A DNA stretch of 64,000 bases, from contig NZ_CP113064.1 in the NCBI RefSeq assembly GCF_026625805.1, positions 2,146,657 to 2,210,656 of the forward strand, written 5' to 3'. The DNA is from Brevundimonas sp. SL130 (GTDB lineage Bacteria > Pseudomonadota > Alphaproteobacteria > Caulobacterales > Caulobacteraceae). The notes under the pieces are model-generated. The model did no database searches. It saw only the letters and a program-made list of their open reading frames with translations, and was not told the origin of the DNA. Positions within the stretch are counted from its first letter, which is position 1, and the number at the start of each line of letters is the position of its first letter. Shown in pieces: positions 1 through 64,000 of the stretch. The position numbers and the translations under genes are program-made.

Positions 1-127
1 AGATGAAGCGCACGATGTCGGCGTTCAGGCCGCGCGGCGCGAACTCCTGCTCGATGTCTGACGTAAAGCCGTGCGCGTATTTCTCCAGCGCGGCGACGGC
101 GTCGATGGTTTCCTTGACGGCGGCCAT
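1..127 (-). CDS. sufB: Fe-S cluster assembly protein SufB, N-terminal fragment. The gene continues beyond the window start.
   Basis: The minus-strand ATG at 127..125 overlaps the desulfurase stop. The translation MAAVKETIDAVAALEKYAHGFTSDIEQEFAPRGLNADIVRFI matches the SufB N-terminus. Confidence 0.6.
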   Translation of the reverse strand, partial: MAAVKETIDAVAALEKYAHGFTSDIEQEFAPRGLNADIVRFI

Positions 128-1266
128 CAGGCGACCTCTCTCACGCGCTCTGCGGCGCGTGTCTTGTGCTTGTCGTAGGCGGCGATCCAGGCGTCGGCGA
201 ACCGCACCCAGTCGCTTTCTGTCGTGCCCCAGCCGCCGGAAACGCGCACGCCCCCGGTGGCCAGAGCGTTCAATCCCATGGCGCTGATGGTCTTAGACGG
301 CTTGACCTTGCCCGACGAACAGGCCGAGCCCGCCGACACCATGACCCCAGCCAGATCGAGCGTAATCAACTGTTGAGGACTGTCCCAACCCTCGACCGCC
401 ATGAACAGGGTGTTGGGCAGGCGCGCCACGTCAGCGCCGATCACGGTCGCCCCGGCGGCCTTAACCTTGGCCTCGGCGGAATCGCGCCAGCAGACATGCG
501 AAGCCATCGTCTCCAGGTCCCGCGCGGCGCAGTCGGCGGCCACGCCGAACCCGGCGATGCCCGGAACATTCTCGGTCCCGGCGCGCAGCCCCCGCTCCTG
601 CCCCGCTCCGTGCAGGATGCGCACGCCCGACACGCCCTCCTTGAAGACCAACGCCCCGACGCCTTGCGGCCCGCCCAGCTTGTGCGCCGACAGGGTCAGG
701 CTATCCGCGTCCAGAATCCGCATATCGACCGAAATCTTGCCCGCCGACTGTATGGCGTCGATGTGCAGCCAGCCTCCGGCCGCGCGCACCAGAGCGGCGG
801 CCTCGACCACGGGCTGGATCACGCCGCTCTCGTTGTTCGCATGATGAATGGCGACCACGGCCCGCCCCCGACGCGTCAAGGCCTCGGCCAACCAAGCCAG
901 ATCAACCACGCCGTCGGCATCGACCGGCAGCACCTCGACGGGCGCTCCCGCATTCGCCGCCGTCTCGGCCACGCATGGGTGCTCGGTCGCCGAAACGATC
1001 AGCCGCTCGCATCCGGCGGCCAGGGCGCTGGCGATCGCCTGCGCATTGGCTTCGGTTCCGCCGCTGTTGAACACCACAGCGGTTGGATCGGCGCCGACCA
1101 GTTCGCCCACCTGGGCCCGCGCCGTCTCGACCCGCGCTCGTGCGCGCCGCCCGGCCGCATGGACCGCTGACGGATTGCCGTTGTCAGCTAGGGCCTTAGC
1201 CATGATCTCCAACACTTCCGGCCGCACCAGGCCCGAGGCGTTGTAGTCCAGATAGACGCTGGTCAT
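127..1266 (-). CDS. cysteine desulfurase, class I NifS/IscS-like, PLP-dependent
   Basis: 379 aa from MTSVYLDYNASG. It carries the HKLGGPQGVGAL PLP-lysine region and the class I active-site loop SAGSACSS. The ORF-track N-terminal extension would overlap iscR. The ATGA start/stop overlap with iscR sits at 1263-1266. Confidence 0.85.
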   Translation of the reverse strand: MTSVYLDYNASGLVRPEVLEIMAKALADNGNPSAVHAAGRRARARVETARAQVGELVGADPTAVVFNSGGTEANAQAIASALAAGCERLIVSATEHPCVAETAANAGAPVEVLPVDADGVVDLAWLAEALTRRGRAVVAIHHANNESGVIQPVVEAAALVRAAGGWLHIDAIQSAGKISVDMRILDADSLTLSAHKLGGPQGVGALVFKEGVSGVRILHGAGQERGLRAGTENVPGIAGFGVAADCAARDLETMASHVCWRDSAEAKVKAAGATVIGADVARLPNTLFMAVEGWDSPQQLITLDLAGVMVSAGSACSSGKVKPSKTISAMGLNALATGGVRVSGGWGTTESDWVRFADAWIAAYDKHKTRAAERVREVA

Positions 1267-1745
1267 GCCGCCACCCCCACAGCCTGCGAAGGTTCGACAT
1301 TGCGTCGCCGCTGCCCCGTGCGGTTCAGGACCACATCCTCCAGCGACACACCCGCCAGATAACGATGAATTTCGTCGCCCAGGTCTTCCCACAGTTCATG
1401 GGTGATGCAGCGCTCGCCCGCCAGCATACAGCCCTTGGGCGATCCGTGGGCCACGCAGCGCGTCGCCCGGATCGGCTCGTCCACCGCCAGCACGATTTCG
1501 GCCACCACCGTCTCTTGCGCCGCCTTGGCCAAACGATAGCCACCGCCGGGTCCGCGCACGCTCTTGACCAGGCCGCTCTTGCGCAGACGGGCGAACAACT
1601 GCTCCAAATAGCTCAGCGAAATCTCCTGGCGCGCGGCGATTTCAGCCAGCGAAACCGCCCGGATTTCGCCGCTCTCGCCGCGTCCGTTCTTCGCCAGATC
1701 GGCCATCGCCATCACGGCGTATCGTCCCTTGGTCGACAGACGCAT
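1263..1745 (-). CDS. iscR: Rrf2-family transcriptional regulator, IscR-like
   Basis: 160 aa. It has an N-terminal wHTH (MRLSTKGRYAVMAMADLAK) and a Cys cluster (CVAHGSPKGCMLAGERCITH) typical of [2Fe-2S] IscR. It lies directly upstream of nifS-sufB. Confidence 0.85.
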   Translation of the reverse strand: MRLSTKGRYAVMAMADLAKNGRGESGEIRAVSLAEIAARQEISLSYLEQLFARLRKSGLVKSVRGPGGGYRLAKAAQETVVAEIVLAVDEPIRATRCVAHGSPKGCMLAGERCITHELWEDLGDEIHRYLAGVSLEDVVLNRTGQRRRNVEPSQAVGVAA

Positions 1746-1825
1746 ATCGCACCCTCAAAAATTGCGCGCTTTTCGGGGCTCTTGTGCTAGAACCCGCGCC
1801 TTCGCAAAGGCGGCTCGCTTGCGGA

Positions 1826-1842
1826 GGGACTTAGAAAGTCCC
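1826..1842. promoter_or_regulatory. Palindrome GGGACTTAGAAAGTCCC in the iscR promoter region. Candidate IscR type-1-like operator.
   Basis: Perfect 7-bp inverted repeat with a GACT-N5-AGTC core and the spacing of IscR type-1 boxes, about 80 bp upstream of the iscR start. Confidence 0.3.
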
Positions 1843-1903
1843 ACCTCAGCGGTCAAGTATTACGCACACGCGAAATGACAGTTGAACGGATTCCAGAGCC
1901 CCT

Positions 1904-2554
1904 ATGCCTGAAGTCATCCTGCCCGGCGCCTCCGGTCGCATCGAAGGCCGCTATTCCCCGGGCAAACGCCCGAACGCGCCGATCGCGTTGATTCTGCACC
2001 CACACCCCAAGGCGGGCGGGCATATGAACAACCCGGTCGCGGTCACCCTGCACCAGCTGTTCCAGCAGCGCGGCTTCGCCACCCTGCGCTATAATTCGCG
2101 CGGCGTCGGCAAGTCTCAGGGCGAGTTCGATTCCGGCATCGGCGAGCTGGCCGACGCGGCTACGGCGCTGGACTGGCTTCAGTCGAACAACCCCGGCGCC
2201 AGCCAGACCTGGGTCGGCGGTTACCAATTCGGGGCCTATATCGGCATGCAACTCCTGATGAGACGGCCGGAGACGGACGGCTTCATCTCGGTCTCGCCGC
2301 CGTCGAACATGTACGACTTCAGCTTCCTGGCCCCCTGCCCGGCGTCTGGCCTGTTCCTGCACGGCACGGCCGACACCATCGTGCCCCCGGTCGAGGTCGA
2401 GCGCGTGGTCAACAAGCTGCGCACCCAGAAGGGCATCATCATCGACTACGAACTGGAAGAGGGCGCCAGCCACTTCTGGCAGGACCATATGAGCGCCGTC
2501 GAACGCCGTGTCGGGGCCTATCTCGACAAGCGTCTGGAAGAAAAGCCGGCCTGA
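1904..2554 (+). CDS. alpha/beta-fold hydrolase, COG2945/YqiA-like
   Basis: 216 aa. The GGYQFGAY nucleophile elbow region and conserved His (SHFW) give an alpha/beta hydrolase fold. Confidence 0.7.
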   Translation: MPEVILPGASGRIEGRYSPGKRPNAPIALILHPHPKAGGHMNNPVAVTLHQLFQQRGFATLRYNSRGVGKSQGEFDSGIGELADAATALDWLQSNNPGASQTWVGGYQFGAYIGMQLLMRRPETDGFISVSPPSNMYDFSFLAPCPASGLFLHGTADTIVPPVEVERVVNKLRTQKGIIIDYELEEGASHFWQDHMSAVERRVGAYLDKRLEEKPA

Positions 2555-2586
2555 GCCTAGTTTCGGGTCATCTTAAGGAGACCCGG

Positions 2587-3861
2587 ATGCAGCACGACAT
2601 CGTCATCATCGGCGGCGGCGCTGGCGGGCTTGAGCTCGCCGCCCGCCTGGGCCGGAAGTTCGGCCCGCGCGAGGGCCGTCGGCGCGTTTTGCTGATCGAC
2701 CGCTCCATCTTCCATCTTTGGAAGCCCAGCCTGCACGAGGTGGCTGCGGGCTCCATGGACAGCCACCAGGAGGGTCTGTCCTATCCGGTCCTGGCCCGCC
2801 GCAATCATTTCAGCTTCGCCTTCGGCGATCTGACGGGTCTCGACCCCACCCGCAAAACCCTCACCTTAGGCGAAATCCGGGATCAGGACGGCGTGGTCCT
2901 GGTCAAGCCCCGCACCTTGTCGTTCAACACTCTGGTTCTGGCCATCGGCAGCGGGTCGAACCTGTTCAACACGCCCGGCGCCGCCGTACATGCGCATCTG
3001 CTGGAAGACGTCGCCGACGCCGAAGCCTTCAACAAGCGACTGACCGCAGCCTTCCTCGCCGCCGCCTACTCCGATGAGCGGACATTGAACATCGCCATCG
3101 TCGGCGCGGGCGCCACCGGCGTGGAACTGTCGACCGAGTTGATCGAAGGTCACGACGAACTGTCCGCCGGCCTGGCCCCGGACCAGAAATTCGACCTCAA
3201 CGTCACCATCGTCGAGGCCGCGCCCCGCATCCTGGGCGGCCTGCCCGAAACCGTCTCGGCCAAGGCGGCTCACGCCTTGAAGGCCAAGGGCGTGCGGCTG
3301 CTGACGGACGCCAAGGTGAGCGCCGTCTACAACGACCGACTGGACACGTCCAAGGGCCCGGTCCCAGCCGGCCTGATCGTCTGGGCGGCCGGGGTGAAGG
3401 CGGCGGAATCCAATCGTGATCTCGGCTTGACGACCGGCCGCATCAACCAGTTCGTCGTGGACGACCACCTGCGCGCCTCGACGCCCGACGTCTACGCCAT
3501 GGGCGACTGCGCCGAGGCGCCGGGCCCTGATGGCCGCCCGGTCCCCGCCAGAGCCCAGGCTGCGGCCCAGCAGGCCGCCTATCTGGCCAAGGCCCTGTCC
3601 GATCCGTCACGCGATCCCGGCCCCTATGTCTATCGCGACAAGGGTTCGTTGGTGTCCCTGGGCGGCGACCGAGGCGTCGGCTCGCTTATGGGCAATCTCG
3701 GCGGCCCCGACTTTCTGATCGAAGGCCTGATCGCCAAATGGGCCTATATGGCCCTGCACCTGGAGCATCACCGCGCCATTCTGGGCGTACGCCGCACCGC
3801 CCTGCTGGCCTTGTCCCGCCTGCTGCACCGTCGCGTCTCCGGACGTCTGAAGCTGCACTAG
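2587..3861 (+). CDS. ndh: type II NADH:quinone oxidoreductase (NDH-2)
   Basis: 424 aa. There are two Rossmann motifs: an N-terminal GGGAGG and a central GAGATGVE. The overall layout is that of Ndh. Confidence 0.85.
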   Translation: MQHDIVIIGGGAGGLELAARLGRKFGPREGRRRVLLIDRSIFHLWKPSLHEVAAGSMDSHQEGLSYPVLARRNHFSFAFGDLTGLDPTRKTLTLGEIRDQDGVVLVKPRTLSFNTLVLAIGSGSNLFNTPGAAVHAHLLEDVADAEAFNKRLTAAFLAAAYSDERTLNIAIVGAGATGVELSTELIEGHDELSAGLAPDQKFDLNVTIVEAAPRILGGLPETVSAKAAHALKAKGVRLLTDAKVSAVYNDRLDTSKGPVPAGLIVWAAGVKAAESNRDLGLTTGRINQFVVDDHLRASTPDVYAMGDCAEAPGPDGRPVPARAQAAAQQAAYLAKALSDPSRDPGPYVYRDKGSLVSLGGDRGVGSLMGNLGGPDFLIEGLIAKWAYMALHLEHHRAILGVRRTALLALSRLLHRRVSGRLKLH

Positions 3862-3882
3862 ATCTGACGCCTCTCAGCTGGG

Positions 3883-5523
3883 TCAGAGGTAGCGCAGCTC
3901 CTGCAGATCGACCTCGCGGATCATCCGGCGCGCCGTCACTTCGTCCAGCTGACGCGACCGCGCCATGCGGGTCAGTTCATCCCGTTCCGCCGCCAGGCCG
4001 GCCAGCCAGAGCCGACGCTCCACGTCGTCGATCTTGCGCGCCAGCACGGCGTCGTCTTCGTCCGTGCGGGTGTGGGTCTCGATGCGTCGGCGATAGACCT
4101 CCATGATCCGGCTGGCGATGTCGGAATAGAGGTCGGGGTTGGTCTTGCCCTCGGCCATGGCGTGGGACACGTCCTCGACAGCGCGCAGGGCGGCTGAGGC
4201 GGCCGCAACGCGACCGCGATCCGTCTCCCGTTCCTGCGACGGCTCGGGCGGCAGCTCGACCCCCTTCATCAGACGCGGCAGGGCGAAGGTGGCGACCAAC
4301 AACGACACGATGATCACCCCCGCGGCCAGGAAGATCGCCAGATTGCGCGACAGCATCGGCGATCCGTCCGCCAGGACGAACGGCAGGGTCAGAATCCCCG
4401 CCAAGGTGATCGCCCCCCGCACGCCGGCGAGCGACATCACCATCGTCAGCCGCAGCCCCACCTTGGCCGGCGGCCCGCGATGACGCCGCCGGAACAGGGT
4501 CAGCTTCAGCGAGGTCCACACCCAGGCAAACCGCAAGGCGGCCAGGGCGGCGACAATGGCGAAGACATAGATGGCCAGCCACCAGATTTCCGGCCGACTG
4601 GTCCCCCGCACCACCTCCGCCGCCCGCGCCAGGATCGACGGCATCTGTTCGCCCAGAATGACAAAGATGATGCCGTTGGCGACGAACTGAACCGTGTCCC
4701 ACACCACGCCGCGGCGGATGCGGGTCATGGCCAGGGACTGGCCGCCTATGCCGCCGCCTCGCTCGGTGAAACTCATGGTCACGCCCGCCGACACCGCCGC
4801 CAGAATGCCGGAAGCCTGCAATTCTTCGGCGACCAGATAGGCCGCGAACGGGATCAGCAGGCTGATCAAAATCTGCGCCCCGACATCCTCGCCCCAGCGA
4901 CGACTGACGAAGGCCTTGGCCGAGCTGATGGCCATGGTCACCAGAACCCCGACCGCGACACCCACCAGCGCCAACCAGGCAAAGGTCCCCAAGGCGCCGC
5001 CGACCGAAAAGGCGCCCGTAGTCGCCGCCGCCACCGCAATCCGCATACAGGTCAGGCCGGTCGCGTCGTTCAGTAACGATTCGCCCTCGAGAATGTGCAT
5101 GAGCCGCTTCGGGATCGGGGCTCGCGCGGCGATGGCCTTGACCGCAATCGGGTCGGTCGGCGACAGGATGGCGGCCAGGGCGAAGGCCACCGGCAAGGGC
5201 ATCTCGGGGATCATCCACCAGATCAGGAAGCCCAGCCCGACCACGGTGAACAACACCAGGCCCAGGGCCAGCTCCAGGATCACCGCCCGGTCACGGAACA
5301 GGGCTTCCTTGGGGATCCGCCATCCGTCGAGAAACAGCAGAGGCGGCAGGAACAGCAGGAAGAAGATATCCGGCTCCAGATCCACCGTCGTCCCCGTCGC
5401 CAGGACGATGGCGGCCCCCAGCCCGATCTGCACCAGCGGCAGGGCGATGCGCGTGATCCGTGCGACCGAGCCCGACACCACAACAGCCAGAAGCAGAAGC
5501 AGGACGGTCTCGATCAGGTGCAT
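3883..5523 (-). CDS. Na+/H+ antiporter, CPA1 family (NhaP-type)
   Basis: 546 aa. The N-terminal half is polytopic membrane, with a C-terminal cytoplasmic regulatory domain. Confidence 0.8.
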   Translation of the reverse strand: MHLIETVLLLLLAVVVSGSVARITRIALPLVQIGLGAAIVLATGTTVDLEPDIFFLLFLPPLLFLDGWRIPKEALFRDRAVILELALGLVLFTVVGLGFLIWWMIPEMPLPVAFALAAILSPTDPIAVKAIAARAPIPKRLMHILEGESLLNDATGLTCMRIAVAAATTGAFSVGGALGTFAWLALVGVAVGVLVTMAISSAKAFVSRRWGEDVGAQILISLLIPFAAYLVAEELQASGILAAVSAGVTMSFTERGGGIGGQSLAMTRIRRGVVWDTVQFVANGIIFVILGEQMPSILARAAEVVRGTSRPEIWWLAIYVFAIVAALAALRFAWVWTSLKLTLFRRRHRGPPAKVGLRLTMVMSLAGVRGAITLAGILTLPFVLADGSPMLSRNLAIFLAAGVIIVSLLVATFALPRLMKGVELPPEPSQERETDRGRVAAASAALRAVEDVSHAMAEGKTNPDLYSDIASRIMEVYRRRIETHTRTDEDDAVLARKIDDVERRLWLAGLAAERDELTRMARSRQLDEVTARRMIREVDLQELRYL

Positions 5524-5529
5524 GAAAAC

Positions 5530-6843
5530 TCAGTCCGCCAGATCAGGATAAAGGCGCTCGAATCGCCCGAGCGCGGCAGGATGCAGACGCACCGTGACAT
5601 GAGTACGTCCAAGGTCATCGGTATCCCGGAATGTCACCCGCCCATGCTCATACAGCCAGGCCAAGGCCTCGCCCTGCGCAGGCGCGAGCGTCAGACGCGT
5701 TTCCGGATCGTCGTCGATCAGGCCGGCGATGGTCTGGCGCAGAGGCTCGACCCCCTCGCCCGTCCAGGCGGAGACCGCGACCGCCTCCCCCGCCTTGGCC
5801 AGACGTTCAGCCTGGCCCAAAACAGCCTCACGCGCTTCGTCGTCCAGCAGGTCGATCTTGTTCCAGACCTCCAGCACGCGACGCGTCTTGCCCTCGGGCG
5901 TCTCGATCTGTTTCAGCACCGCCTCGACGTCCTTGGCCTGGGCGTCGCTGTCGGCCGAGGCGATGTCGCGGACGTGCAGGATCAGATCGGCTTCGCCCAC
6001 CTCTTCCAGCGTGGCGCGGAAGCTCTCGACCAGTTCGTGCGGCAGGTCGGAGATGAAGCCGACCGTGTCCGCCACAATCGCCGGCCGGCCCTGCGGCAGC
6101 CGGATGGTGCGCTGGGTCGTATCCAGGGTGGCGAACAGCAGATCCTTGGCGAAGACCTCTGATCCCGTCAGCCGGTTGAACAGGGTCGATTTGCCGGCGT
6201 TGGTGTAGCCGACCAGGGCGATGGTCGGGAACGGGACCTTCTGACGCTGTTTACGGTGCAGGCCGCGCGTGCGGCGCACCTCTTCCAGCTCGGCTTTCAG
6301 CCGCACGATCCGGTCGGCGATCAGGCGTCGGTCCAGCTCGATCTGGGTTTCGCCGGGACCGCCGGTCGAGCCGGTGCCCCCGCGTTGCCGCTCAAGGTGG
6401 GTCCAGGTCCGCACCAGGCGCGACCGCTCATAGTCGAGCCGCGCCAGCTCGACCTGCAGCCGGCCTTCCTTGGTGCGCGCGCGGCGTCCGAAGATTTCCA
6501 GGATCAGGCCGGTGCGGTCGATGACCTTCACCTCCCATTCCTTCTCCAGATTGCGTTGCTGCACCGGCGTCAGGGCGTCATCGATAATGACCGCCTCGGC
6601 ATCGGCCGCGCGGACCAAGGCGGCCAGTTCCTCGACCTTGCCGCTTCCAAACAGGGTGGCGGGCGTGGTCCCACGCAGTCGCACGATCTCTTCAGCGCGC
6701 ACATCAAGGTCCAGCGCGCGGGCAAGGCCCACGGCTTCCTCAAGGCGCTCGCTCGCCAGCCGAGGGCTGTCTGAGCGTCGGTCGGGATGGATAACGACCG
6801 CCCGGATCAGCGGGACGGAGTGGTCGATCAGTTTGCTGGTCAA
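5530..6843 (-). CDS. hflX: GTPase HflX
   Basis: 437 aa. G1 motif GYTNAGKSTLFN, G3 DTVGF and NKIDL. Immediately downstream of hfq, which is the conserved hfq-hflX pairing. Confidence 0.9.
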   Translation of the reverse strand: MTSKLIDHSVPLIRAVVIHPDRRSDSPRLASERLEEAVGLARALDLDVRAEEIVRLRGTTPATLFGSGKVEELAALVRAADAEAVIIDDALTPVQQRNLEKEWEVKVIDRTGLILEIFGRRARTKEGRLQVELARLDYERSRLVRTWTHLERQRGGTGSTGGPGETQIELDRRLIADRIVRLKAELEEVRRTRGLHRKQRQKVPFPTIALVGYTNAGKSTLFNRLTGSEVFAKDLLFATLDTTQRTIRLPQGRPAIVADTVGFISDLPHELVESFRATLEEVGEADLILHVRDIASADSDAQAKDVEAVLKQIETPEGKTRRVLEVWNKIDLLDDEAREAVLGQAERLAKAGEAVAVSAWTGEGVEPLRQTIAGLIDDDPETRLTLAPAQGEALAWLYEHGRVTFRDTDDLGRTHVTVRLHPAALGRFERLYPDLAD

Positions 6844-7089
6844 TCAGTCTTCTTCGGCGTCGGGCTCGTACATCTGCACGGGCGCGGACGGCATGATGGT
6901 GGAGATGGCGTGCTTGTACACCAACTGGGACTGGCCATCGCGGCGCAGCAGCACACAGAAGTTGTCGAACCAGGTCACGATTCCCTGCAGCTTGACCCCG
7001 TTCACCAGGAAGATGGTCAGCGGCGTCTTGGTCTTGCGGACCGAGTTGAGGAAGGTGTCCTGAAGGTTCTGACGTTTGTCTTGCGACAT
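6844..7089 (-). CDS. hfq: RNA chaperone Hfq
   Basis: 81 aa. Sm1/Sm2 motifs ([11 protein letters not shown]...[17 protein letters not shown]...YKHAIST). Confidence 0.95.
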
Positions 7090-7246
7090 GGCAGGTTTTT
7101 CCTGTTCTTGGTTGTTCGTCGCCGAGGGAGCGGCGTCGGGGCCGAACGGCGGCCGGAGGCGACCTTAGACGCCGCCTAACCACACCCGCAACGGTCGAGG
7201 ACCGCTTTTTCTAGTTGGTCGCTGTGCTGTCGGTCTTCAAGATGCG

Positions 7247-8014
7247 TCAAGCCTCGCGCCGACCGCGAATACAGGCGCCGTGGAAGCCACCGTGGTCCGT
7301 ATGGGACAGTTCGATGTCGGCGACCCCTGCGTCGAACAAGATCGCAGAGATCACGGTCAGATCGTAATCGAACATGACCATCTCGCCCTTGGCCAGTTTG
7401 CGCAGAGCTTTGACATTGGAGATCGTGGTGAAGTCCTCACCCATGACGATGCGCCCGCCTGGAACGGAGGCGTGACGCGGATCTCGATATAGAGCGAACT
7501 GAAGGGTGACGAAGCCGCCGGGCGCCAACCGCGCCATCAGGGCTTTCAGCAGAGGGTAGCCGCGCTCAGGAGGTATGTGCTGAAAGACGATCAGCGAAAC
7601 AATCCAGTCGAAAGCGCGATCAGGCAGCTGTCGCCCGAACGTCGCGCCCGCAGGCACATTTTGACGCGCCTCTACCAGCATGGAATCCGAGATATCGACT
7701 CCAAACACGTCGCCTGTGACCGCGGCCAAGGCGCGTGTCAGCCGGCCGACGCCACAGCCGAAATCAAGCGCGGATTTGGGCGCAAAGTCGGGATACCGCC
7801 CCCTCAACCATCTGACCTCGTGTTCGATCCCCTGCACGCCGCTCCGGAAGAAGTCAGCCAGAACCTCATCAGTCAGATTGTCTGACTTGAAGCGCGGATC
7901 CGTCAGGACGCCGTAATAGGGATTTGTGCGACCGATCTCTTCCCAATCAGCATCAGTATCACGCGGAGCGGCGTCAGCGGCGCCACGACCGAACAGGGTC
8001 TTGAGCATGGTCAT
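7247..8014 (-). CDS. class I SAM-dependent methyltransferase
   Basis: 255 aa. Motif I LDFGCGVGRL and motif II D-W-I. Confidence 0.7.
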   Translation of the reverse strand: MTMLKTLFGRGAADAAPRDTDADWEEIGRTNPYYGVLTDPRFKSDNLTDEVLADFFRSGVQGIEHEVRWLRGRYPDFAPKSALDFGCGVGRLTRALAAVTGDVFGVDISDSMLVEARQNVPAGATFGRQLPDRAFDWIVSLIVFQHIPPERGYPLLKALMARLAPGGFVTLQFALYRDPRHASVPGGRIVMGEDFTTISNVKALRKLAKGEMVMFDYDLTVISAILFDAGVADIELSHTDHGGFHGACIRGRREA

Positions 8015-8017
8015 CCC

Positions 8018-8881
8018 TCAGACAGAGTCTCGGCGCGCCTGATCAAGATAGAGCTGGCGCAGCTTCAGCGTAATCGGCCCAGGCTTGCCGTCGCCGACCT
8101 TTGTTCCGTCAATGGACACCGCCGGCGTGACGAAAGCGCCTGCGGCGGTGAAGAAGGCTTCACGCGCCCGCTTGGCCTCGTCAACGCTGAACGGACGCTC
8201 GTCCAGCTCGACCCCGTGTTCCTTGATCAGCGCCATCAGGGTCGTGCGGGTGCAGCCCTTCAGGATGTTGGCCTGGGTGTCGCGCGTCCGCAGCTTGCCG
8301 TGTTCGTCCACGATCCAGGCATTGGTCGAAGACCCTTCGGTCACCAGCCCCATTTCGTCCACGAACCAGGCCTCATAGGCGCCCGCCTCGCGCGCCGCCT
8401 GTTTGGCCAGGATGTTTGGCAGCAGCCCCACCGTCTTGATGTCGCATCGTCCCCACCGGATATCGGGCTGGGTCAGGACGGCGACGCCCTTCTGCGCCTG
8501 CGCCTCGCCGCGCGCGGGCGAAATCGACTTGGCGGTGACGATGACGCTGGGGGGCGTGCCGGGCATGGGAAACGGGTGATCGCGACGGGCCGTGCCGCGC
8601 GTGACCTGCAGGTAGACGATGCCGTTCTTGACCCGATTGCGACGGACGGTCTCGCGCAGCACCCGCGTCAGGGCCTCGACCGACATGGGAATATCGATGC
8701 GCAATTCGTTCAGGCTGCGGTGCAGGCGGGTCATATGGCCGTCGAAATCCGCCAGCCGACCGTCGAACACGGACCAGACCTCATAAACGCCGTCGGCGAA
8801 CTGGAAGCCGCGATCCTCGATATGGACCACAGCCTGGCCATGCGGGCTATAGGTTCCGTTGACGTAGGCGACGCGGGACAT
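8018..8881 (-). CDS. PLP fold-type IV aminotransferase (D-amino-acid / branched-chain aminotransferase family)
   Basis: 287 aa. Conserved N-terminal FQFADGVYEV and the fold-IV core. Its start overlaps the ntrX stop by one base. Confidence 0.75.
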   Translation of the reverse strand: MSRVAYVNGTYSPHGQAVVHIEDRGFQFADGVYEVWSVFDGRLADFDGHMTRLHRSLNELRIDIPMSVEALTRVLRETVRRNRVKNGIVYLQVTRGTARRDHPFPMPGTPPSVIVTAKSISPARGEAQAQKGVAVLTQPDIRWGRCDIKTVGLLPNILAKQAAREAGAYEAWFVDEMGLVTEGSSTNAWIVDEHGKLRTRDTQANILKGCTRTTLMALIKEHGVELDERPFSVDEAKRAREAFFTAAGAFVTPAVSIDGTKVGDGKPGPITLKLRQLYLDQARRDSV

Positions 8882-10287
8882 CAGGCTTGATCTTCCTCTT
8901 CTCCGCCGCGCGCGGGCGACACCCCCAGCGACTTCAACTTGCGGTGCAGCGCCGACCGCTCCATGCCGATGAAGGCCGCAGTCCGCGATATATTGCCGCC
9001 GAAACGCATGATCTGCGCCGCCAGATAATCTCTCTCGAACACTTCGCGCGCCTCGCGCAACGGCAGGGCGATTGTGCGTTCGGCGCCCAGGGTAGACGAC
9101 CCGCCGTTCGACGTCGCCACCTCCTGCGGCAGCATGTCGGCGGTGATCGGCTCGTTCGGATCGCCCGTCGCCAGGATCAACAGCCGCTCGATATTGTTGC
9201 GTAGCTGGCGGATATTGCCCGGCCAGGGGTGGACCTGCAGCACGGCGACGGCGTCGTCGCCGACCACGCGGCGCGGCAGGCCTTGCGAGGCGCTGATGGT
9301 CTCGACGAAATATTCAACCAGTTCGGCGATATCCTCGCGCCGCTCCGACAGGGCCGGCACGCGGATCGGCACCACGTTCAGACGATGGAACAGATCCTCG
9401 CGGAACCGCCCCTCGGCGATCTCGGCCTTCAGGTCGCGCGAGGTCGAGGTGACGACCCGCACATCGACCTGCACGTCCTGCTCACCGCCGACGCGACGGA
9501 AGCGCTGATCGACCAGGACGCGCAAGATGCGGCTCTGGCTCTCGCGCGGCATGTCGCTGATCTCGTCCAGATAAAGCGTGCCGTTATGGGCCCGTTCGAA
9601 CACGCCGATCTTGCGCGGGCGACCGTCCTGCCCCTCTTCCCCAAACAGTTCGACGTCCAGACGTTCGGGCGTCATCCCGGCCGCCGAAATGGCCACGAAC
9701 TCCGCGCGGGCGCGCGGGCTGGCCTCGTGGATCTGACGGGCGACCAGTTCCTTGCCCGATCCGGCCGGGCCGGCGATCAAGACGCGGCTGTTGGCCTGGG
9801 CCACCTTGGCGATGGTGCCGCGCAGCGCCTGGGCCGCCTGCGACCTTCCGATCAGGCCGGACGGCGTCATGGTCTGGGCCCGCAGCCGGCGGTTTTCGCG
9901 CTTCAGCGTCGCCGCCTCGATCGCCCGCTCGACCACGACCACCAGCCGGTCGGACTTGAACGGCTTTTCGATGAAGTCATAGGCGCCGCGCTTCAGCGCC
10001 GTCACCGCCGTCTCGATATTGCCGTGCCCCGAGATCATCACCACCGGCAGGTCGGGATCGATCTCCTTGACCACCTCCAGCAGTTCCAGCCCATCCAGTC
10101 CGCCGCCCTGCATCCAGATGTCCAGGATCGCCAGCGACGGCTTCCGCGCTCGGATCGCCGCCAGGGCCTCGTCGGAATTGGCGGCCACGCGCACGGCGTG
10201 CCCCTCGTCCTCAAGCAGACCCGAGACCAGATCGCGGATGTCCGCCTCGTCGTCGACGACTAGAATGTCGGAACCGGTAGGTCGCAT
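8881..10287 (-). CDS. ntrX: sigma-54-dependent response regulator NtrX
   Basis: 468 aa. REC (ILVVDDEADIRD...DIWMQGG), AAA+ (GPAGSGKE, GAFTGA-like region) and a C-terminal Fis-type HTH. Downstream of ntrY. Confidence 0.85.
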   Translation of the reverse strand: MRPTGSDILVVDDEADIRDLVSGLLEDEGHAVRVAANSDEALAAIRARKPSLAILDIWMQGGGLDGLELLEVVKEIDPDLPVVMISGHGNIETAVTALKRGAYDFIEKPFKSDRLVVVVERAIEAATLKRENRRLRAQTMTPSGLIGRSQAAQALRGTIAKVAQANSRVLIAGPAGSGKELVARQIHEASPRARAEFVAISAAGMTPERLDVELFGEEGQDGRPRKIGVFERAHNGTLYLDEISDMPRESQSRILRVLVDQRFRRVGGEQDVQVDVRVVTSTSRDLKAEIAEGRFREDLFHRLNVVPIRVPALSERREDIAELVEYFVETISASQGLPRRVVGDDAVAVLQVHPWPGNIRQLRNNIERLLILATGDPNEPITADMLPQEVATSNGGSSTLGAERTIALPLREAREVFERDYLAAQIMRFGGNISRTAAFIGMERSALHRKLKSLGVSPARGGEEEDQA

Positions 10288-10297
10288 CTTGCCTCGC

Positions 10298-12565
10298 TTA
10301 TTCGGCCACGACGGTCTGGAGCTTGCGCTCCGTCACGTCGCCGGTCTTGCCGTGGGGTTTCAGGGGGAAGATCAGGCACACGCGCGCGCCGCGCAGGGTC
10401 TCGGCGTCGGCCAGCTTCAGCTCGCCGCCGTGGTCCTCGCAGATGCGTTTGACGATGGCCAGGCCCAGGCCCGTGCCCTTCTCGCGCGTGGTGACATAGG
10501 GTTCGGTCAGACGATCGCGATCCTTGGCCGGCAGGCCGATCCCGTCGTCCTCGACCATGAAGGTCGCCAGGCCGTTCTCCACGATCAGCGAGGCGATGAT
10601 CCCCGCCTCGTCTGACGCGGCCGCATCGCCATCCGCCAGCCGTCGGGCGGCGACGGATTCGCCGGCGTTCTTCAGGATATTGATCAGGGCCTGCCCCACC
10701 ATCCGGGCGTCGCATCGCAGCGTCGCCTTGGGCAGGGGCTCGTGCATCTCGACCACGATATCGGCGGCCGCGACCCTCTGGGCGAACACGGCTTCGCGCA
10801 GCATCTCCGCCGGATTGGCCGCGCCGAAGCGCGGCGCCGGCATGCGGGCGAAGGACGAGAACTCATCCACCATCCGGCCGATGTCGCCGACCTGGCGGAT
10901 GATCGTGTCGGTGCACCGGTCGAAGATCTCGACGTCGTCCACCTTGTCCCTATATTTCCGCTTCAGCCGCTCGGCCGACAGCTGGATCGGCGTCAGGGGG
11001 TTCTTGATCTCATGGGCGATCCGGCGGGCCACGTCGCGCCAGGCGGCGTTGCGCTGGGCCGTCACCAACCGGGTGATGTCGTCGAAGGTCAGAACCATCT
11101 CGCCGCCCTGACCGCCCTCGATCCGGACCCGCAGCCGGAAGGTCTCCCCGCCTCGGCTGATGTCGATATCCTCTTCGATATGGGCCTCGACCCGCCCCAC
11201 GAGATCACTGAGCTCTGGAGAGAGCGCGGCCAGTTCATGGCCCAGAACCGCCTCTTCTTCGATGTGCAGCAGTTGCAGCGCGCTGTCGTTGATGGCCGAG
11301 ACACGCCCCCGGCGATCCAGGCCAATGACGCCGGCGCTGACCCCGGACAGCACGGTCTCGATGAACCGACTGCGATCCTGCGCCTCGTCGCTGGCGGCCT
11401 TCAGCGCCGTCTGCTGGGCCTGTAGGTCGCCGGTCATCCGGTTGAAGGCGTCGGACAGGGTGGCGATCTCGGCGGGGGCGCCGTCGCTGTCCACCCTGGC
11501 GCTGAAATCGCCGCCCGCCACCTGATCCGCCGCCTTCACCAGACGGCCGATCGGCGCCGAAATACTGCTGGCCGCCGACATGCCCAGCCAAACCGCGCCC
11601 ACCAGCACCAGAAGGGCCGTTTCCAGATAGCTGAGAATGAAGGCCGACTGGATCCGCGACCGGCTTTCCTTCGCTTCCTGATAGGCCTGGATCGACTGGA
11701 TCGACGCATTCATCCGTGCGACCAGTCCGTCCTGCAAAGGACGCACAAGATACAGATAGGCGTCGCCATAGGCCGGAAGAGCGACGATTGATCGCACGGC
11801 GTCCGGATTCTGCGTCACGTCAGTGGGAGGCTGCCCCCCTTCAGCGGCAGCCTCCAGGTAGTTGCGCGGCGGCGCCAGATAAGGGGGGGCATTGGGTTTC
11901 TCCGCCCTTGCCAGCACCTGTCCTTCGCCGTTCAAAATGTAGATGGCCGGATAGCCGAAGATATCCCCAAGCTGCGCCAGTGCGTCGTTGAACTGAATAC
12001 GATTGCCGAACAGACTGCGCGCGCTGCTCAACTGGTCGGAGATCGTTCCCAGGTCTGCGTCCACGGACGAGGCCACATCCTTGACATAGGCGCGACCGAC
12101 GACAGCGCCGTTTTCGACCGAGGCCTGAACATTGTCGCTGAACCACTGATCCACGCCGCGCGTCACCAGTATCCCGAACACCAGAGCGATCAACACCGCC
12201 GGGATCACCGCCACCATGGAAAACAGGGCGACGAACCGCAGATGCAGCCTCGACCCTGCCTCGCCCGTGCTACGGGCCAGCGCCAACACGCGACGTCCGA
12301 CGATGAAGGCCAGGCCTGAGATCAGCGCCAGATTGGCCAGAAGGACGAACAGCACCAGCTGACTGGTCGAACCCCGCGCCGCCCCCGAGGTCGCCCCGGG
12401 CGCAAGCGCCACCAGCCAAACCGCCGCCGCCGTAATCACTACGGCGACGACATAGGCGAAGCCGAAGCCGGCGCGCGACCGCTCCATCTCGAACCGCCCC
12501 CAGAATGACTCATCGTCCGACACCCGGTCGGTTCGAGAGGTCACAGCTGAGGGCGTATCCGTCAT
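10298..12565 (-). CDS. ntrY: sensor histidine kinase NtrY
   Basis: 755 aa. N-terminal TM helices, HAMP, PAS, H-box IAHEIKNPLTPIQLSAERLKRKY and HATPase_c (GTGLGLAIVKRI). Confidence 0.85.
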   Translation of the reverse strand: MTDTPSAVTSRTDRVSDDESFWGRFEMERSRAGFGFAYVVAVVITAAAVWLVALAPGATSGAARGSTSQLVLFVLLANLALISGLAFIVGRRVLALARSTGEAGSRLHLRFVALFSMVAVIPAVLIALVFGILVTRGVDQWFSDNVQASVENGAVVGRAYVKDVASSVDADLGTISDQLSSARSLFGNRIQFNDALAQLGDIFGYPAIYILNGEGQVLARAEKPNAPPYLAPPRNYLEAAAEGGQPPTDVTQNPDAVRSIVALPAYGDAYLYLVRPLQDGLVARMNASIQSIQAYQEAKESRSRIQSAFILSYLETALLVLVGAVWLGMSAASSISAPIGRLVKAADQVAGGDFSARVDSDGAPAEIATLSDAFNRMTGDLQAQQTALKAASDEAQDRSRFIETVLSGVSAGVIGLDRRGRVSAINDSALQLLHIEEEAVLGHELAALSPELSDLVGRVEAHIEEDIDISRGGETFRLRVRIEGGQGGEMVLTFDDITRLVTAQRNAAWRDVARRIAHEIKNPLTPIQLSAERLKRKYRDKVDDVEIFDRCTDTIIRQVGDIGRMVDEFSSFARMPAPRFGAANPAEMLREAVFAQRVAAADIVVEMHEPLPKATLRCDARMVGQALINILKNAGESVAARRLADGDAAASDEAGIIASLIVENGLATFMVEDDGIGLPAKDRDRLTEPYVTTREKGTGLGLAIVKRICEDHGGELKLADAETLRGARVCLIFPLKPHGKTGDVTERKLQTVVAE

Positions 12566-13653
12566 GCCACAGCAGTGTCGATCAACTGTGGCGCATTTTC
12601 AACAACAGACTTGCCCTGATCCGGCAAATTCCGCCGCCAAAGTTCCGACATGGCCGCCTCGACCGCCTCAGGATCATCCAGCCGGCAAATTCTTGCCTTG
12701 GCCTCGCGCCGGTGTTGCGGATCGGCCGGCCAGGGCGCCTGTTCGATGTACCAGCCCAGGTGCTTGCGGAACATCTTCAGCCCCAGGGGCAGACCGTAGA
12801 AGTCCGCCGAGGCCCGCAGGTGTTCGACGACGATGGCCAGCCGCGCCTCCGGCCCGGGTTCTTCCAGCGACACCCCGTCGATCAGCGCCCGCTCCAGATG
12901 CGCCGCCAGCCAGGGCCGTCCATAGACGCCGCGCCCCAGCATCAGACCGTCCGCGCCTGACTGCGCTAGGGCCTCGCGCGCGTCATCCGCCGTCAGTATG
13001 TCGCCGTTGACGATCACGGGGATGCCGACCGCCGCCTTGACCGCCCCGACCGCATCCCAGTCGGCCTTGCCGGTATAGAACTGCTTGCGGGTGCGGCCGT
13101 GCACCGTCACCGCCTTGACCCCGATCGCCTCGGCCCGCTTCGCCAGTTCGGCGGCGTTTCGGCTGTCGTCGTCCCAGCCCAACCGCATCTTGACCGTCAC
13201 CGGCCGACCGGTCGCCTGAACCGCCGCCTCCATAATCCGGCAGGCCAGATCCGGCGTGCGCATCAGGGCCGATCCGGCGGCCGAGCCCGTGACCTCCTTG
13301 GCTGGACAGCCGAAGTTCAGATCGACGATGTCCGCGCCCGCCCTCTCAGCCATGCGCGCGCCCTCGGCCATCTGGCCCGGATCGCGGCCGACCAGCTGGA
13401 TTACCGTCAGCGGCAGACCGGCCCCGACGGCGGCGCGGCGCACCACGTCGGGCCGCTCGCGCGCCAGTTCCTTGGCCGCCACCATCTCGGTCGCCACATA
13501 GGCCGCGCCCAGTTTGGACGCGAGCACGCGGAACGGCAGGTCGGTGACGCCGGTCATGGGCGCCATCAGCACCTGCCCCGGCACCGTCACGTCGCCGATC
13601 TGTAAGGTCTTGGCCATCTCCGCCTTTCGCAGCATCCGAGGCCGCCTCGTCAA
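12562..13653 (-). CDS. dusB: tRNA-dihydrouridine synthase DusB (NifR3)
   Basis: 363 aa. Dus motifs LAPMTGVTDLPFR, DLNFGCP, and FMN-binding TIM barrel. Overlaps the ntrY start by 4 nt. Confidence 0.85.
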   Translation of the reverse strand: MTRRPRMLRKAEMAKTLQIGDVTVPGQVLMAPMTGVTDLPFRVLASKLGAAYVATEMVAAKELARERPDVVRRAAVGAGLPLTVIQLVGRDPGQMAEGARMAERAGADIVDLNFGCPAKEVTGSAAGSALMRTPDLACRIMEAAVQATGRPVTVKMRLGWDDDSRNAAELAKRAEAIGVKAVTVHGRTRKQFYTGKADWDAVGAVKAAVGIPVIVNGDILTADDAREALAQSGADGLMLGRGVYGRPWLAAHLERALIDGVSLEEPGPEARLAIVVEHLRASADFYGLPLGLKMFRKHLGWYIEQAPWPADPQHRREAKARICRLDDPEAVEAAMSELWRRNLPDQGKSVVENAPQLIDTAVA

Positions 13654-13711
13654 GCACCACCGAGGCGGTTTGATGGTTTCGCCCGCCGACGGCGCGCTTT
13701 AGAAGGCCGTC

Positions 13712-14866
13712 ATGACTTTCTCGGGCATCATCGTCGCGGCCGGTTCAGGCTCGCGCGCCGGCGGCGACAAACAGTGGCGCACCCTGGGCGGAAAGCCCGT
13801 ACTGCGCTGGTCGGCCGAGGCCCTGCTGAACGCGGGCGCCGACGAACTGGTCATCGTGATCGCCCCCGGCGCCGAGCCGCGCGTGGCCGAGGCCCTGGCG
13901 GGACTGTCGCACTGGCGCGCAGTCGTCGGCGGCGACGTCCGCGCCCAGTCCGTCCGCGCCGGCCTGGCCGCCCTGGCCTGCCCCGCCGACCAGCCCGTCC
14001 TGATCCACGACGCCGCCCGCCCCCTGCTGGACCGCGCCGTCATCGACCGCCTGATCGCGGCCCTGTCCGACGCCGGCGGCGCCTTGCCCGCCCTGCCGGT
14101 CGCCGACAGCCTGCGTCGCGGCGCCGAGGGCTTGATGGCGGGGGTGGTCGAGCGCGACGGCCTTTGGCGGGCCCAGACGCCCCAGGCCTTCCGTCGCCAG
14201 ACTATCGAATCCGCCTACGCCGCCTGGACCGGTCCCGACGCCCCGACGGACGAAGCCGTGGTGGTCGAACGCCACGGCGGACGCGTCGCCCTCGTCGCGG
14301 GCGATCCACGTCTGATGAAACTGACCTATCCCGAGGATTTCGCCATGGCCGAGGCCCTGTTGTCGCAAGCGACCCGCTATCAGACCCGCATCGGCTCCGG
14401 CTACGACGTCCACCGCTGGGGCCCCGGCGGGTCGGTCTGGCTGTGCGGGATCGAGGTGCCGCACGACCAGACCCTGATCGGCCATTCCGACGCCGACGCG
14501 GGCCTGCACGCCCTGACCGACGCCCTTCTGGGCGCGATCGCTCAAGGCGACATCGGCGACCACTTCCCGCCGACTGACCCGAAATGGAAGGGCGCTTCCT
14601 CCGACCTCTTCCTGCTTCACGCCGCTGAGCTTGTGACCGCGCGCGGCGGCCGCATCGTCAATGTTGACGTGACCCTGATCTGCGAACAGCCCAAGGTGAA
14701 GCCGCACCGCCAGGCCATGCGCGAACGGATCGCCAGCCTGCTCTCCCTTCCGCTCGACGCTGTCAGCGTCAAGGCCACCACGACCGAAGGATTGGGCTTC
14801 ACGGGCCGGGGCGAAGGCCTGGCGGCCCAGGCCGTGGCCACGGTCGAAATCCCTATCCCGGCCTAG
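13712..14866 (+). CDS. ispDF: bifunctional 2-C-methyl-D-erythritol 4-phosphate cytidylyltransferase / 2-C-methyl-D-erythritol 2,4-cyclodiphosphate synthase IspDF
   Basis: 384 aa. N-terminal IspD ([17 protein letters not shown]) fused to C-terminal IspF (GSGYDVHRW...[10 protein letters not shown]). Confidence 0.9.
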
Positions 14867-14869
14867 GCC

Positions 14870-17176
14870 CTACTGTGCCGAATACTGGATCTGGCGGACC
14901 AGCGACCCGAACAGATTGACATAGTCGTCGGTCCACGGCCGCACCTCAGTCGCCTCTAGCCTGCGCCAGCGCGGGTCGGCCCGATAGGGCGCCATGGCCG
15001 CCTCCGACTTGCCGATGACCAGGGCCTCGGTCGAGGATTCGGACATCTGCACCGCCTCGGGCCGTTCCCTATAGATCTGGTGCAGGGCCGGCGCTTTCAG
15101 GGCCGCCGCCGCCGCCTCGGCCGGCAGGGTGATCTCCAGGTTCCGGTTCGACAGGTGCAGCACCACCACCCCGTCGGGTTTCAGCAGGCGCAGATAGCCG
15201 GCGATGGCCTCGACCGTCAGCAAATGGGTCGGCACCGCGTCCGATGAGAAGGCGTCGATGATCAGCAGGTCATAGCTGCCTGGCGCCTCCTGCTCCATGG
15301 TCAGGCGGGCGTCGCCCAGCACCGTCCGCACCGCCCCCTGGGCGCAGCCGTTGATGAAACTGAACCAGCGCGGATCGCGCGACAGCCGGTCCACCATCGG
15401 ATCGATCTCGAAGAAGCTCATCCGGTCCTGAGTTCGCTTATAGGCGGCCATGGCCCCCGCGCCCTGCCCCACCACCCCGATCACCGCGCCGTCGGGGTGG
15501 CGTTCATGAGCGATCATGCCCGCCTGCCCGATGGGCGTGGTCGTGGCGTAATACAGGGTCGGCAGGCATCGATACCGCTCCGACTGCGCCTGGGCGCCGT
15601 GCAGGGTGGTGCCGTGCATCAGCACATGAACCGGCCCGTCGAGCCCTTCGATAGTGGTGCTGGCCACCCGCATGACCCCGAAGAAGCTCCGTTCCGTCAG
15701 CGTCCAGTCATAGCCGCGCGCGACATGATAGCCGGACCAGACCATGGCCCCGATCACCACGCTGAACATGACCGCCCGGTCCCGCAGCAAAAAGGCGAAC
15801 AGGGCCGCGATCCCCAGCACCGCCTGGGCGATCCGCACCAGCTCTGCATCCGGCACATTGGCGCGGATATCCGGCGCATAGCGAACCAGCGCCAGCCCTA
15901 ACGGCCCGGACAGGGCGATCAGCACGCCGATAACGCAGGCGATGATCTCCCAGGTGCGCATCTCACGTCCCCGCCACGGTCGCAGCAGCCCCACCGCGAC
16001 CAGCACCAGCGGATATTCCCACACCATGTTGAACACGACCGGCGCGATCAGGGCGTTGAACACCCCGCCTATAACCCCGCCCAGCGACAGCAGCAGATAA
16101 AACTCGGTCAGCCGCCCCGGCGCCGGCCGCCGCTCGGCCATCAGCTGGTGGCACATCAGGGCGCTGAAGAAGAAGGCCGTCAGATTGACCCCGAAGACGA
16201 ACAGCCACTCGGTCGTCCTGAACGCCGCCAGGGCCGCGCAGGCCGCCAACACCCCCGCCTGGATCGCCAGGGTCAGGTAGATCGGAATGACCGGCCGCGC
16301 CTGGAAGGCGATGACGAAGGTCAGCAGATAAAGGGCCAGCGGGATGACCCACAGAAAGGGCGCCGAGGCCACGTCCGTCGACAGGTGCGCCGTCACCCCC
16401 AGCATCAGACTGGACGGCGCGGCGGCCAGCAGGATCAGCAACCCCTTCTCGCGCCAAGCGATGCGGGGCCCGGGTTCCAGCCGCGCGGGCTCTGCCGCCA
16501 CCGCCTCGCGCCGCCGCCAGGCGAAGACGCCCAGACCCGCGATCATGACCACGAACAGGCCGTAACCCAGGCTCCACCCGCCCCTCTGCCCCGACAGGCT
16601 GACCAGGGGCTCGATCAGAGCCGGATAGGCCAGCAAGGCCAGGAAACTTCCCAGGTTCGAGGCGGCGTAAAGCACATAGGGGTTGTTGCCCCCCGGCGCA
16701 CCATCACCACCTCCAGCCATGGCCGTGACCCGCGCATACCAGGCCTGCAACAGCGGCGCCGTCGCCGACAGAACCGCGAACGGGGCGCCGATCGACACAG
16801 CCAGGGTGGCCAGCAGCCAGACCGTCGGCGCCGACGGATCGGGATCGCCCAGCAGGCCGCTGATCCGCAACGGCAGAAACAGGGCCGCGATCAGCAGCAG
16901 GCCCAGATGCACCGCCGCCTGAAGACGCATCGATCCGATCCTCTGCAACAGGTGCGCGTAGAGGTATCCGACCAGCAGCGCGGTCTGGAAGAAGACCATG
17001 GCCGCATTCCAAACCGACGGCGATCCGCCCAGGGTCGGCAGGATCAGCTTGGTCGCCATCGGCTGCACCACAAAGACCAGGCAGGCCGAGGTGAAGACGG
17101 CGATGGCGAACAGGATCGCGGTCGCCTGGGGGGCTGGCCTGCGGGTCGCGACTTGGACCTCGGTCACATCGGTCAT
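14870..17176 (-). CDS. fused polytopic membrane domain / spermidine synthase-like (polyamine aminopropyltransferase family) protein
   Basis: 768 aa. About 480 aa of N-terminal TM helices plus a C-terminal class I MTase-like spermidine synthase domain (VVGQGAGAMAAY...DLLIIDAFSSDAVPTHL). Confidence 0.65.
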   Translation of the reverse strand: MTDVTEVQVATRRPAPQATAILFAIAVFTSACLVFVVQPMATKLILPTLGGSPSVWNAAMVFFQTALLVGYLYAHLLQRIGSMRLQAAVHLGLLLIAALFLPLRISGLLGDPDPSAPTVWLLATLAVSIGAPFAVLSATAPLLQAWYARVTAMAGGGDGAPGGNNPYVLYAASNLGSFLALLAYPALIEPLVSLSGQRGGWSLGYGLFVVMIAGLGVFAWRRREAVAAEPARLEPGPRIAWREKGLLILLAAAPSSLMLGVTAHLSTDVASAPFLWVIPLALYLLTFVIAFQARPVIPIYLTLAIQAGVLAACAALAAFRTTEWLFVFGVNLTAFFFSALMCHQLMAERRPAPGRLTEFYLLLSLGGVIGGVFNALIAPVVFNMVWEYPLVLVAVGLLRPWRGREMRTWEIIACVIGVLIALSGPLGLALVRYAPDIRANVPDAELVRIAQAVLGIAALFAFLLRDRAVMFSVVIGAMVWSGYHVARGYDWTLTERSFFGVMRVASTTIEGLDGPVHVLMHGTTLHGAQAQSERYRCLPTLYYATTTPIGQAGMIAHERHPDGAVIGVVGQGAGAMAAYKRTQDRMSFFEIDPMVDRLSRDPRWFSFINGCAQGAVRTVLGDARLTMEQEAPGSYDLLIIDAFSSDAVPTHLLTVEAIAGYLRLLKPDGVVVLHLSNRNLEITLPAEAAAAALKAPALHQIYRERPEAVQMSESSTEALVIGKSEAAMAPYRADPRWRRLEATEVRPWTDDYVNLFGSLVRQIQYSAQ

Positions 17177-17216
17177 GGCTCTGGTTAGAGCGGGACTCGC
17201 GGCCTATGAAAAGGCC

Positions 17217-17708
17217 ATGTTCCCGCAAGATATTCAGCGCCTGGCGCAACAGATCGTCGCAACCTCAACCACGCATGGGTTGATGCTGACCACGGCCGAA
17301 AGCTGCACCGGCGGCCTGGTCGCCGCCGCCCTGACCGCCGTCCCAGGCTCGTCCGCCGCCCTGGACCGGGGGTTCGTCACCTACAGCAATGAGGCCAAGC
17401 AACAGATGTTGGGCGTGCCCGAGGCGACGCTGATCGCCCATGGCGCGGTCTCCGAGCCGACCGCCCGCGCCATGGCCCAGGGCGCCGTCGCCCATTCGCG
17501 CGCCGCCGTCGGCGTCGCCGTCACCGGCATCGCCGGCCCCGGCGGCGGATCGCCGGAAAAGCCGGTCGGTCTGGTCCATTTCGCGGCCCAGGGGCCGGGC
17601 GGTCTGATCCATCGCCAGGAAAACTTCGGCGACATCGGCCGCGACGCCATTCGCACCGCCGCCGTCCGCGTGGCCCTGGAGATGCTGGCGGACCGGCTCG
17701 CCTCATGA
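17217..17708 (+). CDS. CinA C-terminal domain protein / nicotinamide-nucleotide amidohydrolase PncC-like
   Basis: 163 aa from MFPQDIQ. Conserved TAESCTGG and GFVTYSNEAK motifs. The ORF-track upstream extension overlaps the divergent neighbour. Confidence 0.75.
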   Translation: MFPQDIQRLAQQIVATSTTHGLMLTTAESCTGGLVAAALTAVPGSSAALDRGFVTYSNEAKQQMLGVPEATLIAHGAVSEPTARAMAQGAVAHSRAAVGVAVTGIAGPGGGSPEKPVGLVHFAAQGPGGLIHRQENFGDIGRDAIRTAAVRVALEMLADRLAS

Positions 17709-17932
17709 CCGAGCCGCGTCTCGTCGACTCGCGCGGCCATGTCTGTCCGACGCCCAGTCTCCGATTGATGAAGGCCATGGCCGGCGCCCCGGCCGGGACG
17801 GTCTTCGTCCTTCTGGCCACCGATCCCATGGCGCGAATCGACGTGCCCTATCTGATGACCCAGAAGAACGGCCGCCTGCTCGACATTCAGGAAACCGAAG
17901 GCGTGATTCGCCTCACGGTGCAGACCGGCTGA
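17705..17932 (+). CDS. TusA-family sulfurtransferase (SirA/YedF/YeeD-like)
   Basis: 75 aa. CPxP motif (HVCPTP). 4-nt overlap with the upstream gene. Confidence 0.75.
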   Translation: MTEPRLVDSRGHVCPTPSLRLMKAMAGAPAGTVFVLLATDPMARIDVPYLMTQKNGRLLDIQETEGVIRLTVQTG

Positions 17933-17941
17933 ACACCGATC

Positions 17942-18907
17942 TTAAGGCCGCGACCGGCGGCTGGCACGACGCTCGGACAGGTCGACCACATCGGCCTGAG
18001 CGGTCGGCGGCGTGGTCCCGCTCTTGGCGTCGGCGTCGGCGGCGATCTCCATCTCGGTAGCGAAGGCGCCGCCGTAGAAGATGGCGTTGATGTTCCACGA
18101 CAGCCAGATCAGCAGCACCACCACCGCCCCGACCGAGCCGTATGTCGCCCCCAACGGCGCAATCTGCTCCACATAGATGGCGCATAGCCACGACGAGATC
18201 ACCGACATCAGCGTCGCCACCAGACCGCCGGTTATCGCCGGCAGCCAGGCGACCCGCGAACTGTGGCTCATGGCGTAGCGATAGAGCAGGGTCAGCCCCA
18301 CCACGAGGCCCAGCGCCGGCAGGAAGGCGTCCATCGGCATCAAACCGCCGCCGAACTTTTCCGCCGCCGATGAGGTCGTATGGGCCAGGATCCGCGCCGT
18401 CACCACGGCGCCCGACACCACGGTGAACAGGGCGAAGGCGAAGACGGCGACGAAGAAGGCCAGCAGATTGAATCTGAAGAAGCCGTGCGGCTCCGTCTCA
18501 TCGTGGATCAGGTTAAGCCCTGCCAACAAGGCCTTGAAACCCCTGTGCGCCGCATAGGCGCCGACGATCAGGGCGAAGGCGCTCTGCGCCGACACCGTGC
18601 GGGCCGACGCATTGGTAAGGCGCGTGATCTCATCGCGGAAAATCGTCTGCGCCGCCTGGGGCAACAGGTCCGACAGGGCCGCCGCCTGGGCGCTGACCTC
18701 GCTGATCGACAGACCCAGCTTGTAGAAGCCGATCAGGATGGCGATGGCCGGAAACACGGCCAGCAGGGCGAAGAACGACACCCCGCCGGTGTACAGCATC
18801 ACGTCGCGACCCCAGCTTCGGGTAAAGGCGCGCACTGCAAGACCACCCCAGAATCCGGGCGCCTTCAGAACCGATCGGGTCAGGTGATCACTCAAGCCGG
18901 TTCTCAC
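17942..18907 (-). CDS. YihY/BrkB family inner-membrane protein
   Basis: 321 aa. Multiple TM helices and the YihY-family N-terminal signature (LYTGGVSFFALLAVFP). Confidence 0.75.
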   Translation of the reverse strand: MRTGLSDHLTRSVLKAPGFWGGLAVRAFTRSWGRDVMLYTGGVSFFALLAVFPAIAILIGFYKLGLSISEVSAQAAALSDLLPQAAQTIFRDEITRLTNASARTVSAQSAFALIVGAYAAHRGFKALLAGLNLIHDETEPHGFFRFNLLAFFVAVFAFALFTVVSGAVVTARILAHTTSSAAEKFGGGLMPMDAFLPALGLVVGLTLLYRYAMSHSSRVAWLPAITGGLVATLMSVISSWLCAIYVEQIAPLGATYGSVGAVVVLLIWLSWNINAIFYGGAFATEMEIAADADAKSGTTPPTAQADVVDLSERRASRRSRP

Positions 18908-19029
18908 AACCGTTGAACAGGCGACTTAACCTAGAGCATTCCTTCGCCGAGGAAAATCCCACTCCGAAACACCCGTCTATCCCCGCTCCAGACGCGCCAA
19001 GTCATTGCTTCCTTAAGGGGCGCCTCGCT

Positions 19030-20397
19030 ATGGTCCCAGCCGCCTTTGCGGGCGATGGGCGCACGGACGTCCATGGGGAGACGACTAACTTGGCTTTCGA
19101 CGCGCGTGTATTGATCCTGGCGGCCCAGGATGGCCGGATCGGACCGCTCGCGGCCGGACTGGACGCCCTCGGCTGGACGACCGTCACTGCCCGCGACCTG
19201 GCCGCGGCCGAGGCGACGCTGCAAGACTTCCCGCTGGACGCCGCCGTGATCGATTTCGATTCGTACCAGGACGACGCCGTCGCTCGACTGCGCGCCGCCG
19301 CCCATCCGCGCAGCCTGCCGGTCATGGTGGTCGGCGCCCCGCGCGGTTCCGCGGCCGATGCGGACCTCGCCGTCACCACACCGCCCCATCCCGCCCAGGC
19401 GGCCCTACGCCTGGAGCAGATGACCCGCGCGGCCGTGGCCGAGGAGGAGTTCGATCTTCGCTGCGACACCTTCGCCGCGCGCGGCCTGGATCTACAGCCC
19501 GGCGGCCCCGATCATTCGCCCCTGCGTATTCTGGCCGCCGGCGTGGCCGAGCGCCGCTTCCTGGCCCTGTCCAACGCCCTGACCGCCTCCGGGGTCGAGG
19601 TCGTCGCCGCCCCCACCCCCTACACCGCCTTCGACTATCTGCACGAAAGCCCGTTCGACGCCGCCGTCCTGTGGGGCGCCAAGGACCATGCCCCGGCCCT
19701 GTCCATCGCCTCGGGCATGAAGCGCAACACCCGCCTCTATCACATCCCCCTGATGCTCTATCTCCGGGGCGGCAGCGAGATGAGCCTGGACGAGCTGTTC
19801 AACCGGGGCTTCTCCGACGTCGCCACCGCCGACACCCGCGAAGACGAGACCGCCGAACGCCTGCTGGCCCTGGCCAAGTCGCACCGTCGCTACCTGACCA
19901 TCCGCAAGGCGCTGGATTCGGTTCGTGGCCTGGACATCATGGACCCGACGACCGGCCTGTTCACCCCCGAACTGTTCGCCGCCCACCTGGCGCGGGTCGC
20001 CGACGCCTCGCGCGCCCGGCGACGCCCCCTGTCGGTCTGCGTCCTGCGGGTGCGTGAGAACGAGGCCGTCGCCTGGGCCCGCCAGGGCGGCTGGCTGGAC
20101 CGCGCCCTGCCCCAGATCGGCGCCATGATCTCGCGCCTCGTGCGGGTCGAGGACACTCCGGCCCGCCTGGCCAAGGAAGTCTTCGCCCTGGCCCTGCCGG
20201 CCACACGCGGCGAGGCCGCCCGCCTGGCCGCCGAACGGATCGCCGCCGTCATCGGCTGCACCGCCTTCGACGCCGGCCCCGACCGCTCGCCCTTCGTCGC
20301 CGAATTCGACGTCGGCGCCGCCGAAATGCGCCCCAACGAATCCGCCGGCGCCCTGCTGGAGCGCGCCTCCGCCGATTTGTTCGACAAGGTGCGGTAG
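19030..20397 (+). CDS. REC-REC-GGDEF-like protein with a degenerate GG(D/E)EF motif. PleD/PopA-like architecture.
   Basis: 455 aa from MVPAAF, with an RBS-like aagggg upstream. There are two receiver-like domains (AVIDFD..., LRILAAG...DAAVLWG). The C-terminal GGDEF fold has DPTTGLFTPELF and RPLSVCVLRV, but AKEVF where GGDEF would be. The ORF-track start at 18913 would leave only 5 bp to the divergent gene. Confidence 0.5.
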   Translation: MVPAAFAGDGRTDVHGETTNLAFDARVLILAAQDGRIGPLAAGLDALGWTTVTARDLAAAEATLQDFPLDAAVIDFDSYQDDAVARLRAAAHPRSLPVMVVGAPRGSAADADLAVTTPPHPAQAALRLEQMTRAAVAEEEFDLRCDTFAARGLDLQPGGPDHSPLRILAAGVAERRFLALSNALTASGVEVVAAPTPYTAFDYLHESPFDAAVLWGAKDHAPALSIASGMKRNTRLYHIPLMLYLRGGSEMSLDELFNRGFSDVATADTREDETAERLLALAKSHRRYLTIRKALDSVRGLDIMDPTTGLFTPELFAAHLARVADASRARRRPLSVCVLRVRENEAVAWARQGGWLDRALPQIGAMISRLVRVEDTPARLAKEVFALALPATRGEAARLAAERIAAVIGCTAFDAGPDRSPFVAEFDVGAAEMRPNESAGALLERASADLFDKVR

Positions 20398-20546
20398 GGT
20401 TGGATCATGTCCCCCTCGGGCAGATGTGCGAAAGGCCCAAAAGTTGCGCGCCGTAACGTTTCCGAGAGCGGAAATCGACGATTGAACCAAAGCGCGTCTT
20501 CGAGCCGTTGCGAACGAGAGAGTACAGCCAACGCTATGCTTCGATC

Positions 20547-21281
20547 ATGACAAAAGCAGGTCACCCCTCACTCGTTCGCGATATTCGCTTCTTCACCGGC
20601 AGCAGCTACACTTGCGGATGCCACGAGGCGACTGCGTTTGGGCGGCGAGTTTCATTCCTCCTACGATCTCGCGGCTACAGCTTTGGGTCTTGGCACCATC
20701 TCTACATACGCACAGTCGAGGGTGATCAGGCTGACACCCCCGTCGTGGCGTTGGAGGGCTTCGAGTGGTGGCATCGATTCGTCGAGGTCGCTGTTCCGCC
20801 AGGATTTGCCGCAATGGACGAAGGCAAGCGAACACAACTTTTGATTGCCCGAACCAAGCACGTACTAAGATCGCTCTTTCCCAATAATGGCAGCGTGCTC
20901 GAAGAAGTACTCGCCGAGGCCGAGCGAGAACGGGATCGCCTACGTTTTCTGATAAAGCGAAAAAAAATCGGCAATCAAAGCGTGGAAGCGAGTTTCAACC
21001 TGGCCACCTGGCCAGCCCCCTCAGATCTCATCCTTGTCATAAAAGACCACAAAGCAAGTATTTGTCTATCTTCAGCAAGGATCGAGCTAGAATTTTACGC
21101 TGACGCCTTCAGCCTAGTCGGCGACATACGCCGAGAGGGCGAAACTGTAAAAATAGTCCCGAAGACGTCTTTCACAGCGCAGTTGGTGGCGACGCGGTAT
21201 GAGACGTCACTCACCCTTCCTCTGACGACCTTTAGAGCATGGCTCGCTTTGACGGAATCGGGATTCCCAAGTTTGCGGTGA
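20547..21281 (+). CDS. Hypothetical protein with no recognisable domain, in low-GC (about 52%) DNA next to IS630.
   Basis: 244 aa from MTKAGHPSL. Base composition differs sharply from its surroundings. The stop codon TGA is formed at the left terminus of the adjacent IS. Confidence 0.45.
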   Translation: MTKAGHPSLVRDIRFFTGSSYTCGCHEATAFGRRVSFLLRSRGYSFGSWHHLYIRTVEGDQADTPVVALEGFEWWHRFVEVAVPPGFAAMDEGKRTQLLIARTKHVLRSLFPNNGSVLEEVLAEAERERDRLRFLIKRKKIGNQSVEASFNLATWPAPSDLILVIKDHKASICLSSARIELEFYADAFSLVGDIRREGETVKIVPKTSFTAQLVATRYETSLTLPLTTFRAWLALTESGFPSLR

Positions 21282-22316
21282 TCTGATTCAACATTCGTGC
21301 TGGATGGGAGGCCAGCCCGGATGACGGCTCCTTATTCGATGGATCTTCGTGAGCGAGCGTTGGCGCGTAAGGCGGAGGGCGAGACACACCGGGAGATCGC
21401 GGCGGCGCTTCGGATCAGTCCGTCTTGCGTGTCCAAGTGGACGAAGCGAGTTGGAGAGACAGGTTCGGTGGCGCCGGGCCAGGTCGGCGGCCACAAGCCT
21501 CGCACGCTATCAGGAGACTGCGCCGAATGGCTGCGCACCCGCATCGCCTCAGGGCCGTTCACGCTCAGAGGGCTGACGGCCGAACTTGCCGCGCGCGGGA
21601 TCAAGACCGGCCCTCGAGCGGTGTGGGTGTTCGTGCACGCTGAAGGACTGAGCTTCAAAAAAAACACTGCTGCCTGAGGAGCAGGCCCGGCCTGACGTCG
21701 CGCGCCGCCGCGCACGCTGGAAGGCGCATCAGGGGCGGATCGACCCGTCGCGACTGGTGTTCCTGGACGAGACCTGGGTCAAGACCAACATGGCGCCCTT
21801 GCGCGGCTGGGGGCCGAGGGGGCGACGCTTGAAGGGCCACTCGCCCTTCGGTCACTGGAAAACCCTGACCTTCATCGCCGCCCTGCGCCATGACCGGATC
21901 GACGCGCCCTGGGTTATCGATGGTCCGATCAACGGCGCGATCTTCCTCGTCTACATCGAGAAAATACTGGCGCCGACCTTGTCGCCTGGCGACGTCGTCG
22001 TCCTCGACAACCTCGGCAGTCACAAGGGCAAGGCCGCCCGCGCCGCTGTCAGGGCCAAAGGCGCACACATGATCTTCCTGCCCCCTTACTCCCCCGACCT
22101 GAACCCCATCGAACAGGTCTTCGCCAAGCTCAAACACCTCATGCGCAACGCCCAGCCCAGAACCTTTGAAGCCACATGGCGAAAGGCCGGAGAGATCATC
22201 AATCTCTTCAGCCCCGCCGAATGTGCGAACTACCTCGTCAACTCAGGATACGGTTCCGTGTGAAGGAAGCACGCTCTAGCCCGCTCGTTTGCCTCCCTCC
22301 CACGTCGCATCTGATC
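21280..22316 (+). mobile_element. IS630-family insertion sequence, about 1.04 kb
   Basis: The ends are imperfect inverted repeats: GATCTGATTCAACATTCG...GGGAGGC on the left, and on the right the reverse complement of GCCTCCC...CGCATCTGATC. The transposase is internal. Boundaries are approximate. Confidence 0.65.
21297..22263 (+). CDS. IS630-family DDE transposase. The two ORFs join by a +1 shift at an A8 run (TTCAAAAAAAAC, about 21655-21666).
   Basis: orfA (HTH, MTAPYSMDLRERALARKAEGETHREIAAAL) ends just after the A8 run. Removing one A gives a continuous ...FKKTLLPEEQARPDVARRRARWKAHQGRIDPSRLVFLDETWVKTNM..., which matches IS630 transposases. orfB carries the DDE region (DNLGSHK...PPYSPDLNPIE). 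Confidence 0.7.
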
Positions 22317-22529
22317 GCGGGGCCCCTGATATAAGGCGGGACTCGGTACGCCCGCTTTACACGTCAAACAGACCATCAACGTGTCCGCTTACAGGCAGGC
22401 GGCCGGCCCCTTGCCCGCGGCGATGCGTCCTTGTCGTTTCATGCCTTGAGCTGGCGACCAGACGATCCACCGTACTGCGCCCGCGATACACCCGATCCTT
22501 GCCCCCAAGAACGAGCCGCGGCGGGAACC

Positions 22530-25500
22530 TTACGCCCCCGCCACCCGCGCCAGATCGGCCGTGATCCGCTCCGCCACCTTCAGCCGCTCTTCCGCCGTCG
22601 GCCAGTCGCCCGTCACCACAATCTTCTGATCCGGCCGGATCTTCCAGAAGGCCTGGTTCTTCTGGATCAGCCCAACCAATCCAATGGGATTGGGGAAGCT
22701 GTTGTCGCGCAGGGTCAGCACGGCGCCGCGCGGCCCGATGTCGATCTTCTCGATACAGGCGCGGCGACAGTTCGACTTGATGCCGACGATCTTCAGCAGT
22801 TGCTGCGCCTCGTCCGGCAGGGGCCCGAACCGGTCGATCAGTTCGGCGGCCAGGGCTTCACGATCCTCGGCCTGTTCGGCGTCGGACAAGCGCCGATACA
22901 GGCTGAGACGGACGTTCAGGTCCGGCACATATTCCTCTGGAATCAGGACGGAAGCCCCGACGTTGATCGACGGCGACCAGCCGCGATCCACAGTGGCCCC
23001 CTCGCCCTTCTCGCGCAGCTCGGCGACCGCGTCTTCCAGCATCTGCTGATACAGTTCGACCCCGACCTCGCGGATATGGCCCGACTGTTCGTCGCCCAGC
23101 AGATTGCCGCCGCCGCGCTGGTCCAGGTCGTGGCTGGCCAGCTGGAAGCCGGCGCCCAGATTGTCGAGCGACTGCAACACCTGCAACCGCCGCTCGGCCG
23201 ACAGGGTCATCGGCTTGACCGCGTCCGTGGTCAGATAGGCGAAGGCCCGCGCCTTGGACCGGCCGACCCGGCCCCGGATCTGGTACAGCTGCGCCAGGCC
23301 GAACATGTCGGCGCGGTGCACCACCAGCGTATTGGCCGTCGGAATATCCAGCCCGCTCTCGACGATAGTGGTCGAGACCAGCACATCGTATTCGCCGTCA
23401 TAGAAGGCGCTCATCACCTCCTCGAGCTGGGTCGCCGACATCTGGCCGTGGCCGACCACGAACTTGATCTCAGGCACCTGCTCGCGCAGGAATTTCTCGA
23501 TGGCCGGCAGGTCCTTCAGGCGTGGCGCGACATAATAGGCCTGACCCCCGCGATATTTCTCGCGCAGCAGGGCCTCGCGCACCAGCACCGGATCCCACGG
23601 CGTCACATAGGTCCGCACCGCCAGGCGATCGACCGGCGGGGTGGCGATGATCGACATCTCGCGAATGCCCGACAGGGCCATTTGCAGGGTGCGCGGGATC
23701 GGGGTGGCGGTCAGGGTCAGCAGGTGAACATCGGCGCGCAGCGACTTCAGCTTCTCCTTGTGCTTGACGCCGAAATGCTGCTCCTCGTCGACGATGACCA
23801 GGCCCAGGTCGCGGAAGCCGACCTGTTCGGACAGCACCGCATGGGTGCCGACGACGATCTCGACCGAGCCGTCCTTCAGCCCCGCCCGCGTCTCCGCCGC
23901 CTCCTTGCCTCCCACCATCCGCGACAGTTGCCGCACCTTCACAGGCCAGCCGGCGAACCGTTCGGTGAAGGTCTTGTAGTGCTGGCGCGCCAACAGGGTC
24001 GTCGGCGCCACAATGGCCACCTGCTGCCCCGTCATGGCCACCACAAAGGCGGCCCGCAGCGCCACCTCGGTCTTGCCGAAGCCGACGTCGCCGCAGATCA
24101 GCCGATCCATCGGCGTGCCCTTACCCAGATCCTCCAGCACGTCGCCGATGGCGTTCAGCTGATCGTCCGTCTCCTCGTAGGGGAAGCGGGCGCAGAATTC
24201 GGCGAACAGGCCCGGCGGCGGCACGACAGCGTCGGTCTCGCGCAGCGCCCGCTTGGCGGCGAGCGCGATCAGCCCCTCGGCCATGGCGCGCAGGCGCTCC
24301 TTGGCCTTTGACTTGCGCGCCTGCCAGCCGGCCCCGCCCAGCCGGTCCAGCTGGGCGCCTTCTGAATCCGAGCCGTATCGGGTCAGAAGGTCAATGTTTT
24401 CAACCGGCAGATAGAGTTTGCTCTCACCGGCGTACAACAGCTCCAGGCAGTCGTGCGGCGCCTGCTGGATCTCCAGCGTCTTCAACCCCTCGTACCGCCC
24501 GATGCCGTGATCCAGGTGAACCACCAGGTCGCCAGTGGTCAGGGCCGAGGCCTCGGCCAGGAAGTTCGACGCCCGCCGCTTCTTGCGCGGCCGCGCCAAC
24601 CGGTCGCCCAGGATGTCGGTCTCGGAGATAACCGCGACCTCGTCCGTCGCAAACCCATGCTCCACCGGCAGGACGCCGCGCAGATACAGGTCCTTCGGCG
24701 CGGTCTGGACATCGGCCCAGTCGCGCACGGCGACGATATGATCCAGGCCGTGGTCGGCCAGCATGGTCGCCAGACGTTCCGACGAGCCCTCGGTCCACGA
24801 GGCGAACAACACCCGCTTGCCGTCGGCCTTCAGCGCGGCCGCATGGGCCGCCACCGCCTCAAACAGGTTGACGCTGTCCTGCGCCCGCTCGGCCGCAAAG
24901 GTCCGACCCAACCGGCCGCCGGCGTCCTCGCCACCGCCCGAGAAGGGCGTGAACCGTCGCACGGCGCGCCCCGCCAGCGCCTGGTTCCAGTCGCCGGCGT
25001 CCAGATACAGCGATCGGGGCGGCAGGGCGCGATTGGCCGCCGCGTGCCCTTTGGTTTTCGCCGCTTCCGTCCGCCCATCATAGGCGTCGGCGATCAGGTC
25101 CCACCGCTCGGCCCGCGCGCTCTCGGCCTGATTGTCGAGGAAGATCAGCGCCTGATCCGGCAGATAGTCGAACAGCGAATCCAGCGTCTCGTAAAACAGC
25201 GGCAGCCACTGCTCCATGCCCTGACGCCGCGCGCCCTCGCTGATGGTCGCATACAGCGGGTCGTCGCCCGGCGCCCCGAACAGGTTCAGATAGCCGGTGC
25301 GGAACCGCGAGATGGCCGCCGCATCCAGCAGGGCCTCCGACACGGGCGCCAGCGACACCGCCGTCATCTGGCCCGTCGATCTCTGGGTCTCGGGGTCGAA
25401 GGTGCGGATCGATTCCAGTTCCGATCCGAACATGTCCAGCCGCACCGGCTCCTCGAAGCCCGGCGGATAGACATCGACCACCCCGCCCCGCACCGCGAAC

Positions 25501-25985
25501 TCGCCCCGCTCAGATACGGTCGAGGCCCGGACATAGCCGTTGGCCGCGAAATATCGCTCCAGCGCCTGGATATCCAGATCGCGGCCCACCTTGGTCTCGA
25601 ACCCGGCCTGGGTCGTCACCGACCTGGGCGGCGTCCTCTGCATGGCCGCGCCGACGGTCGTGACCACCAGAACCGGCGCGTCCCCCGGCTTGCGCTGGGC
25701 CAGCCGCGTCAGGGTCGCCATCCGCTGGGCGGCGATCCCCGGCGTCGGGCTCAGCCGGTCATAGGGCAGGCAGTCCCAGGCCGGATATTCAAGAATTTCG
25801 ACATCTTGCGAGAAGAAGCGAAACGCCTGAACGAATCCGCCAGACCGCTGATAGTCGCGCGCCACGAACACGCCGATCCCGCCGGCGGCCTTGATCCGCT
25901 CGGCGACGACCAGGGCGTCCAGCCCCTCCGGCGCCCCGCCCAGATCGGCGTCGGTGCGGTGCTGCACAGTGACCTGTTGATCCAT
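22530..25985 (-). CDS. mfd: transcription-repair coupling factor Mfd
   Basis: 1151 aa. RNAP-interacting domain, superfamily-2 helicase motifs ([18 protein letters not shown]) and a TRCF C-terminal domain. Confidence 0.95.
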
Positions 25986-26323
25986 CAGCCGATACCCTTG
26001 CCGACCTCGGCCGCCACATGTTCGCGCATGAAGGCCCGCACCTTGGCCATCACCGGCGTCTCGAACTCGGCCGGCGTCGGGTCACGCTCGATGATCCAGC
26101 CGTAGAGCCACTGGTCCTCCTCGTCGATCAGCAGCTCGAGCTGGTCCAGCTCGGCGTCCGTCAGGGTCGGCGCCACCTGGTCCGAGAACGGGCCCAGCAC
26201 CATGTCGGCCTCGCGGAAGCCGCGCCGCCAAGAGCGGAACTGGATTCGGCCCAGCCGCTGTTTGCGCTCCAGGGCCGTTTGGTCGCCACTGTCGTCTTGG
26301 GGATGCGCGTCGATGTCGGTCAC
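25985..26323 (-). CDS. sdhE: FAD assembly factor SdhE (succinate dehydrogenase assembly factor 2 family)
   Basis: 112 aa from a GTG with aagga 7 nt upstream. Conserved RGxxE...DxxLGPF...L(T)DAELDQLELL motif region. The stop overlaps the mfd ATG (TGATG). Placement between mfd and recG is the conserved alphaproteobacterial order. Confidence 0.65.
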   Translation of the reverse strand: MTDIDAHPQDDSGDQTALERKQRLGRIQFRSWRRGFREADMVLGPFSDQVAPTLTDAELDQLELLIDEEDQWLYGWIIERDPTPAEFETPVMAKVRAFMREHVAAEVGKGIG

Positions 26324-26458
26324 AAGGATCCTTGCCCGTTGAATATGCCAGGTGCGCTCAAGCAGAGAGCCGCCGCGCGGCGAGCGATCGCGCACCCGGA
26401 ATGGAAGAAGCGCAGATAGCCTTCCTGAACGGACTTCGCCACCCGTCATGGTCACGCT

Positions 26459-28558
26459 ATGTTCCCGGCGATGCGTCCGCAGATTCTCTTTCCCCTGTTC
26501 GCCGAGGTCTCCAGCCTGAAGGGCGTGGGCCCCCGCGCCCTGCCCCTGGTGCAGAAGGTGGCGGGGCCGCTGGTGCGCGACCTGGCCTTCCTCAGCCCGT
26601 CGGGCGTCATCGTCCGCCGGCCCATGGAGGCGGCGACCGCCGTGGACGGCGAGGTCGGGATCTTCGAGATCGTCATCGACCGCCTGTTCGTCCCCAGCCG
26701 CCCCGGCGCCCCGCTGAAGGTCCGCGCCAGCGACCCGACCGGCTTCGTTCACCTGGTCTGGTTCGGCGGCTCGCCCCAGCATATCGACCGACTGCTGCCG
26801 CGCGGCGAGACCCGGCTGGTCTCGGGCAAGGTCGAGCGGTTCAACGGCGAGGTCCAGATCGTCCACCCGGACATCGTCACCCTGGACAAGGCCGCCGACA
26901 TCCCCGCTTCCGAACCCGTCTATCCGGCGACCCAGGGCTTGACCTCGCGCCAGTTGCGCAAACTGGTCCAGGCCGCCCTGCCCGCCGCCCCCGACCTGCC
27001 GGAATGGCAGGACCCCGCCTGGCTGAAGAAGCAGAACTGGCTGGGCTGGCGCGCCGCCCTTGACGCCCTGCACGCCCCGGCGGGCGAGCTGGACCTGACG
27101 CCCGACGCCCCGGCCCGCCAGCGCCTGGCCTATGACGAATTCCTGGCCCACCAGCTGGCCCTGGCCCGCCGTCGCCGCGCCCGCGAAATCAAACCCTCGC
27201 CCGTCATGGCGCCCGGCCCCGCCTCCGACCACCTGCTCCAGGCCCTGCCCTTCACCCTGACCAACGCCCAGGCCCAGGCCGTCGCCGAAATCCGCCGCGA
27301 CCTGGCCTCCGGCAAACAGATGGGCCGCCTGCTTCAGGGCGACGTCGGTTCGGGCAAGACCGCCGTCGCCGCCCTGGCCCTGGCCGACGCGGCCTCCAGC
27401 GGCTTCCAGTCCGCCCTGATGGCCCCGACCGAAATCCTGGCCCGCCAGCATTACGAAAAGCTCGGCCCCTTGCTGGAGTCGGCCGGCGTCGCCTCCGTCC
27501 TGCTCACCGGCCGCGACACCAACGGCCAGAGGCGCGAGAAGCTGGCCGCCCTGGCCTCGGGTCACGCCCAGGTCGCCATCGGCACCCACGCCCTGTTCCA
27601 GGACGCCGTCCGCTTCGACCGCCTGGCCCTGGCCGTCATCGACGAGCAGCACCGGTTCGGCGTCAGCGAGCGCCAGCGGCTCCAGGCCAAGGGCGATCCG
27701 CGAATCGGCGCCGTCCACCTGCTGACCATGTCGGCCACCCCCATCCCCCGCACCCTGGAACTGACCCAGTACGGCGAACTGGAGGTCAGCCGCCTGATGG
27801 AGAAGCCGCCGGGCCGCACCCCCGTCACCACCGCCGTCGTCCCCCTGGTCCGCATCGGCGAGGTCGCCGCCCGGTTGAAGACGGCGCTGGACGCCGGCGC
27901 CCAGGCCTATTGGATCTGCCCTCTCGTCGCAGAATCCGAGGCCATCGACCTCGCCGCCGCCGTCGATCGCGCCGACGATCTGCGCCGCCTGCTGGGGGTC
28001 GAGGTCGGCCTGGCCCATGGCCAGATGCCGGGCGCCGAACGCGAAGCCGTCATGGCCGACTTCGCCGACGGCCGCCTCCCCCTGCTGGTCGCCACCACCG
28101 TGGTCGAGGTCGGGGTCGATGTGCCCAACGCCTCCATCATGGTCATCGAACACGCCGACCGCTTCGGCCTGGCCCAGTTGCACCAACTACGCGGCCGCGT
28201 CGGTCGCGGCTCAAAGGCCAGTTCCTGCATCCTGCTGTACGGCGGCCAGGACGGCGCCCTCGGTGAAACCGCCAAGGAACGCCTCGAGACCCTCCGCCGC
28301 ACCGAGGACGGCTTCGTCATCGCCGAGGAGGACTTCCGCCTGCGCGGTGGCGGCGACCCCCTGGGCCTGAAACAGAGCGGCTTCCCCGCCTACCGCTTCG
28401 CCGACCCGATCCGTCACCGGTCCCTGATGCTGGCCGCCGCCGACGACGCCCGCCTGATCCTGGGCCGCGACCCCGACCTGACCTCCGAACGCGGCCAGGC
28501 GGTTCAGGTGCTGGAAGAGCTGTTCGACTGGAAGGGGCATAAGGCGGGGGCAGATTAA
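26459..28558 (+). CDS. recG: ATP-dependent DNA helicase RecG
   Basis: 699 aa. Wedge domain plus helicase motifs GDVGSGKT and DEQHRFG. Confidence 0.95.
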   Translation: MFPAMRPQILFPLFAEVSSLKGVGPRALPLVQKVAGPLVRDLAFLSPSGVIVRRPMEAATAVDGEVGIFEIVIDRLFVPSRPGAPLKVRASDPTGFVHLVWFGGSPQHIDRLLPRGETRLVSGKVERFNGEVQIVHPDIVTLDKAADIPASEPVYPATQGLTSRQLRKLVQAALPAAPDLPEWQDPAWLKKQNWLGWRAALDALHAPAGELDLTPDAPARQRLAYDEFLAHQLALARRRRAREIKPSPVMAPGPASDHLLQALPFTLTNAQAQAVAEIRRDLASGKQMGRLLQGDVGSGKTAVAALALADAASSGFQSALMAPTEILARQHYEKLGPLLESAGVASVLLTGRDTNGQRREKLAALASGHAQVAIGTHALFQDAVRFDRLALAVIDEQHRFGVSERQRLQAKGDPRIGAVHLLTMSATPIPRTLELTQYGELEVSRLMEKPPGRTPVTTAVVPLVRIGEVAARLKTALDAGAQAYWICPLVAESEAIDLAAAVDRADDLRRLLGVEVGLAHGQMPGAEREAVMADFADGRLPLLVATTVVEVGVDVPNASIMVIEHADRFGLAQLHQLRGRVGRGSKASSCILLYGGQDGALGETAKERLETLRRTEDGFVIAEEDFRLRGGGDPLGLKQSGFPAYRFADPIRHRSLMLAAADDARLILGRDPDLTSERGQAVQVLEELFDWKGHKAGAD

Positions 28559-28596
28559 TAGGGACGGCCACGCCCGCGCCCACGCCCAACACCCAA

Positions 28597-28728
28597 CACC
28601 CGTCATCCTAGGCCTTGTGCCTAGGATCCATAGACTCAGACGCCAGGAACGATCGCACATCCGCCGACCACGCCCGACGCTACACACCGAGCGTATGGAT
28701 CCTAGGCACAAGGCCTAGGATGACGGTG
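28597..28728. repeat. Long inverted repeat with 31-bp perfect arms, about 35 bp counting a 1-nt bulge, and a 61-bp spacer. MITE-like or structured-RNA-like.
   Basis: Arm 28602-28632 GTCATCCTAGGCCTTGTGCCTAGGATCCATA pairs with arm 28694-28724 TATGGATCCTAGGCACAAGGCCTAGGATGAC. It lies between the recG stop and the next gene. Confidence 0.6.
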
Positions 28729-28897
28729 ATCAAACAGCTCCCGCCACGTCTGCTGTTCCACATGGCGGACTTGGGGTGGAGGCGCAGAGCCCTATCGTTT
28801 CAGCCCCTGATCGCCTCCATCAGCGGCGTGATTCCCAGCACCGCCCTTTGGATCTTGCCTCATGCTTTTGGCGTCGCGACCGGCTAGAACGCCCCGG

Positions 28898-30511
28898 ATG
28901 TTGCGCCTCTCAGAACTCAAACTGCCCCTCGACCACCCGCCGGAGGCCTTGCCCGCTGCGATCGCCGCCCGCCTGGGCGTGCCGCCGCACGATCTTATCT
29001 CCTGGTCGATATGGAAGCGGGCGCACGACGCCCGCCGGAAATCCGCGATTCTGAAAGTCTATATCCTCGACGTCGAGGTGAGGGACGAATCGGCGGTGCT
29101 GGCCCGCCTTGCGGACGACCTGCACGTGGCGCCGACGCCAGACGTCGCCTATCGCCCGGTCGCTGTCGCACCCAAGACCGAGCGCCTTCGGCCGGTCGTG
29201 ATCGGGGCCGGGCCGTGCGGCTTGTTCGCCGGGCTGATCCTGGCCGAGATGGGGTTCAAGCCGATCATCCTCGACCGCGGCAAGGTGGTTCGGCAGCGGA
29301 CCAAGGACACCTGGGGCCTGTGGCGGAGCAGCAAGTTGGACCCGGAATCCAACGTGCAGTTCGGCGAGGGCGGCGCGGGCACCTTCTCCGACGGCAAGCT
29401 CTACAGCCAGATCAAGGATCCGCGTTTCCTGGCCCGCAAGGTGTTGACCGAATTCGTCGCGGCCGGGGCGCCGGAGGAAATCCTCACCGAGGCCCACCCG
29501 CACATCGGCACCTTCCGCCTGGTGACCATGGTCGAGGCCATGCGCGAGAAGATCGAAAACCTGGGCGGCGAATACCGCTTCGAGCACCGGGTCACCGACA
29601 TCGATCTCGACAAGGGCGTCCTCCGGGGCGTGCGCCTGCACACCGGCGAGACGCTGGAAGCCGACCACGTGGTCTTCGCCATCGGCCATTCGTCGCGCGA
29701 CACCTTCCAGACCCTCTACGAGCGCGGCGTCCATATCGAGGCCAAGCCGTTCTCGATCGGCTTCCGCATCGAGCATCCGCAATCCTGGATCGACCGGGCC
29801 ATGTTCGGCCCCTGCGCCGGCCACCCCGATCTGGGCGCGGCGGCCTATACGCTTTCACACCACTGCTCGAACGGCCGCACCGTCTACAGCTTCTGCATGT
29901 GCCCGGGCGGCACCGTAGTCGCGGCCACCAGCGAGCCCGGCCGCGTCGTGACCAACGGCATGAGCCAATATTCGCGCAACGAGCGCAACGCCAACTCCGG
30001 CTTCGTGGTCGGCATCTCGCCCGAGGATTACGGGAGCGACCACCCGCTGGCCGGCATCGAACTGCAACGGGATCTGGAGACCCGCGCCTATGCGGCCGGC
30101 GGCGGCGACTATTTCGCGCCCGGCCAGCTGGTCGGCGACTTCCTGGCGGGCCGCCCCTCGACCACGCTAGGCGAGGTCGTCCCCAGCTATAAGCCGGGCG
30201 TGCGCCCGACCGACCTGGCGCCGCTGATGCCCGACTATGTGATCGCCGCCATGCGCGAGGCCCTGCCCGTCTTCGGCCGCAAGATCGCCCGCTACGACGA
30301 CGCCCAGGCGGTTCTGACGGGCGTCGAAACCCGCAGTTCATCCCCGATCCGAATGACCCGCGGCGCCGACTTCCAGAGCCTGAACGTGCGCGGCCTCTTC
30401 CCTGCCGGCGAAGGCGCCGGCTACGCCGGCGGCATCCTGTCGGCCGCCGTCGACGGCATCAAGGTCGCCGAAGCCGTCGCCCGGTCGATGGTGGCGGAGG
30501 GGACGGCATAG
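28898..30511 (+). CDS. FAD-dependent oxidoreductase, uncharacterised COG2509-type
   Basis: 537 aa from MLRLSELKLPLDH. Dinucleotide-binding motif VIGAGPCGLFAG and a conserved C-terminal domain. Confidence 0.7.
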   Translation: MLRLSELKLPLDHPPEALPAAIAARLGVPPHDLISWSIWKRAHDARRKSAILKVYILDVEVRDESAVLARLADDLHVAPTPDVAYRPVAVAPKTERLRPVVIGAGPCGLFAGLILAEMGFKPIILDRGKVVRQRTKDTWGLWRSSKLDPESNVQFGEGGAGTFSDGKLYSQIKDPRFLARKVLTEFVAAGAPEEILTEAHPHIGTFRLVTMVEAMREKIENLGGEYRFEHRVTDIDLDKGVLRGVRLHTGETLEADHVVFAIGHSSRDTFQTLYERGVHIEAKPFSIGFRIEHPQSWIDRAMFGPCAGHPDLGAAAYTLSHHCSNGRTVYSFCMCPGGTVVAATSEPGRVVTNGMSQYSRNERNANSGFVVGISPEDYGSDHPLAGIELQRDLETRAYAAGGGDYFAPGQLVGDFLAGRPSTTLGEVVPSYKPGVRPTDLAPLMPDYVIAAMREALPVFGRKIARYDDAQAVLTGVETRSSSPIRMTRGADFQSLNVRGLFPAGEGAGYAGGILSAAVDGIKVAEAVARSMVAEGTA

Positions 30512-30796
30512 ACGAAAGGCGGCGCATCGCTGCGATCGTGCGACAATCCGGACCTCGTCAGAGGGCGTGGAGCAGACTTCATCCCCCCAGTCGAGTTTCG
30601 CCGAATGCCGCATCCGGCGGAAGGCATGCCGCCTTGCTCGCCGGTCCAACAGTTACGCTACGCGCCAGATCGGTCATTCACTGTCGGCCCCAAACGCGAC
30701 ATTCAGCGCGCGGCTCGAAAGTCGGGTTTCCGGCCGCTAGCATAAGACGGTTCGCGACCCGTTGCGGCCATTGGTGGCTTAAGGCACAAGCGATGC

Positions 30797-31126
30797 ATGA
30801 ATGACGCAGCCTTCGTTGAGCGCACGTTTGAAAGTGGCGACGACAAGATAACGATCCGCTTTCTGCAGCCTACTTTAGCTCCGGGCGGCGAGTATCAGTG
30901 CCGATGGGCAATCAACTGGCCCAATGGAGTTCGGCAACGCTATTCATGTGGTTTGGACGGTATTCAAGCGCTCATGTTGGCAATGAAGATGGTTCACTCG
31001 GAGCTGGTGGATAGCGACCTCTACAAGTCGGGAAAGCTGACATACGTCGATCAGTATGATTTGGACCTACCACCCGGCTGGGGCGAAGGTCAGTTGTATG
31101 TGCCACCGGAAGAGAACGGCAGCTAA
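30797..31126 (+). CDS. small hypothetical protein (109 aa) directly upstream of the flotillin gene
   Basis: ORF with the lower GC of the islet. It has no TM helix or signal peptide and I recognise no domain. Confidence 0.5.
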   Translation: MNDAAFVERTFESGDDKITIRFLQPTLAPGGEYQCRWAINWPNGVRQRYSCGLDGIQALMLAMKMVHSELVDSDLYKSGKLTYVDQYDLDLPPGWGEGQLYVPPEENGS

Positions 31127-31307
31127 CCACCCCTTGCCGACCTCCAGGGAGTCCGCTCATGGGCTCTCCCACGAAAGTCTGGTTTCGGTGATCCTGCCTA
31201 CGACGCACCCACCCCGCCACCCGCCTAGCCGGCGGCTGAACAGCCTCTCGCAATAGTTGCGCCCCACGGCCTTTATAGACATAGTCCGGCCAGTATCGGG
31301 GGACCAT

Positions 31308-32693
31308 ATGAACATCTACATCATCGCCGGCGGCGTAGCGCTCGGCGTCTTCGTCATTGGATTCCTGATCGCGTTGGTTCTGCGCCGGGTGGTCCCGACC
31401 AACGAAGTTCACATCGTCCAGCGCGGGCGGTCTCGCGTCAGCTACGGCGCCAGTCAGTCGGCCGGAAACGTCTACTACGAGTGGCCGGCCTTCCTGCCCA
31501 GGATCGGCGTCCTGGTGACCAAGTTCCCGGTCTCCATATTTGACGTGAACCTGAAAGACTACGAAGCCTACGACACCGGGCGCCTCCCGTTCCGGGTGGA
31601 CGTCCAGGCGTTCATGCGGATCGCAAAATCGGATACGGCGGCGGAAAAGGTCGCCAATTTCGACGAGCTGCAACATCAGCTGTCCGGCATCCTTCAGGGC
31701 GCCGTCCGGAACGTGCTGGCCACCCACAAGCTCGAAGACATCCTCGAAGCCCGATCAACCCTGGCCGAGGCCTTTACCGCCCAGGTGGACAATCAGCTTC
31801 AGGCGTGGGGCGTCGAGACGGTCAAGAACATCGAGTTCATGGACATCCGCGACAGCGCCAACTCGCAGGTCATCGCCAACATCATGGCGAAGGAGAAATC
31901 CCGCATTGATCGCGAGAGCCGCGAGGCCGTGGCGATGAACAGCCAGTTTGCCCAGACCAAGGAGATCGAGGCCCAACGCATCGTCGAGGTGAACAAGCAG
32001 GATGCTTTGCAGCAGGTCGGAATGCGGACGGCCGAGCAGGAGAAGCAGGTCGGTATCGCCAAGCAGGTCGCCGAACAGCAGGTTCTGGTCGCCCAGAGGG
32101 ACACCACCGAACGTGAAATGGATGTGAAGCTGGTCGCCGATACGCGCTCCGCCGACATCGCCAAGGGGGTCGCGGAAGTTCAGGCCGCGCAGGAGCGCGA
32201 GGTCACGATCATCCGGGCGGAGGGGCAGCGCCAACAGCAGGTCATCGCCGCAGAGGCTGAACGTCAACGGCTGGAGCTGGTCGCGCAAGGAACCCTGGCC
32301 CAGCAGAAGCTCGACGCCGAAGGACTACTGGCGCAGGGCCAGAGCCGCGCCGAAGCCGAGCGGCTCCTGCTTCTGGCGCCGGTCTCGACGCAGATCGAAC
32401 TCGCCAAGGAGATCGGCGGCAACGACGGCTACCAGACCTACTTGGTGCGCGTGGAGCAGATCAAAGCCGGGCAGGCCGTGGGCGTCGCCCAGGCTGAGGC
32501 CCTGAGCGCCGCCGACATCAAGGTGATCGTGACCGGCGGCGACGTGCCCCAGGGTATGAACAGCATCACCGACGTGTTCAGCGCGCGGGGCGGCCAAGCC
32601 CTCGGCGCGATGCTGGAGGGGCTGGCTCAGACCGACGCCGGCAAGGCCGTGGTGGAGCGGGCAACCAAGGGCGCTGCAAAGCTCAAAGAGTAG
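31308..32693 (+). CDS. flotillin-like SPFH/band-7 domain protein (FloT/YqiK family)
   Basis: 461 aa from MNIYIIAGG. An N-terminal TM helix, an SPFH domain and a long EA-rich coiled-coil flotillin tail (AEQEKQVGIAKQVAEQQ...). Confidence 0.8.
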   Translation: MNIYIIAGGVALGVFVIGFLIALVLRRVVPTNEVHIVQRGRSRVSYGASQSAGNVYYEWPAFLPRIGVLVTKFPVSIFDVNLKDYEAYDTGRLPFRVDVQAFMRIAKSDTAAEKVANFDELQHQLSGILQGAVRNVLATHKLEDILEARSTLAEAFTAQVDNQLQAWGVETVKNIEFMDIRDSANSQVIANIMAKEKSRIDRESREAVAMNSQFAQTKEIEAQRIVEVNKQDALQQVGMRTAEQEKQVGIAKQVAEQQVLVAQRDTTEREMDVKLVADTRSADIAKGVAEVQAAQEREVTIIRAEGQRQQQVIAAEAERQRLELVAQGTLAQQKLDAEGLLAQGQSRAEAERLLLLAPVSTQIELAKEIGGNDGYQTYLVRVEQIKAGQAVGVAQAEALSAADIKVIVTGGDVPQGMNSITDVFSARGGQALGAMLEGLAQTDAGKAVVERATKGAAKLKE

Positions 32694-32768
32694 CGTCGTA
32701 CAGGTCCGTCCGGCCGCCGACGGGAATGTCAGTAAGTAGCACCGCTCTCAACGTCGGCTTCCCACCCG

Positions 32769-33206
32769 TTGCGGACATTCAGCGCGACGGGCAGGTTCGG
32801 CGCCTGTGAATGCGCGAGGGGCTTTTCGACCGTGGAACATAAAGAGGTTTTAGCCCGCGCGCCTGGCTCTTTCATATTGGTTGGCGGTAGCGTGGAAGTC
32901 GATGCTCCCCCGTTTGGGGACGGTCCGGCCCGGCTCTGGGCCGATGAGCGTTGCGTCTGCATTGGAACCCTCGCTGAGGTCGATGGGCACGCGCGAGTGA
33001 TTGTCGGATCGAATGTTGATCACGCTAACCTCGCGCTAGCCTTCAGCGGTGAAATCTCCACTCCGGCCCGGCGACTGGTGGTTAGCGACGCTGAACTGAA
33101 CACGCTGATCGAAGTCGCCGTTCCTACCCAACTGACCAGCCTCTCGATCTGGACGAACGACGCCCGCGAACCAACCATGATCGCAATCAACGTCACGGAT
33201 CGTTAG
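32769..33206 (+). CDS. Hypothetical protein. Start uncertain: TTG at 32769, or the GTG 22 codons downstream.
   Basis: ORF in the islet. No recognisable domain. Followed directly by a full copy of the islet repeat. Confidence 0.4.
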   Translation: MRTFSATGRFGACECARGFSTVEHKEVLARAPGSFILVGGSVEVDAPPFGDGPARLWADERCVCIGTLAEVDGHARVIVGSNVDHANLALAFSGEISTPARRLVVSDAELNTLIEVAVPTQLTSLSIWTNDAREPTMIAINVTDR

Positions 33207-33324
33207 GTCCGCTTTCCACCCCTAGCCGCAGTTCGGCGGGTCCGCTTTTGGGCTGTGGTGCCGATGTCCGCTTTCCGCGCTGGTGTCGATGTCGTGGTCC
33301 GACCCATAGCGGACGTTTAGGGGC
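33207..33324. repeat. Islet-specific 118-bp intergenic repeat, full copy 1. Three direct GTCCGCTTT(C/T)C iterons plus a terminal inverted GCGGACGTT.
   Basis: About 90% identical to 34726-34840. Iterons start at 33207, 33240 and 33267, and an inverted GCGGAC at 33309. It begins immediately after a stop codon. Confidence 0.6.
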
Positions 33325-33694
33325 GCGTTTCTGCTTCTCGGAGCATTTGGTCGAAGACTTCCTCGGATAATTTCTTGAGGTCTTCGAACGCCGGAGCGGT
33401 TGATCGTTGATCACCGTTGCCCTCGCCGCTGATCCGGAGGCCTCGATCAGTCTTAGTAATTGTGAAGACGAATGGCGTCGCCGGGTTATCCGGAGCCGAG
33501 ACCACAATCAGCGTCCGCCGGTCATCACATCCGTAGGTCAGCCACTCGGTGCCGCCGAACGAGCGTTGTATCGGCCCACTCATGCATTGCAGCGGTTTCG
33601 CAGCGGGCTTATGATCCTGTTGAACAGGCAAAGTCAGCAGGGCAAATGCAATCACTGGCACGATTATTGGCACGGTTCGGTCCCCCAATTTCAC
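33317..33694 (-). CDS. small secreted hypothetical protein
   Basis: 125 aa. Predicted signal peptide MKLGDRTVPIIVPVIAFALLTLPV. Divergent from the next small secreted ORF. Confidence 0.5.
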   Translation of the reverse strand: MKLGDRTVPIIVPVIAFALLTLPVQQDHKPAAKPLQCMSGPIQRSFGGTEWLTYGCDDRRTLIVVSAPDNPATPFVFTITKTDRGLRISGEGNGDQRSTAPAFEDLKKLSEEVFDQMLREAETRP

Positions 33695-33785
33695 ATTGGA
33701 TCATGTAAAGGCCGATTTCCATCCGCAGTCGAACTTCCGCTTTCGACCCATTGCAGACGTTGGCCGATTGAACTTAGGAGAGCTG

Positions 33786-34178
33786 ATGATCATCGCCACG
33801 ATGTTGTTCGCTTTCTATCAATCGGCACCGCCTGCCGCAGCGCGGCCTGAACCTGCCGTCTGTGAACTATCCGAGCGTGACCTAGCGACAGGATCTCGGC
33901 TTTGGTGCCCTGCCGAGCTCCAGAGACGAGTGCCGCAAAGCCTCATGACGACGATGCCCATCGATGGGATCGGCAAGGGATGGGCGCTGTTGAAATGCGA
34001 CCTCGGCGAAGGTGGCGTAACGACGGCGTGCAGTCTCGTCGATGAGTCGGAACCGGGTTCTTCGTTCGGCGCATGGGCGAAACGCGTTCAGCTCAGAGCG
34101 ACTGCTCAGAGCACCGATGGCAGTTTTCCCCCTGTGGGCGATAGCTACTACGCCTTTGCTCGATGGGAGGTTCGCTAG
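33786..34178 (+). CDS. small secreted hypothetical protein
   Basis: 130 aa from ATG with aggaga 5 nt upstream. Hydrophobic N-terminus MIIATMLFAFYQSAPPAAA followed by a Cys-containing mature part. Confidence 0.5.
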   Translation: MIIATMLFAFYQSAPPAAARPEPAVCELSERDLATGSRLWCPAELQRRVPQSLMTTMPIDGIGKGWALLKCDLGEGGVTTACSLVDESEPGSSFGAWAKRVQLRATAQSTDGSFPPVGDSYYAFARWEVR

Positions 34179-34299
34179 CGTCTGCTTCACTCACCTAGCG
34201 GACGAAGGCATCGACCGCTTTCCAAACTGGCCGTCATTGTCTCTTTGCAGCAGTGACGTCCAAGACCGAAATCGACCCATTGCGGACGTTGAAGCCCCG

Positions 34300-34719
34300 A
34301 TGCCAAATGATCGAATGGAAGCGACCCCTTCGAGCCGGATCATCGACCAACGCGTCCGAAACAGGATTATGGAGGAATTGCTTGGGCTGGCAGAAGGCGA
34401 CGAGAGCGTTCGCCGCATAGGTGCCGGAGAATACTTCGAAGCCTTCTATGACTGGGTTCCGCATCGCGGCGATGGCATCAGACCGAATAGCGCGCTGACG
34501 CAGGATGAAGCCGCTCTTATCCTCAAAGTCAGCATCGCTCTGGACGAGGCATGTGACGCAACGCCTAAAATGGTGTCGACTCAAGAACTTATAGCTACCG
34601 GTTGGCCTGAACGGATTAAGCCACTCGCCCGATCCGCACTGGACCAGATGCTGAAGCGAGGCCGGTTTAGAGAAGAAATCGAAGAAGATGAGCCGTCATC
34701 AACCGCTCTTTGGCCTTGA
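34300..34719 (+). CDS. hypothetical cytoplasmic protein
   Basis: 139 aa from MPNDRMEATP. Acidic, no TM. Followed by repeat copy 2. Confidence 0.45.
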   Translation: MPNDRMEATPSSRIIDQRVRNRIMEELLGLAEGDESVRRIGAGEYFEAFYDWVPHRGDGIRPNSALTQDEAALILKVSIALDEACDATPKMVSTQELIATGWPERIKPLARSALDQMLKRGRFREEIEEDEPSSTALWP

Positions 34720-34725
34720 AGGGAC

Positions 34726-34840
34726 GTCCGCTTCCCACCCCTAGCGGCAGTTCGGCACGTCCGCTTTTGGGCTGTGAGGCCGATGTCCGCTTTCCGCGTT
34801 GGTGTAAATGTCGTGGTCCGACCCAGAGCAGACCATGGAT
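34726..34840. repeat. Islet-specific intergenic repeat, full copy 2
   Basis: GTCCGCTTCCCACCCCTAGCGGCAGTTCGGCACGTCCGCTTTTGGGCTGTGAGGCCGATGTCCGCTTTCCGCGTTGG...GTCCGACCCAGAGCAGAC. About 90% identical to 33207-33324. Confidence 0.6.
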
Positions 34841-34882
34841 AGCCAGCTTGTTTGACAGAACCAGACAAGGCACGGTCCATCC

Positions 34883-35161
34883 ATGACGCTAGCGCGCTAT
34901 CCCCTCGCAGTTCCGGCAGATCGGTTAGTTGCGGACATCGAAGCGCGACTAACTGCCGACCCAGATGGCCGTGTTGGATACGAGTGCCTGTTCATCACGA
35001 CGATATCCACCAGACCAGCGATGGCGTTCGAACTATTCCCGGAAGCGTTGAGGGCTCCAGGCTGGAAAGCGCACGTTGTCGAACAGCTGAGCCGGGCGGA
35101 ACGCGATGCTCGAGACGGCGAGGCGGTCTACTTCGAGCCCTATGGAGAAAATGTCCGCTAA
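34883..35161 (+). CDS. hypothetical protein (92 aa)
   Basis: ORF MTLARYPLAVPADRLVADIEARL... in the islet. A partial repeat copy (GTCCGCTAACC...GTCCGCTTTCCAGCGCG) follows its stop. Confidence 0.45.
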   Translation: MTLARYPLAVPADRLVADIEARLTADPDGRVGYECLFITTISTRPAMAFELFPEALRAPGWKAHVVEQLSRAERDARDGEAVYFEPYGENVR

Positions 35162-35430
35162 CCACCGCGAACAGATGTCCGGTACGTCCGCTTTCCAGCG
35201 CGCCCCTGCTGAATGCAAATGTGAGGAGAGCGGTTCGTATAGATGAACCAAGGACGGCAAACGACGCTTACCGCTCCTAATTTTCCGAAATGACGCTAAT
35301 CATTTCAACGCCCTAACGCGCCCGAACGGCCATCGACCAACCACGCCCCCGAGACTGTGCTAGCCTCGTCGTCCGGTCTTTGACATCGGGCGCGCGCCGC
35401 AGTCCGCCTGCGCCGTCCGCTCCCCATCAA

Positions 35431-35625
35431 CGCCACAGTCGTCGCCCCTGGCGCGTTTGGCGCCTTTGGCACGGTTGTCACCCTGTTTTCGCGCCAAACC
35501 GACCGGCCTCAGCCGATCATAAAGCCGCAGCCGTCGCCCATGGCGCATTTGGCGGTTTGTCACCCTGTTTTTACGACAGGCCTGCCAAAACTCAGCCGAT
35601 CATGCAGCGCCAGCCGTCGAACCCG
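35431..35625. repeat. Tandem duplication of about 2.4 copies, period about 83 bp, of the 3' end of the MBL-fold hydrolase gene. att-like.
   Basis: Units ...TTGTCACCCTGTTTT(C/T)...CTCAGCCGATCAT(A/G)...GCAGCCGTCG(C/A)... The last copy runs into the gene's final 11 codons and its stop. Confidence 0.5.
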
Positions 35626-36386
35626 ACCTCGACATTGGCCGGAACAATCGCCGACAGTTCCTTGTAATCCATGTCGATATGCAGGTTCGTCAGCACGGCC
35701 CGCTCGACATCCGCCGCCGCAATCCACTCCAGCGTCCGGTCCAGATGGGCATGGGTCGGATGGGGGGTGTAGCGCAGGGCGTCGACGATCCAGACCTGGC
35801 AACCCGCCACCGCACGGATCGCCGCCTCGTCCAGGTCCGACACGTCGCTGGAATAGACCATGTCGCCCAGCCGATAGCCGACCGACCGGATCGGCCCGTG
35901 CCCCTGATCGAAGGTCACGACCGGGATCGCGCCCCCCGGCCCCTCCACCGACCAGTCCGTCCCGTGGGGCGGAATGACCTGGGCGTCCAGCAGCGGCGGA
36001 TAGCCGAACTTGCTCTCGAAGATATAGTCGAACCGGTGCGACAGGGACGTCAGGGTCGCCTCATCCATCCAGGCCGGGATCCGCTTGCGCGCCCGCGTCG
36101 CGAAGGTCCGCAGATCGTCGATCCCGTGGGTCTGGTCCGCATGGTCGTGGGTATAGAGGACGGCGTCCACATGCCGGGTCTCGCTGGCCAGCATCTGTTC
36201 GCGCAGGTCCGGCGAGGTGTCGATCAGGATGTTGGTCATCCCCTCCGGCCCGGTCTTCCGCGCCAGCATCGAGCAGCGCGTGCGCCGGTTCCTCGGCTCG
36301 GCCGGGTCGCACACGCCCCAGTCGCCGTCGCCCCGCGGCACCCCGCCCGAGGATCCGCTGCCCAGGATGACGACTTCGAAACTCAT
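35592..36386 (-). CDS. MBL-fold metallo-hydrolase (PhnP-like)
   Basis: 264 aa. Metal-binding HxHxDH motif (YTHDHADQTHGIDD). Confidence 0.75.
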   Translation of the reverse strand: MSFEVVILGSGSSGGVPRGDGDWGVCDPAEPRNRRTRCSMLARKTGPEGMTNILIDTSPDLREQMLASETRHVDAVLYTHDHADQTHGIDDLRTFATRARKRIPAWMDEATLTSLSHRFDYIFESKFGYPPLLDAQVIPPHGTDWSVEGPGGAIPVVTFDQGHGPIRSVGYRLGDMVYSSDVSDLDEAAIRAVAGCQVWIVDALRYTPHPTHAHLDRTLEWIAAADVERAVLTNLHIDMDYKELSAIVPANVEVGFDGWRCMIG

Positions 36387-37165
36387 GCCGATCTCGGTAT
36401 CCGGTCAAAGAGGCCGAAGAAGGCCTCGGTGGTTCTCAGGTCCGCCTCCTCGGCGCTCCAGCCCCGGATCTCGGCCAGCTTGTCCAGCACATGGCTGATA
36501 TAGGCCGGCTCGTTGCGCCGCCCCCGATGCGGGATGGGCGCCAGATAGGGGCAGTCGGTCTCGACGATTATACGCTCGGCCGGCATGTCCCGGATCACCG
36601 CCCGCACATCCTCGGCCGCCTTGAAGGTGGCGATGCCTGAAACCGAGAACCAGGCCCCAAGTTCCGCAGCGATTCCCGCCAGTTCCGCCCCGCTGGTGTA
36701 GCAGTGCATCAGCATCTTGAACGGCCCGGCGGCGTGCTCCTCCTTCAGGATCGCCCCCATGACCTCATCCGCCTCGCGGGTATGGATCACCAGCGGCAGA
36801 CCGGTCTCCCGCGCCGCCGCCACATGCTGTCGGAACACCGCCGCCTGGATCTCGCGCGGGCTGAAGTCATAGTGGAAGTCCAGACCGCACTCGCCGATCC
36901 CCACCACCTTGGGCCGCTGCGCCAGCTCGATCAGGGTCGCCGCCGTCAGATCCGCCGCATCCTTGGCCTCGTGCGGATGGACCCCGACCGTGCACCAGAT
37001 GTCGTCGTTGGCCATGGCGATCCCATGGGTCGCCTCAAAGGTGGTCAGCTTGTCGGAGATCTCGACCATCAGGCCGACCCCGGCCTCGCGCGCCCGGGCG
37101 ATCACGTCGTCCCGGTCCTCGTCGAACTGGGGCGCGTGCAGGTTCACATGACTGTCGATCAGCAT
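36383..37165 (-). CDS. tatD: TatD-family deoxyribonuclease/hydrolase
   Basis: 260 aa from MLIDSHVNLH. TatD signatures (DSHVNL, GECGLDFHY). The start overlaps the holB stop by 1 nt. Confidence 0.8.
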   Translation of the reverse strand: MLIDSHVNLHAPQFDEDRDDVIARAREAGVGLMVEISDKLTTFEATHGIAMANDDIWCTVGVHPHEAKDAADLTAATLIELAQRPKVVGIGECGLDFHYDFSPREIQAAVFRQHVAAARETGLPLVIHTREADEVMGAILKEEHAAGPFKMLMHCYTSGAELAGIAAELGAWFSVSGIATFKAAEDVRAVIRDMPAERIIVETDCPYLAPIPHRGRRNEPAYISHVLDKLAEIRGWSAEEADLRTTEAFFGLFDRIPRSA

Positions 37166-38157
37166 CAGCCCATCCGCGCCTGCTGGGCCTGGACCCGCTT
37201 CAAGTCCGCCAGCGCCCCGGCCAGCACATCGGCCTTGTCCAGGTTCAGCCCTGCCGCCCGCTCCGGCAAGGGCTGCAGCCGCTCCCACAGCTCGGCCCAC
37301 CGGTTGCCTGCGCCGGCCGGACTGCTCAAGGCCCGCATCCGCACCGCCGCGATCAGCCGGTCCATCAGGGTCTCAAACCGCTCCTGGCCTTCCGCGCCCC
37401 GGAACTTGTCGGCGACGGCCAGGGCCTCGGCCCGGTCCACATCCCCCTCGACCCAGCGCCGCGCCAGCTGGTCCATCTCGAAGGTCGCCCCCGACGCCAG
37501 GGCCAGGGCCGCGCCCGGCGATCCGCCCGCCATGGCCGCCGCGTGCTCGGCCTCCTCCGGCTCCGCCCCCGTGCGGTTCCGCACCAGGGTCTCCAGCCGC
37601 TCCGGCGTCCAGATGGGGAAGCTCAGCCGCCGGCAGCGCGACCGGATCGTGGCCAGCAGCCGCCCCGGCGCGTGGGTGACCAGGAACAGCACGCCCCGCT
37701 CGGGCGGCTCCTCCAGAACCTTCAGCAAGGCGTTGGCCGCATTGATGTTCAGGTCGTCGGCCGCATCGATGATGGCCACCCGGTGCTGGGCCTGGGACGG
37801 GCTCTTGGAGAAGAACTCGGGCAGGTCGCGCGACTGATCGACCGAGATCGACTTCTTGGTCTTTCCGCCCTCGACCAGCCGCTCCAGCACCAGCAGGTCG
37901 GGATGGGACTGGGCCGAGATCAGCCGGCTGACCGGATCCTCGCGCCGCGCGCCCAACGGCCCGCGCGCCGGATCGGCCGCCGCCCCCAGCAGCCGCCGCG
38001 CCGCGCGATAGGCGAAGGTCGCCTTGCCCGTCCCCTCGACCCCGCACAACAGCCAGGCATGGTGCAGCCGCCCCCGCTCCCAGGCGTCCAGAAAGGCCGC
38101 TTCCGCCGCCGCATCAGGGACCAGATCGAACCGGTCGCGGGGATGATCGTCGCTCAC
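37165..38157 (-). CDS. holB: DNA polymerase III subunit delta prime
   Basis: A GTG start at 38157 would give a GTGA overlap with the tmk stop. Walker-A-like GVEGTGKATFA and an AAA+ clamp-loader fold. The ORF-track N-terminal extension would overlap tmk by 80 nt. Confidence 0.7.
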   Translation of the reverse strand: MSDDHPRDRFDLVPDAAAEAAFLDAWERGRLHHAWLLCGVEGTGKATFAYRAARRLLGAAADPARGPLGARREDPVSRLISAQSHPDLLVLERLVEGGKTKKSISVDQSRDLPEFFSKSPSQAQHRVAIIDAADDLNINAANALLKVLEEPPERGVLFLVTHAPGRLLATIRSRCRRLSFPIWTPERLETLVRNRTGAEPEEAEHAAAMAGGSPGAALALASGATFEMDQLARRWVEGDVDRAEALAVADKFRGAEGQERFETLMDRLIAAVRMRALSSPAGAGNRWAELWERLQPLPERAAGLNLDKADVLAGALADLKRVQAQQARMG

Positions 38158-38786
38158 AGCAGCCGGTCCTGAACCGCCCGCCAAACCCGCGCCTCGACCT
38201 CGTCCAGCGATCCCACGGCGTCGATCAGCACACACCGCTCCGGATGGGCCTCGACGATCCTCAGAAAGCCCTCGCGCAGTCGCTTATGGAACTCCAGCCC
38301 CTTGGACTCGAACCGGGTCTCGAACAGGCCGCGCCCGAACGCCCGCTCCAGCCCCACCTCGACCGGCAGGTCGAACACCAGGGTCAGGTCCGGCTGATCG
38401 GTCCCGACCACGCCCGCATCGATCTGTTCGATAAAGCTCTGGGCCACCCCGCCGCCCGCGCCCTGATAAGCCCGGCTTGAGTCGGCGAACCGGTCGCACA
38501 CCACCCAGTCGCCGGCTTCCAAAGCCGGCCGAATGGTCCGCTCCAGATGGTCGGAGCGCGAGGCGTACATCAGCAGGGTCTCGGTCATGGCCGACCAGGG
38601 CTCGGCGTCGGTGGCCACCACCAGGTTGCGGATCACCTCCGCCCCCTTCGACCCGCCCGGTTCGCGCGTCCGCACCACCTGGCGATCGCCCAGCACGGAT
38701 TGCAGCCGTTCGACCAGCCGCCCGACCTGAGTCGACTTGCCGGCCCCCTCGCCGCCTTCGAAGCTTATGAATTTTCCACGGGTCAC
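38154..38786 (-). CDS. tmk: thymidylate kinase
   Basis: 210 aa. P-loop FISFEGGEGAGKST and the LID region. Confidence 0.9.
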   Translation of the reverse strand: MTRGKFISFEGGEGAGKSTQVGRLVERLQSVLGDRQVVRTREPGGSKGAEVIRNLVVATDAEPWSAMTETLLMYASRSDHLERTIRPALEAGDWVVCDRFADSSRAYQGAGGGVAQSFIEQIDAGVVGTDQPDLTLVFDLPVEVGLERAFGRGLFETRFESKGLEFHKRLREGFLRIVEAHPERCVLIDAVGSLDEVEARVWRAVQDRLL

Positions 38787-38823
38787 GGGCGCACAATGGC
38801 GACCGCGGCGCGGGAGGCAAGCC

Positions 38824-39657
38824 TTAGCCGCCGGATATCAACAGAGCGTCCGCATATCCGCGCGCCACGACCGCCTGACGGGCCGCTTCCGCCGCATTGG
38901 CGTCGATCCAGGGCCCGACCAGAACCCGATATCCGCCGCTGCTGGCGTCCACGGTCGCCCGCGCGCCCAGTCGCCCAGCGATTCGCCGCGCCGCCGCCTG
39001 ATCCGAAAACGACCCGGCCTGCACCCAATAGGAGCCGCTTCCGCTCACCAACGCCGTCGCTTCGATGGGCGCAGTCGGTGGCGCGGGCTGATACGGCCTA
39101 GCCGTGGTGGATTGCGCCGAAGGCGGCGGCGCTTCCGCCCTCAGCACCGTCCCTCCGCCCAGCCTTGGCGCTCGCCCAAGGTAGCGAACCCGCACCCGGC
39201 CCACGCCTTGCCGCAGCATATCCAGCTCCTGCGCCGCCCCCCGCGACAGATCGATGATCCGACCATCGACGAACGGCCCGCGATCATTGACCCGCACGAT
39301 GATCCGCCGTCCGTTCTCCAGATTGGTGACTTCCACCAGACCCGGCAGAGGCAAGGTCTTGTGCGCCGCCGTCAGCTGGCTCATGTCGAACCGCTCGCCG
39401 GTCGAGGTCGGCCGCCCGTTGAAGGCGTCGCCATACCAGGAGGCCATGCCGACCTCCTCATAGTCCGGCTGTTCCTTGGGCGTGTACCACCGCCCGCGCA
39501 CCTGATAGGGCCGCATCGTCCCCGACACGATCGGCGCCGGATCCTTGACCACCGGCACAGCCCCGCCGCCTCGCCCGGCGCCCAATGTCGAACAGGCTGC
39601 CAGCAACGAGAACAGCCCCAAAGTCAGGCCGCTCCGCACCCATTGTCCAACTCGCAT
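38824..39657 (-). CDS. rlpA: septal ring lytic transglycosylase RlpA family protein with a C-terminal SPOR domain
   Basis: 277 aa. Lipoprotein signal (LLAACS), a DPBB domain ([20 protein letters not shown]) and a SPOR tail. Confidence 0.8.
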
Positions 39658-39768
39658 CGGTACGCCTCGTCACAATCGTCCAAAAAAGAGGATGACCGAA
39701 GACATTTCCGCTTTGGTTAACGCCCCCTTCCCCTGCTATGGCGTCCGCCCGACCGGGCGATCCGGCAA

Positions 39769-39858
<90 letters not shown>

Positions 39859-40159
39859 ATAGCGTTGATTTTATTGCGAAAATTGGAAGATTTTCCTCAC
39901 ACCCACCTAACAGCCCGCCTACCGGATAACGATTGAGACGCCGTTTCAGGACGGTTCAGGCGTGTTCATTTCGCCTGGCCAAAGCCCTGCTCGGCGAGAT
40001 CGCTGTCGTTCGAGCGAAGCGATTCTACCCGCGCTGTCGCCGGGAAACGGCTTCAGCGGCCCCGGCATACCCGTGATCCGCAGACAGGCGTATGGCTCCG
40101 GGTATTCGCACTTGAAACGTTGCAAGGCGTTCCACAGGCAAGAGGCTTGGGCTCAGGAC

Positions 40160-40486
40160 TCATAGCCAGAAGAGCACGGTTGCGGCGAGGGCTATGGCGG
40201 ACAGGAAGACGGTTGGGCAGCGATCGTAGCGGGTTGCGACCCGTCGCCAGTCTTTCAGGCGTCCAAACATGATTTCTATGCGGTTCAACCCTTTCAACTC
40301 GATATCCCACACAAAATACCGCTCTGGGCCCGCCACCAGGGCGTCTACGGCCCGTTTGGTCAATTTCGTGGTCACCGTATGGTCACCAGACATTTCGCCT
40401 CCGTCCCGCCACAGCGGGTTTTGAACGCCCATTTTGGTGACCACATGGTCACCACTTGGGAGCAAATCGGAGGATAAGGCGGTCAT
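40160..40486 (-). pseudogene. IS5-family (DDE_Tnp_1) transposase remnant. Only the C-terminal region is recognisable.
   Basis: C-terminal ...YFVWDIELKGLNRIEIMFGRLKDWRRVATRYDRCPTVFLSAIALAATVLFWL matches the IS5-family IERxFxxLKxxRRIATRYDK signature. The N-terminal part is not transposase-like and contains GGTNACC palindromes. Confidence 0.5.
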
Positions 40487-40511
40487 CCCGAGCCATCGCC
40501 CTTTGCCCAGT

Positions 40512-40640
40512 TTACGCCATCAAAACAGGCACTTGGGAAACATCGGGAAACCCGAGGGTTCGAGCTCGATGTCCCAGTAGAGGTAGGTGACCGGGCAGAT
40601 ATGGGCGGCGACCACCTTGGCCTCTCTGCCCGCAACGCCC
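40512..40640 (-). pseudogene. second short IS5-family remnant (duplicate of the YxxWDIEL segment)
   Basis: Minus-strand translation ...AHICPVTYLYWDIELEPSGFP resembles the same transposase region as 40160-40486. Truncated. Confidence 0.3.
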
Positions 40641-40824
40641 GTCGACATCCCACAGGGTGCAAACGGATTCAGCCAGTCCAAAAATGCCATTCCTTTCACC
40701 TTTAGCCGATCTGTCCGCCAGCTTCAGGAGAAGAGTGTCAGCGACGCCAGTTTCCGCCAACCCTTACGGCGCGCGCATCGATAAAATGGCGAACAAGCCC
40801 TCAGCTACCGGCCCCGCCGATGGG

Positions 40825-41670
40825 CTACGGCCGCACCTGCCGCTGCCGCCAATCAAGCGGTGAAATTCCGGCGCAACGCAGGAAGAAGCGTGAGAAATAT
40901 GAAGGGTCGGCGAACCCCAGCTGGTAGCCGACCTCGGCGACGGACAGGGTCGAATAGGCCAGGAGCCGCCGCGCCTCCAGCATCTGGCGATCATGGATGA
41001 GCTGCAGCGGCGTCCGCCCGACCACCTCCATACAGGCGCGCACCAGAGTCGATCGCGCAACCCCGACCTCCTTGGCCAAGGCCTGAACCGAGCCGGGATC
41101 CGCAAGGCGACGCTCCACAGCGGCGCGGTAGGACTGGACCACCCGGACCGCAGTCGTGACGACCGTTCGCGCCGCTGGGCCGCCGCACGCCACATGGGAC
41201 AGCACAACCAGGGCCCAACCGGCCAAGGCCGCCCCCCGCCCCGCCGACGCGCCGCCGAAGGCCTCCAGCAAGGCGGCGAAGGCGGCGTCCAGTGCGTCGG
41301 CGCGAGACGGCACGGCGACCACAGGCTGGGCGACGCCTCCGCCATGCACCGCAAGGAAATCCCCCGACACCATCAGCACGAAGCCGTCGCTTCCTTCCTC
41401 GAATTCGAAACCATGCACTGCGCCCGCCGGTATGGCGACCAGCAGGCCAGGCGAGAGCGTGAAGACATCGGCGTCTAGGGTCATGCGCCCGCCGCCCGAC
41501 TGCACCCAGAGAATCTGGAGGAGATCCCCGTGCCGATGCGGCAGGATCCGCCAACGGTTGGGGCGGCTCCGCGACGCCAGGGTCTCTACATGTAAAGGCT
41601 CTACATCGGCGCCGATCTCTCCGTAGAGGCCGTACCGGGGAAAGGGACCAGGGTCAGGCGCCTTTTGCAT
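40825..41670 (-). CDS. pobR: AraC-family transcriptional regulator (PobR-like activator of pobA)
   Basis: 281 aa. N-terminal cupin ligand domain and C-terminal AraC HTH (GFADPSYFSRFF). Divergent from pobA. Confidence 0.7.
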   Translation of the reverse strand: MQKAPDPGPFPRYGLYGEIGADVEPLHVETLASRSRPNRWRILPHRHGDLLQILWVQSGGGRMTLDADVFTLSPGLLVAIPAGAVHGFEFEEGSDGFVLMVSGDFLAVHGGGVAQPVVAVPSRADALDAAFAALLEAFGGASAGRGAALAGWALVVLSHVACGGPAARTVVTTAVRVVQSYRAAVERRLADPGSVQALAKEVGVARSTLVRACMEVVGRTPLQLIHDRQMLEARRLLAYSTLSVAEVGYQLGFADPSYFSRFFLRCAGISPLDWRQRQVRP

Positions 41671-41672
41671 GA

Positions 41673-42944
<1,272 letters not shown>

Positions 42945-43144
42945 TGATCAACGAGTTCTGCCCCTCCCCCAAGGCTGCGCTGAAAGGCATACGGTTCGAC
43001 GGGATGACGATCATGTCCGGCGGCTTCGGCGTCCCGGGGCAGACACTCCTCTCCAGCTCCGAAAAGCTAGCATGGGTGTCCACTGAAACGAGGGAGGATC
43101 AGACACCGCTTTCGCCGGCGCTGCGATCATGCGAGCCTGTTCGG

Positions 43145-43420
43145 ATGAACAGCTTCTCTAAAGTCGCCCTCGCCCTTACGCTGGTCGCGACGACCGTCGC
43201 CTGCACTGACAGCAAACGCGCGCGCAACGACGCGACCTGGGGCGACACGCCGGCGGATATCACCTGCTGGACCTATGGGGTCGAGAACTTCAAGGGGCGG
43301 TCCACCGGCAAGGTCGAATATGACGACGGCGGCCGCATCTCTTTCGTGGACGCCGCCAACAACCGCTACACGACCGTCGATGGCGACTGCCGCGTGGTCT
43401 ATCAGCAGCCGGCCAAATAG
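43145..43420 (+). CDS. small lipoprotein, hypothetical
   Basis: 91 aa. Signal plus lipobox MNSFSKVALALTLVATTVAC. The ORF-track upstream extension overlaps pobA. Confidence 0.5.
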   Translation: MNSFSKVALALTLVATTVACTDSKRARNDATWGDTPADITCWTYGVENFKGRSTGKVEYDDGGRISFVDAANNRYTTVDGDCRVVYQQPAK

Positions 43421-43423
43421 GCT

Positions 43424-44380
43424 TCAGGCCGAATCGTTGCGGCCCAGGTGGGTCTCGCCGCGCCGGCGAGCCAGTTCGATCTGCCTCTGCCGCTCAGCGT
43501 AGCGGAGCCGCTGGGCGTCGTCGCGGGTGTCGCGGCAGCGGTCGCAGCAGACGCCCTCGATAAAGTGGGGAGAGGCCCGCCCCTGGGCGTCCAAAGGCAT
43601 GCGACATCCCCGGCACAGGGTGTGATCGCCCTGAACCAGCCCATGACCGACTGAAACCCGCTCGTCGAAGACGAAACAGTCGCCCTGCCACAGGCTGTCG
43701 CCCGGCTCGACTTCTTCCAGATACCGCAGGATCCCCCCCTCGAGGTGATGGACATTCTCCACCCCCTCGGCCTTCAGAAAGGCCGTCGACTTCTCGCAGC
43801 GAATGCCGCCGGTGCAGTACATGGCGACGCGTTTGGGCTGTCTCTCGTCCAACAGGGCGCGCCCCTCGGTGCGGAACCAGTGGGGGAAGTCCCGGAAGCT
43901 GCGGGTGTTCGGCTGCACCGCGCCTTCAAAGGCGCCGATCTCGCCCTCGTAGTCGTTGCGAGTGTCGATCACCAGGGTGGTCGGATCGGCGATCAGAGCG
44001 TTCCAGTCCTGCGGCGCGACATAGACGCCAGCCTGCCTGGCCGGATCCAGATCCGGTTGGCCCATGGTGACGATCTCGCGCTTGATCCGGACCTTCATCC
44101 TCAAAAACGGCATCTCGCCGGTCCAGGCGTATTTCACGTCCAGATCGGCGAAGCCGGCCATGGCGCGCACCTCGGCCAAGACGGCTTCAACACCCGCTTC
44201 AGGTCCCGCTATGGTGCCGTTCAGCCCTTCAGCTGCAACCAGCAACGTCCCCTTCACCCCACCGCCCTCACAGACAGCCTGCAAACGCGCCTGCGCCACG
44301 CCGACGCCTGCGATCAGGGCGAATCGGTAAAGGGCCGCGACGCGGATCTGGCCGACATTCGAGGAAGTGGATTCGGTCAT
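43424..44380 (-). CDS. trhO: rhodanese-related tRNA uridine(34) hydroxylase TrhO (UPF0176/YceA family)
   Basis: 318 aa from MTESTSS. Rhodanese active-site loop CTGGIRCEK and a C-terminal Cys-rich tail. Confidence 0.75.
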   Translation of the reverse strand: MTESTSSNVGQIRVAALYRFALIAGVGVAQARLQAVCEGGGVKGTLLVAAEGLNGTIAGPEAGVEAVLAEVRAMAGFADLDVKYAWTGEMPFLRMKVRIKREIVTMGQPDLDPARQAGVYVAPQDWNALIADPTTLVIDTRNDYEGEIGAFEGAVQPNTRSFRDFPHWFRTEGRALLDERQPKRVAMYCTGGIRCEKSTAFLKAEGVENVHHLEGGILRYLEEVEPGDSLWQGDCFVFDERVSVGHGLVQGDHTLCRGCRMPLDAQGRASPHFIEGVCCDRCRDTRDDAQRLRYAERQRQIELARRRGETHLGRNDSA

Positions 44381-44400
44381 GGCGTAGCCTTCAGCAGCCC

Positions 44401-44477
44401 CGTCGAATCGTGGCGCGCCCTGCAGGACTCGAACCTGCAACCGTCCGCTTAGAAGGCGGGTGCTCTATCCGGTTGAG
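44401..44477 (-). tRNA. tRNA-Arg (anticodon TCT)
   Basis: 77 nt on the minus strand, GCGCCCTTAGCTCAACCGGATAGAGCACCCGCCTTCTAAGCGG...TTCGAGTCCTGCAGGGCGCGCCA. Anticodon loop CTTCTAA. Confidence 0.85.
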
Positions 44478-44505
44478 CTAAGGGCGCTCGGCAACGAGCC
44501 GGGCG

Positions 44506-44811
44506 TCAGTGCGTCCAGGGCTGTTTGCGATTGGTGGCGAAATTGTCGGCATAGGTCTTGATGATCGTCGGGGCCTCGTTCGGCTCGTGCAGGCGGAACG
44601 GGATGCCGTGACGCTCGGCATAGGCGACGGCTTCTTCCTTCGAATCAAAGGCCAGACGGACCTGACCCTTCATGTCCGACGAGCTGGTCCAGCCCATCAG
44701 CGGGTCGATCGTTCGGGCCGAGGCCGGCTCGAACTCAAGTCGCCAGTCGCGGCTCTTGCCCTTGCCGGACTGCATCGCGGTCTTGGCGGGGCGGTAGATG
44801 CGGGCGAGCAT
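44506..44811 (-). CDS. ETC complex I subunit conserved-region protein (NDUFS4-like)
   Basis: 101 aa from [16 protein letters not shown]. Conserved ...WRLEFE...[11 protein letters not shown]... pattern of bacterial NDUFS4 homologues. Confidence 0.65.
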
Positions 44812-44889
44812 GGCGAAATCCCTAGTGATCGGCAGGTCCAGAGGACCTGCCATAACGCGCGCTGGACACGGAATCCAGCGGCCGTCCAT

Positions 44890-44966
<77 letters not shown>

Positions 44967-45011
44967 GACCGAACGGAGCGCTCTATTGGCACTTCGCGAC
45001 GCGATCCGCAA

Positions 45012-45491
45012 TCAAGGCTTGAAATAAGCATGCAAAACCTTGTCGCCGGGCCGGGCTCCGATCTCTTCCGCACGGCCGGCGCGCAGTTCCAGCACGCCGT
45101 TGGCGGCCCCGTTCGAGGGAATGGGCGATTCGGAAAAGGGCGTGGCGTGCGATGCGATCGAGACGATTCGCCCCTGCGGGTCGATATAGAGGATGTCGAG
45201 CGAACTGGGCGTGTTGCGCATCCAGAAGCTCTGCTCACGCGGCGCCTCGCCCGGCCACTGGAACAACATGCCGCGGTCAGCCTCCAGCGGCGGCCGGAAC
45301 ATAAGGCCGCGCTGACGCTCGGGCTCTTCGTCGGCGATCTCGACCCAGAATGTGTGCTCGCCGGAGGTCGTGACCACGGCGAGCTGCTGCAACGCCTCTC
45401 CATTCGGACCTTCCGGTGCCTTGGCCGCGCAGCCGCTAAGCGCCAGCACGGCGAAGCCCGCCACAAGGAAACGTTTCGTCACTTTGATCAT
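45012..45491 (-). CDS. DUF192 domain lipoprotein
   Basis: 159 aa. Lipobox LALSGC and a DUF192 core (MLFQWPGE...FWMRNT...LDILYID). Confidence 0.6.
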
Positions 45492-45514
45492 GCGCCCATC
45501 CTTGGGCGGCCTGA

Positions 45515-46039
45515 TCAGCCGCCCGGTCTGATTTCAGCGACCACCAGGCCTTTCGGACCACTGGCGAACCGCACCTGAACAGCATCGCCCGGCACGAGAT
45601 CGTCAAGACCGCAACGACGCAGGGTTTCGATATGGACGAAGATATCGCCAGGTTCACGGTCGCGCACGACAAATCCGTAGCCCTTGGTCCGGTTGAACCA
45701 TTTGACGACGGCGGATTCCAGCGTTCCATCCGCGTCAGGATAAGGCGTATCCGGAGCGACGACGGGCGTCGGACGACGGGCGATCACGCTGGCCTCGCCA
45801 GCGCCGAGTTCGTGAATCTCGACCGCCTGCCAGCCCTTGGCGCGCTTCACGCAGGCACAGGTTATCGGCGCGCCTTCATCAGCCGTATCACGGCCGGTAT
45901 CACGCAGACTGCTAATGTGCAGCAGAACGTCACGCAGTTCGGTCAGCGTCGGATCGTCCGGAACGATGAAGCCATAGCCCTTCGCCGGATCAAACCATTT
46001 CACGCGACCGACGACACGAACGGTCTCCGCCGTTTCCAT
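45515..46039 (-). CDS. cold-shock protein with two tandem cold-shock domains
   Basis: 174 aa from METAETVRV. Two CSDs ([16 protein letters not shown] and [14 protein letters not shown]). The long 5' leader is typical of csp genes. Confidence 0.75.
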
Positions 46040-46296
46040 CCCATCGAAATCAGACAAGTTTACACCCCCGTCCGCTCCTCTAACGGACAACAGGTTACGT
46101 TTAACACTGTTCCGTGAATCTTTGGAAAGGCCAAAATCCGCAAAGGGGTGTAGAAAGTTGCACCTCTCAGCAGAAACGTTGCAGTTGTGTCGCGCGAACG
46201 CCACCACCATCGCCTAGCGGGGCCCTGCAACATAAGAAGAAGAGAGGTATTTGGCGATACAGGCGGCCTTTCGGCTCGGCCTGTCATCATCCCGCG

Positions 46297-46371
46297 TGGC
46301 AGTCCCTAGGGGAGTCGAACCCCTCTTTTCAGGTTGAAAACCTGACGTCCTAACCGATAGACGAAGGGACC
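46297..46371 (-). tRNA. tRNA-Glu (anticodon TTC)
   Basis: 75 nt on the minus strand, GGTCCCTTCGTCTATCGGTTAGGACGTCAGGTTTTCAACCTGAAAAGAGGGGTTCGACTCCCCTAGGGACTGCCA. G1-T72 wobble and G73 discriminator. Confidence 0.8.
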
Positions 46372-46467
46372 GCTGCGCGGGAGAGCCGGCGATATAGCCG
46401 CGCCCTTGGACGGGTGCAAGCGCGGATTTCGAGTTTTTTGCGACGCCTCCATTGGTCGCAACGCCGT

Positions 46468-48279
46468 TCAAACCCGGCGGGGATCGGCGACGTCTTCGAT
46501 CTCGAACTGCACGCCCCGTCGGCCATTCCAGTCATCCGCCTTCAGACGACCCACGACATTCAAGCCCCCCTGCCCGCTCAACAGGGCTTGTCCGGTCGAT
46601 AGATCCGCACAGCGCCAGGCGATGGCCCGCACAGATGCGCCGTCTGGTCCGACCAGACGACAGCGGACATGGCCGCCGTTCATCTGCACCGGCTCTCGCG
46701 CCTGCACGCCGTTCAGGGCGAACACCGGCTCCGGATTGGCCGGACCAAAGGGCGCCAGTTGCTCGAACGACTCGAACAAGGCGCGGGTCGCTGCGCCCGG
46801 GTCGATCAGGGCATCGACGTCCAGGGCGTCCATCGCCACCGCCTCGACCCTTTCGTCGGCCAAGCTCGTGTTCAGGAATTCGGTCAGCTCAGCCAGTCGC
46901 GCGCCGTCCATCGTCAGGCCAGCCGCCATGGCGTGGCCTCCGCCGGCCAGCAGAATTCCCGCCTCCCACGCCGCCTGAATGGCGCGCCCCAGGTTCATGC
47001 CCGGCTGCGACCGGCCGGAGCCCTTGCCCAGCCCGGTCACCGGGTCGATCCCGACAACGATCACCGGCTTGCGCCAACGTTCGCGCAAACGGCCGGCCAC
47101 GATGCCGACCACGCCTGGGTGCCAATCCTCGCCCGCCACCACGACCAAGGCCGAATCGTCAGCGTGGGCGCCGGTCGCCTCGACCCGACGGACAGCCGCC
47201 TCTGTCACAGCGCGCTCGACCTCGCGACGCGACAGATTCAGAGCGTCCAGTTCGAGGGCCAAGGCCTGAGCCTCGACCGGGTCGTCGGTCGACAGCAGGC
47301 GCGCGCCAAGATCGGAACGACCGATCCGTCCGCCGGCGTTGATGCGCGGGCCCAGGATGAAGCCAGCGTGATTGCTCTTGGCCGGCCCCTCCTCGGCGCC
47401 GGCTGCGGCTAGAAGGGCGCGCAGGCCGGGGTTCTTCCAGTCGCTCATGACTTTCAACCCTAACCCCGTCAGGGCGCGGTTGAACCCGGTTAGAGCCGTC
47501 ACGTCACAGATGGCCCCTAGCGCCGCCAGATCCAGCCATTGACGAATGTCGGGTTCGGGTCGCTCGGCGAACAGGTTGCGACGCCGCGCCTCACGGTTCA
47601 GCGCCGCGAGCAGTACGAAAACCACGCCCGCAGCCGCCAGATTTCCCTGCCCCGAGTTGCAGCCGGGTCGGTTCGGATTGACGACCGCCAATGCCTTGGG
47701 CGGTTCGCTGCGCATCAGATGGTGATCGATCACAACGACCTTCAGATCGATGGCCGCCGCATGGGCCAAGGCCTCATTGGCGGCCGCGCCGCAATCGACC
47801 GTGACCACCAGATCGGCGCCGGCCGCCTTCAGACTGTCGAAGGCTCTGGCGCTGGGGCCATAGCCCTCGGTCAATCGGTCGGGGACATAGATGGGCAGAT
47901 CCGCACCCATGGTTCGGAACCAACGCACCAGCAGGGCGGCGCTGGCGGCGCCGTCCACATCATAGTCCGCGAAGACATGGACCCTGGCGCTGGCCTGGAA
48001 GGCGTCGAGGATTGCGCCCGCCGCCGCGTCCATGTCCATGAAGCTGGACGGATCGGGGAACAGAGCGCGCAGGGTCGGCGTCAGAAAATCGGCGCCCTGG
48101 TCGGCGCGCACCCCGCGCGACGCCAAGGCGCGCGCCAACGGCTCTTCCAGTCCCAGACCCTGCATATGGGCCCGTATGGTCGCCGGCTCGGCCGGTCGCT
48201 GACGCCAGGCGCGGCCAGACAGGGACTGGGTCACCCCCAGGAATGCGCTGTCGATCTTGAAACCGCCGTCGTCCGCCAT
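46468..48279 (-). CDS. recJ: single-stranded-DNA-specific exonuclease RecJ
   Basis: 603 aa from MADDGGFK. DHH and DHHA1 motifs (DYDVDGAASAALL, VVIDHH, GGHAMAAG) and a C-terminal OB fold. Confidence 0.85.
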   Translation of the reverse strand: MADDGGFKIDSAFLGVTQSLSGRAWRQRPAEPATIRAHMQGLGLEEPLARALASRGVRADQGADFLTPTLRALFPDPSSFMDMDAAAGAILDAFQASARVHVFADYDVDGAASAALLVRWFRTMGADLPIYVPDRLTEGYGPSARAFDSLKAAGADLVVTVDCGAAANEALAHAAAIDLKVVVIDHHLMRSEPPKALAVVNPNRPGCNSGQGNLAAAGVVFVLLAALNREARRRNLFAERPEPDIRQWLDLAALGAICDVTALTGFNRALTGLGLKVMSDWKNPGLRALLAAAGAEEGPAKSNHAGFILGPRINAGGRIGRSDLGARLLSTDDPVEAQALALELDALNLSRREVERAVTEAAVRRVEATGAHADDSALVVVAGEDWHPGVVGIVAGRLRERWRKPVIVVGIDPVTGLGKGSGRSQPGMNLGRAIQAAWEAGILLAGGGHAMAAGLTMDGARLAELTEFLNTSLADERVEAVAMDALDVDALIDPGAATRALFESFEQLAPFGPANPEPVFALNGVQAREPVQMNGGHVRCRLVGPDGASVRAIAWRCADLSTGQALLSGQGGLNVVGRLKADDWNGRRGVQFEIEDVADPRRV

Positions 48280-48319
48280 CGGCGCATCATCCGGGGATTC
48301 TCGATCCCCGGCGACCGAC

Positions 48320-48781
48320 TCATTCAACCGGACGCCGATCAACGGGTGGCGGCGCCTTGGCGCGGTCGCGCAGGCCTTGGGCGAAGGCGTCAATCTCGGC
48401 CTGGGTCCGGGCGGAATCGGGCGACACCGGAACGGCTTCGACCTGGGCGCGGGTCTCGGCCGCCAGGACTTCCGCGTCCCCCAGCGTCCAGTCGATCCGT
48501 GAAACTTCGCCTCCCAGGGCTCCGCCCTGGCTCTCCAGCGCCCCCACCTGGGCGGCGACCTGGGTCGCTTCAGGCAGGTCCGCTGGAGCGGCGGGGAAGT
48601 TCTCCCAGCTGGGATAATGGCGATTGGCGTCTACCAGCGCCTGGACACGCGGCGCGATGGGCGACGTCGGATCGGTTCTGGGCGCGAACGAAGGCGCGCA
48701 AGCCCCCAGCGACGCCGACAGCGTCGCCAGACCGAGCCACGAAGCCTTCAGCCTCGTTCTTTTTCGAAAGTGCGCGTTCAT
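48320..48781 (-). CDS. hypothetical lipoprotein
   Basis: 153 aa. Lipobox LSASLGAC. Lies between recJ and phaC. Confidence 0.45.
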   Translation of the reverse strand: MNAHFRKRTRLKASWLGLATLSASLGACAPSFAPRTDPTSPIAPRVQALVDANRHYPSWENFPAAPADLPEATQVAAQVGALESQGGALGGEVSRIDWTLGDAEVLAAETRAQVEAVPVSPDSARTQAEIDAFAQGLRDRAKAPPPVDRRPVE

Positions 48782-48870
48782 GTCGGGGTCGGTCTTATGC
48801 CATCATCGCTCCGTGCGGAAGGGCGAGGCGTCGAACCGGTCCTCCGCATTTAGGAAGGCGAAGGAAATCC

Positions 48871-50940
48871 ATGGCCCAAGCTCCGAAGAAAAAAGCTCCC
48901 AAGACGGAAGCCGGTGGAGAGTCTTCCCCCAAAGGCAAGCCCAAGAAGGCCACGCCTGTCGTCTCAGCCAACCGGCCTGAGCCAACGGCGCCGCTAGATC
49001 CTGTTGTGGTCAAAACCCCGCGCAGGCCCGGCCGTCCCACTTCCGCAAAGCCGCGACCGCCGCGTCCAAAGACTCCGCCCCACACGCAGGCGCCCGCAAC
49101 CGAATCGACCACTGCGCGCACCGAGGATCCGGCTGTGGAGAGAGCCGCAGAACCTGCGGGCGCTCCCCTTCCCGGAGCCGAGCAAGCCCAACTGCTCGAA
49201 ACCCTGTCCATGAACCTGGCCAAGGCCGCCATGATGGCCCAGGGCGCCCTCGCCGAAGCCGCTCTGGCTCAGGCGGACAGCCCCGCGGCCTTATCGCCAG
49301 ATCCATTTAACGTCGCCCCCGCCATGACTTCGGTCATGAGCAGTTTGGCCTCCCGCCCGGAGAAACTGTTTAAGGCCCAGGCGGACCTGTTCAGCCGATA
49401 CATGGACCTTTGGACCGGCACAGTCCGTCAGGCGGCCGGCGAACCCCTGCCTGATGCTCCCGCCGATAAGCGGTTCAAGGACCCGGCATGGTCGGACAAT
49501 CCGATGTTCGACATGATGCGCCGGTCCTATCTGCTGACCTCGGACTGGATGAACGGTCTGATCGCAGGCGTCGAGGACGTCGATCCGGCGGTCAAGCGCA
49601 GGGCCCAATTCTTCACCCGTCTGCTGACCGACGCCTTCTCGCCCTCGAATTTTTTGGCCTCCAACCCCGTGGCGCTGAAGGCTCTGGCGGAGACCAGCGG
49701 CGAATCATTGGTGAAGGGAATGCAAAACTTCGCCGCCGATCTGGAGCGCGGCCATGGGTCGCTGCGCATCAGTCAGGCCGACTATGGCAAGTTCGTTGTC
49801 GGCGAGAACATCGCCACCGCCCCGGGTCAGGTCGTTTGGCGCGACGAACTGTTCGAACTGATCCAGTACGCGCCGACGACCGAGACCCAGCATGAGATCC
49901 CGCTGCTGATCTTCCCGCCCTGGATCAACAAGTTTTACATCCTGGACCTTCAGCCGACCAACTCGCTGATCCGCTGGCTGTCGGCTCAGGGCTTCACGGT
50001 CTTCGTCTGCTCATGGGTCAATCCGGACCTGGACAAGGCCGGTTTCGGCTTCGACGATTACTTGGAAAAGGGCGTCTATCGCGCCGTTGAAAAGACCCTG
50101 GAACAGTCGGGCACGGCTCAGTTGAACGCCGTCGGCTATTGTATCGGCGGCACCCTGCTCGGCGCCGGCCTGGCTCACATGGCGGCCAAAGGCGATCCTC
50201 GCGTCGCCGCCGCCACCTTCTTCGCCGCTCAGCACGACTTCGCCGAGGCGGGCGACCTGCTGCTCTTCACCGACGAGCACTGGATCGCCGAGATCGAACG
50301 CCAGATGGACGCGGCCGGCGGGGTCCTTCCCGGCGCCGCCATGGCCGAAACCTTCAACGCCCTGCGCTCCAATGACCTGATCTGGTCGTTTTTCATCAGC
50401 AACTATCTGCTGGGCAAGGATCCCCCCGCCTTCGACCTGCTGTTCTGGAACGCTGACCAGACCCGCATGCCCAAGACCCTGCACCTGGCCTATCTGCGCC
50501 AGATGTACGGCGCCAACGCCCTGGCGCGCGGCGTCTTCGAGATTGGCGGTCTGACGGCGGATCTGTCGAAGGTGAAAATCCCGCTTTATTTCCAGGCCAG
50601 CCGCGAAGATCACATCGCGCCGATGAATTCGGTCTATCGCTCGGCAAAGCTGTTCGGCAGCCAGGACGTGACCTTCACCCTGGCGGGATCCGGTCATATC
50701 GCCGGGGTCATCAACGCCCCTGCGGCCCAGAAGTACCAGCACTGGACCAACCCGACCTTGCCAGCCAGCTTGGCCGAATGGCAGGCCGGCGCGGCCGAGC
50801 ATCGGGGCAGTTGGTGGGAACATTGGGCGGACTGGCTGCACACCCGATCCGGCGACAGGATTCCGGCGCGGGACCCTGCTAAGGGTCCGCTCGCTCCCCT
50901 GGCGCCGGCGCCGGGTCTCTATGTGAAAGTGAAGTCTTGA
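48871..50940 (+). CDS. phaC: class I poly(R)-hydroxyalkanoate synthase PhaC with a Lys/Pro/Ala-rich N-terminal extension
   Basis: 689 aa from MAQAPKKK, with an aggcgaagga RBS upstream. Lipase-box-like GYCIGG and a PhaC N-domain/alpha-beta hydrolase core. The upstream part of the long ORF-track ORF is an artefact. Confidence 0.85.
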   Translation: MAQAPKKKAPKTEAGGESSPKGKPKKATPVVSANRPEPTAPLDPVVVKTPRRPGRPTSAKPRPPRPKTPPHTQAPATESTTARTEDPAVERAAEPAGAPLPGAEQAQLLETLSMNLAKAAMMAQGALAEAALAQADSPAALSPDPFNVAPAMTSVMSSLASRPEKLFKAQADLFSRYMDLWTGTVRQAAGEPLPDAPADKRFKDPAWSDNPMFDMMRRSYLLTSDWMNGLIAGVEDVDPAVKRRAQFFTRLLTDAFSPSNFLASNPVALKALAETSGESLVKGMQNFAADLERGHGSLRISQADYGKFVVGENIATAPGQVVWRDELFELIQYAPTTETQHEIPLLIFPPWINKFYILDLQPTNSLIRWLSAQGFTVFVCSWVNPDLDKAGFGFDDYLEKGVYRAVEKTLEQSGTAQLNAVGYCIGGTLLGAGLAHMAAKGDPRVAAATFFAAQHDFAEAGDLLLFTDEHWIAEIERQMDAAGGVLPGAAMAETFNALRSNDLIWSFFISNYLLGKDPPAFDLLFWNADQTRMPKTLHLAYLRQMYGANALARGVFEIGGLTADLSKVKIPLYFQASREDHIAPMNSVYRSAKLFGSQDVTFTLAGSGHIAGVINAPAAQKYQHWTNPTLPASLAEWQAGAAEHRGSWWEHWADWLHTRSGDRIPARDPAKGPLAPLAPAPGLYVKVKS

Positions 50941-51314
50941 ACCGTATCGAACCCAATATTCTGCTGGCCGCCAGCACAGGCGTCGCCCTGGTGCTTTTGG
51001 TCATGACGGCGGCCATGTTCGGCGAGCCAGGCAATACGGCCAAATACGTGATCAGCGCCGTGGTCTGTACGGTCCTGTTCGTCGCCCTGAACGGCTGGAT
51101 GGCGCGGGTGATGAACCGGCCGGAGCCGCGGGCGATGATCAGCGCGGCCACGCCATCGACCGCTGTCTGGGCCGGTCTGTTTCCCCTGCTGGTCATCGCC
51201 GCAGCGGTCGCTCCGGTCTTCCTGCCCGGCCACGACTACGGCCTGCTGATTATCATCGCGGCGGTCTGGTTCGGCGTCACGTTAGATTCTGCTCTTCGCG
51301 CCAACCGGCGCTAG
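50937..51314 (+). CDS. small hypothetical membrane protein with three predicted TM helices
   Basis: 125 aa. Start TTG at 50937, or ATG at 51003. It overlaps the phaC stop. Confidence 0.4.
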   Translation: MNRIEPNILLAASTGVALVLLVMTAAMFGEPGNTAKYVISAVVCTVLFVALNGWMARVMNRPEPRAMISAATPSTAVWAGLFPLLVIAAAVAPVFLPGHDYGLLIIIAAVWFGVTLDSALRANRR

Positions 51315-51814
51315 GCGGGCACGAACTTCAAGGCGACGCCATTGTTGCAATAGCGCAGCCCCGTCGGCCTCGGCCCATCATTGAACACATGCCCCTGGTG
51401 CCCCAGGCAGCGGGCGCAGTGGTATTCGGTGCGGGGAATGCCGATGGCGAAGTCGCGCTTGCGGCCGATGTTGTCGGCCATGATTTGATAGAAGCTGGGC
51501 CAACCGGTGTGGGAATCGAACTTCCAGCTCGAACGGAACAGCGGCAGGTCGCATCCCTTGCAGACGAAGGCGCCGCGTCGGTGTTCGTCGTTCAGCGGGC
51601 TGGTGTACGGACGCTCCGTCCCCTCGCGCCGCATGACGCTCCAGGCGGCGTCGCCCAACCTGCGTCGCCACTCCGCCTCTGACATCCGGCGGTAGGGAGA
51701 CGCGGCGTACTGGCCCTCCCCTGCCTCGACAGGTTCGGGAGAACAGGCGGACAGTGCGAACACGCCGGCACCCGTCAAAAGGCCCCGGCGGTTCAGGATC
51801 AGGGACTGGGTCAT
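51311..51814 (-). CDS. msrB: peptide-methionine (R)-S-oxide reductase MsrB, secreted (Tat/lipoprotein-type signal)
   Basis: 167 aa. N-terminal RRGLLTGAGVFALSAC, a SelR domain with the CxxC Zn motif (CKGCDLP, CARC) and the catalytic RYCNNG region. Confidence 0.8.
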   Translation of the reverse strand: MTQSLILNRRGLLTGAGVFALSACSPEPVEAGEGQYAASPYRRMSEAEWRRRLGDAAWSVMRREGTERPYTSPLNDEHRRGAFVCKGCDLPLFRSSWKFDSHTGWPSFYQIMADNIGRKRDFAIGIPRTEYHCARCLGHQGHVFNDGPRPTGLRYCNNGVALKFVPA

Positions 51815-51863
51815 GACATCCAGTACGACGGCGGGCGCGAAAAGGTTTCTCGCCCGCCCGACA

Positions 51864-52799
51864 TCAGATCAGACCGGCGGCCTCGTCCAGTCCCAGCATG
51901 ATGTTCAGGTTCTGCACAGCCGCCCCGGACGCGCCCTTGCCCAGATTGTCCAGCAGCGCGACCAGCCGCACCTGCTCGCCGGATCGGTCGCCGAAGACGT
52001 GCAGACGCAGGCGGTTGGTGCCGTTCAGCCCCTCGGGCTCCAGACCGGCCATCGCCTCGGTCTCGTCCAGATCGACCACCTCGACGAATCTCTGGCCGTC
52101 ATAGGCCTCGACCAGGGCGCCGTGGATACGCTCGACCGAAGGCGTCTCCGGCAGAGCGGCGAGGTGCAGCGGAATCTCGACCAGCATGCCTTGGCGGTAA
52201 TTCCCCACCGCGGGGGCGAACAGCACCTCGCGGCTCAGCCCCGTGTGTTTCGTCATTTCCGGCACGTGCTTGTGCTTCAGCGACAGGCCATAGGCGCGAT
52301 AGGCGGTCGCAGCGCCTTCTGCCTCGAACTCAGCGATCATGGCCTTGCCGCCGCCGGAATAGCCCGAGACCGCATTGACCGTGACCGGATGGCTGGCCGG
52401 GACCAGGCCCGCCTTCACCAGAGGCCGCATCAGGCCGATGAAGCCCGTCGGATAGCAGCCGGGATTGGACACGAACTGCGACCGGGCGATCAGATCGCGC
52501 TGGCCTGCGTCCATCTCGGGAAACCCATAGGCCCAGCCGGGTGCGACCCGATAGGCGGTCGAGGCGTCGATCACCTTGACCGACGGATTCTCGACCATGG
52601 CCACCGCCTCGCGCGCCGCGTCGTCCGGCAGGCACAGGATCACTGCGTCGGCGCTGTTCAAGGCCTCGCGTCGCGCCTCAACGTCGCGCCGACGGTCGCC
52701 CAGCAGGATCAGTTCCAGATCCGAGCGCGCCTCCAGCCGCTCGCGGATCTCAAGCCCCGTGGTGCCGGCTTCGCCGTCGATGAAGATGGTGTGGGTCAA
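51864..52799 (-). CDS. argC: N-acetyl-gamma-glutamyl-phosphate reductase, short form
   Basis: 311 aa. NAD(P)-binding N-terminus and the catalytic Cys region (SNPGCYPTG). Confidence 0.85.
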   Translation of the reverse strand: MTHTIFIDGEAGTTGLEIRERLEARSDLELILLGDRRRDVEARREALNSADAVILCLPDDAAREAVAMVENPSVKVIDASTAYRVAPGWAYGFPEMDAGQRDLIARSQFVSNPGCYPTGFIGLMRPLVKAGLVPASHPVTVNAVSGYSGGGKAMIAEFEAEGAATAYRAYGLSLKHKHVPEMTKHTGLSREVLFAPAVGNYRQGMLVEIPLHLAALPETPSVERIHGALVEAYDGQRFVEVVDLDETEAMAGLEPEGLNGTNRLRLHVFGDRSGEQVRLVALLDNLGKGASGAAVQNLNIMLGLDEAAGLI

Positions 52800-53287
52800 C
52801 TACTCAATCCTTCACTCCGGTCGCTGCCGGGGCGTTTTCAGTAATGGCGTTGGACTGTGTGGACAATCGGGCAAGCCATGCTGCACCGTTTCCTAAGGTC
52901 ACGCCTGCCAAGCATATGATCAGAAGGACGACGGGTACGGCCATCACCCCTGCCCAGCCTTCGCCGTCGATGCTCAGGCCAAGCACTTTGATGGAAACCG
53001 AATGCAACGGTCTCTCAGACGGTTTGCGACTTTTGGACACCGGGCACATCTCCGCATTAGCGAACTGATGTAATCCCTAAGGGGTATGGGGCCTTCGCAA
53101 CGCGCTCCTGTCAACCGACGAGACTCATGGAAAAAGCTGACGTTCTTCCCGCAGAGTCAGACGGTTCACTGAAAAAACAACGCGCCCGAACCGCTTTCCA
53201 ACTTCACCTTTTCGTGTGCGCAGCCACAAGAAAAAGGGCGCTCCGGGTCTCCCCGAAGCGCCCCAAATCCAAACCGCGTGAACGCGA

Positions 53288-53782
53288 TTAGCGCTTCGAG
53301 AACTGGAAGGAACGGCGAGCCTTGGCCCGGCCGTACTTCTTGCGCTCAACGACGCGGCTGTCGCGGGTCAGGAAGCCGTGGGGCTTCAGGACCTTGCGCA
53401 GTTCCGGTTCGAAATGCGTCAGGGCGTGCGACAGGCCGTGGCGGATGGCGCCGGCCTGGCCGGACAGACCCGAACCTTCGACGGTGCAGATCACGTCATA
53501 CTGGGTGGCGCGGTCCGAAACGGTCAGGGGCTGGGCGATCATCATGCGCAGCACGGGGCGAGCGAAATATTGCTCCTGGTCCTTGCCGTTGACGGTGATC
53601 TTGCCGGTGCCGGGTTTAACCCAAACGCGAGCGATGGCGTTCTTGCGCTTGCCGGTCGAATAGGCGCGGCCCTGGGCGTCCAGCTTCTGGACATAGACGG
53701 GGGCGTCGTTCTCGACCGAAGAGCTCAGGCCCTTCAGGGCGTCGAAACCGGTGGCGGCTTCGGTATTGGTCACGTCGGTCAT
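53288..53782 (-). CDS. rpsI: 30S ribosomal protein S9
   Basis: 164 aa, highly conserved ([11 protein letters not shown]...[14 protein letters not shown]...[17 protein letters not shown]). Confidence 0.95.
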
Positions 53783-53784
53783 GC

Positions 53785-54261
53785 TCAGACGCTCCGGGTG
53801 TTCTTGGGCGACGCCGACTTGAAGTCGATCGTTTCCGGTTGCTGGGCTTCATGTTCGTGCGCGCCGCCGGCGAACAGGCGCAGGTGCGTCATCTGCTTGC
53901 GGGCCAGAGGGCTTTCCTTCGGCAGCATGCGCTCGACGGCCTTCTCGAGCACGCGCTCGGGGAAGCGACCGCCCAGAACCTTCTCCGGGGTCGTCGACTT
54001 GACGCCGCCCGGGTGGCCGGTGTGGCGATAGTAGACCTTGTCGGTCGACTTCTTGCCGGTGAACACCACCTTGTCGACGTTGGTGACGACGACATAGTCG
54101 CCGCAATCAACGTGCGGGGTGTAGTCGCCGCGGTGCTTGCCGCGCAGACGGTTGGCGATGAAGGTCGCGAGACGGCCCACCACGACGCCTTCGGCGTCGA
54201 TGTGGATCCATTTCTTCTCGACCTCGGCCGGCTTCAACGAAGCCGTGGTGCTCTTCAGCAT
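53785..54261 (-). CDS. rplM: 50S ribosomal protein L13
   Basis: 158 aa from [10 protein letters not shown] ([16 protein letters not shown]...YRHTGHPGG). Confidence 0.95.
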
Positions 54262-54523
54262 TGAGGGGGTTCCTGGAGACGAAAATCGGGTCCGGCCCCC
54301 GAAGGAACCGAATGAAGGCGCGCTGATACAGGAGACCAAAGGTCGCGTCAACGCACTCAAATTGGCCGATTTCGACATAACATGCTGTTAATAGATGATA
54401 TTTTTTATGCGGTATTAAAATACCCGTCACGAATGACCGATTGGACGTTATGAAATAACAGCATTTGTCATCAAACCATGATCTTACCGGGCCATCCGAT
54501 AGAAAAATCCTCCGGAGCCTCCC

Positions 54524-55924
54524 ATGATCCTTCACCGTCGCGGCCTGATCGCCTCCAGCGCCGCCCTCGCCTTCTCCGGCCTCGCCCAAAGCGTGCGGGC
54601 CGCCGAGGAGGAGACCTATCTCAACGACGTCGCAGGATATGGGCCGCTGAAGCGTGATCCGAACGGCGTGCTGGATCTGCCGGAAGGCTTCTCCTACCGC
54701 ATCGTGTCCCAGGGCGGCGAGACCATGGCGGACGGCCTGCTGGTGCCTGGACAGTTCGACGGCATGGGCTGTTTCGCCCTGGACCAGAACCGGGTCGCTC
54801 TGGTCCGCAACCACGAACTCAAGGGCTCATCCGCCGGCCACCGCAACTGGGGCCCCGGCGGCTATAACCAGGAGCGGATAGGCCGGTTGGATGCGGGACG
54901 CGCCTATGACACCTACAAGGACGGGCGCCCACTGCCCGGCGGCACGACCACAGTCGTGTACGACCTCTCGACCGGACGGACCGAACGCCAGCACCTCAGC
55001 CTGGCCGGCACCAGCACCAACTGCTGCGGCGGCCAGACGCCCTGGGGCTCGTGGCTGACCTGCGAGGAGACCGAAGAGACCCCGGCCGACGCGGATGTGA
55101 CCAAGGATCACGGCTATGTCTTCGAGGTGCCGGCCCGCGCCGAAGGCCTGGTCGACCCGGTTCCGTTGAAGGCCATGGGGCGGTTCGATCACGAAGCCGT
55201 CTGCGTCGATCCTCGCACAGGCATCCTCTATCTGACCGAGGACCAGGGCGACGGCCTGTTCTATCGCTTCATCCCCCACACTCGCGGCGAGCTGATCAAG
55301 GGCGGCCGGCTACAGGCCATGGTCCTGCGCGGGCAAAAGGGGGCCGACACCTCGAACCATGACGACCGGATCTGGTCCGTCGGCGATTGGCGCGAGGTGG
55401 ACTGGATCGACATGGAGGAGGTCGAAAGCCCGAACGGCGACCTTCGCCGTCGAGGCCATGCCCAGGGCGCGGCCCTGGTCGCGCGCGCCGAGGGCATCTG
55501 GTGGGGCGACGGCGAACTGTATCTGACCGCCACCTCGGGCGGACCGATCCAGCGCGGCCAGATCCTGCGCTACGTGCCCTCGCCCGACGAAGGTCGCGCG
55601 AGCGAGACGCGCCGTCCCGGCCGGGTCCAGCTGTTCGTCGAGAGCACGAACGAAAAGACGCTGAACATGGGCGACAACATCACCATCGCACCTTGGGGCC
55701 ATCTGATCGTCTGCGAAGACAACTATTCGACGACGGTCCGCAATCACCTGAAGGGCGTCACACCGGAGGGCAAGCTCTACACCCTGGGTCGCAACGTGTT
55801 TCAGGGCAACTCGGAGTTCGCCGGCGCTGTCTTCGCGCCGGACGGCCGCACCCTGTTCGTCAACATCCAGTACCCCGGCCTGACCGTGGCGATCACCGGC
55901 CCATGGTCCTCGGTCCGGACATGA
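54524..55924 (+). CDS. DUF839/PhoX-family secreted phosphatase-like protein (Tat signal)
   Basis: 466 aa. Twin-arginine signal [26 protein letters not shown] and a beta-propeller-like PhoX core ([17 protein letters not shown]). Confidence 0.6.
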
Positions 55925-56993
55925 ATATTCGGGGCTGAGCCCGGAACACCAGCCACAGGTTCGCAGTCGCCACAGCCAGGACGACGGCGGCACCGCCCTG
56001 GTGCAGCACGCCCAGCCATACCGGCACGGCGTGAACAAGGGTGACGATCCCCAACGCGGCCTGAATCCAGATGACGGCCGCCAGGACGAAAGCCCCCAGC
56101 CCCATCCCCTCGGCCACGCGCCAGCGCCAAGCCTGGAAGGCGTAGATGCTGACTGCGATCAGCAATCCATATGCCATAAGCCGGTGATTGAACTGGGTCA
56201 GGGCCTGATCGTGCAGGAAGGCCGATGCGCCCAGGCTCCAGTCCGCCGGAGGCAGAACGGCGCCGTTCATCAGCGGCCAGTCGGTATAGACCAGTCCCGC
56301 ATGCCCGCCTGCGACCAGAGCGCCGAGCAGGCTTTGGAGGAACACCAGCCCCAGCAGGAAACCTGCCCCGCGCGCCCAGCCGGCCGGCGGGCGTCCGCGG
56401 TCTTCTCCGTTCCAGGCCTCAAGGCCGGTCCAGATCAGGGCGGCGAAAATTACGAAGGCCAAGCCTAGATGGGTGGCCAAACGTTCCGGCGCGACACTGA
56501 CCCGCTCCGACAGGCCGCTGGAGACCATCCACCAGCCGATCAGCCCCTGCAGACCGCCCAAAGCAAGCAGCACGAGGCATCGCCAGATCAGTCGGTCCGG
56601 CATGGCGAGCTGGGGAAAGACAGACCGCAGGGGCGCGATCCGACAGAGCAGGAAGAAGGCCAGCGGCAGGGCGAACACCATGCCGACCCCACGCCCGATC
56701 AGCCGGTGCAGCCATTCCCACCAGAAAATGCCCTGAAACTCACCCAGGCTCATGCCGGCGTTGACCTGGGCGTACTGCGGGATCTGCTTGTACTTGTCGA
56801 AGGCCTCGGCCCATTGGGCGTCGTTCAGCGGCGGAATCGCCCCCATGATCGGCTGCCACTCGGTGATGGACAGGCCCGATCCGGTCAGTCTGGTGATGCC
56901 GCCGACCACCACCATCAGGAAGACGACAGCGGCGGTGGCGAACAGCCACACGGCGACGGCGCGATTGCGATCTGGATTTCCGAAACGGTTCAT
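55893..56993 (-). CDS. ctaA: heme A synthase (COX15/CtaA)
   Basis: 366 aa. Polytopic protein with conserved His pairs, COX15 family. Convergent overlap of about 32 nt with the PhoX-like gene. Confidence 0.8.
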
Positions 56994-57129
56994 TCGACGC
57001 CCGACACTGACCCGGATATGGTGTCGCCTTCGACCGTGACCAAAACGCGACCGAGGCGGTATGCCTCGCTACGCTCACAAGATCGAGTCGGATTGAGAGA
57101 CGGCGTAAGAGCCGACAAGGAGATCAAGG

Positions 57130-57381
57130 TTGCAATACGCCGATATCGTCGCCGCCGTTCTAGGCGGTCTCCTGCTGGCCTGGATCGCCGACCTGCTGAC
57201 CGGGCGGCGCGGCCTGGGCGGGACCATTTTGGTGTCCGGCGTCGGCCTGGCCTGCGGCTGGTTCCTGGCGGTGCGGGTCTTCGCCGTCAGCACCATGGAC
57301 AGTTGGCTGTGGATGCCGTGGGCGCTTGTCGGCTCAGGCGTGTGCCTCGGCGCCTTCTTCCTGTTCCGGAACAAGCGCTGA
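57130..57381 (+). CDS. GlsB/YeaQ/YmgE-family stress-response membrane protein
   Basis: 83 aa. Characteristic N-terminal helix IVAAVLGGLLLAWIADLL and Gly-rich TM helices. Confidence 0.7.
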   Translation: MQYADIVAAVLGGLLLAWIADLLTGRRGLGGTILVSGVGLACGWFLAVRVFAVSTMDSWLWMPWALVGSGVCLGAFFLFRNKR

Positions 57382-57581
57382 TGCCGCCCCGGGCGCGTCG
57401 ATTCGTCGCCGCGATCGGCGTCTTGGCCTTTTTGATCTTTTGGATCTGGGGACTGATCGCCCTGCGCGGGCTGCTGCCGGCTTCGCCGTGGATCGACTTT
57501 CTCTTCTTCGGCATCGGCGGCACGGCCTGGGGTCTGCCGCTTATCCCCCTGCTGAAATGGGCCGAACGCCCACCGCGCTAA
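57381..57581 (+). CDS. DUF2842-like small membrane protein
   Basis: 66 aa. Two TM helices (FVAAIGVLAFLIFWIWGLIAL...FFGIGGTAWGLPLIPLL). Confidence 0.5.
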   Translation: MPPRARRFVAAIGVLAFLIFWIWGLIALRGLLPASPWIDFLFFGIGGTAWGLPLIPLLKWAERPPR

Positions 57582-57593
57582 AGCGCATCGCCA

Positions 57594-58130
57594 TCAGGTG
57601 ACGCGACGCTTCTCCAGCTTTCGCGCCAGAGTGCGGCGATGCATGCCCAGCCGACGCGCCGCTTCCGAAATATTGAAATCGGTCTCCACCAGGGTCTCGT
57701 GGATCCGTTCCCACTCCAGGGTCTTAATCGAGGTCGGACGTGTGGTCAGAGGCGTCGCCGCGTCGCCCGAGGCCTTGCCGAAGGCGGCTTCGATGTCGTC
57801 GGTGCTTGAGGGTTTAGCCAGGTAGTGGCGGGCGCCCAGCTTGATCGCCTCGACCGCCGTGGCGATGCTGGCGAAACCGGTCAGGACGACGATGTTCATG
57901 TCAGGATCAAAGGCGTGCAAGGTCGAGACGCACCCCAGGCCCGACGCCCCGCCCAGTTTGAGGTCAACAACCGCAAACCCTGGCCGATGGATTTTGAGAA
58001 CCTCGGCCATCTGTTCGGGACCATCGGCGCTGACGACCACATAGCCCCGACGCTCGAACGATTTTCGCAGGGTGCGGGAGAAGGAGTCGTCATCCTCTAC
58101 GATCAACAGAACGGGGGCTTCATCGGTCAT
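57594..58130 (-). CDS. regA: redox-responsive response regulator RegA/ActR/PrrA
   Basis: 178 aa. REC (LLIVEDDDSFSRTL...VVDLKLG) plus the highly conserved C-terminal Fis-type HTH (NISEAARRLGMHRRTLARKL). Confidence 0.8.
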   Translation of the reverse strand: MTDEAPVLLIVEDDDSFSRTLRKSFERRGYVVVSADGPEQMAEVLKIHRPGFAVVDLKLGGASGLGCVSTLHAFDPDMNIVVLTGFASIATAVEAIKLGARHYLAKPSSTDDIEAAFGKASGDAATPLTTRPTSIKTLEWERIHETLVETDFNISEAARRLGMHRRTLARKLEKRRVT

Positions 58131-59454
58131 CCGTGGTCTCCTCGGGCGCCAGCACGTCTATCGGCAACGTCAGAGTGACTTCGCCGCCTCCGCCGGCAGG
58201 ATTGCAAGCCTCGACCGACCCGCCCAGGGACCGCATCACATTGGCCAGCAGAAACAGGCCCAAGCCGGCGCCGGGGCGGTCCTTGGTCGAATTATAGGGC
58301 TTGCCCAGCCGGTTCAGGACGCTGGCGGGAAACCCCGGGCCATTGTCCCGCACCGCCACCTGCAGCCTTCCCTCGCTCACGGTGGGCGCGACGACGATCC
58401 GCCGCGCGCCGGCTTCAACCGCATTGTCGAACAGAACGCCGAAGACCTGGCGCAACGCTGGATCTGCAATGATTTCGGGATCGGGTCCGGTCCAGGGCGT
58501 AACATCCACCCGGACTCGGATGTCTCGCGTGGTCCATCCTTCGACCACTTCGTCGAGGAAGCGCACCAGGGTGGTATGAGACGGCGCCTGCCCCCTCGCC
58601 TCGCCGGCCGACATCAGAATGCCGGTGACGATCGCCTTGCAGCGCTCGACCTCGGCCTGCATCACGTCCATGTCCTGACTCAGATCGGCGTCGGCCTTGA
58701 GAACCGGCATCCGTCGCCAGTCGCTCAGAATCACCGACAGCGAGGCCAGCGGCGTGCCCAGTTCATGGGCGGCGCCCGACGCCAGCAAGCCCATGCGGAC
58801 AATATGGTCCTGTTCGGTCGCCTGTTGACGGACGTCCGCCACATAGGCGTCGCGCGCGCGCAGGTTCTCGTTGATCCGGGTCATGAACAGCACGAGCAGC
58901 ACGGCCATCAGCAGGAAGCAGATCAGCCCGCCCATCATATAAAGACTCAGCAATCCGCCTTCCTGGTACGGCGGCAGGTCAAGCGGCAGGTGAAACACGC
59001 CCAGGCAGACGAAACAGACGCTGGTGATGCCAATCAGGGACCAGGCGTAAGAAGGCCGAAGCAGCACCGCCCCCAGAACGACCTGGAGCAGATACAGACC
59101 GACAAACGGATTGGTCGCGCCTCCCGTGAGGAACAACTGCGTGGTCAAGGCCCCCACGTCGGCAAGCAGGGCCAGCATCAGCTCATGGTCCGAAATGGAA
59201 TCGCGACGCTGGGTCAGCGGCAGGCTGACCAGATTGACCAGGGCCAGGCTAACGGGCGCGATCAACAGCCACAGCACCGGCAGCCGAATGCCCAGGGCGA
59301 AGTGAACGATCAGGATCGTGGCGACTTGGCCGAAGACCGCCAGCCATCGCAACTGAACCAGCAGTCGAAGATTGCGACGGTTCGCGGCCTCCTGAGACAC
59401 TTCCGTCTCGCGCCAGGCCCCGAAACCCAGCAGGCGTTGAAGCGCGGAGGTCAT
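58120..59454 (-). CDS. regB: sensor histidine kinase RegB/ActS/PrrB
   Basis: 444 aa from MTSALQRLLGF, whose ATG overlaps the surf1 stop. Six TM helices, H-box AHELGTPLASLSV and HATPase_c. Confidence 0.75.
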   Translation of the reverse strand: MTSALQRLLGFGAWRETEVSQEAANRRNLRLLVQLRWLAVFGQVATILIVHFALGIRLPVLWLLIAPVSLALVNLVSLPLTQRRDSISDHELMLALLADVGALTTQLFLTGGATNPFVGLYLLQVVLGAVLLRPSYAWSLIGITSVCFVCLGVFHLPLDLPPYQEGGLLSLYMMGGLICFLLMAVLLVLFMTRINENLRARDAYVADVRQQATEQDHIVRMGLLASGAAHELGTPLASLSVILSDWRRMPVLKADADLSQDMDVMQAEVERCKAIVTGILMSAGEARGQAPSHTTLVRFLDEVVEGWTTRDIRVRVDVTPWTGPDPEIIADPALRQVFGVLFDNAVEAGARRIVVAPTVSEGRLQVAVRDNGPGFPASVLNRLGKPYNSTKDRPGAGLGLFLLANVMRSLGGSVEACNPAGGGGEVTLTLPIDVLAPEETTDDR

Positions 59455-60128
59455 AAGGACCGGCGCCGGCGCCGGACCTCGCGCACGACGATCCCGTATC
59501 CGAGCAGGGTCAGAAGCGCCATGCCGAACCACGTAAGGGCATAGACCAGATGACTGTTCGGGAAGCTTACGACCGTCAGCCCCCCTTTGGGCCAACCGTC
59601 GGGATTGGGCTTGGCGTCGGCGTCGATGAAATAGGGCGCGACGTTCGGCAGATTTTGCGCCGCCGCGATCGCCGGAACGTCACGGGAGTACCAGCGACCA
59701 TTCTGCGCGTCATTGGCGCGCAAGAACCCGCCCCCCGGTTCCGTCATTCGCATCAGACCGGTGACGGTTTGCGGACCCGTCAACTGCCCAGCAGACCGCG
59801 CGGCCGGCGAACGGCGTTGGGAGGTGACAAATCCCCGATTGATCAGCACCGTGAAGCCCTGGTCCGCGATCAACGGCGTCATGACCCAGAAGCCCGATCC
59901 GTAATCCGTGACCGCTTGGACCAGGCTTTCGCGGTCATTCTGGAAAACGCCGTGCACCGTCACCCGACGGTACTGATCTCGCTCGCGCGAGACCTCCGTC
60001 CATGACGCCGGTCCGGCCGCCTGAACCGGCAGGGCGTGAACGCGGGCCTCGACCTGAGCGATCAGTTCGGTTTTCCAGGCCAACCTCTGCACCTGCCACA
60101 CGCCCAGGGCGACGAAGCCGGCGAACAA
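59451..60128 (-). CDS. surf1: SURF1-family cytochrome oxidase assembly protein. N-terminus apparently frameshifted; see findings.
   Basis: ORF-track boundaries use a TTG start. It has the C-terminal TM helix and SURF1 core (GVWQVQRLAWK...). The expected N-terminal TM helix is only complete if reading starts upstream in the -1 frame from the ATG at 60181. Confidence 0.65.
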   Translation of the reverse strand: MFAGFVALGVWQVQRLAWKTELIAQVEARVHALPVQAAGPASWTEVSRERDQYRRVTVHGVFQNDRESLVQAVTDYGSGFWVMTPLIADQGFTVLINRGFVTSQRRSPAARSAGQLTGPQTVTGLMRMTEPGGGFLRANDAQNGRWYSRDVPAIAAAQNLPNVAPYFIDADAKPNPDGWPKGGLTVVSFPNSHLVYALTWFGMALLTLLGYGIVVREVRRRRRSL

Positions 60129-60222
60129 AAACGCCGCGCCGACCCCAGCCCAGAACAGGACCGAAGACGGACGCGGCGCATTATGACTGTCGCCTTCGAT
60201 GACGGCCTCCCGAGCCCGGCGC

Positions 60223-60618
60223 CTAGGAACCCATCCGGTTCATGTCATGGCTCATGGGCATCATGTTGGTGTTCAGGTGGTACATGACCCACAGCGAACC
60301 CGACAGGGCGATGACCACGACGATGATCGTGAAGATCAGCGCCAGCATGGTCCAGCCGCCCTCGGACTTGGTGTTCATGTGCAGGAAATAGATCATGTGA
60401 ACCACGATCTGCACCACGGCGAAGGCCATGACGATCAGGGCGGTCGCCTGGGTCGGCAGAACACCGGTCATGACCAGCCAGAACGGAATGGCCGTCAGGA
60501 TCACCGACAGCACGAAGCCGATCATATAGCTCTTGAAGGAGCCGTGATTGTGCGCCTCGTGGCCCAGGTGGTCGGCGTCGTGGGACTCCGGCGAGTGGTC
60601 GTTCTTGTCGGCGCTCAT
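60223..60618 (-). CDS. cyoD: cytochrome o ubiquinol oxidase subunit IV
   Basis: 131 aa. Three TM helices, CyoD family. Confidence 0.8.
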   Translation of the reverse strand: MSADKNDHSPESHDADHLGHEAHNHGSFKSYMIGFVLSVILTAIPFWLVMTGVLPTQATALIVMAFAVVQIVVHMIYFLHMNTKSEGGWTMLALIFTIIVVVIALSGSLWVMYHLNTNMMPMSHDMNRMGS

Positions 60619-61244
60619 CGAACCATGCCCAGCAGATAGACGAAGGTGAAGACGCCGATCCAGATGACGTCAAGGAAGTGCCAGAACATCGACAGGCACA
60701 TCAGGCGGCGCTTGTTGGCGGGGATCAGACCCTTCCAGCTGACCTGAACCATCAGCGTCACCAGCCAGATGATGCCGAAGGTCACGTGCAGGCCGTGGGT
60801 CCCCACCAACGTGAAGAAGGCCGACAGGAAGGCGCTGCGTTGCGGCGTCGCGCCTTCATGGATCAGGTGGGCGAACTCGTAGAGTTCGATCCCCAGGAAG
60901 GCCAGGCCGAACAGGCCAGTGATCGCCAGCCAGATCAGGGTCTGGGTCTTTTTGTTCTGGTCCATCGCCAGCATGGCGAAGCCATAGGTGATCGACGAGA
61001 ACAGCAGCATGGCGGTGTTGATCGCCACCAGCTCCAGGTCGAACAGCTCTTTCGGACCCGGCCCGGCGGCGTAGTTGCCGCCCAGGACGCCGAACACGGC
61101 GAACAGCATCGCAAAGATGAGACAGTCGCTCATCAGATAGAGCCAGAAGCCCAGCATCGTGCTGGAGCCTTCCTCGTGGTGCGGCTCCTCTTCCAGATGG
61201 AAGACGTTCGGGTCGATCTCAGTCGCAGTCGCGGTCGCGCTCAT
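60615..61244 (-). CDS. cyoC: cytochrome o ubiquinol oxidase subunit III
   Basis: 209 aa. CyoC/COX3-like helices. 4-nt overlap with cyoD. Confidence 0.85.
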   Translation of the reverse strand: MSATATATEIDPNVFHLEEEPHHEEGSSTMLGFWLYLMSDCLIFAMLFAVFGVLGGNYAAGPGPKELFDLELVAINTAMLLFSSITYGFAMLAMDQNKKTQTLIWLAITGLFGLAFLGIELYEFAHLIHEGATPQRSAFLSAFFTLVGTHGLHVTFGIIWLVTLMVQVSWKGLIPANKRRLMCLSMFWHFLDVIWIGVFTFVYLLGMVR

Positions 61245-61247
61245 GGA

Positions 61248-63251
61248 TCAGGCCTCCGTTCCGGCCAGGGCGCGCGTACGCGCCTCTTCGGTCTCGCGAA
61301 CCTCATCCGCAGGGATGTAGTAGTCGCGCTTGTAGTTGAAGGTGTGGGCGATCGAGACCGCCAGCACGCCGATGAAGCTAAGCGCCGCCAACCACCAGAT
61401 GTACCAGACCAAAGCCAGGCCCATCACCAGGCACAGACCGGACAGGATGACGCCCGTGCCTGTGTTCGACGGCATGTGGATCGCACGGTAGCCGGACAAC
61501 GGACGCTGATAGCCCTTCTTCTTCATGTCCCACCAGGCGTCGGAGTCATGGATGACCGGCGTGGAGGCGAAGTTGTAGGCGGGCGGAGGCGAGGACGTCG
61601 CCCATTCCAGGGTCCGGGCGCCCCACGGATCGCCCGTGGTGTCGCGCAGCTTGTCGCGGTTGATGATCGAGACGGCGAACTGGATGAACATGGCCGCGAT
61701 GCCGAGGGCGATGACGCCCGCGCCGATGGCGGCGATGACGAACCAGATTTGCAGCGACGGATCATCGAACACCCGCATGCGGCGCGTCACGCCCATCAGG
61801 CCCAGCACGTACAGAGGCGCAAACGCCAGCCAGAAGCCGGGCACCCAGCACCAGAAGCTGACCAGCCCCCAGAACTTGTCCAGCTTGAAGCCGAAGGCCT
61901 TGGGCCACCAGAAGTTGATGGCTGCAAACAGGCCGAACAGCACGCCGCCGATGATCACATTGTGGAAGTGAGCGATCAGGAACAGCGAGTTGTGCAGCAC
62001 GAAGTCCGCAGGCGGAACCGCCAGCAGCACGCCGGTCATGCCGCCGATGACGAAGGTCAGCATGAAGGCGACCAGCCACATCATCGGCAGTTCGAACCGG
62101 ATACGGCCACGGTACATCGTGAACAGCCAGTTGAAGATCTTGGCGCCCGTCGGGATCGAGATGATCATCGTCGTGATGCCGAAGAAGGAGTTCACCGAAG
62201 CGCCCGACCCCATGGTGAAGAAGTGGTGCAGCCAGACCAGGTAAGACAGGATCGTGATGACGACCGTGGCGTAGACCATGGAGGTGTAGCCGAACAGCTT
62301 CTTGCCCGAGAAGGTGGAGGCGATCTCGGAGAAGACGCCGAACAGCGGCAGGATCAGGATGTAGACCTCAGGGTGGCCCCAGATCCAGATCAGGTTCACG
62401 TACATCATCGGGTTGCCGCCGAAGTCGTTCGTGAAGAAGTTTGTGCCGACGTACCGGTCCAGCGTCAGCAGGGCCAGAACGGCGGTCAGGACCGGGAAGG
62501 ACGCGACGATCAGCACGTTGGTGCACAGCGAGGTCCAGGTGAAGATCGGCATCTTCATCATGCCCATGCCCGGCGCGCGCATCTTCACGATGGTCGCGAT
62601 CAGGTTGATCCCGGACAGGGTCGTGCCGACACCCGCGATCTGAAGCCCCCAGATATAATAGTCGACGCCGACGCCCGGGCTGTAGCCGATGCCCGACAGC
62701 GGCGGATAGGCCAGCCAGCCGGTGCGCGCGAACTCGCCCACGAACAGCGAGGCCATGATGATGATGGCGCCGGCCGTGGTCATCCAGAAACTGAAGTTGT
62801 TCAGGAAGGGGAAGGACACGTCGCGCGCGCCGATCTGCAGCGGCACGGCATAGTTCATGATGCCCGTCACCATGGGCATGGCCACGAAGAAGATCATGAT
62901 CACGCCGTGGGCGGTGAAGACCTGATCATAGTGGTGGGCGTTCAGGTATCCCTCGGACCCGCCGAAGGCCATGGCCTGCTGCAGGCGCATCATGATCGCA
63001 TCGGCGAACCCGCGCACAAACATGATCAGACCCAGGATCATGTACATGATCCCGATCTTCTTGTGGTCCACGGTGGTGAACCACTCTTTCCAGAGATAGC
63101 CCCACAGCTTGAAATAGGTCAGGGCGCCGAACAGGGCCAAGCCGCCGAGAAGAACGACGCTCATGGTCACGACCAGAATAGGCTCGTGAAGCGGCAGGGC
63201 TTCGAGCGTCAATCGCCCGAAGATGAGTGGAATGAGGGTGTCAGCGTTCAT
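61248..63251 (-). CDS. cyoB: cytochrome o ubiquinol oxidase subunit I
   Basis: 667 aa. Heme-copper oxidase subunit I with conserved His ligands. Confidence 0.95.
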
Positions 63252-63264
63252 CGACTGTGTTCGC

Positions 63265-64000
63265 TCAAGCGTTGGGGGAGGAACGGACGTCGGTCGAAAC
63301 CGGCCCCGTCGATTGCTTGTTTATGGAAAGAGACGCCATCGGCAGACCCTGGGTCAGGCCCAGGCCCGACAGGGGCGCCATGCTGACCGGGGCGCTGGTC
63401 GCGTCCAGTTCGGCGCGGCGGATGCGCTCGGCGGCTGCGGCCTCAGCCTGAAGCGGCGTGCAGATGGTCATGACATAGCTCTCGTTCGAGCCGAAGATGG
63501 CGGCGTTCTTCCCGCGACCGGCGTACTTGTCATAGACCAGCGGCATGGTGTTGCGAATCGAGGCCATGGTCAGACCGCCCTTGCGGTCGATCTCCATCAT
63601 CTCGCCCATGCACATCTTGCCCGGCTCGACGCACATGTTGAGGATGGCGTCCCACAGACCGCCGTCGACGGTGGAGAAGCGCATAACGGGAACCTTCTCA
63701 CTGGGCTTTTCCAGCTCGAGGTAGCGCTCGCGATCCAGCGGCTGGCCGTTTCTGCGAACGCCGGCGATCCAGGCGTCGAAACCCGCCTGATCCAGGCCGT
63801 GGAACTTGAACCGCATGTTCGAGAAGCCGTCGCCGGAATAGTTGGCCGACAGGCCCTGGTACTCGCCCGGACGGTTGATGACCGCGTGCAGTTTCGTCTC
63901 CATGCCCGGCATGGCGTAGATTTGGCCGGCCAGGGCGGGGATATAGAAGGAGTTCATCACCGACGACGAGGTGATGTGGAAGCGGATCGGGCGATCCACG
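63265..64000 (-). CDS. cyoA: Cytochrome o ubiquinol oxidase subunit II, C-terminal part. The N-terminus lies beyond the window end.
   Basis: Periplasmic cupredoxin-like domain without CuA ligands and a CyoA C-terminal extension. Upstream of cyoB. Confidence 0.8.

What the first reader, a model, noticed from the sequence alone, without database searches (positions are those of the whole stretch)
30520..35300. Lower-GC accessory islet: unknown small protein + flotillin + five small unrelated ORFs, two of them secreted
Between a conserved FAD-oxidoreductase gene and the rlpA-tmk-holB-tatD-MBL cluster, GC content drops visibly. The seven genes in between are either unrecognisable or, in the case of the flotillin, not part of the surrounding conserved synteny. 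They are 30797-31126, 31308-32693, 32769-33206, 33317-33694 (minus), 33786-34178, 34300-34719 and 34883-35161. Every intergenic spacer carries copies of one repeat family, described separately below. A tight cluster of small diverse ORFs separated by a shared repeat is the layout of cassette arrays. Integron cassettes and orphan immunity-gene arrays look like this, as do some defence islands. No integrase, toxin or known defence gene is present, so if it is a system it is not one I can name.
Basis: partly seen in the sequence, partly recalled or inferred. Interest (0 to 1): 0.7.

Follow-up and report, generated by a model that had tools for sequence, protein, structure and literature searches.

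The report
Repeat-bounded gene cassette array in Brevundimonas
A 4.9-kb strain-specific insert in a Brevundimonas chromosome is a chain of single-gene cassettes separated by one family of hairpin-like repeats. The same kind of array turns out to be widespread in Alphaproteobacteria, a group reported to lack integrons.

Summary
Window 30530-35397 (Brevundimonas sp. SL130) is a low-GC insert (58.5% without the flotillin segment; flanks 69%) between an FAD-oxidoreductase gene and an MBL-hydrolase gene. The site is empty in 5 of the 6 nearest species. The sixth holds a different gene between the same terminal repeats.

All eight spacers carry one repeat family. Its ~34-nt unit U is CTAATGTCCGC-TTTCSACCCATT-GCGGACATTAG; a ~115-nt composite has four units.

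ORF1, ORF4 and ORF5 recur at unrelated loci in other genomes, each with flanking repeat units. ORF1 also occurs in Sphingomonadales. The flotillin gene is a captured copy (88% DNA identity) of a core locus.

In 470 kb of metagenome contigs, U units are co-oriented (162:8), spaced ~490 bp apart, and separate diverse small ORFs. Homology breakpoints pile up at U (32 observed, 3.1 expected).

It is not an integron: attC boxes are absent, ORFs point either way, and no IntI gene lies nearby. It also does not fit BIME layout, known defence systems or immunity families.

Most likely these are mobile repeat-bounded cassettes recombined at U by an unidentified trans-acting enzyme. Passive REP-like repeats plus homologous recombination is the main rival. 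I found no published description.

The parts
30530..35397 (.). Whole insert relative to the empty sites of related genomes (about 4.87 kb)
   Evidence: Alignment to the empty FADox-MBL spacers of L001-L004 and L006 ends near 30526-30536 and resumes near 35398.
30530..30774 (+). Left arm, shared with B. intermedia CCUG 45022. It ends in a 3' half (units c+d) of the repeat at 30715-30774.
   Evidence: Homology between the window and L005 runs through this arm and stops at 30767, inside unit d. nhmmer matches model positions 61-120.
30797..31126 (+). ORF1, a DUF6968 protein (109 aa). Its stop codon lies inside repeat unit a.
   Evidence: Pfam PF22302, 79.9 bits. It has 50 homologue clusters, including Sphingomonadales at 77-79% identity, which have U units on their flanks at other loci. 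AF2 pLDDT is 83.7, with no convincing fold match.
31121..31205 (+). Repeat S1: units a, b and part of c, degenerate
   Evidence: nhmmer E 1.2e-9, model positions 11-95.
31243..32725 (+). Captured copy of the core flotillin locus. ORF2 is 31308-32693 (SPFH/Band_7, 461 aa) with 65 bp of its own upstream region.
   Evidence: 88% DNA identity to the efp-suhB-flotillin locus of other Brevundimonas (L217-L220), which has no repeats there. Codon score is native, 0.46 per codon like FADox at 0.41, against 0.06 or less for the small ORFs. Band_7 E 2e-17.
32719..32781 (+). Repeat S2: a single U unit plus a degenerate c unit
   Evidence: nhmmer model positions 58-120; core pattern match at 32754-32779.
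32892..33206 (+). ORF3 (104 aa as annotated by PGAP; the frame is open from 32769). Function unknown.
   Evidence: The exact sequence is WAC58685. Its 90% cluster holds 131-151-aa versions in other Brevundimonas genomes. No Pfam or PDB match.
33203..33320 (+). Repeat S3: full composite (units a-b-c-d)
   Evidence: nhmmer E 2e-28; alignments.
33317..33673 (-). ORF4 (118 aa) with an N-terminal hydrophobic segment. It is antisense to the repeats.
   Evidence: 18 homologue clusters. Homologues lie at three other kinds of locus, always antisense to the flanking repeats, with unit d abutting the stop codon.
33708..33764 (+). Repeat S4: two tandem U-type units (c+d)
   Evidence: nhmmer model positions 65-121; direct-repeat family D3.
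33786..34178 (+). ORF5 (130 aa), a small exported protein with a TonB-C-terminal-like fold
   Evidence: 22 homologue clusters, four invariant Cys. AF2 pLDDT 86.8. The top 18 PDB fold hits are TonB or TolA C-terminal domains. It occurs as a single cassette between a 3' half and a 5' half in B. mediterranea, and as a two-gene unit in B. bullata.
34176..34295 (+). Repeat S5: full composite
   Evidence: nhmmer E 4.8e-24.
34315..34719 (+). ORF6 (134 aa), member of an uncharacterised family
   Evidence: 218 representative clusters at E<=1e-3, typical length 125-135 aa. No Pfam hit for any of 25 members and no PDB match.
34723..34841 (+). Repeat S6: full composite, 90% identical to S3
34883..35161 (+). 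ORF7 (92 aa), a doubtful gene. Its stop codon lies inside unit a of S7.
   Evidence: Not annotated by PGAP and a singleton in the collection. No family match.
35149..35200 (+). Repeat S7: terminal 5' half (units a+b)
   Evidence: nhmmer model positions 4-55. Homology with L005 resumes here, at 35154.
35201..35397 (+). Right arm, non-coding. Shared with B. intermedia CCUG 45022 and absent from the empty sites.
20462..22400 (+). Second variable hotspot of the same kind. It holds a 257-aa low-GC ORF and an IS630-type transposase between degenerate repeat ends (20494-20520 and 22352-22400).
   Evidence: This is the only other break in the collinearity between the window and L005. L005 holds two other cassettes here, with a full composite between them. 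Pfam gives HTH_23 and DDE_3.

Best explanation
The segment is a strain-specific array of about seven single-gene cassettes, assembled in an intergenic insertion hotspot between two core genes. Each cassette is bounded by one repeat family. The unit U is a ~34-nt imperfect palindrome, CTAATGTCCGC-TTTCSACCCATT-GCGGACATTAG. A ~115-nt composite has four units: a is a complete U, b and c keep the GTCCGCTT arm, and d is a complete U.

Cassettes are individually mobile. Each gene travels with the right part of the upstream U and the left part of the downstream U, and is found at unrelated loci in other genomes and orders. Arrays are polar: they start with c+d, have full a-b-c-d composites internally, and end with a+b.

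Inferred mechanism: cassettes are excised and inserted head-to-tail by recombination at the repeats, carried out by an enzyme encoded elsewhere in the genome. Candidates are a small tyrosine recombinase, an IS110/IS1111-type recombinase or an HUH Y1 transposase. In addition, whole array contents are swapped between strains by ordinary homologous recombination in the conserved arms and flanking core genes.

Cargo is diverse: DUF6968, a captured core flotillin, an exported TonB-C-like protein and three unknowns. It does not form one functional system.

What is shown: the accessory status, the repeat anatomy, the recurrence of cassettes with their repeats, the clustering of breakpoints at U, the polarity, and the wide distribution. 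What is inferred: site-specific catalysis and the identity of the enzyme.
For: Accessory status. The site is empty in L001-L004 and L006. L005 has a different gene between the same terminal repeat halves.

Repeats in the window. Every spacer has a family member, all on the + strand, and the family is confined to the two variable regions of the 64 kb.

ORF5. A 92%-identical ORF5 cassette sits between a PAS/HWE kinase gene and a GH3 gene in B. mediterranea, flanked by a 3' half and a 5' half. DNA identity of 93% runs exactly from the loop of the upstream U (33742) to the left arm of the downstream U (34202). A 73%-identical copy lies at a third locus in B. bullata between the same kinds of halves.

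ORF4. Homologues lie at three other kinds of locus, including a six-element array (L216), always in the same orientation relative to the repeats.

ORF1. Homologues in Sphingomonadales are flanked by U units.

Flotillin. It is a copy of a core locus, placed between two repeat elements.

Metagenomes. There are 289 U units in 470 kb against 0 in shuffles. Neighbours are co-oriented 162:8, median spacing is 490 bp, and one ORF fills about 84% of each interval.

Breakpoints. 32 of 191 internal homology endpoints fall within 20 nt of a U centre, against 3.1 expected (p 7e-23).

Polarity. 5' halves have a further element downstream in 5 of 25 cases, 3' halves in 25 of 32 (Fisher p 1.5e-5).

Recombinase leads. 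An IS110-family IS is inserted in the loop of a U unit in one strain. Such elements are known to target REP and attC-like sites (PMC1525189). An IS110 transposase can move transposase-less modules as circles (PMC12288879).
Against: No recombinase recurs next to the arrays and none lies within about 8 kb on either side of the islet.

The small tyrosine recombinase found at two array termini is not flanked by U in five plasmid homologues.

No conserved target motif or target-site duplication was seen beyond the terminal halves.

Hairpin covariation is weak and single-strand folding is not better than shuffles for the window copies.

The loci examined were chosen around one gene or around a repeat match. 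Genome-wide distribution, and therefore the claim that the repeat is tied to accessory DNA, is untested.

BLAST endpoints are drawn towards any conserved repeat, which could inflate the breakpoint enrichment.

Exchange by RecA on 27-115-bp repeats could produce much of the pattern without a dedicated enzyme.
Confidence: 0.55

Rival explanations
1. The repeats are passive REP-like repeats and recombination is only homologous. U is an ordinary extragenic palindrome, for example an mRNA-stabilising or protein-binding element, that is common in the donor lineages. The islet is horizontally acquired DNA that brought its intergenic repeats along. Contents change by RecA-mediated exchange in flanking core genes, as with Neisseria minimal mobile elements, and occasionally between repeat copies. 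No repeat-specific enzyme is involved.
For: U has the size and form of a REP. The arms and flanks of the hotspot are collinear at 94-95% identity between SL130 and CCUG 45022 while the interior differs, as expected for replacement through flanking homology. No recombinase is associated. Covariation does not show a selected hairpin.
Against: Neighbouring units are co-oriented 162:8, whereas REPs in BIMEs alternate (PMC2817692). Identical cassettes with repeat halves sit at unrelated loci that share no other homology. Array ends are polar. One repeat occurs per gene at about 0.5-kb period. In the 64-kb window the repeats are absent from about 57 kb of core DNA.
Confidence: 0.3
2. It is an integron-type cassette array without an integrase (a CALIN), the repeats being divergent attC sites acted on by an IntI encoded elsewhere.
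For: The array consists of small, diverse, mostly unknown ORFs, each followed by a repeat of 60-120 nt. Cassette period is about 0.5 kb. Stop codons overlap the start of the repeat, as they often do in attC.
Against: Of 334 U units, none has both the RYYYAAC and GTTRRRY boxes, and none of the window elements has them in place. The basic unit is 34 nt. ORFs point either way relative to the repeat (72:57 and 22:15). Arrays end in half elements. There are many small arrays at many loci. The IntegronFinder survey found no integron, In0 or CALIN in 243 alphaproteobacterial genomes (PMC4889954).
Confidence: 0.03
3. The seven genes form one functional system, such as a defence island, an orphan immunity-gene array or a flotillin-associated membrane module, and the repeats are incidental.
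For: Genes are tightly packed, six of seven on one strand. Two products appear to be exported. Small unknown proteins are typical of immunity arrays.
Against: No PADLOC, Pfam immunity or toxin family matched. The genes do not travel together: ORF1, ORF4, ORF5 and the flotillin each have different neighbours elsewhere. Codon usage differs between the flotillin and the rest.
Confidence: 0.05
4. The small ORFs are not genes, and the region is decaying non-coding repeat DNA.
For: The codon model trained on core genes scores the small ORFs near zero or below. ORF7 is unannotated and a singleton.
Against: ORF1, ORF3, ORF4, ORF5 and ORF6 belong to length-conserved families with 6 to 218 clusters. ORF1 and ORF5 give confident AF2 models. 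ORF5 has invariant cysteines.
Confidence: 0.02

Closest known systems
Integron cassette arrays and CALINs (clusters of attC sites lacking an integrase)
   Same: Chains of promoter-poor, mostly unknown single-gene cassettes of about 0.5 kb. Each is bounded by a palindromic site that often overlaps the stop codon. Sites are co-oriented within an array. Cassette content differs between close strains. The same cassette appears in different arrays.
   Different: The site has a different sequence and size: a 34-nt unit without R'/R'' boxes. ORFs are not co-oriented with the sites. Arrays are short, numerous, scattered between core genes, and end in half elements. There is no IntI. Integrons, In0 and CALINs were reported absent from Alphaproteobacteria (PMC4889954).
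Neisseria intergenic mosaic elements (dRS3/RS arrays) and minimal mobile elements
   Same: A short unit made of two 6-bp inverted arms around a fixed spacer (dRS3 is ATTCCC-N8-GGGAAT; here GTCCGC-N12-GCGGAC). It forms arrays between conserved genes at sites whose content differs between strains. It is the target of an IS110-type recombinase. dRS3 was proposed to be a recombinase binding site that promotes exchange of adjacent genes (PMC1797815).
   Different: In Neisseria the intervals are mostly 50-150-bp non-coding RS elements, not genes. The lineage and sequence are different. The polarity of the arrays and the four-unit composite have no counterpart that I know of.
REP / BIME / REPIN elements with RAYT transposases
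   Same: An extragenic imperfect palindrome of 20-40 nt. Clusters of units occur. They are a target for IS110-family insertion (PMC1525189).
   Different: BIME units alternate in orientation (PMC2817692), whereas these are co-oriented 162:8. REPINs are inverted doublets without cargo. RAYTs are rare in Alphaproteobacteria (PMC5581495). In this window the units occur only in variable DNA.
Non-autonomous modules moved in trans: mobile insertion cassettes, the ISPpu9 ssr9 module, and IS200/IS605-type PATEs
   Same: A passenger sequence without a transposase lies between two defined, non-identical ends. The ends carry similar hairpins on the same strand, as in IS200/IS605. Head-to-tail junctions look like the RE-LE junction of a circular intermediate (PMC12288879 for IS110 circles).
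   Different: No cognate transposase was identified. No terminal inverted repeats longer than 7 nt, no target duplication and no conserved target were seen. Cargo here is protein-coding genes of many kinds.

Membership tests
Integron / CALIN | attC sites with R'' (RYYYAAC) and R' (GTTRRRY) core boxes at the two ends | tested here: not met
   Of 334 U units, 9 have GTTRRRY within 6 nt 3', 4 have RYYYAAC within 6 nt 5', and none has both. No window element has them in place.
Integron / CALIN | attC of 57-141 nt that folds as a single strand into a paired R/L-box stem | tested here: inconclusive
   The composite is about 115 nt but the basic unit is 34 nt. DNA folding z-scores are -0.45 to -2.96. 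Covariation is no better than shuffles for hairpins a+d and marginal for b:d.
Integron / CALIN | Cassette ORFs co-oriented with the sites | tested here: not met
   The longest ORF is in the same versus opposite orientation 72:57; for codon-scored ORFs the ratio is 22:15. ORF4 is antisense in all four contexts.
Integron / CALIN | IntI integrase next to the array (complete integron only) | tested here: not met
   The flanks are recG, FAD-oxidoreductase and MBL, followed by genes I read as tatD, holB, tmk and rlpA. No Phage_integrase hit among the ORFs tested. The rest of the genome could not be searched.
Integron / CALIN | Detection by IntegronFinder's attC covariance model | not testable with these tools
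   The model is not in Rfam. Rfam scans gave only tRNAs.
REP / BIME | Short extragenic imperfect palindrome | tested here: met
   The consensus is CTAATGTCCGC-TTTCSACCCATT-GCGGACATTAG. All copies are intergenic or overlap only stop codons.
REP / BIME | Units in alternating orientation within clusters | tested here: not met
   Neighbouring units lie on the same strand 162 times and on opposite strands 8 times. The definition is from PMC2817692.
REP / BIME | High copy number dispersed over the genome, with a RAYT gene flanked by the repeat | not testable with these tools
Within the window, copies occur only in the two variable regions.
Mobile insertion cassette / MITE-like element | Terminal inverted repeats of an IS and a target-site duplication | tested here: not met
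   The ends share only GTCCGC/GCGGAC. Sequences beyond the terminal halves show no duplication or motif.
IS200/IS605-type non-autonomous element | Similar subterminal hairpins at both ends on one strand, with no TIR and no duplication | tested here: met
   The left end is c+d and the right end is a+b, each with a U hairpin in the same orientation. This is a resemblance of anatomy only.
IS200/IS605-type non-autonomous element | A Y1 HUH transposase in the host, and a conserved 4-5-nt target 5' of the left end | not testable with these tools
   There is no access to the whole genome. Local-alignment ends are too fuzzy to read a 4-nt target.
SPFH / flotillin (ORF2) | Band_7 domain; FloT equivalog score | tested here: met
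   Band_7 scores 64.2 bits against a cut-off of 23.6. The NCBIfam FloT equivalog is not met, at 13.9 bits against 700. It is therefore an SPFH protein, but not shown to be FloT.
DUF6968 (ORF1) | Pfam PF22302 gathering score | tested here: met
   79.9 bits against a cut-off of 27, covering profile positions 2-89 of 90.
Known anti-phage defence systems | Any PADLOC-DB model | tested here: not met
   No hit at E<=0.1 for any of the seven ORFs.

The most novel reading that the evidence does not exclude
Alphaproteobacteria have their own gene-capture system, analogous to the integron but unrelated to it. Single-gene cassettes bounded by the U hairpin repeat are excised as circles and inserted head-to-tail at many small chromosomal platforms by a dedicated recombinase. 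One candidate is the ~200-aa tyrosine recombinase seen at the termini of two arrays. This would explain why the class lacks integrons.
Probability: 0.3. Interest if true: 0.9.

Novelty: new variant of a known kind. Interest (0 to 1): 0.72.

Why it matters
[quoted passage not shown] A separate family of repeat-bounded cassette arrays in Caulobacterales, Sphingomonadales and soil metagenomes would make that puzzle testable: the class may capture and shuffle small genes by another route.

It would also define a large pool of small, mostly uncharacterised proteins. Examples from this window are DUF6968, the 218-cluster ORF6 family and stand-alone TonB-C-like proteins.

It would point to a possibly new recombination site and enzyme pair.

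From my own knowledge, not tested here, it would also explain the many spurious 'hypothetical proteins' that arise when this repeat is translated.

Practically, it marks insertion hotspots between core genes, which matter for comparative genomics of Brevundimonas.

Tried and rejected
1. Integron attC. Rejected on the core boxes, ORF orientation and unit size.

2. Known RNA family. Rfam at gathering and at E<=5 gave only tRNAs and noise.

3. Terminators or promoters in the spacers. Counts are not above the shuffles.

4. Phage or plasmid origin. There was one viral contig hit for the core pattern and no plasmid hit for the composite.

5. A structured hairpin under selection. Covariation was no better than shuffles for hairpins a and d and marginal for b:d. 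Folding energies of the window copies are ordinary.

6. Replication-linked orientation. GC skew on the U strand is negative in 26 of 46 loci (p 0.46), although 9 of 12 loci of 10 kb or more are negative. Inconclusive.

7. A recurrent gene next to arrays. All-against-all clustering of ORFs in 120 metagenome loci gave no family present in more than 4 loci and no recombinase.

8. IS110 as a general neighbour. It was found only in L082.

9. The small tyrosine recombinase. It sits exactly at the array terminus in L098 and L149. Five plasmid homologues at about 60% identity lack an abutting U. Kept as a lead only.

10. Codon model to assign cassette strand. It was trained on core genes and does not discriminate cassette ORFs, because known-real ORF5 scores negative.

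11. Function of cargo. PDB sequence searches found nothing for six ORFs. The fold search was uninformative for DUF6968.

12. Literature. Searches by sequence strings, REP/RAYT, intergenic mosaic elements, DUF6968 and Brevundimonas found no description of this repeat or of such arrays. The library is partial, so this is not proof of absence.

Full report
SOURCE AND OBSERVATION

Exact protein look-ups place the window in the 3.5-Mb chromosome of Brevundimonas sp. SL130; the islet genes are WAC58683-WAC58688. NCBI's annotation starts ORF3, ORF4 and ORF6 later (32892, 33673 on the minus strand, 34315). It omits ORF7, which has no relatives in the collection.

GC falls from 0.66-0.73 in the flanks to 0.56-0.62 in the islet, with the flotillin gene in between at 0.63-0.68. 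Overall GC is 60.3% for the insert, 58.5% without the flotillin segment, and 69% for the flanks.

ORF1 is a DUF6968 protein and ORF2 an SPFH/Band_7 protein. The other five have no Pfam, NCBIfam or PADLOC match.

IS IT ACCESSORY?

I fetched 80 loci around relatives of the FAD-oxidoreductase from one genome per species and mapped all window genes on them. In the B. intermedia clade, five genomes (L001-L004, L006) have the oxidoreductase and the MBL-hydrolase 70-150 bp apart.

The sixth, B. intermedia CCUG 45022 (L005), has a 1.55-kb insert with a different gene on the other strand. None of the seven ORFs occurs within 10 kb of the oxidoreductase in any of the 80 genomes.

Compared with the empty sites, the insert runs from about 30530 to 35397. 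SL130 and CCUG 45022 are collinear at 94-95% identity through a 240-bp left arm and a 245-bp right arm. They differ completely in between. Homology stops at 30767 and resumes at 35154, in both cases inside a copy of the repeat.

The only other break in collinearity in the shared 22 kb is a second variable site at window 20462-22351. It is again bounded by copies of the same repeat. It is filled with an unknown 257-aa ORF plus an IS630-type element in SL130, and with two other small genes in CCUG 45022.

THE REPEAT

Alignment of 17 full copies from eight sources gives a ~115-nt composite of four units with a 26-33-nt period:

- a = GTCCGCTTnCCACCCnTAGCGGAC
- b = GTCCGCTTnnGGGCGA
- c = AATGTCCGnTTTCnGCC...
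- d = GACCGCTTTCGACCCnTTGCGGAC

Units a and d are complete copies of a basic unit U. Its consensus in independent metagenome copies is CTAATGTCCGC-TTTCSACCCATT-GCGGACATTAG.

A profile of the composite hits all eight spacers of the islet, always on the + strand. The first hit is a 3' half (c+d), the last a 5' half (a+b). S3, S5 and S6 are full. S2 and S4 are one or two U units.

The same order, c+d then full copies then a+b, is seen in L005 (both hotspots), L007, L008, L013, L081, L085, L215 and L216. Over all loci, 5' halves have another element within 1.5 kb downstream in 5 of 25 informative cases, against 25 of 32 for 3' halves (Fisher p 1.5e-5). The halves end and begin near model positions 54 and 65.

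The repeat matches no Rfam family. It is not terminator- or promoter-like above chance. It shows little covariation: the a and d hairpins are no better than shuffles, and a b:d pairing is marginal with one covarying pair. The loop sequence is as conserved as the arms. That points to recognition by a protein rather than to a bare structure; this is my inference.

ARE THE CASSETTES MOBILE?

ORF5. The family has 22 clusters, is 130 aa throughout and has four invariant cysteines. A 92%-identical copy in B. mediterranea lies alone between a PAS/HWE kinase gene and a GH3 gene, flanked by a 3' half and a 5' half. The 93%-identical DNA block runs from the loop of the upstream U (window 33742) to the left arm of the downstream U (34202). 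In B. bullata a 73%-identical copy plus a second gene sits between the same kinds of halves, next to the HU-lon-clpX cluster.

ORF4. The family has 18 clusters. It occurs inside an ICE-like region, next to xerD, and in a six-element array between a transporter and an SDR gene. It is always antisense to the repeats, with unit d abutting its stop codon.

ORF1. It has 77-79%-identical relatives in Qipengyuania, Sphingomonas and Allosphingosinicella, among other small ORFs and flanked by U units.

Flotillin. It has native codon usage: 0.46 per codon against 0.41 for the oxidoreductase and 0.06 or less for the small ORFs. Its orthologues at 90% or more lie in a conserved efp-suhB-flotillin-recN-bamD-prs locus without repeats. 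Window 31243-32725 is 88% identical to that locus, including 65 bp upstream and 32 bp downstream. A core gene copy has therefore been placed between two repeat elements.

HOW GENERAL IS IT?

They hold 289 U units, against none in shuffles. Neighbouring units are on the same strand 162 times and on opposite strands 8 times. Spacing has a median of 490 bp and an interquartile range of 330-700 bp. One ORF fills about 84% of each interval, but it points either way (72:57 by longest ORF; 22:15 for the confidently scored ones).

ORFs are extremely diverse, and no family occurs in more than four loci.

In an all-against-all comparison of the repeat-containing loci, 32 of 191 distinct internal homology endpoints lie within 20 nt of a U centre, where 3.1 are expected (p 7e-23). 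Some pull of alignments towards a conserved repeat is possible. Even so, several pairs are whole cassettes of 340-440 bp bounded by U on both sides in otherwise unrelated contigs.

The pattern is almost absent from viral contigs (one hit). The composite is absent from plasmids at blastn sensitivity.

CARGO

ORF5 gives a confident model (pLDDT 86.8). Its 18 best PDB matches are all TonB or TolA C-terminal domains, with probability about 1 and target TM 0.5-0.6. It is therefore a small exported TonB-C-like protein.

DUF6968 also folds confidently (pLDDT 83.7) but has no convincing structural neighbour.

ORF6 belongs to an unnamed family with 218 clusters at 50% identity. It has no Pfam or PDB match.

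The genes do not co-occur elsewhere, so they are not one system.

WHAT IT IS NOT

attC. None of 334 U units has both core boxes. ORFs are not co-oriented with the sites. Arrays are short, scattered and end in halves. The published survey found no integron-type element in Alphaproteobacteria (PMC4889954).

BIME. REPs alternate in orientation in BIMEs (PMC2817692), and RAYTs are rare in this class (PMC5581495).

MITE or MIC. There are no terminal inverted repeats or target duplications.

MECHANISM

Shown: cassettes are bounded by U-type units. They recur with those units at unrelated sites. Arrays are co-oriented and polar. Exchange junctions fall at U.

Inferred: the polarity is what integration of a circle carrying a contiguous a-b-c-d site gives when the crossover falls between b and c. 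It is equally what head-to-tail insertion of units with a left end c+d and a right end a+b gives. The internal composites would then be the junctions.

Three enzyme classes fit parts of this.

(i) An IS110/IS1111-type recombinase. One such IS (DEDD_Tnp_IS110, with subterminal inverted repeats) sits in the loop of unit a in B. mediterranea CP048751 and is absent from two sister contigs. These enzymes target REPs (PMC1525189) and can move transposase-less modules as circles (PMC12288879).

(ii) An HUH Y1 transposase of the IS200/IS605 or RAYT kind. The two ends carry similar hairpins on one strand.

(iii) A small tyrosine recombinase. A ~200-aa Phage_integrase protein lies exactly at the downstream terminus of the array, convergent with it, in two metagenome contigs. 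In one of them its stop codon abuts a U and another U lies upstream in the opposite orientation. However, five plasmid homologues at about 60% identity show no abutting U.

None of the three is established.

Replacement of whole array contents between strains is most simply explained by homologous recombination in the conserved arms and core flanks. The main rival is that this, plus RecA acting on the repeats themselves, is all there is.

VERDICT

The closest known things are integron and CALIN arrays, and the Neisseria dRS3/NIME arrays with minimal mobile elements (PMC1797815). It works like a mixture of the two and is a member of neither.

I found no description of this repeat or of such arrays in the searchable literature. 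That library is incomplete.

I rate it a new variant of a known kind, with about a 30% chance that it is a distinct cassette-capture system with its own enzyme.

Noticed in passing
window 20462-22400: A second strain-variable hotspot lies between the gene ending at 20397 and the mfd-like gene. It holds a 257-aa low-GC ORF without any family (20508-21281) and an IS630-type transposase split over two frames (21297-21677 and 21757-22263). Degenerate copies of the same repeat bound it. B. intermedia CCUG 45022 has two other small genes there.
   Followed up: partly
window 35473-35554: An 82-bp tandem duplication repeats the last codons of the MBL-hydrolase gene and the spacer. It is present in SL130 and CCUG 45022 and single-copy in L002. 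It could be a scar of an insertion event.
   Followed up: no
L082 10407-11770 (B. mediterranea CP048751): An IS110/IS1111-like insertion sequence (DEDD_Tnp_IS110; subterminal inverted repeat GTGGACGCCCCC; frameshifted transposase) is inserted in the loop of repeat unit a, downstream of the ORF5 homologue. It is absent from the otherwise identical L081 and L083.
   Followed up: partly
L098 3598-4236 (minus) and L149 1325-1933 (plus): A ~200-aa tyrosine recombinase (PF00589) sits exactly at the downstream terminus of a repeat array, convergent with it, in two unrelated metagenome contigs. In L149 the stop codon abuts a U unit and a second U lies upstream in the opposite orientation. Five plasmid homologues lack this arrangement.
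   Followed up: partly
window 39500-40750: A low-GC stretch lies directly after tRNA-Ser (39769-39858). It holds a remnant of an IS5-type transposase (40160-40486, DDE_Tnp_1_2), possibly the stump of another integrated element.
   Followed up: no
L008 11700-15300 (B. staleyi): Four or five paralogous exported proteins lie in tandem downstream of the oxidoreductase gene. Each is preceded by a different conserved ~100-nt element, which reads as ..MGDDPAGPDAGGRGG.. when translated. I did not examine its nature.
   Followed up: no
all loci of 10 kb or more that carry U units: The strand carrying U, as written here, has negative GC skew in 9 of 12 independent long loci, including the window (-0.057). 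Over all 46 loci the split is 26:20. This hints at replication-linked orientation but the analysis is under-powered.
   Followed up: partly
window 35592-36386 (protein cluster of the MBL hydrolase): The 90%-identity cluster of the MBL hydrolase also lists 228-234-aa proteins named 'acyl carrier protein', including one from SL130 itself (WAC60686). This looks like a clustering or naming oddity in the collection.
   Followed up: no

Follow-up and report, generated by a model that had tools for sequence, protein, structure and literature searches.

The 115-bp elements found in the window, the whole stretch of 64 kb of Brevundimonas sp. SL130 DNA that was analysed, are best explained as the junctions of a gene-cassette array in a hypervariable hotspot that lies between recG (and an FAD gene) and an MBL-hydrolase gene, with a TnpI-like recombinase acting on them in trans. 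We put the probability of this reading at roughly 0.55. What repeats in these elements is a unit of 28-30 bp, an imperfect palindrome of the form ATGTCCGCTTT-6 nt-AAAGCGGACAT, in which 11-bp inverted arms enclose an asymmetric 6-bp spacer (11-6-11); the 6-nt spacer is present in 100 of the 124 regex matches to units across loci. The preliminary description of this DNA had taken GTCCGCTTT as an iteron and as the repeating entity, when it is the left half-site of the unit. The direct iterons bounded by a single inverted copy were likewise a misreading of two palindromic core-type sites with direct half-sites between them. The spacers fall into two classes, CCACCC (A-type) and CGACCC (B-type), and an A-type unit, one or two direct half-sites and a B-type unit together make a composite element of 85-115 bp.

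Sites in the Brevundimonas islet

A weight matrix trained on units from other genomes only (cut-off 8 bits) detects 12 related sites in the window, all on the + strand and all within 30743-35179, while the other 59.5 kb contain none; shuffled sequence gives 0-2 sites at this cut-off, about 0.4 on average. The motif GTCCGCTTTCC with up to one mismatch is matched nine times versus 1.8 expected, a count reached by 0 of 100 shuffles, and GACCCATTGCGGACGTT with up to three mismatches is matched five times versus 0.28 expected, the good matches of both being confined to 30.7-35.2 kb. The GC content is lower in the islet (0.58 versus 0.65-0.72). The features are listed below, with weight-matrix scores in bits and protein families from Pfam.

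28748..28770, + strand: weak palindrome resembling a unit, ACGTCTGCTGT-TCCAC-ATGGCGGACTT, ahead of the FAD-dependent gene (regex match, 5-nt spacer)
30743..30772, + strand: solo B-type unit with a degenerate left arm, spacer GCGACCC and right arm GTTGCGGCCATT (11.7 bits)
30797..31126, + strand: cassette ORF, 109 aa, DUF6968 (PF22302, E 1.3e-22)
31115..31144, + strand: A-type unit GGCAGCTAA-CCACCC-CTTGCCGAC (12.2 bits)
31308..32693, + strand: cassette ORF, 461 aa, SPFH/Band 7, flotillin-like (PF01145, E 2e-17)
32750..32779, + strand: A-type unit GTCGGCTTC-CCACCC-GTTGCGGAC (33.9 bits)
32832..33206, + strand: cassette ORF, about 124 aa, without family match; its stop TAG abuts the next unit
33204..33317, + strand: composite junction 1 (copy 1 of the preliminary description), A unit 33204-33233 and B unit 33288-33317
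33317..33694, - strand: cassette ORF, 125 aa, reversed, without family match
33707..33761, + strand: short composite, in which a weak A-like unit 33707-33736 (10.6 bits) overlaps a strong B unit 33732-33761 (40.2 bits)
33786..34178, + strand: cassette ORF, 130 aa, without family match
34177..34290, + strand: diverged composite junction, A unit 34177-34206, half-site GACCGCTTT at 34213, B unit 34261-34290
34300..34719, + strand: cassette ORF, 139 aa, without family match
34723..34836, + strand: composite junction 2 (copy 2), A unit 34723-34752, half-sites at 34759 and 34785, decayed B unit 34807-34836
34883..35161, + strand: cassette ORF, 92 aa, with its stop TAA within the left arm of the next unit
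35150..35196, + strand: terminal A-type unit AATGTCCGCTAA-CCACCG-CGAACAGATG (9.0 bits), with a half-site GTCCGCTTT at 35186

The two full copies first recognised are real, given that 33207-33314 and 34726-34833, 1.5 kb apart, align over 108 nt without gaps at 90% identity. They are not the full count, which comes to four composites and the solo units at 30743, 31115, 32750 and 35150. The spacing of 33, 27 and 31 bp that had been proposed for the direct motifs measures 33, 26 and 31 nt in copy 1, where the half-sites GTCCGCTTT lie at 33240 and 33266, between the A and B units. The terminal inverted end is found in copy 1 (GTCCGACCCATAGCGGACGTT), while in copy 2 it has decayed to GTCCGACCCAGAGCAGACCAT. 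Similarly, only copy 1 starts right after a stop codon (TAG), copy 2 starting 6 nt after a TGA.

As a rule, A-type units stand at the stop codons of ORFs, and in two ORFs, those of DUF6968 and of 92 aa, the stop TAA is inside the left arm GTCCGCTAA of the following unit. B-type units stand 9-46 nt ahead of the next start codon, the one at 30743 being 24 nt upstream of the DUF6968 ORF. The elements thus begin at stop codons and end just before the next start codon, as expected of the cassette junctions that had been suggested. The units that flank the reversed ORF at 33317..33694 stay in the + orientation. The strong B unit of the short composite reads TTCCGCTTT-CGACCC-ATTGCAGAC, and the A unit of the diverged composite reads GTCTGCTTC-ACTCAC-CTAGCGGAC. 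A decayed half-site, GAGTCCGCTCATGGGC, follows the A-type unit of the DUF6968 ORF at 31148-31163. Decay is common among the units of the window, four of them having arm-only scores of 2-9 bits, and given these decayed units the array may be a fossil. The terminal A-type unit is the right border of the hotspot, and the palindrome at 28748..28770 may, tentatively, be its outermost site. The seven cassette proteins of the window have no match in PADLOC, and exact-protein look-ups of five of the window proteins found the 92-aa ORF alone on record.

The position of the units at or within stop codons, and the 9-12-bp stem that they could form in RNA, would suit hairpins at the 3' ends of the cassette mRNAs, acting as terminators, stabilisers or processing sites. 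We consider this very improbable. Arm positions pair in 75.0% of cells versus 74.5% in shuffles, with a covariation score of 0.101 versus 0.091, and T.T and A.A mismatches between the arms are systematic. Since changes in the arms are uncompensated and show no covariation, the arms behave as half-sites of double-stranded DNA and not as a hairpin. The units are followed by RTTCRG and not by T runs, and the three terminator-like sites found by the scan, versus 4.3 in shuffles, do not coincide with a whole unit, two of them overlapping left arms of units on the opposite strand. Single-stranded folding of three composites on both strands was no better than that of shuffles (z from +0.11 to -1.93) and gave inconsistent structures, and gathering and permissive Rfam searches of 30.5-35.5 kb returned nothing relevant. 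An RNA hairpin would also leave unexplained why units keep their orientation beside the reversed ORF.

Cargo turnover at the sites

The recG-MBL locus carries entirely different cargo in B. aurantiaca, in B. mediterranea and in the Logan contig L001. At the right border, B. mediterranea and B. aurantiaca share the sequence from the spacer of the 35150 unit onward, while the left arm and everything upstream is cargo-specific, each cargo bringing a left arm of its own. The unit at 30743..30772 is conserved in a B. aurantiaca contig (L062) through the right arm, with divergence beyond it. In B. mediterranea the FAD gene is missing from the locus and a strong B unit adjoins recG. Two other contigs (L015 and L043) have a cassette and its composite in common and diverge right after the B unit. 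Altogether, cargo breakpoints fall at arm/spacer borders in six junction pairs that are independent of one another. With arms and spacers conserved everywhere, the unit is the limit to which these breakpoints can be placed, and recombination through short homology would look alike.

This coincidence bears on the possibility that the units are operator or silencer sites, comparable to stoperators, through which a conserved DNA-binding protein represses or insulates acquired cassettes that move by other means. Half-sites conserved as sequence and not as structure, and a single site of fixed orientation at each gene boundary, would be in keeping with such a function, and TnpI itself also regulates transcription at its own site (PMC7157771). 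An operator nevertheless leaves unexplained both the breakpoints at arm/spacer borders in six junction pairs and the two spacer classes in the fixed order A...B, and neither promoter-like signals at the units nor a regulator gene linked to them (ORFs of the window and 115 neighbouring ORFs) were found. We regard this explanation as improbable.

The cassettes are found in new company in other genomes. Composite junction 2 and the downstream 92-aa gene occur together in L001 next to a different left neighbour, and the 92-aa gene is also present, with 76% identity, in Brevundimonas sp. EYE_349. The same composite accompanies other cargo in at least 20 other alphaproteobacterial genomes. The elements are therefore not a novel family isolated in this islet, as had been proposed: the family is spread across Caulobacterales and other Alphaproteobacteria, with the same composite in many genomes of Brevundimonas, Phenylobacterium, other Caulobacteraceae, Sphingomonadales and Xanthobacteraceae. 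The cargo of the relatives includes NsnA/GmrSD and a PD-Lambda-3_B-like protein (PADLOC). These observations also refute a functionless local segmental duplication as the origin of the two long copies, which their 90% identity at a distance of 1.5 kb might have suggested, because the two copies have unrelated genes as neighbours and the elements accompany unrelated cargo in other genomes.

Units with the same arms are also found in Gammaproteobacteria, their plasmids and their phages, where they delimit cargo in the P2 Z/fun hotspot, in lambdoid prophages and in plasmids. In three prophages of E. coli, three different cargos lie between identical flanks, TAGTCCGCTTTGAGCGA on one side and TGGCACAAAGCGGACAA on the other. 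In P2, two units bracket fun(Z), and the Z region of P2-EC48 is an array of the form unit, ORF1, two units, ORF2, unit, ORF3, unit. For the E. coli hotspot no empty allele was found, the nearest case keeping 230 bp of cargo. The presence of the same sites at cargo borders of E. coli phages hints at a cassette-exchange system that has not been described.

The spread of the units could also reflect selfish palindromes of the REP or MITE kind, mobilised by a RAYT-type or other transposase, whose presence at cargo borders would be a matter of tolerance and of occasional homologous recombination between copies. The units are indeed extragenic palindromes of 24-30 bp, often paired as in BIMEs, and there are several loci per genome in some cases (four contigs in Phenylobacterium palsa_901 and two in B. 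intermedia); moreover, the closest named repeat, CIR, is grouped with small mobile repeats. We nonetheless consider such an origin unlikely. Selfish repeats would be expected to scatter, but the window outside the islet has no units, the relatives L062 and L066 have none outside the hotspot (2 x 20 kb), and E. coli has a median of one unit-bearing place per genome. Of 5,426 complete E. coli genomes, 2,018 carry units. The arms are conserved from Alpha- to Gammaproteobacteria, whereas REPs are species-specific, all units of an array share a single orientation, and cargo always carries its own arms. The unit consensus has neither the GTAG head nor the compensatory changes of REPs and BIMEs, and, although cargo lies between inverted arms, no target-site duplication of the kind left by a MITE is present, the flanking 6-mers being systematically different (CGACCC versus CCACCC, GAGCGA versus TGGCAC). 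The preliminary view that these are not REP or terminator hairpins thus stands, given the lack of a T tract, of pairing covariation and of scatter across the 64 kb and the relatives' 2 x 20 kb.

Likeness to TnpI resolution sites and a proposed exchange

The resolution site of TnBth4/Tn5401 consists of the core AATGTCCGCTAAT-TAAT-ATTAGCGGACAT and the direct repeats ATGTCCGCTAAT and ATGTCCACTAAT, and the units of the window match it closely. The 9-mers are identical, the half-site ATGTCCRCT being present in both, and in both 10 nt separate ATGTCCGCT from AGCGGACAT, for 28 bp overall. With respect to the 12-bp TnpI-binding motif ATGTCCRCTAAY, the arms read ATGTCCGCT(T/A)(T/A), and an exact ATGTCCGCTAA is found at 35151. 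When an arm-only matrix of the alphaproteobacterial units was run on 50 kb of pBMB126, the TnpI core ranked first with 31.4 bits, the next site having 17.5. The accessory repeats also have their counterparts: the half-sites at 33240, 33266, 34759 and 34785 lie 3' of an A core in left-arm orientation, and the TnBth4 site (contig L089) has direct half-sites at 6679 and 6714. The earlier impression of a protein-binding or recombination site is thus supported, as a likeness in sequence.

In the cassette reading, each cassette would end at its stop codon with an A-type unit and the next one would be opened by a B-type unit, the layout being that of the TnpI internal resolution site (IRS): an inverted core pair and accessory direct repeats at a spacing of roughly three turns. 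A TnpI-like tyrosine recombinase, encoded elsewhere, would act in trans, binding the half-sites and exchanging strands across the 6-bp spacer. Recombination of A with A and of B with B would then excise, insert or swap a cassette, and the different spacers would prevent recombination of A with B. As the two units that flank a cargo differ in their spacers, insertion of a circle by a single crossover is not directly supported, and neither an empty site nor a circular cassette was observed. Recombinase genes were sought with Pfam and with phmmer, the latter with five seeds that included Int, TnpI of Tn4430, TnpI of TnBth4 and a resolvase. No tyrosine or serine recombinase was found among the ORFs of the window, nor at any unit-bearing locus out to about 4-10 kb (115 neighbouring ORFs), and the window and the unit-bearing loci have no Tn3 transposase that would indicate a tnpI-tnpA or Tn3-family context. 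Given that no cognate recombinase lies nearby, the mechanism is one that we infer. It speaks against the cassette reading that the known TnpI enzymes are resolvases of Bacillus transposons.

Comparison with known systems

Integron arrays, including those without an integrase (CALIN), resemble the islet in having small, mostly promoterless and co-oriented ORFs, each with a site of 55-115 bp with inverted ends at its 3' end, stop codons inside the site, and the same cassette in different contexts. Several right ends of the elements even read GCGGAC-GTT. That the elements are attC sites is, however, scarcely credible. Composite left ends read GTCCGCTTTCCACCC and right ends GACCCATTGCGGACGTT, which are direct and not inverted relatives, and no single long bottom-strand hairpin forms; the RYYYAAC...GTTRRRY pair is absent, as are R and L boxes, and an IntI gene and attI nearby. 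The sites of the window appear instead to be double-stranded palindromic core sites, unlike the folded single-stranded attC. The hosts differ as well: IntegronFinder-type surveys found integrons, In0 and CALINs to be absent from all 243 alphaproteobacterial genomes surveyed, an absence that the authors called 'extremely puzzling' (PMC4889954). A screen of 10,705 phage genomes reported no more than three integrons and 17 CALINs and makes no mention of a P2-like phage (PMC9892861).

A broader reading, which we hold tentatively and would not call probable, is that an integron-like cassette system has gone unrecognised in Proteobacteria (including the integron-less Alphaproteobacteria), their temperate phages and their plasmids, a shared system in which modules lie between two heterospecific 28-bp core sites of the TnpI type and a trans-acting tyrosine recombinase excises, inserts or swaps them. 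The literature states that it is not known how the defence hotspots of P2/P4 and of prophages exchange their cargo so very fast. What is found here is a conserved two-site junction that matches a biochemically defined tyrosine-recombinase site and that coincides exactly with the borders of cargo, both in the Brevundimonas islet and in P2, lambdoid prophages and plasmids. Both puzzles, the absence of integrons and the turnover of hotspots, thereby gain a testable handle in the form of a searchable site, a predicted class of enzyme and predicted circular intermediates. Should the integron-like system be true, it would supply the missing mechanism for fast turnover at P2 Z/fun, at lambdoid hokD-DUF977 and in chromosomal islets; should the sites be only fossils or operators, they would still be a useful annotation, as a widespread and orientation-specific marker of accessory-gene modules.

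The pdif (XerC/D) modules of Acinetobacter plasmids and the IMEX elements are similar in that 11-6-11 sites of 28 bp delimit modules of one to three genes and the recombinase gene is not adjacent, in pdif because a host enzyme acts in trans. The units themselves are not dif or pdif sites: their arms do not match the XerC/XerD consensus (..CGCATAA / TTATGT.AA.T), and the dif of C. crescentus, AAGATCGACTTTGTAATTTATGTAAAGT, and other alphaproteobacterial dif have nothing in common with ATGTCCGCTTT/AAAGCGGACAT. Iterons of the plasmid type and an origin of replication were rejected as well, given that a rep gene is lacking and that the unit is a palindrome. A shufflon sfx site agrees with the units in no more than the 7-mer GTGCCAA, and the resemblance to a serine-resolvase res site is limited to TGTCCG, which is similar to the gamma-delta half-site. 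A literature search for GTCCGCTTT, CCGCTTTCGACCC and similar strings returned unrelated primers only, and BLAST of copy 1 against plasmids gave no match.

In Caulobacter and Brucella, the CIR repeats (Chen and Shapiro 2003, via Delihas 2008; PMC2229807) are described as intergenic elements, conserved among Alphaproteobacteria and about 110 bp long, in which a linker connects two inverted-repeat arms. On that description the composites of 85-115 bp, with A and B palindromes joined by a linker, are alike. CIRs are further defined by the CcrM motif GANTC in the loop (PMC2229807). There is no GANTC in 33204-33317 or 34723-34836, and it occurs in some relatives only, such as L038 with its spacer TGACTC.

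For the inverted repeats associated with lysogenic conversion at P2 Z/fun (GenBank AJ512681; Nilsson et al. 2004), the likeness lies in the units with the same arms that delimit fun(Z) in P2 and ORF1-3 in P2-EC48, the first unit falling within the annotated 'left inverted repeat'. They differ from the sites of the window in their spacer classes, GTGCCA and TCGCTC, and in their host, an enterobacterial phage.

The IRS of Tn4430 (116 bp, built around an IR1-IR2 core, with cleavage staggered by 6 bp and DR1 and DR2 34 bp apart) and those of the tnpI-tnpA transposons of Legionella and Rickettsia, the closest proteobacterial TnpI-like transposons, have the same plan of an inverted core and two direct accessory motifs, but their binding motifs (CAACACAAT and ATCGCATAAT) have unrelated sequences. 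The IRS of Tn5401/TnBth4, a Tn3-family transposon of Bacillus thuringiensis, occurs once per transposon, whereas the sites of the window are many, stand in direct repeat between cargo genes of a proteobacterial host and have neither a tnpI-tnpA pair nor Tn3-type terminal repeats nearby. The central 10 nt of the window sites are GC-rich and of two classes, and the composites end in a second palindromic site (B). In both systems, direct half-sites follow the core on its 3' side at a spacing of about three turns, and the whole site extends over about 100-116 bp.

Repeat units in a low-GC islet

The repeats are carried by a 4.7-kb islet with a GC content of 0.58, against 0.65-0.72 around it; recG and mfd lie to one side of the islet, tatD, holB and tmk to the other. 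Its seven ORFs encode a DUF6968 protein, an SPFH/Band-7 protein and five small products without a family match, one of these being encoded on the opposite strand.

Composites in the islet and its immediate neighbours
28862-30511, FAD-dependent gene, neighbour on one side
33204-33317, + strand, composite
33707-33761, + strand, composite
34177-34290, + strand, composite
34723-34836, + strand, composite
35592-36386, MBL-fold hydrolase gene, convergent, neighbour on the other side

The two long copies from which the preliminary description derived a repeat of about 115 bp are real (90% identity over 108 aligned nucleotides), and the short motifs occur well above chance and in the islet only. Comparison with other genomes reveals that GTCCGCTTT is only a half-site of a 28-bp imperfect palindrome, (A)ATGTCCGCTTT - 6 nt - AAAGCGGACAT(T), the 6-nt spacer being found in 100 of the 124 regular-expression matches across loci. 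A weight matrix trained solely on units of other genomes located 12 units in the window, all on the + strand and all within 30743-35179 (shuffles gave approximately 0.4), and none in the rest of the window. Two spacer classes, CCACCC (A-type) and CGACCC (B-type), alternate along the array. A-type units start at the preceding ORF's stop codon or a few nucleotides later, with the TAA stop falling within the arm GTCCGCTAA in two cases, and B-type units finish 9-46 nt ahead of the next start codon. In composites (85-115 bp), an A unit is joined to a B unit through one or two direct half-sites, and four solo units stand beside the four composites. The units flanking the sole reversed ORF keep their orientation. 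Given that several units have decayed, the window array may no longer be active.

In a test of arm pairing with 48 units from approximately 25 genomes, changes in the arms were found to be uncompensated (75.0% paired cells versus 74.5% in shuffles), and the recurrent variants GACCGC, GCTGAC and ATAGCGGAC stay unpaired. Composites fold no better than shuffles, no T tract was found after the units, and a search of Rfam gave no match, which argues for arms that are conserved as sequence, as expected of double-stranded protein-binding half-sites. Terminator-like and promoter-like signals at the units are at background level.

The FAD-dependent gene has a high GC3, is absent from the recG-MBL locus of B. 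mediterranea (records L066 and L067) and apparently also from that of the Logan contig L001, and is preceded in the window by a weak unit-like palindrome (28748-28770); this gene may itself be hotspot cargo. Between it and recG lies a large inverted repeat (28600-28726), whose 38-nt arms are 95% complementary, are separated by 51 nt and both hold the palindrome ATCCTAGGCCTTGTGCCTAGGAT; L001 begins with a copy of this repeat. At the other side, a direct repeat CTCAGCCGATCAT... (35508-35536 and 35591-35619, spacing of 83 bp) overlaps the 3' end of the MBL gene and is also present in L066. Further away, in a lower-GC stretch adjoining tRNA-Ser (39769-39858), an IS5-family DDE transposase fragment (PF13586; 40160-40486, - strand) probably marks what remains of another insertion site.

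Cargo turnover and proposed mechanism

Close relatives, with an MBL protein 95-97% identical, have entirely different contents at the recG-MBL locus. In B. aurantiaca these are the FAD gene and a single 234-aa gene; in B. mediterranea, where the FAD gene is missing, they are three other cassettes with B, A..B and A..B units of the same orientation between them. At the right border, the sequence from the spacer on (CCACC.C GAACAGATGTCC...) is common to all three genomes, and the left arm at the end of each cargo is a version peculiar to that cargo; on the left side, divergence sets in at the B unit's right arm. Two Logan contigs also contain the 92-aa gene together with the composite upstream and the unit downstream of it, here preceded by another neighbour, a GmrSD/NsnA-HEPN operon, and the homology begins between the left arm of the A unit and its spacer. 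B. intermedia and a Brevundimonas MAG have a cassette and its composite in common at another locus, and diverge directly after the B unit. Without exception, the elements at ten further Brevundimonas loci are placed in low-GC3 islets, made up of small ORFs and bordered by high-GC3 core genes; within an islet all elements point the same way, and the chromosomal positions of the islets differ.

Since the cargo breakpoints are resolvable only to the level of the conserved unit, they are also compatible with movement of the cargo by short-homology recombination. The best-supported reading is that a Tn5401-TnpI-like tyrosine recombinase, provided in trans, would use the units as its core sites, the composites being IRS-like junctions. 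Cassettes would be excised, inserted or exchanged when two sites of one kind recombine (A x A, B x B), and the difference between A and B spacers would prevent the ends of a single cassette from recombining with one another. Full TnpI sites in direct repeat favour deletion, and minimal cores allow relaxed, intermolecular recombination (PMC2847244), a behaviour that fits the placing of composites between cassettes and of solo units at the borders of arrays. No recombinase linked to any array was detected with Pfam on the window and 115 neighbouring ORFs or with phmmer using recombinase seeds, and neither a circle nor an empty site was observed.

Distribution and phage hotspots

Composites matching a strict pattern are found in many Brevundimonas species, Phenylobacterium, Caulobacteraceae, Sphingomonadales, Xanthobacteraceae and other Alphaproteobacteria, with one or a few loci in each genome and with cargo that includes TIR-domain proteins, a LanM-type synthetase and penicillin amidase. 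Unexpectedly, Gammaproteobacteria have units with the same arms: an exact GACCGCTTTCGACCCAAAGCGGAC on a P. cerasi plasmid, doublets [..TGGCAC..]-12 nt-[..GAGCGA..] on Pantoea plasmids, units on Klebsiella and Citrobacter phage-plasmids, and, among 5,426 complete E. coli genomes, units in 2,018 (at a median of one place each). Similar arrays in IMG/VR viral contigs (57-67% GC) include a third spacer class. This class, TGGCCG/CGGCCA with the same arms (records L086 at 510 and 2289, L080 at 7007 and L051 at 4672), forms pairs with CGACCC units in viral contigs, and a Pseudomonas cerasi plasmid has it as well.

In lambdoid prophages, three different cargos lie within identical flanks, the left ending in TAGTCCGCTTTGAGCGA and the right beginning with TGGCACAAAGCGGACAA, and each cargo has a decayed right arm at its start and a good left arm at its end. 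An empty hokD-DUF977 hotspot was never found in E. coli lambdoid prophages (L056, L057, L059; 2,836 flank-matching records); a single one of these records had both flanks within 720 bp, and there 230 bp of cargo remained. A unit with a 5-nt spacer in an E. coli O157:H7 prophage (L055, 6004-6030), between a dGTPase-family gene and xis and beside the prophage integrase, marks another cargo position bounded by the motif. P2 has one unit at the edge of the Z/fun hotspot, a short way downstream of gene G, and a second at the far edge. The Z region of P2-EC48 is a three-cassette array with a unit at each junction, the first of which falls within the GenBank feature 'left inverted repeat'. In 2004 the enterobacterial version was reportedly seen, at least partly, in the form of inverted repeats on either side of lysogenic-conversion genes of P2. 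Recent papers on the hotspots make no mention of the units and describe the mechanism of exchange as unknown.

Resolution sites and other known systems

Tn4430's internal resolution site (IRS) measures 116 bp, with a core formed by an inverted pair of TnpI-binding motifs cleaved with a 6-bp stagger, and two accessory direct repeats approximately 34 bp apart (PMC2847244). The Tn4430 IRS sequence itself was examined. What had been described as direct iterons some three helical turns apart with an inverted copy is exactly this core-plus-accessory layout; the proposal of recombination or protein-binding sites at cassette junctions holds, and those of iterons and of a private novel family are abandoned. 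The TnpI motif of Tn5401, which we take to be ATGTCCRCTAAY, was confirmed on the sequence of TnBth4. The res site of TnBth4 is reported to be that of Tn5401 (PMC7157771). Between parDE and tnpI-tnpA, TnBth4 carries AATGTCCGCTAAT-TAAT-ATTAGCGGACAT, after which come ATGTCCGCTAAT and ATGTCCACTAAT in direct repeat, and its core has 9-mers (ATGTCCGCT / AGCGGACAT) and an intervening length (10 nt) identical to those of the window unit. With an arm-only matrix from alphaproteobacterial units, this core was the top match in 50 kb of the Bacillus plasmid (31.4 bits; runner-up 17.5).

Tn3-family tnpI-tnpA modules are also present on Legionella and Rickettsia plasmids (L090, 2300-2450; L091, 2330-2430), and the sites upstream have dif-like half-sites (ATCGCATAAT / ATCGTATAA) in a layout of an inverted core plus two direct repeats. 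Given that these TnpI-like transposons have the same site architecture with different motifs, the layout is general for the TnpI recombinase family and the motif specific.

Integrons were rejected for lack of R/L boxes, single-strand hairpin and IntI, and surveys list Alphaproteobacteria as without integrons and CALINs (PMC4889954). REP/BIME elements were rejected given the low copy number, the restriction to islets, the absence of GTAG and the conservation of sequence across classes, and a MITE or MIC given the absence of target duplication. The units resemble dif/pdif sites in their 11-6-11 geometry and in having no recombinase gene nearby, but their arms are unrelated, and this candidate was also rejected. 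The composites resemble Caulobacter CIR, compared by its description only, in size and two-arm layout, but the defining GANTC site is absent from the window elements. Judged by sequence, the elements are best filed as putative TnpI/IRS-type recombination sites serving as cassette-array junctions, and they reach notably into phage hotspots.
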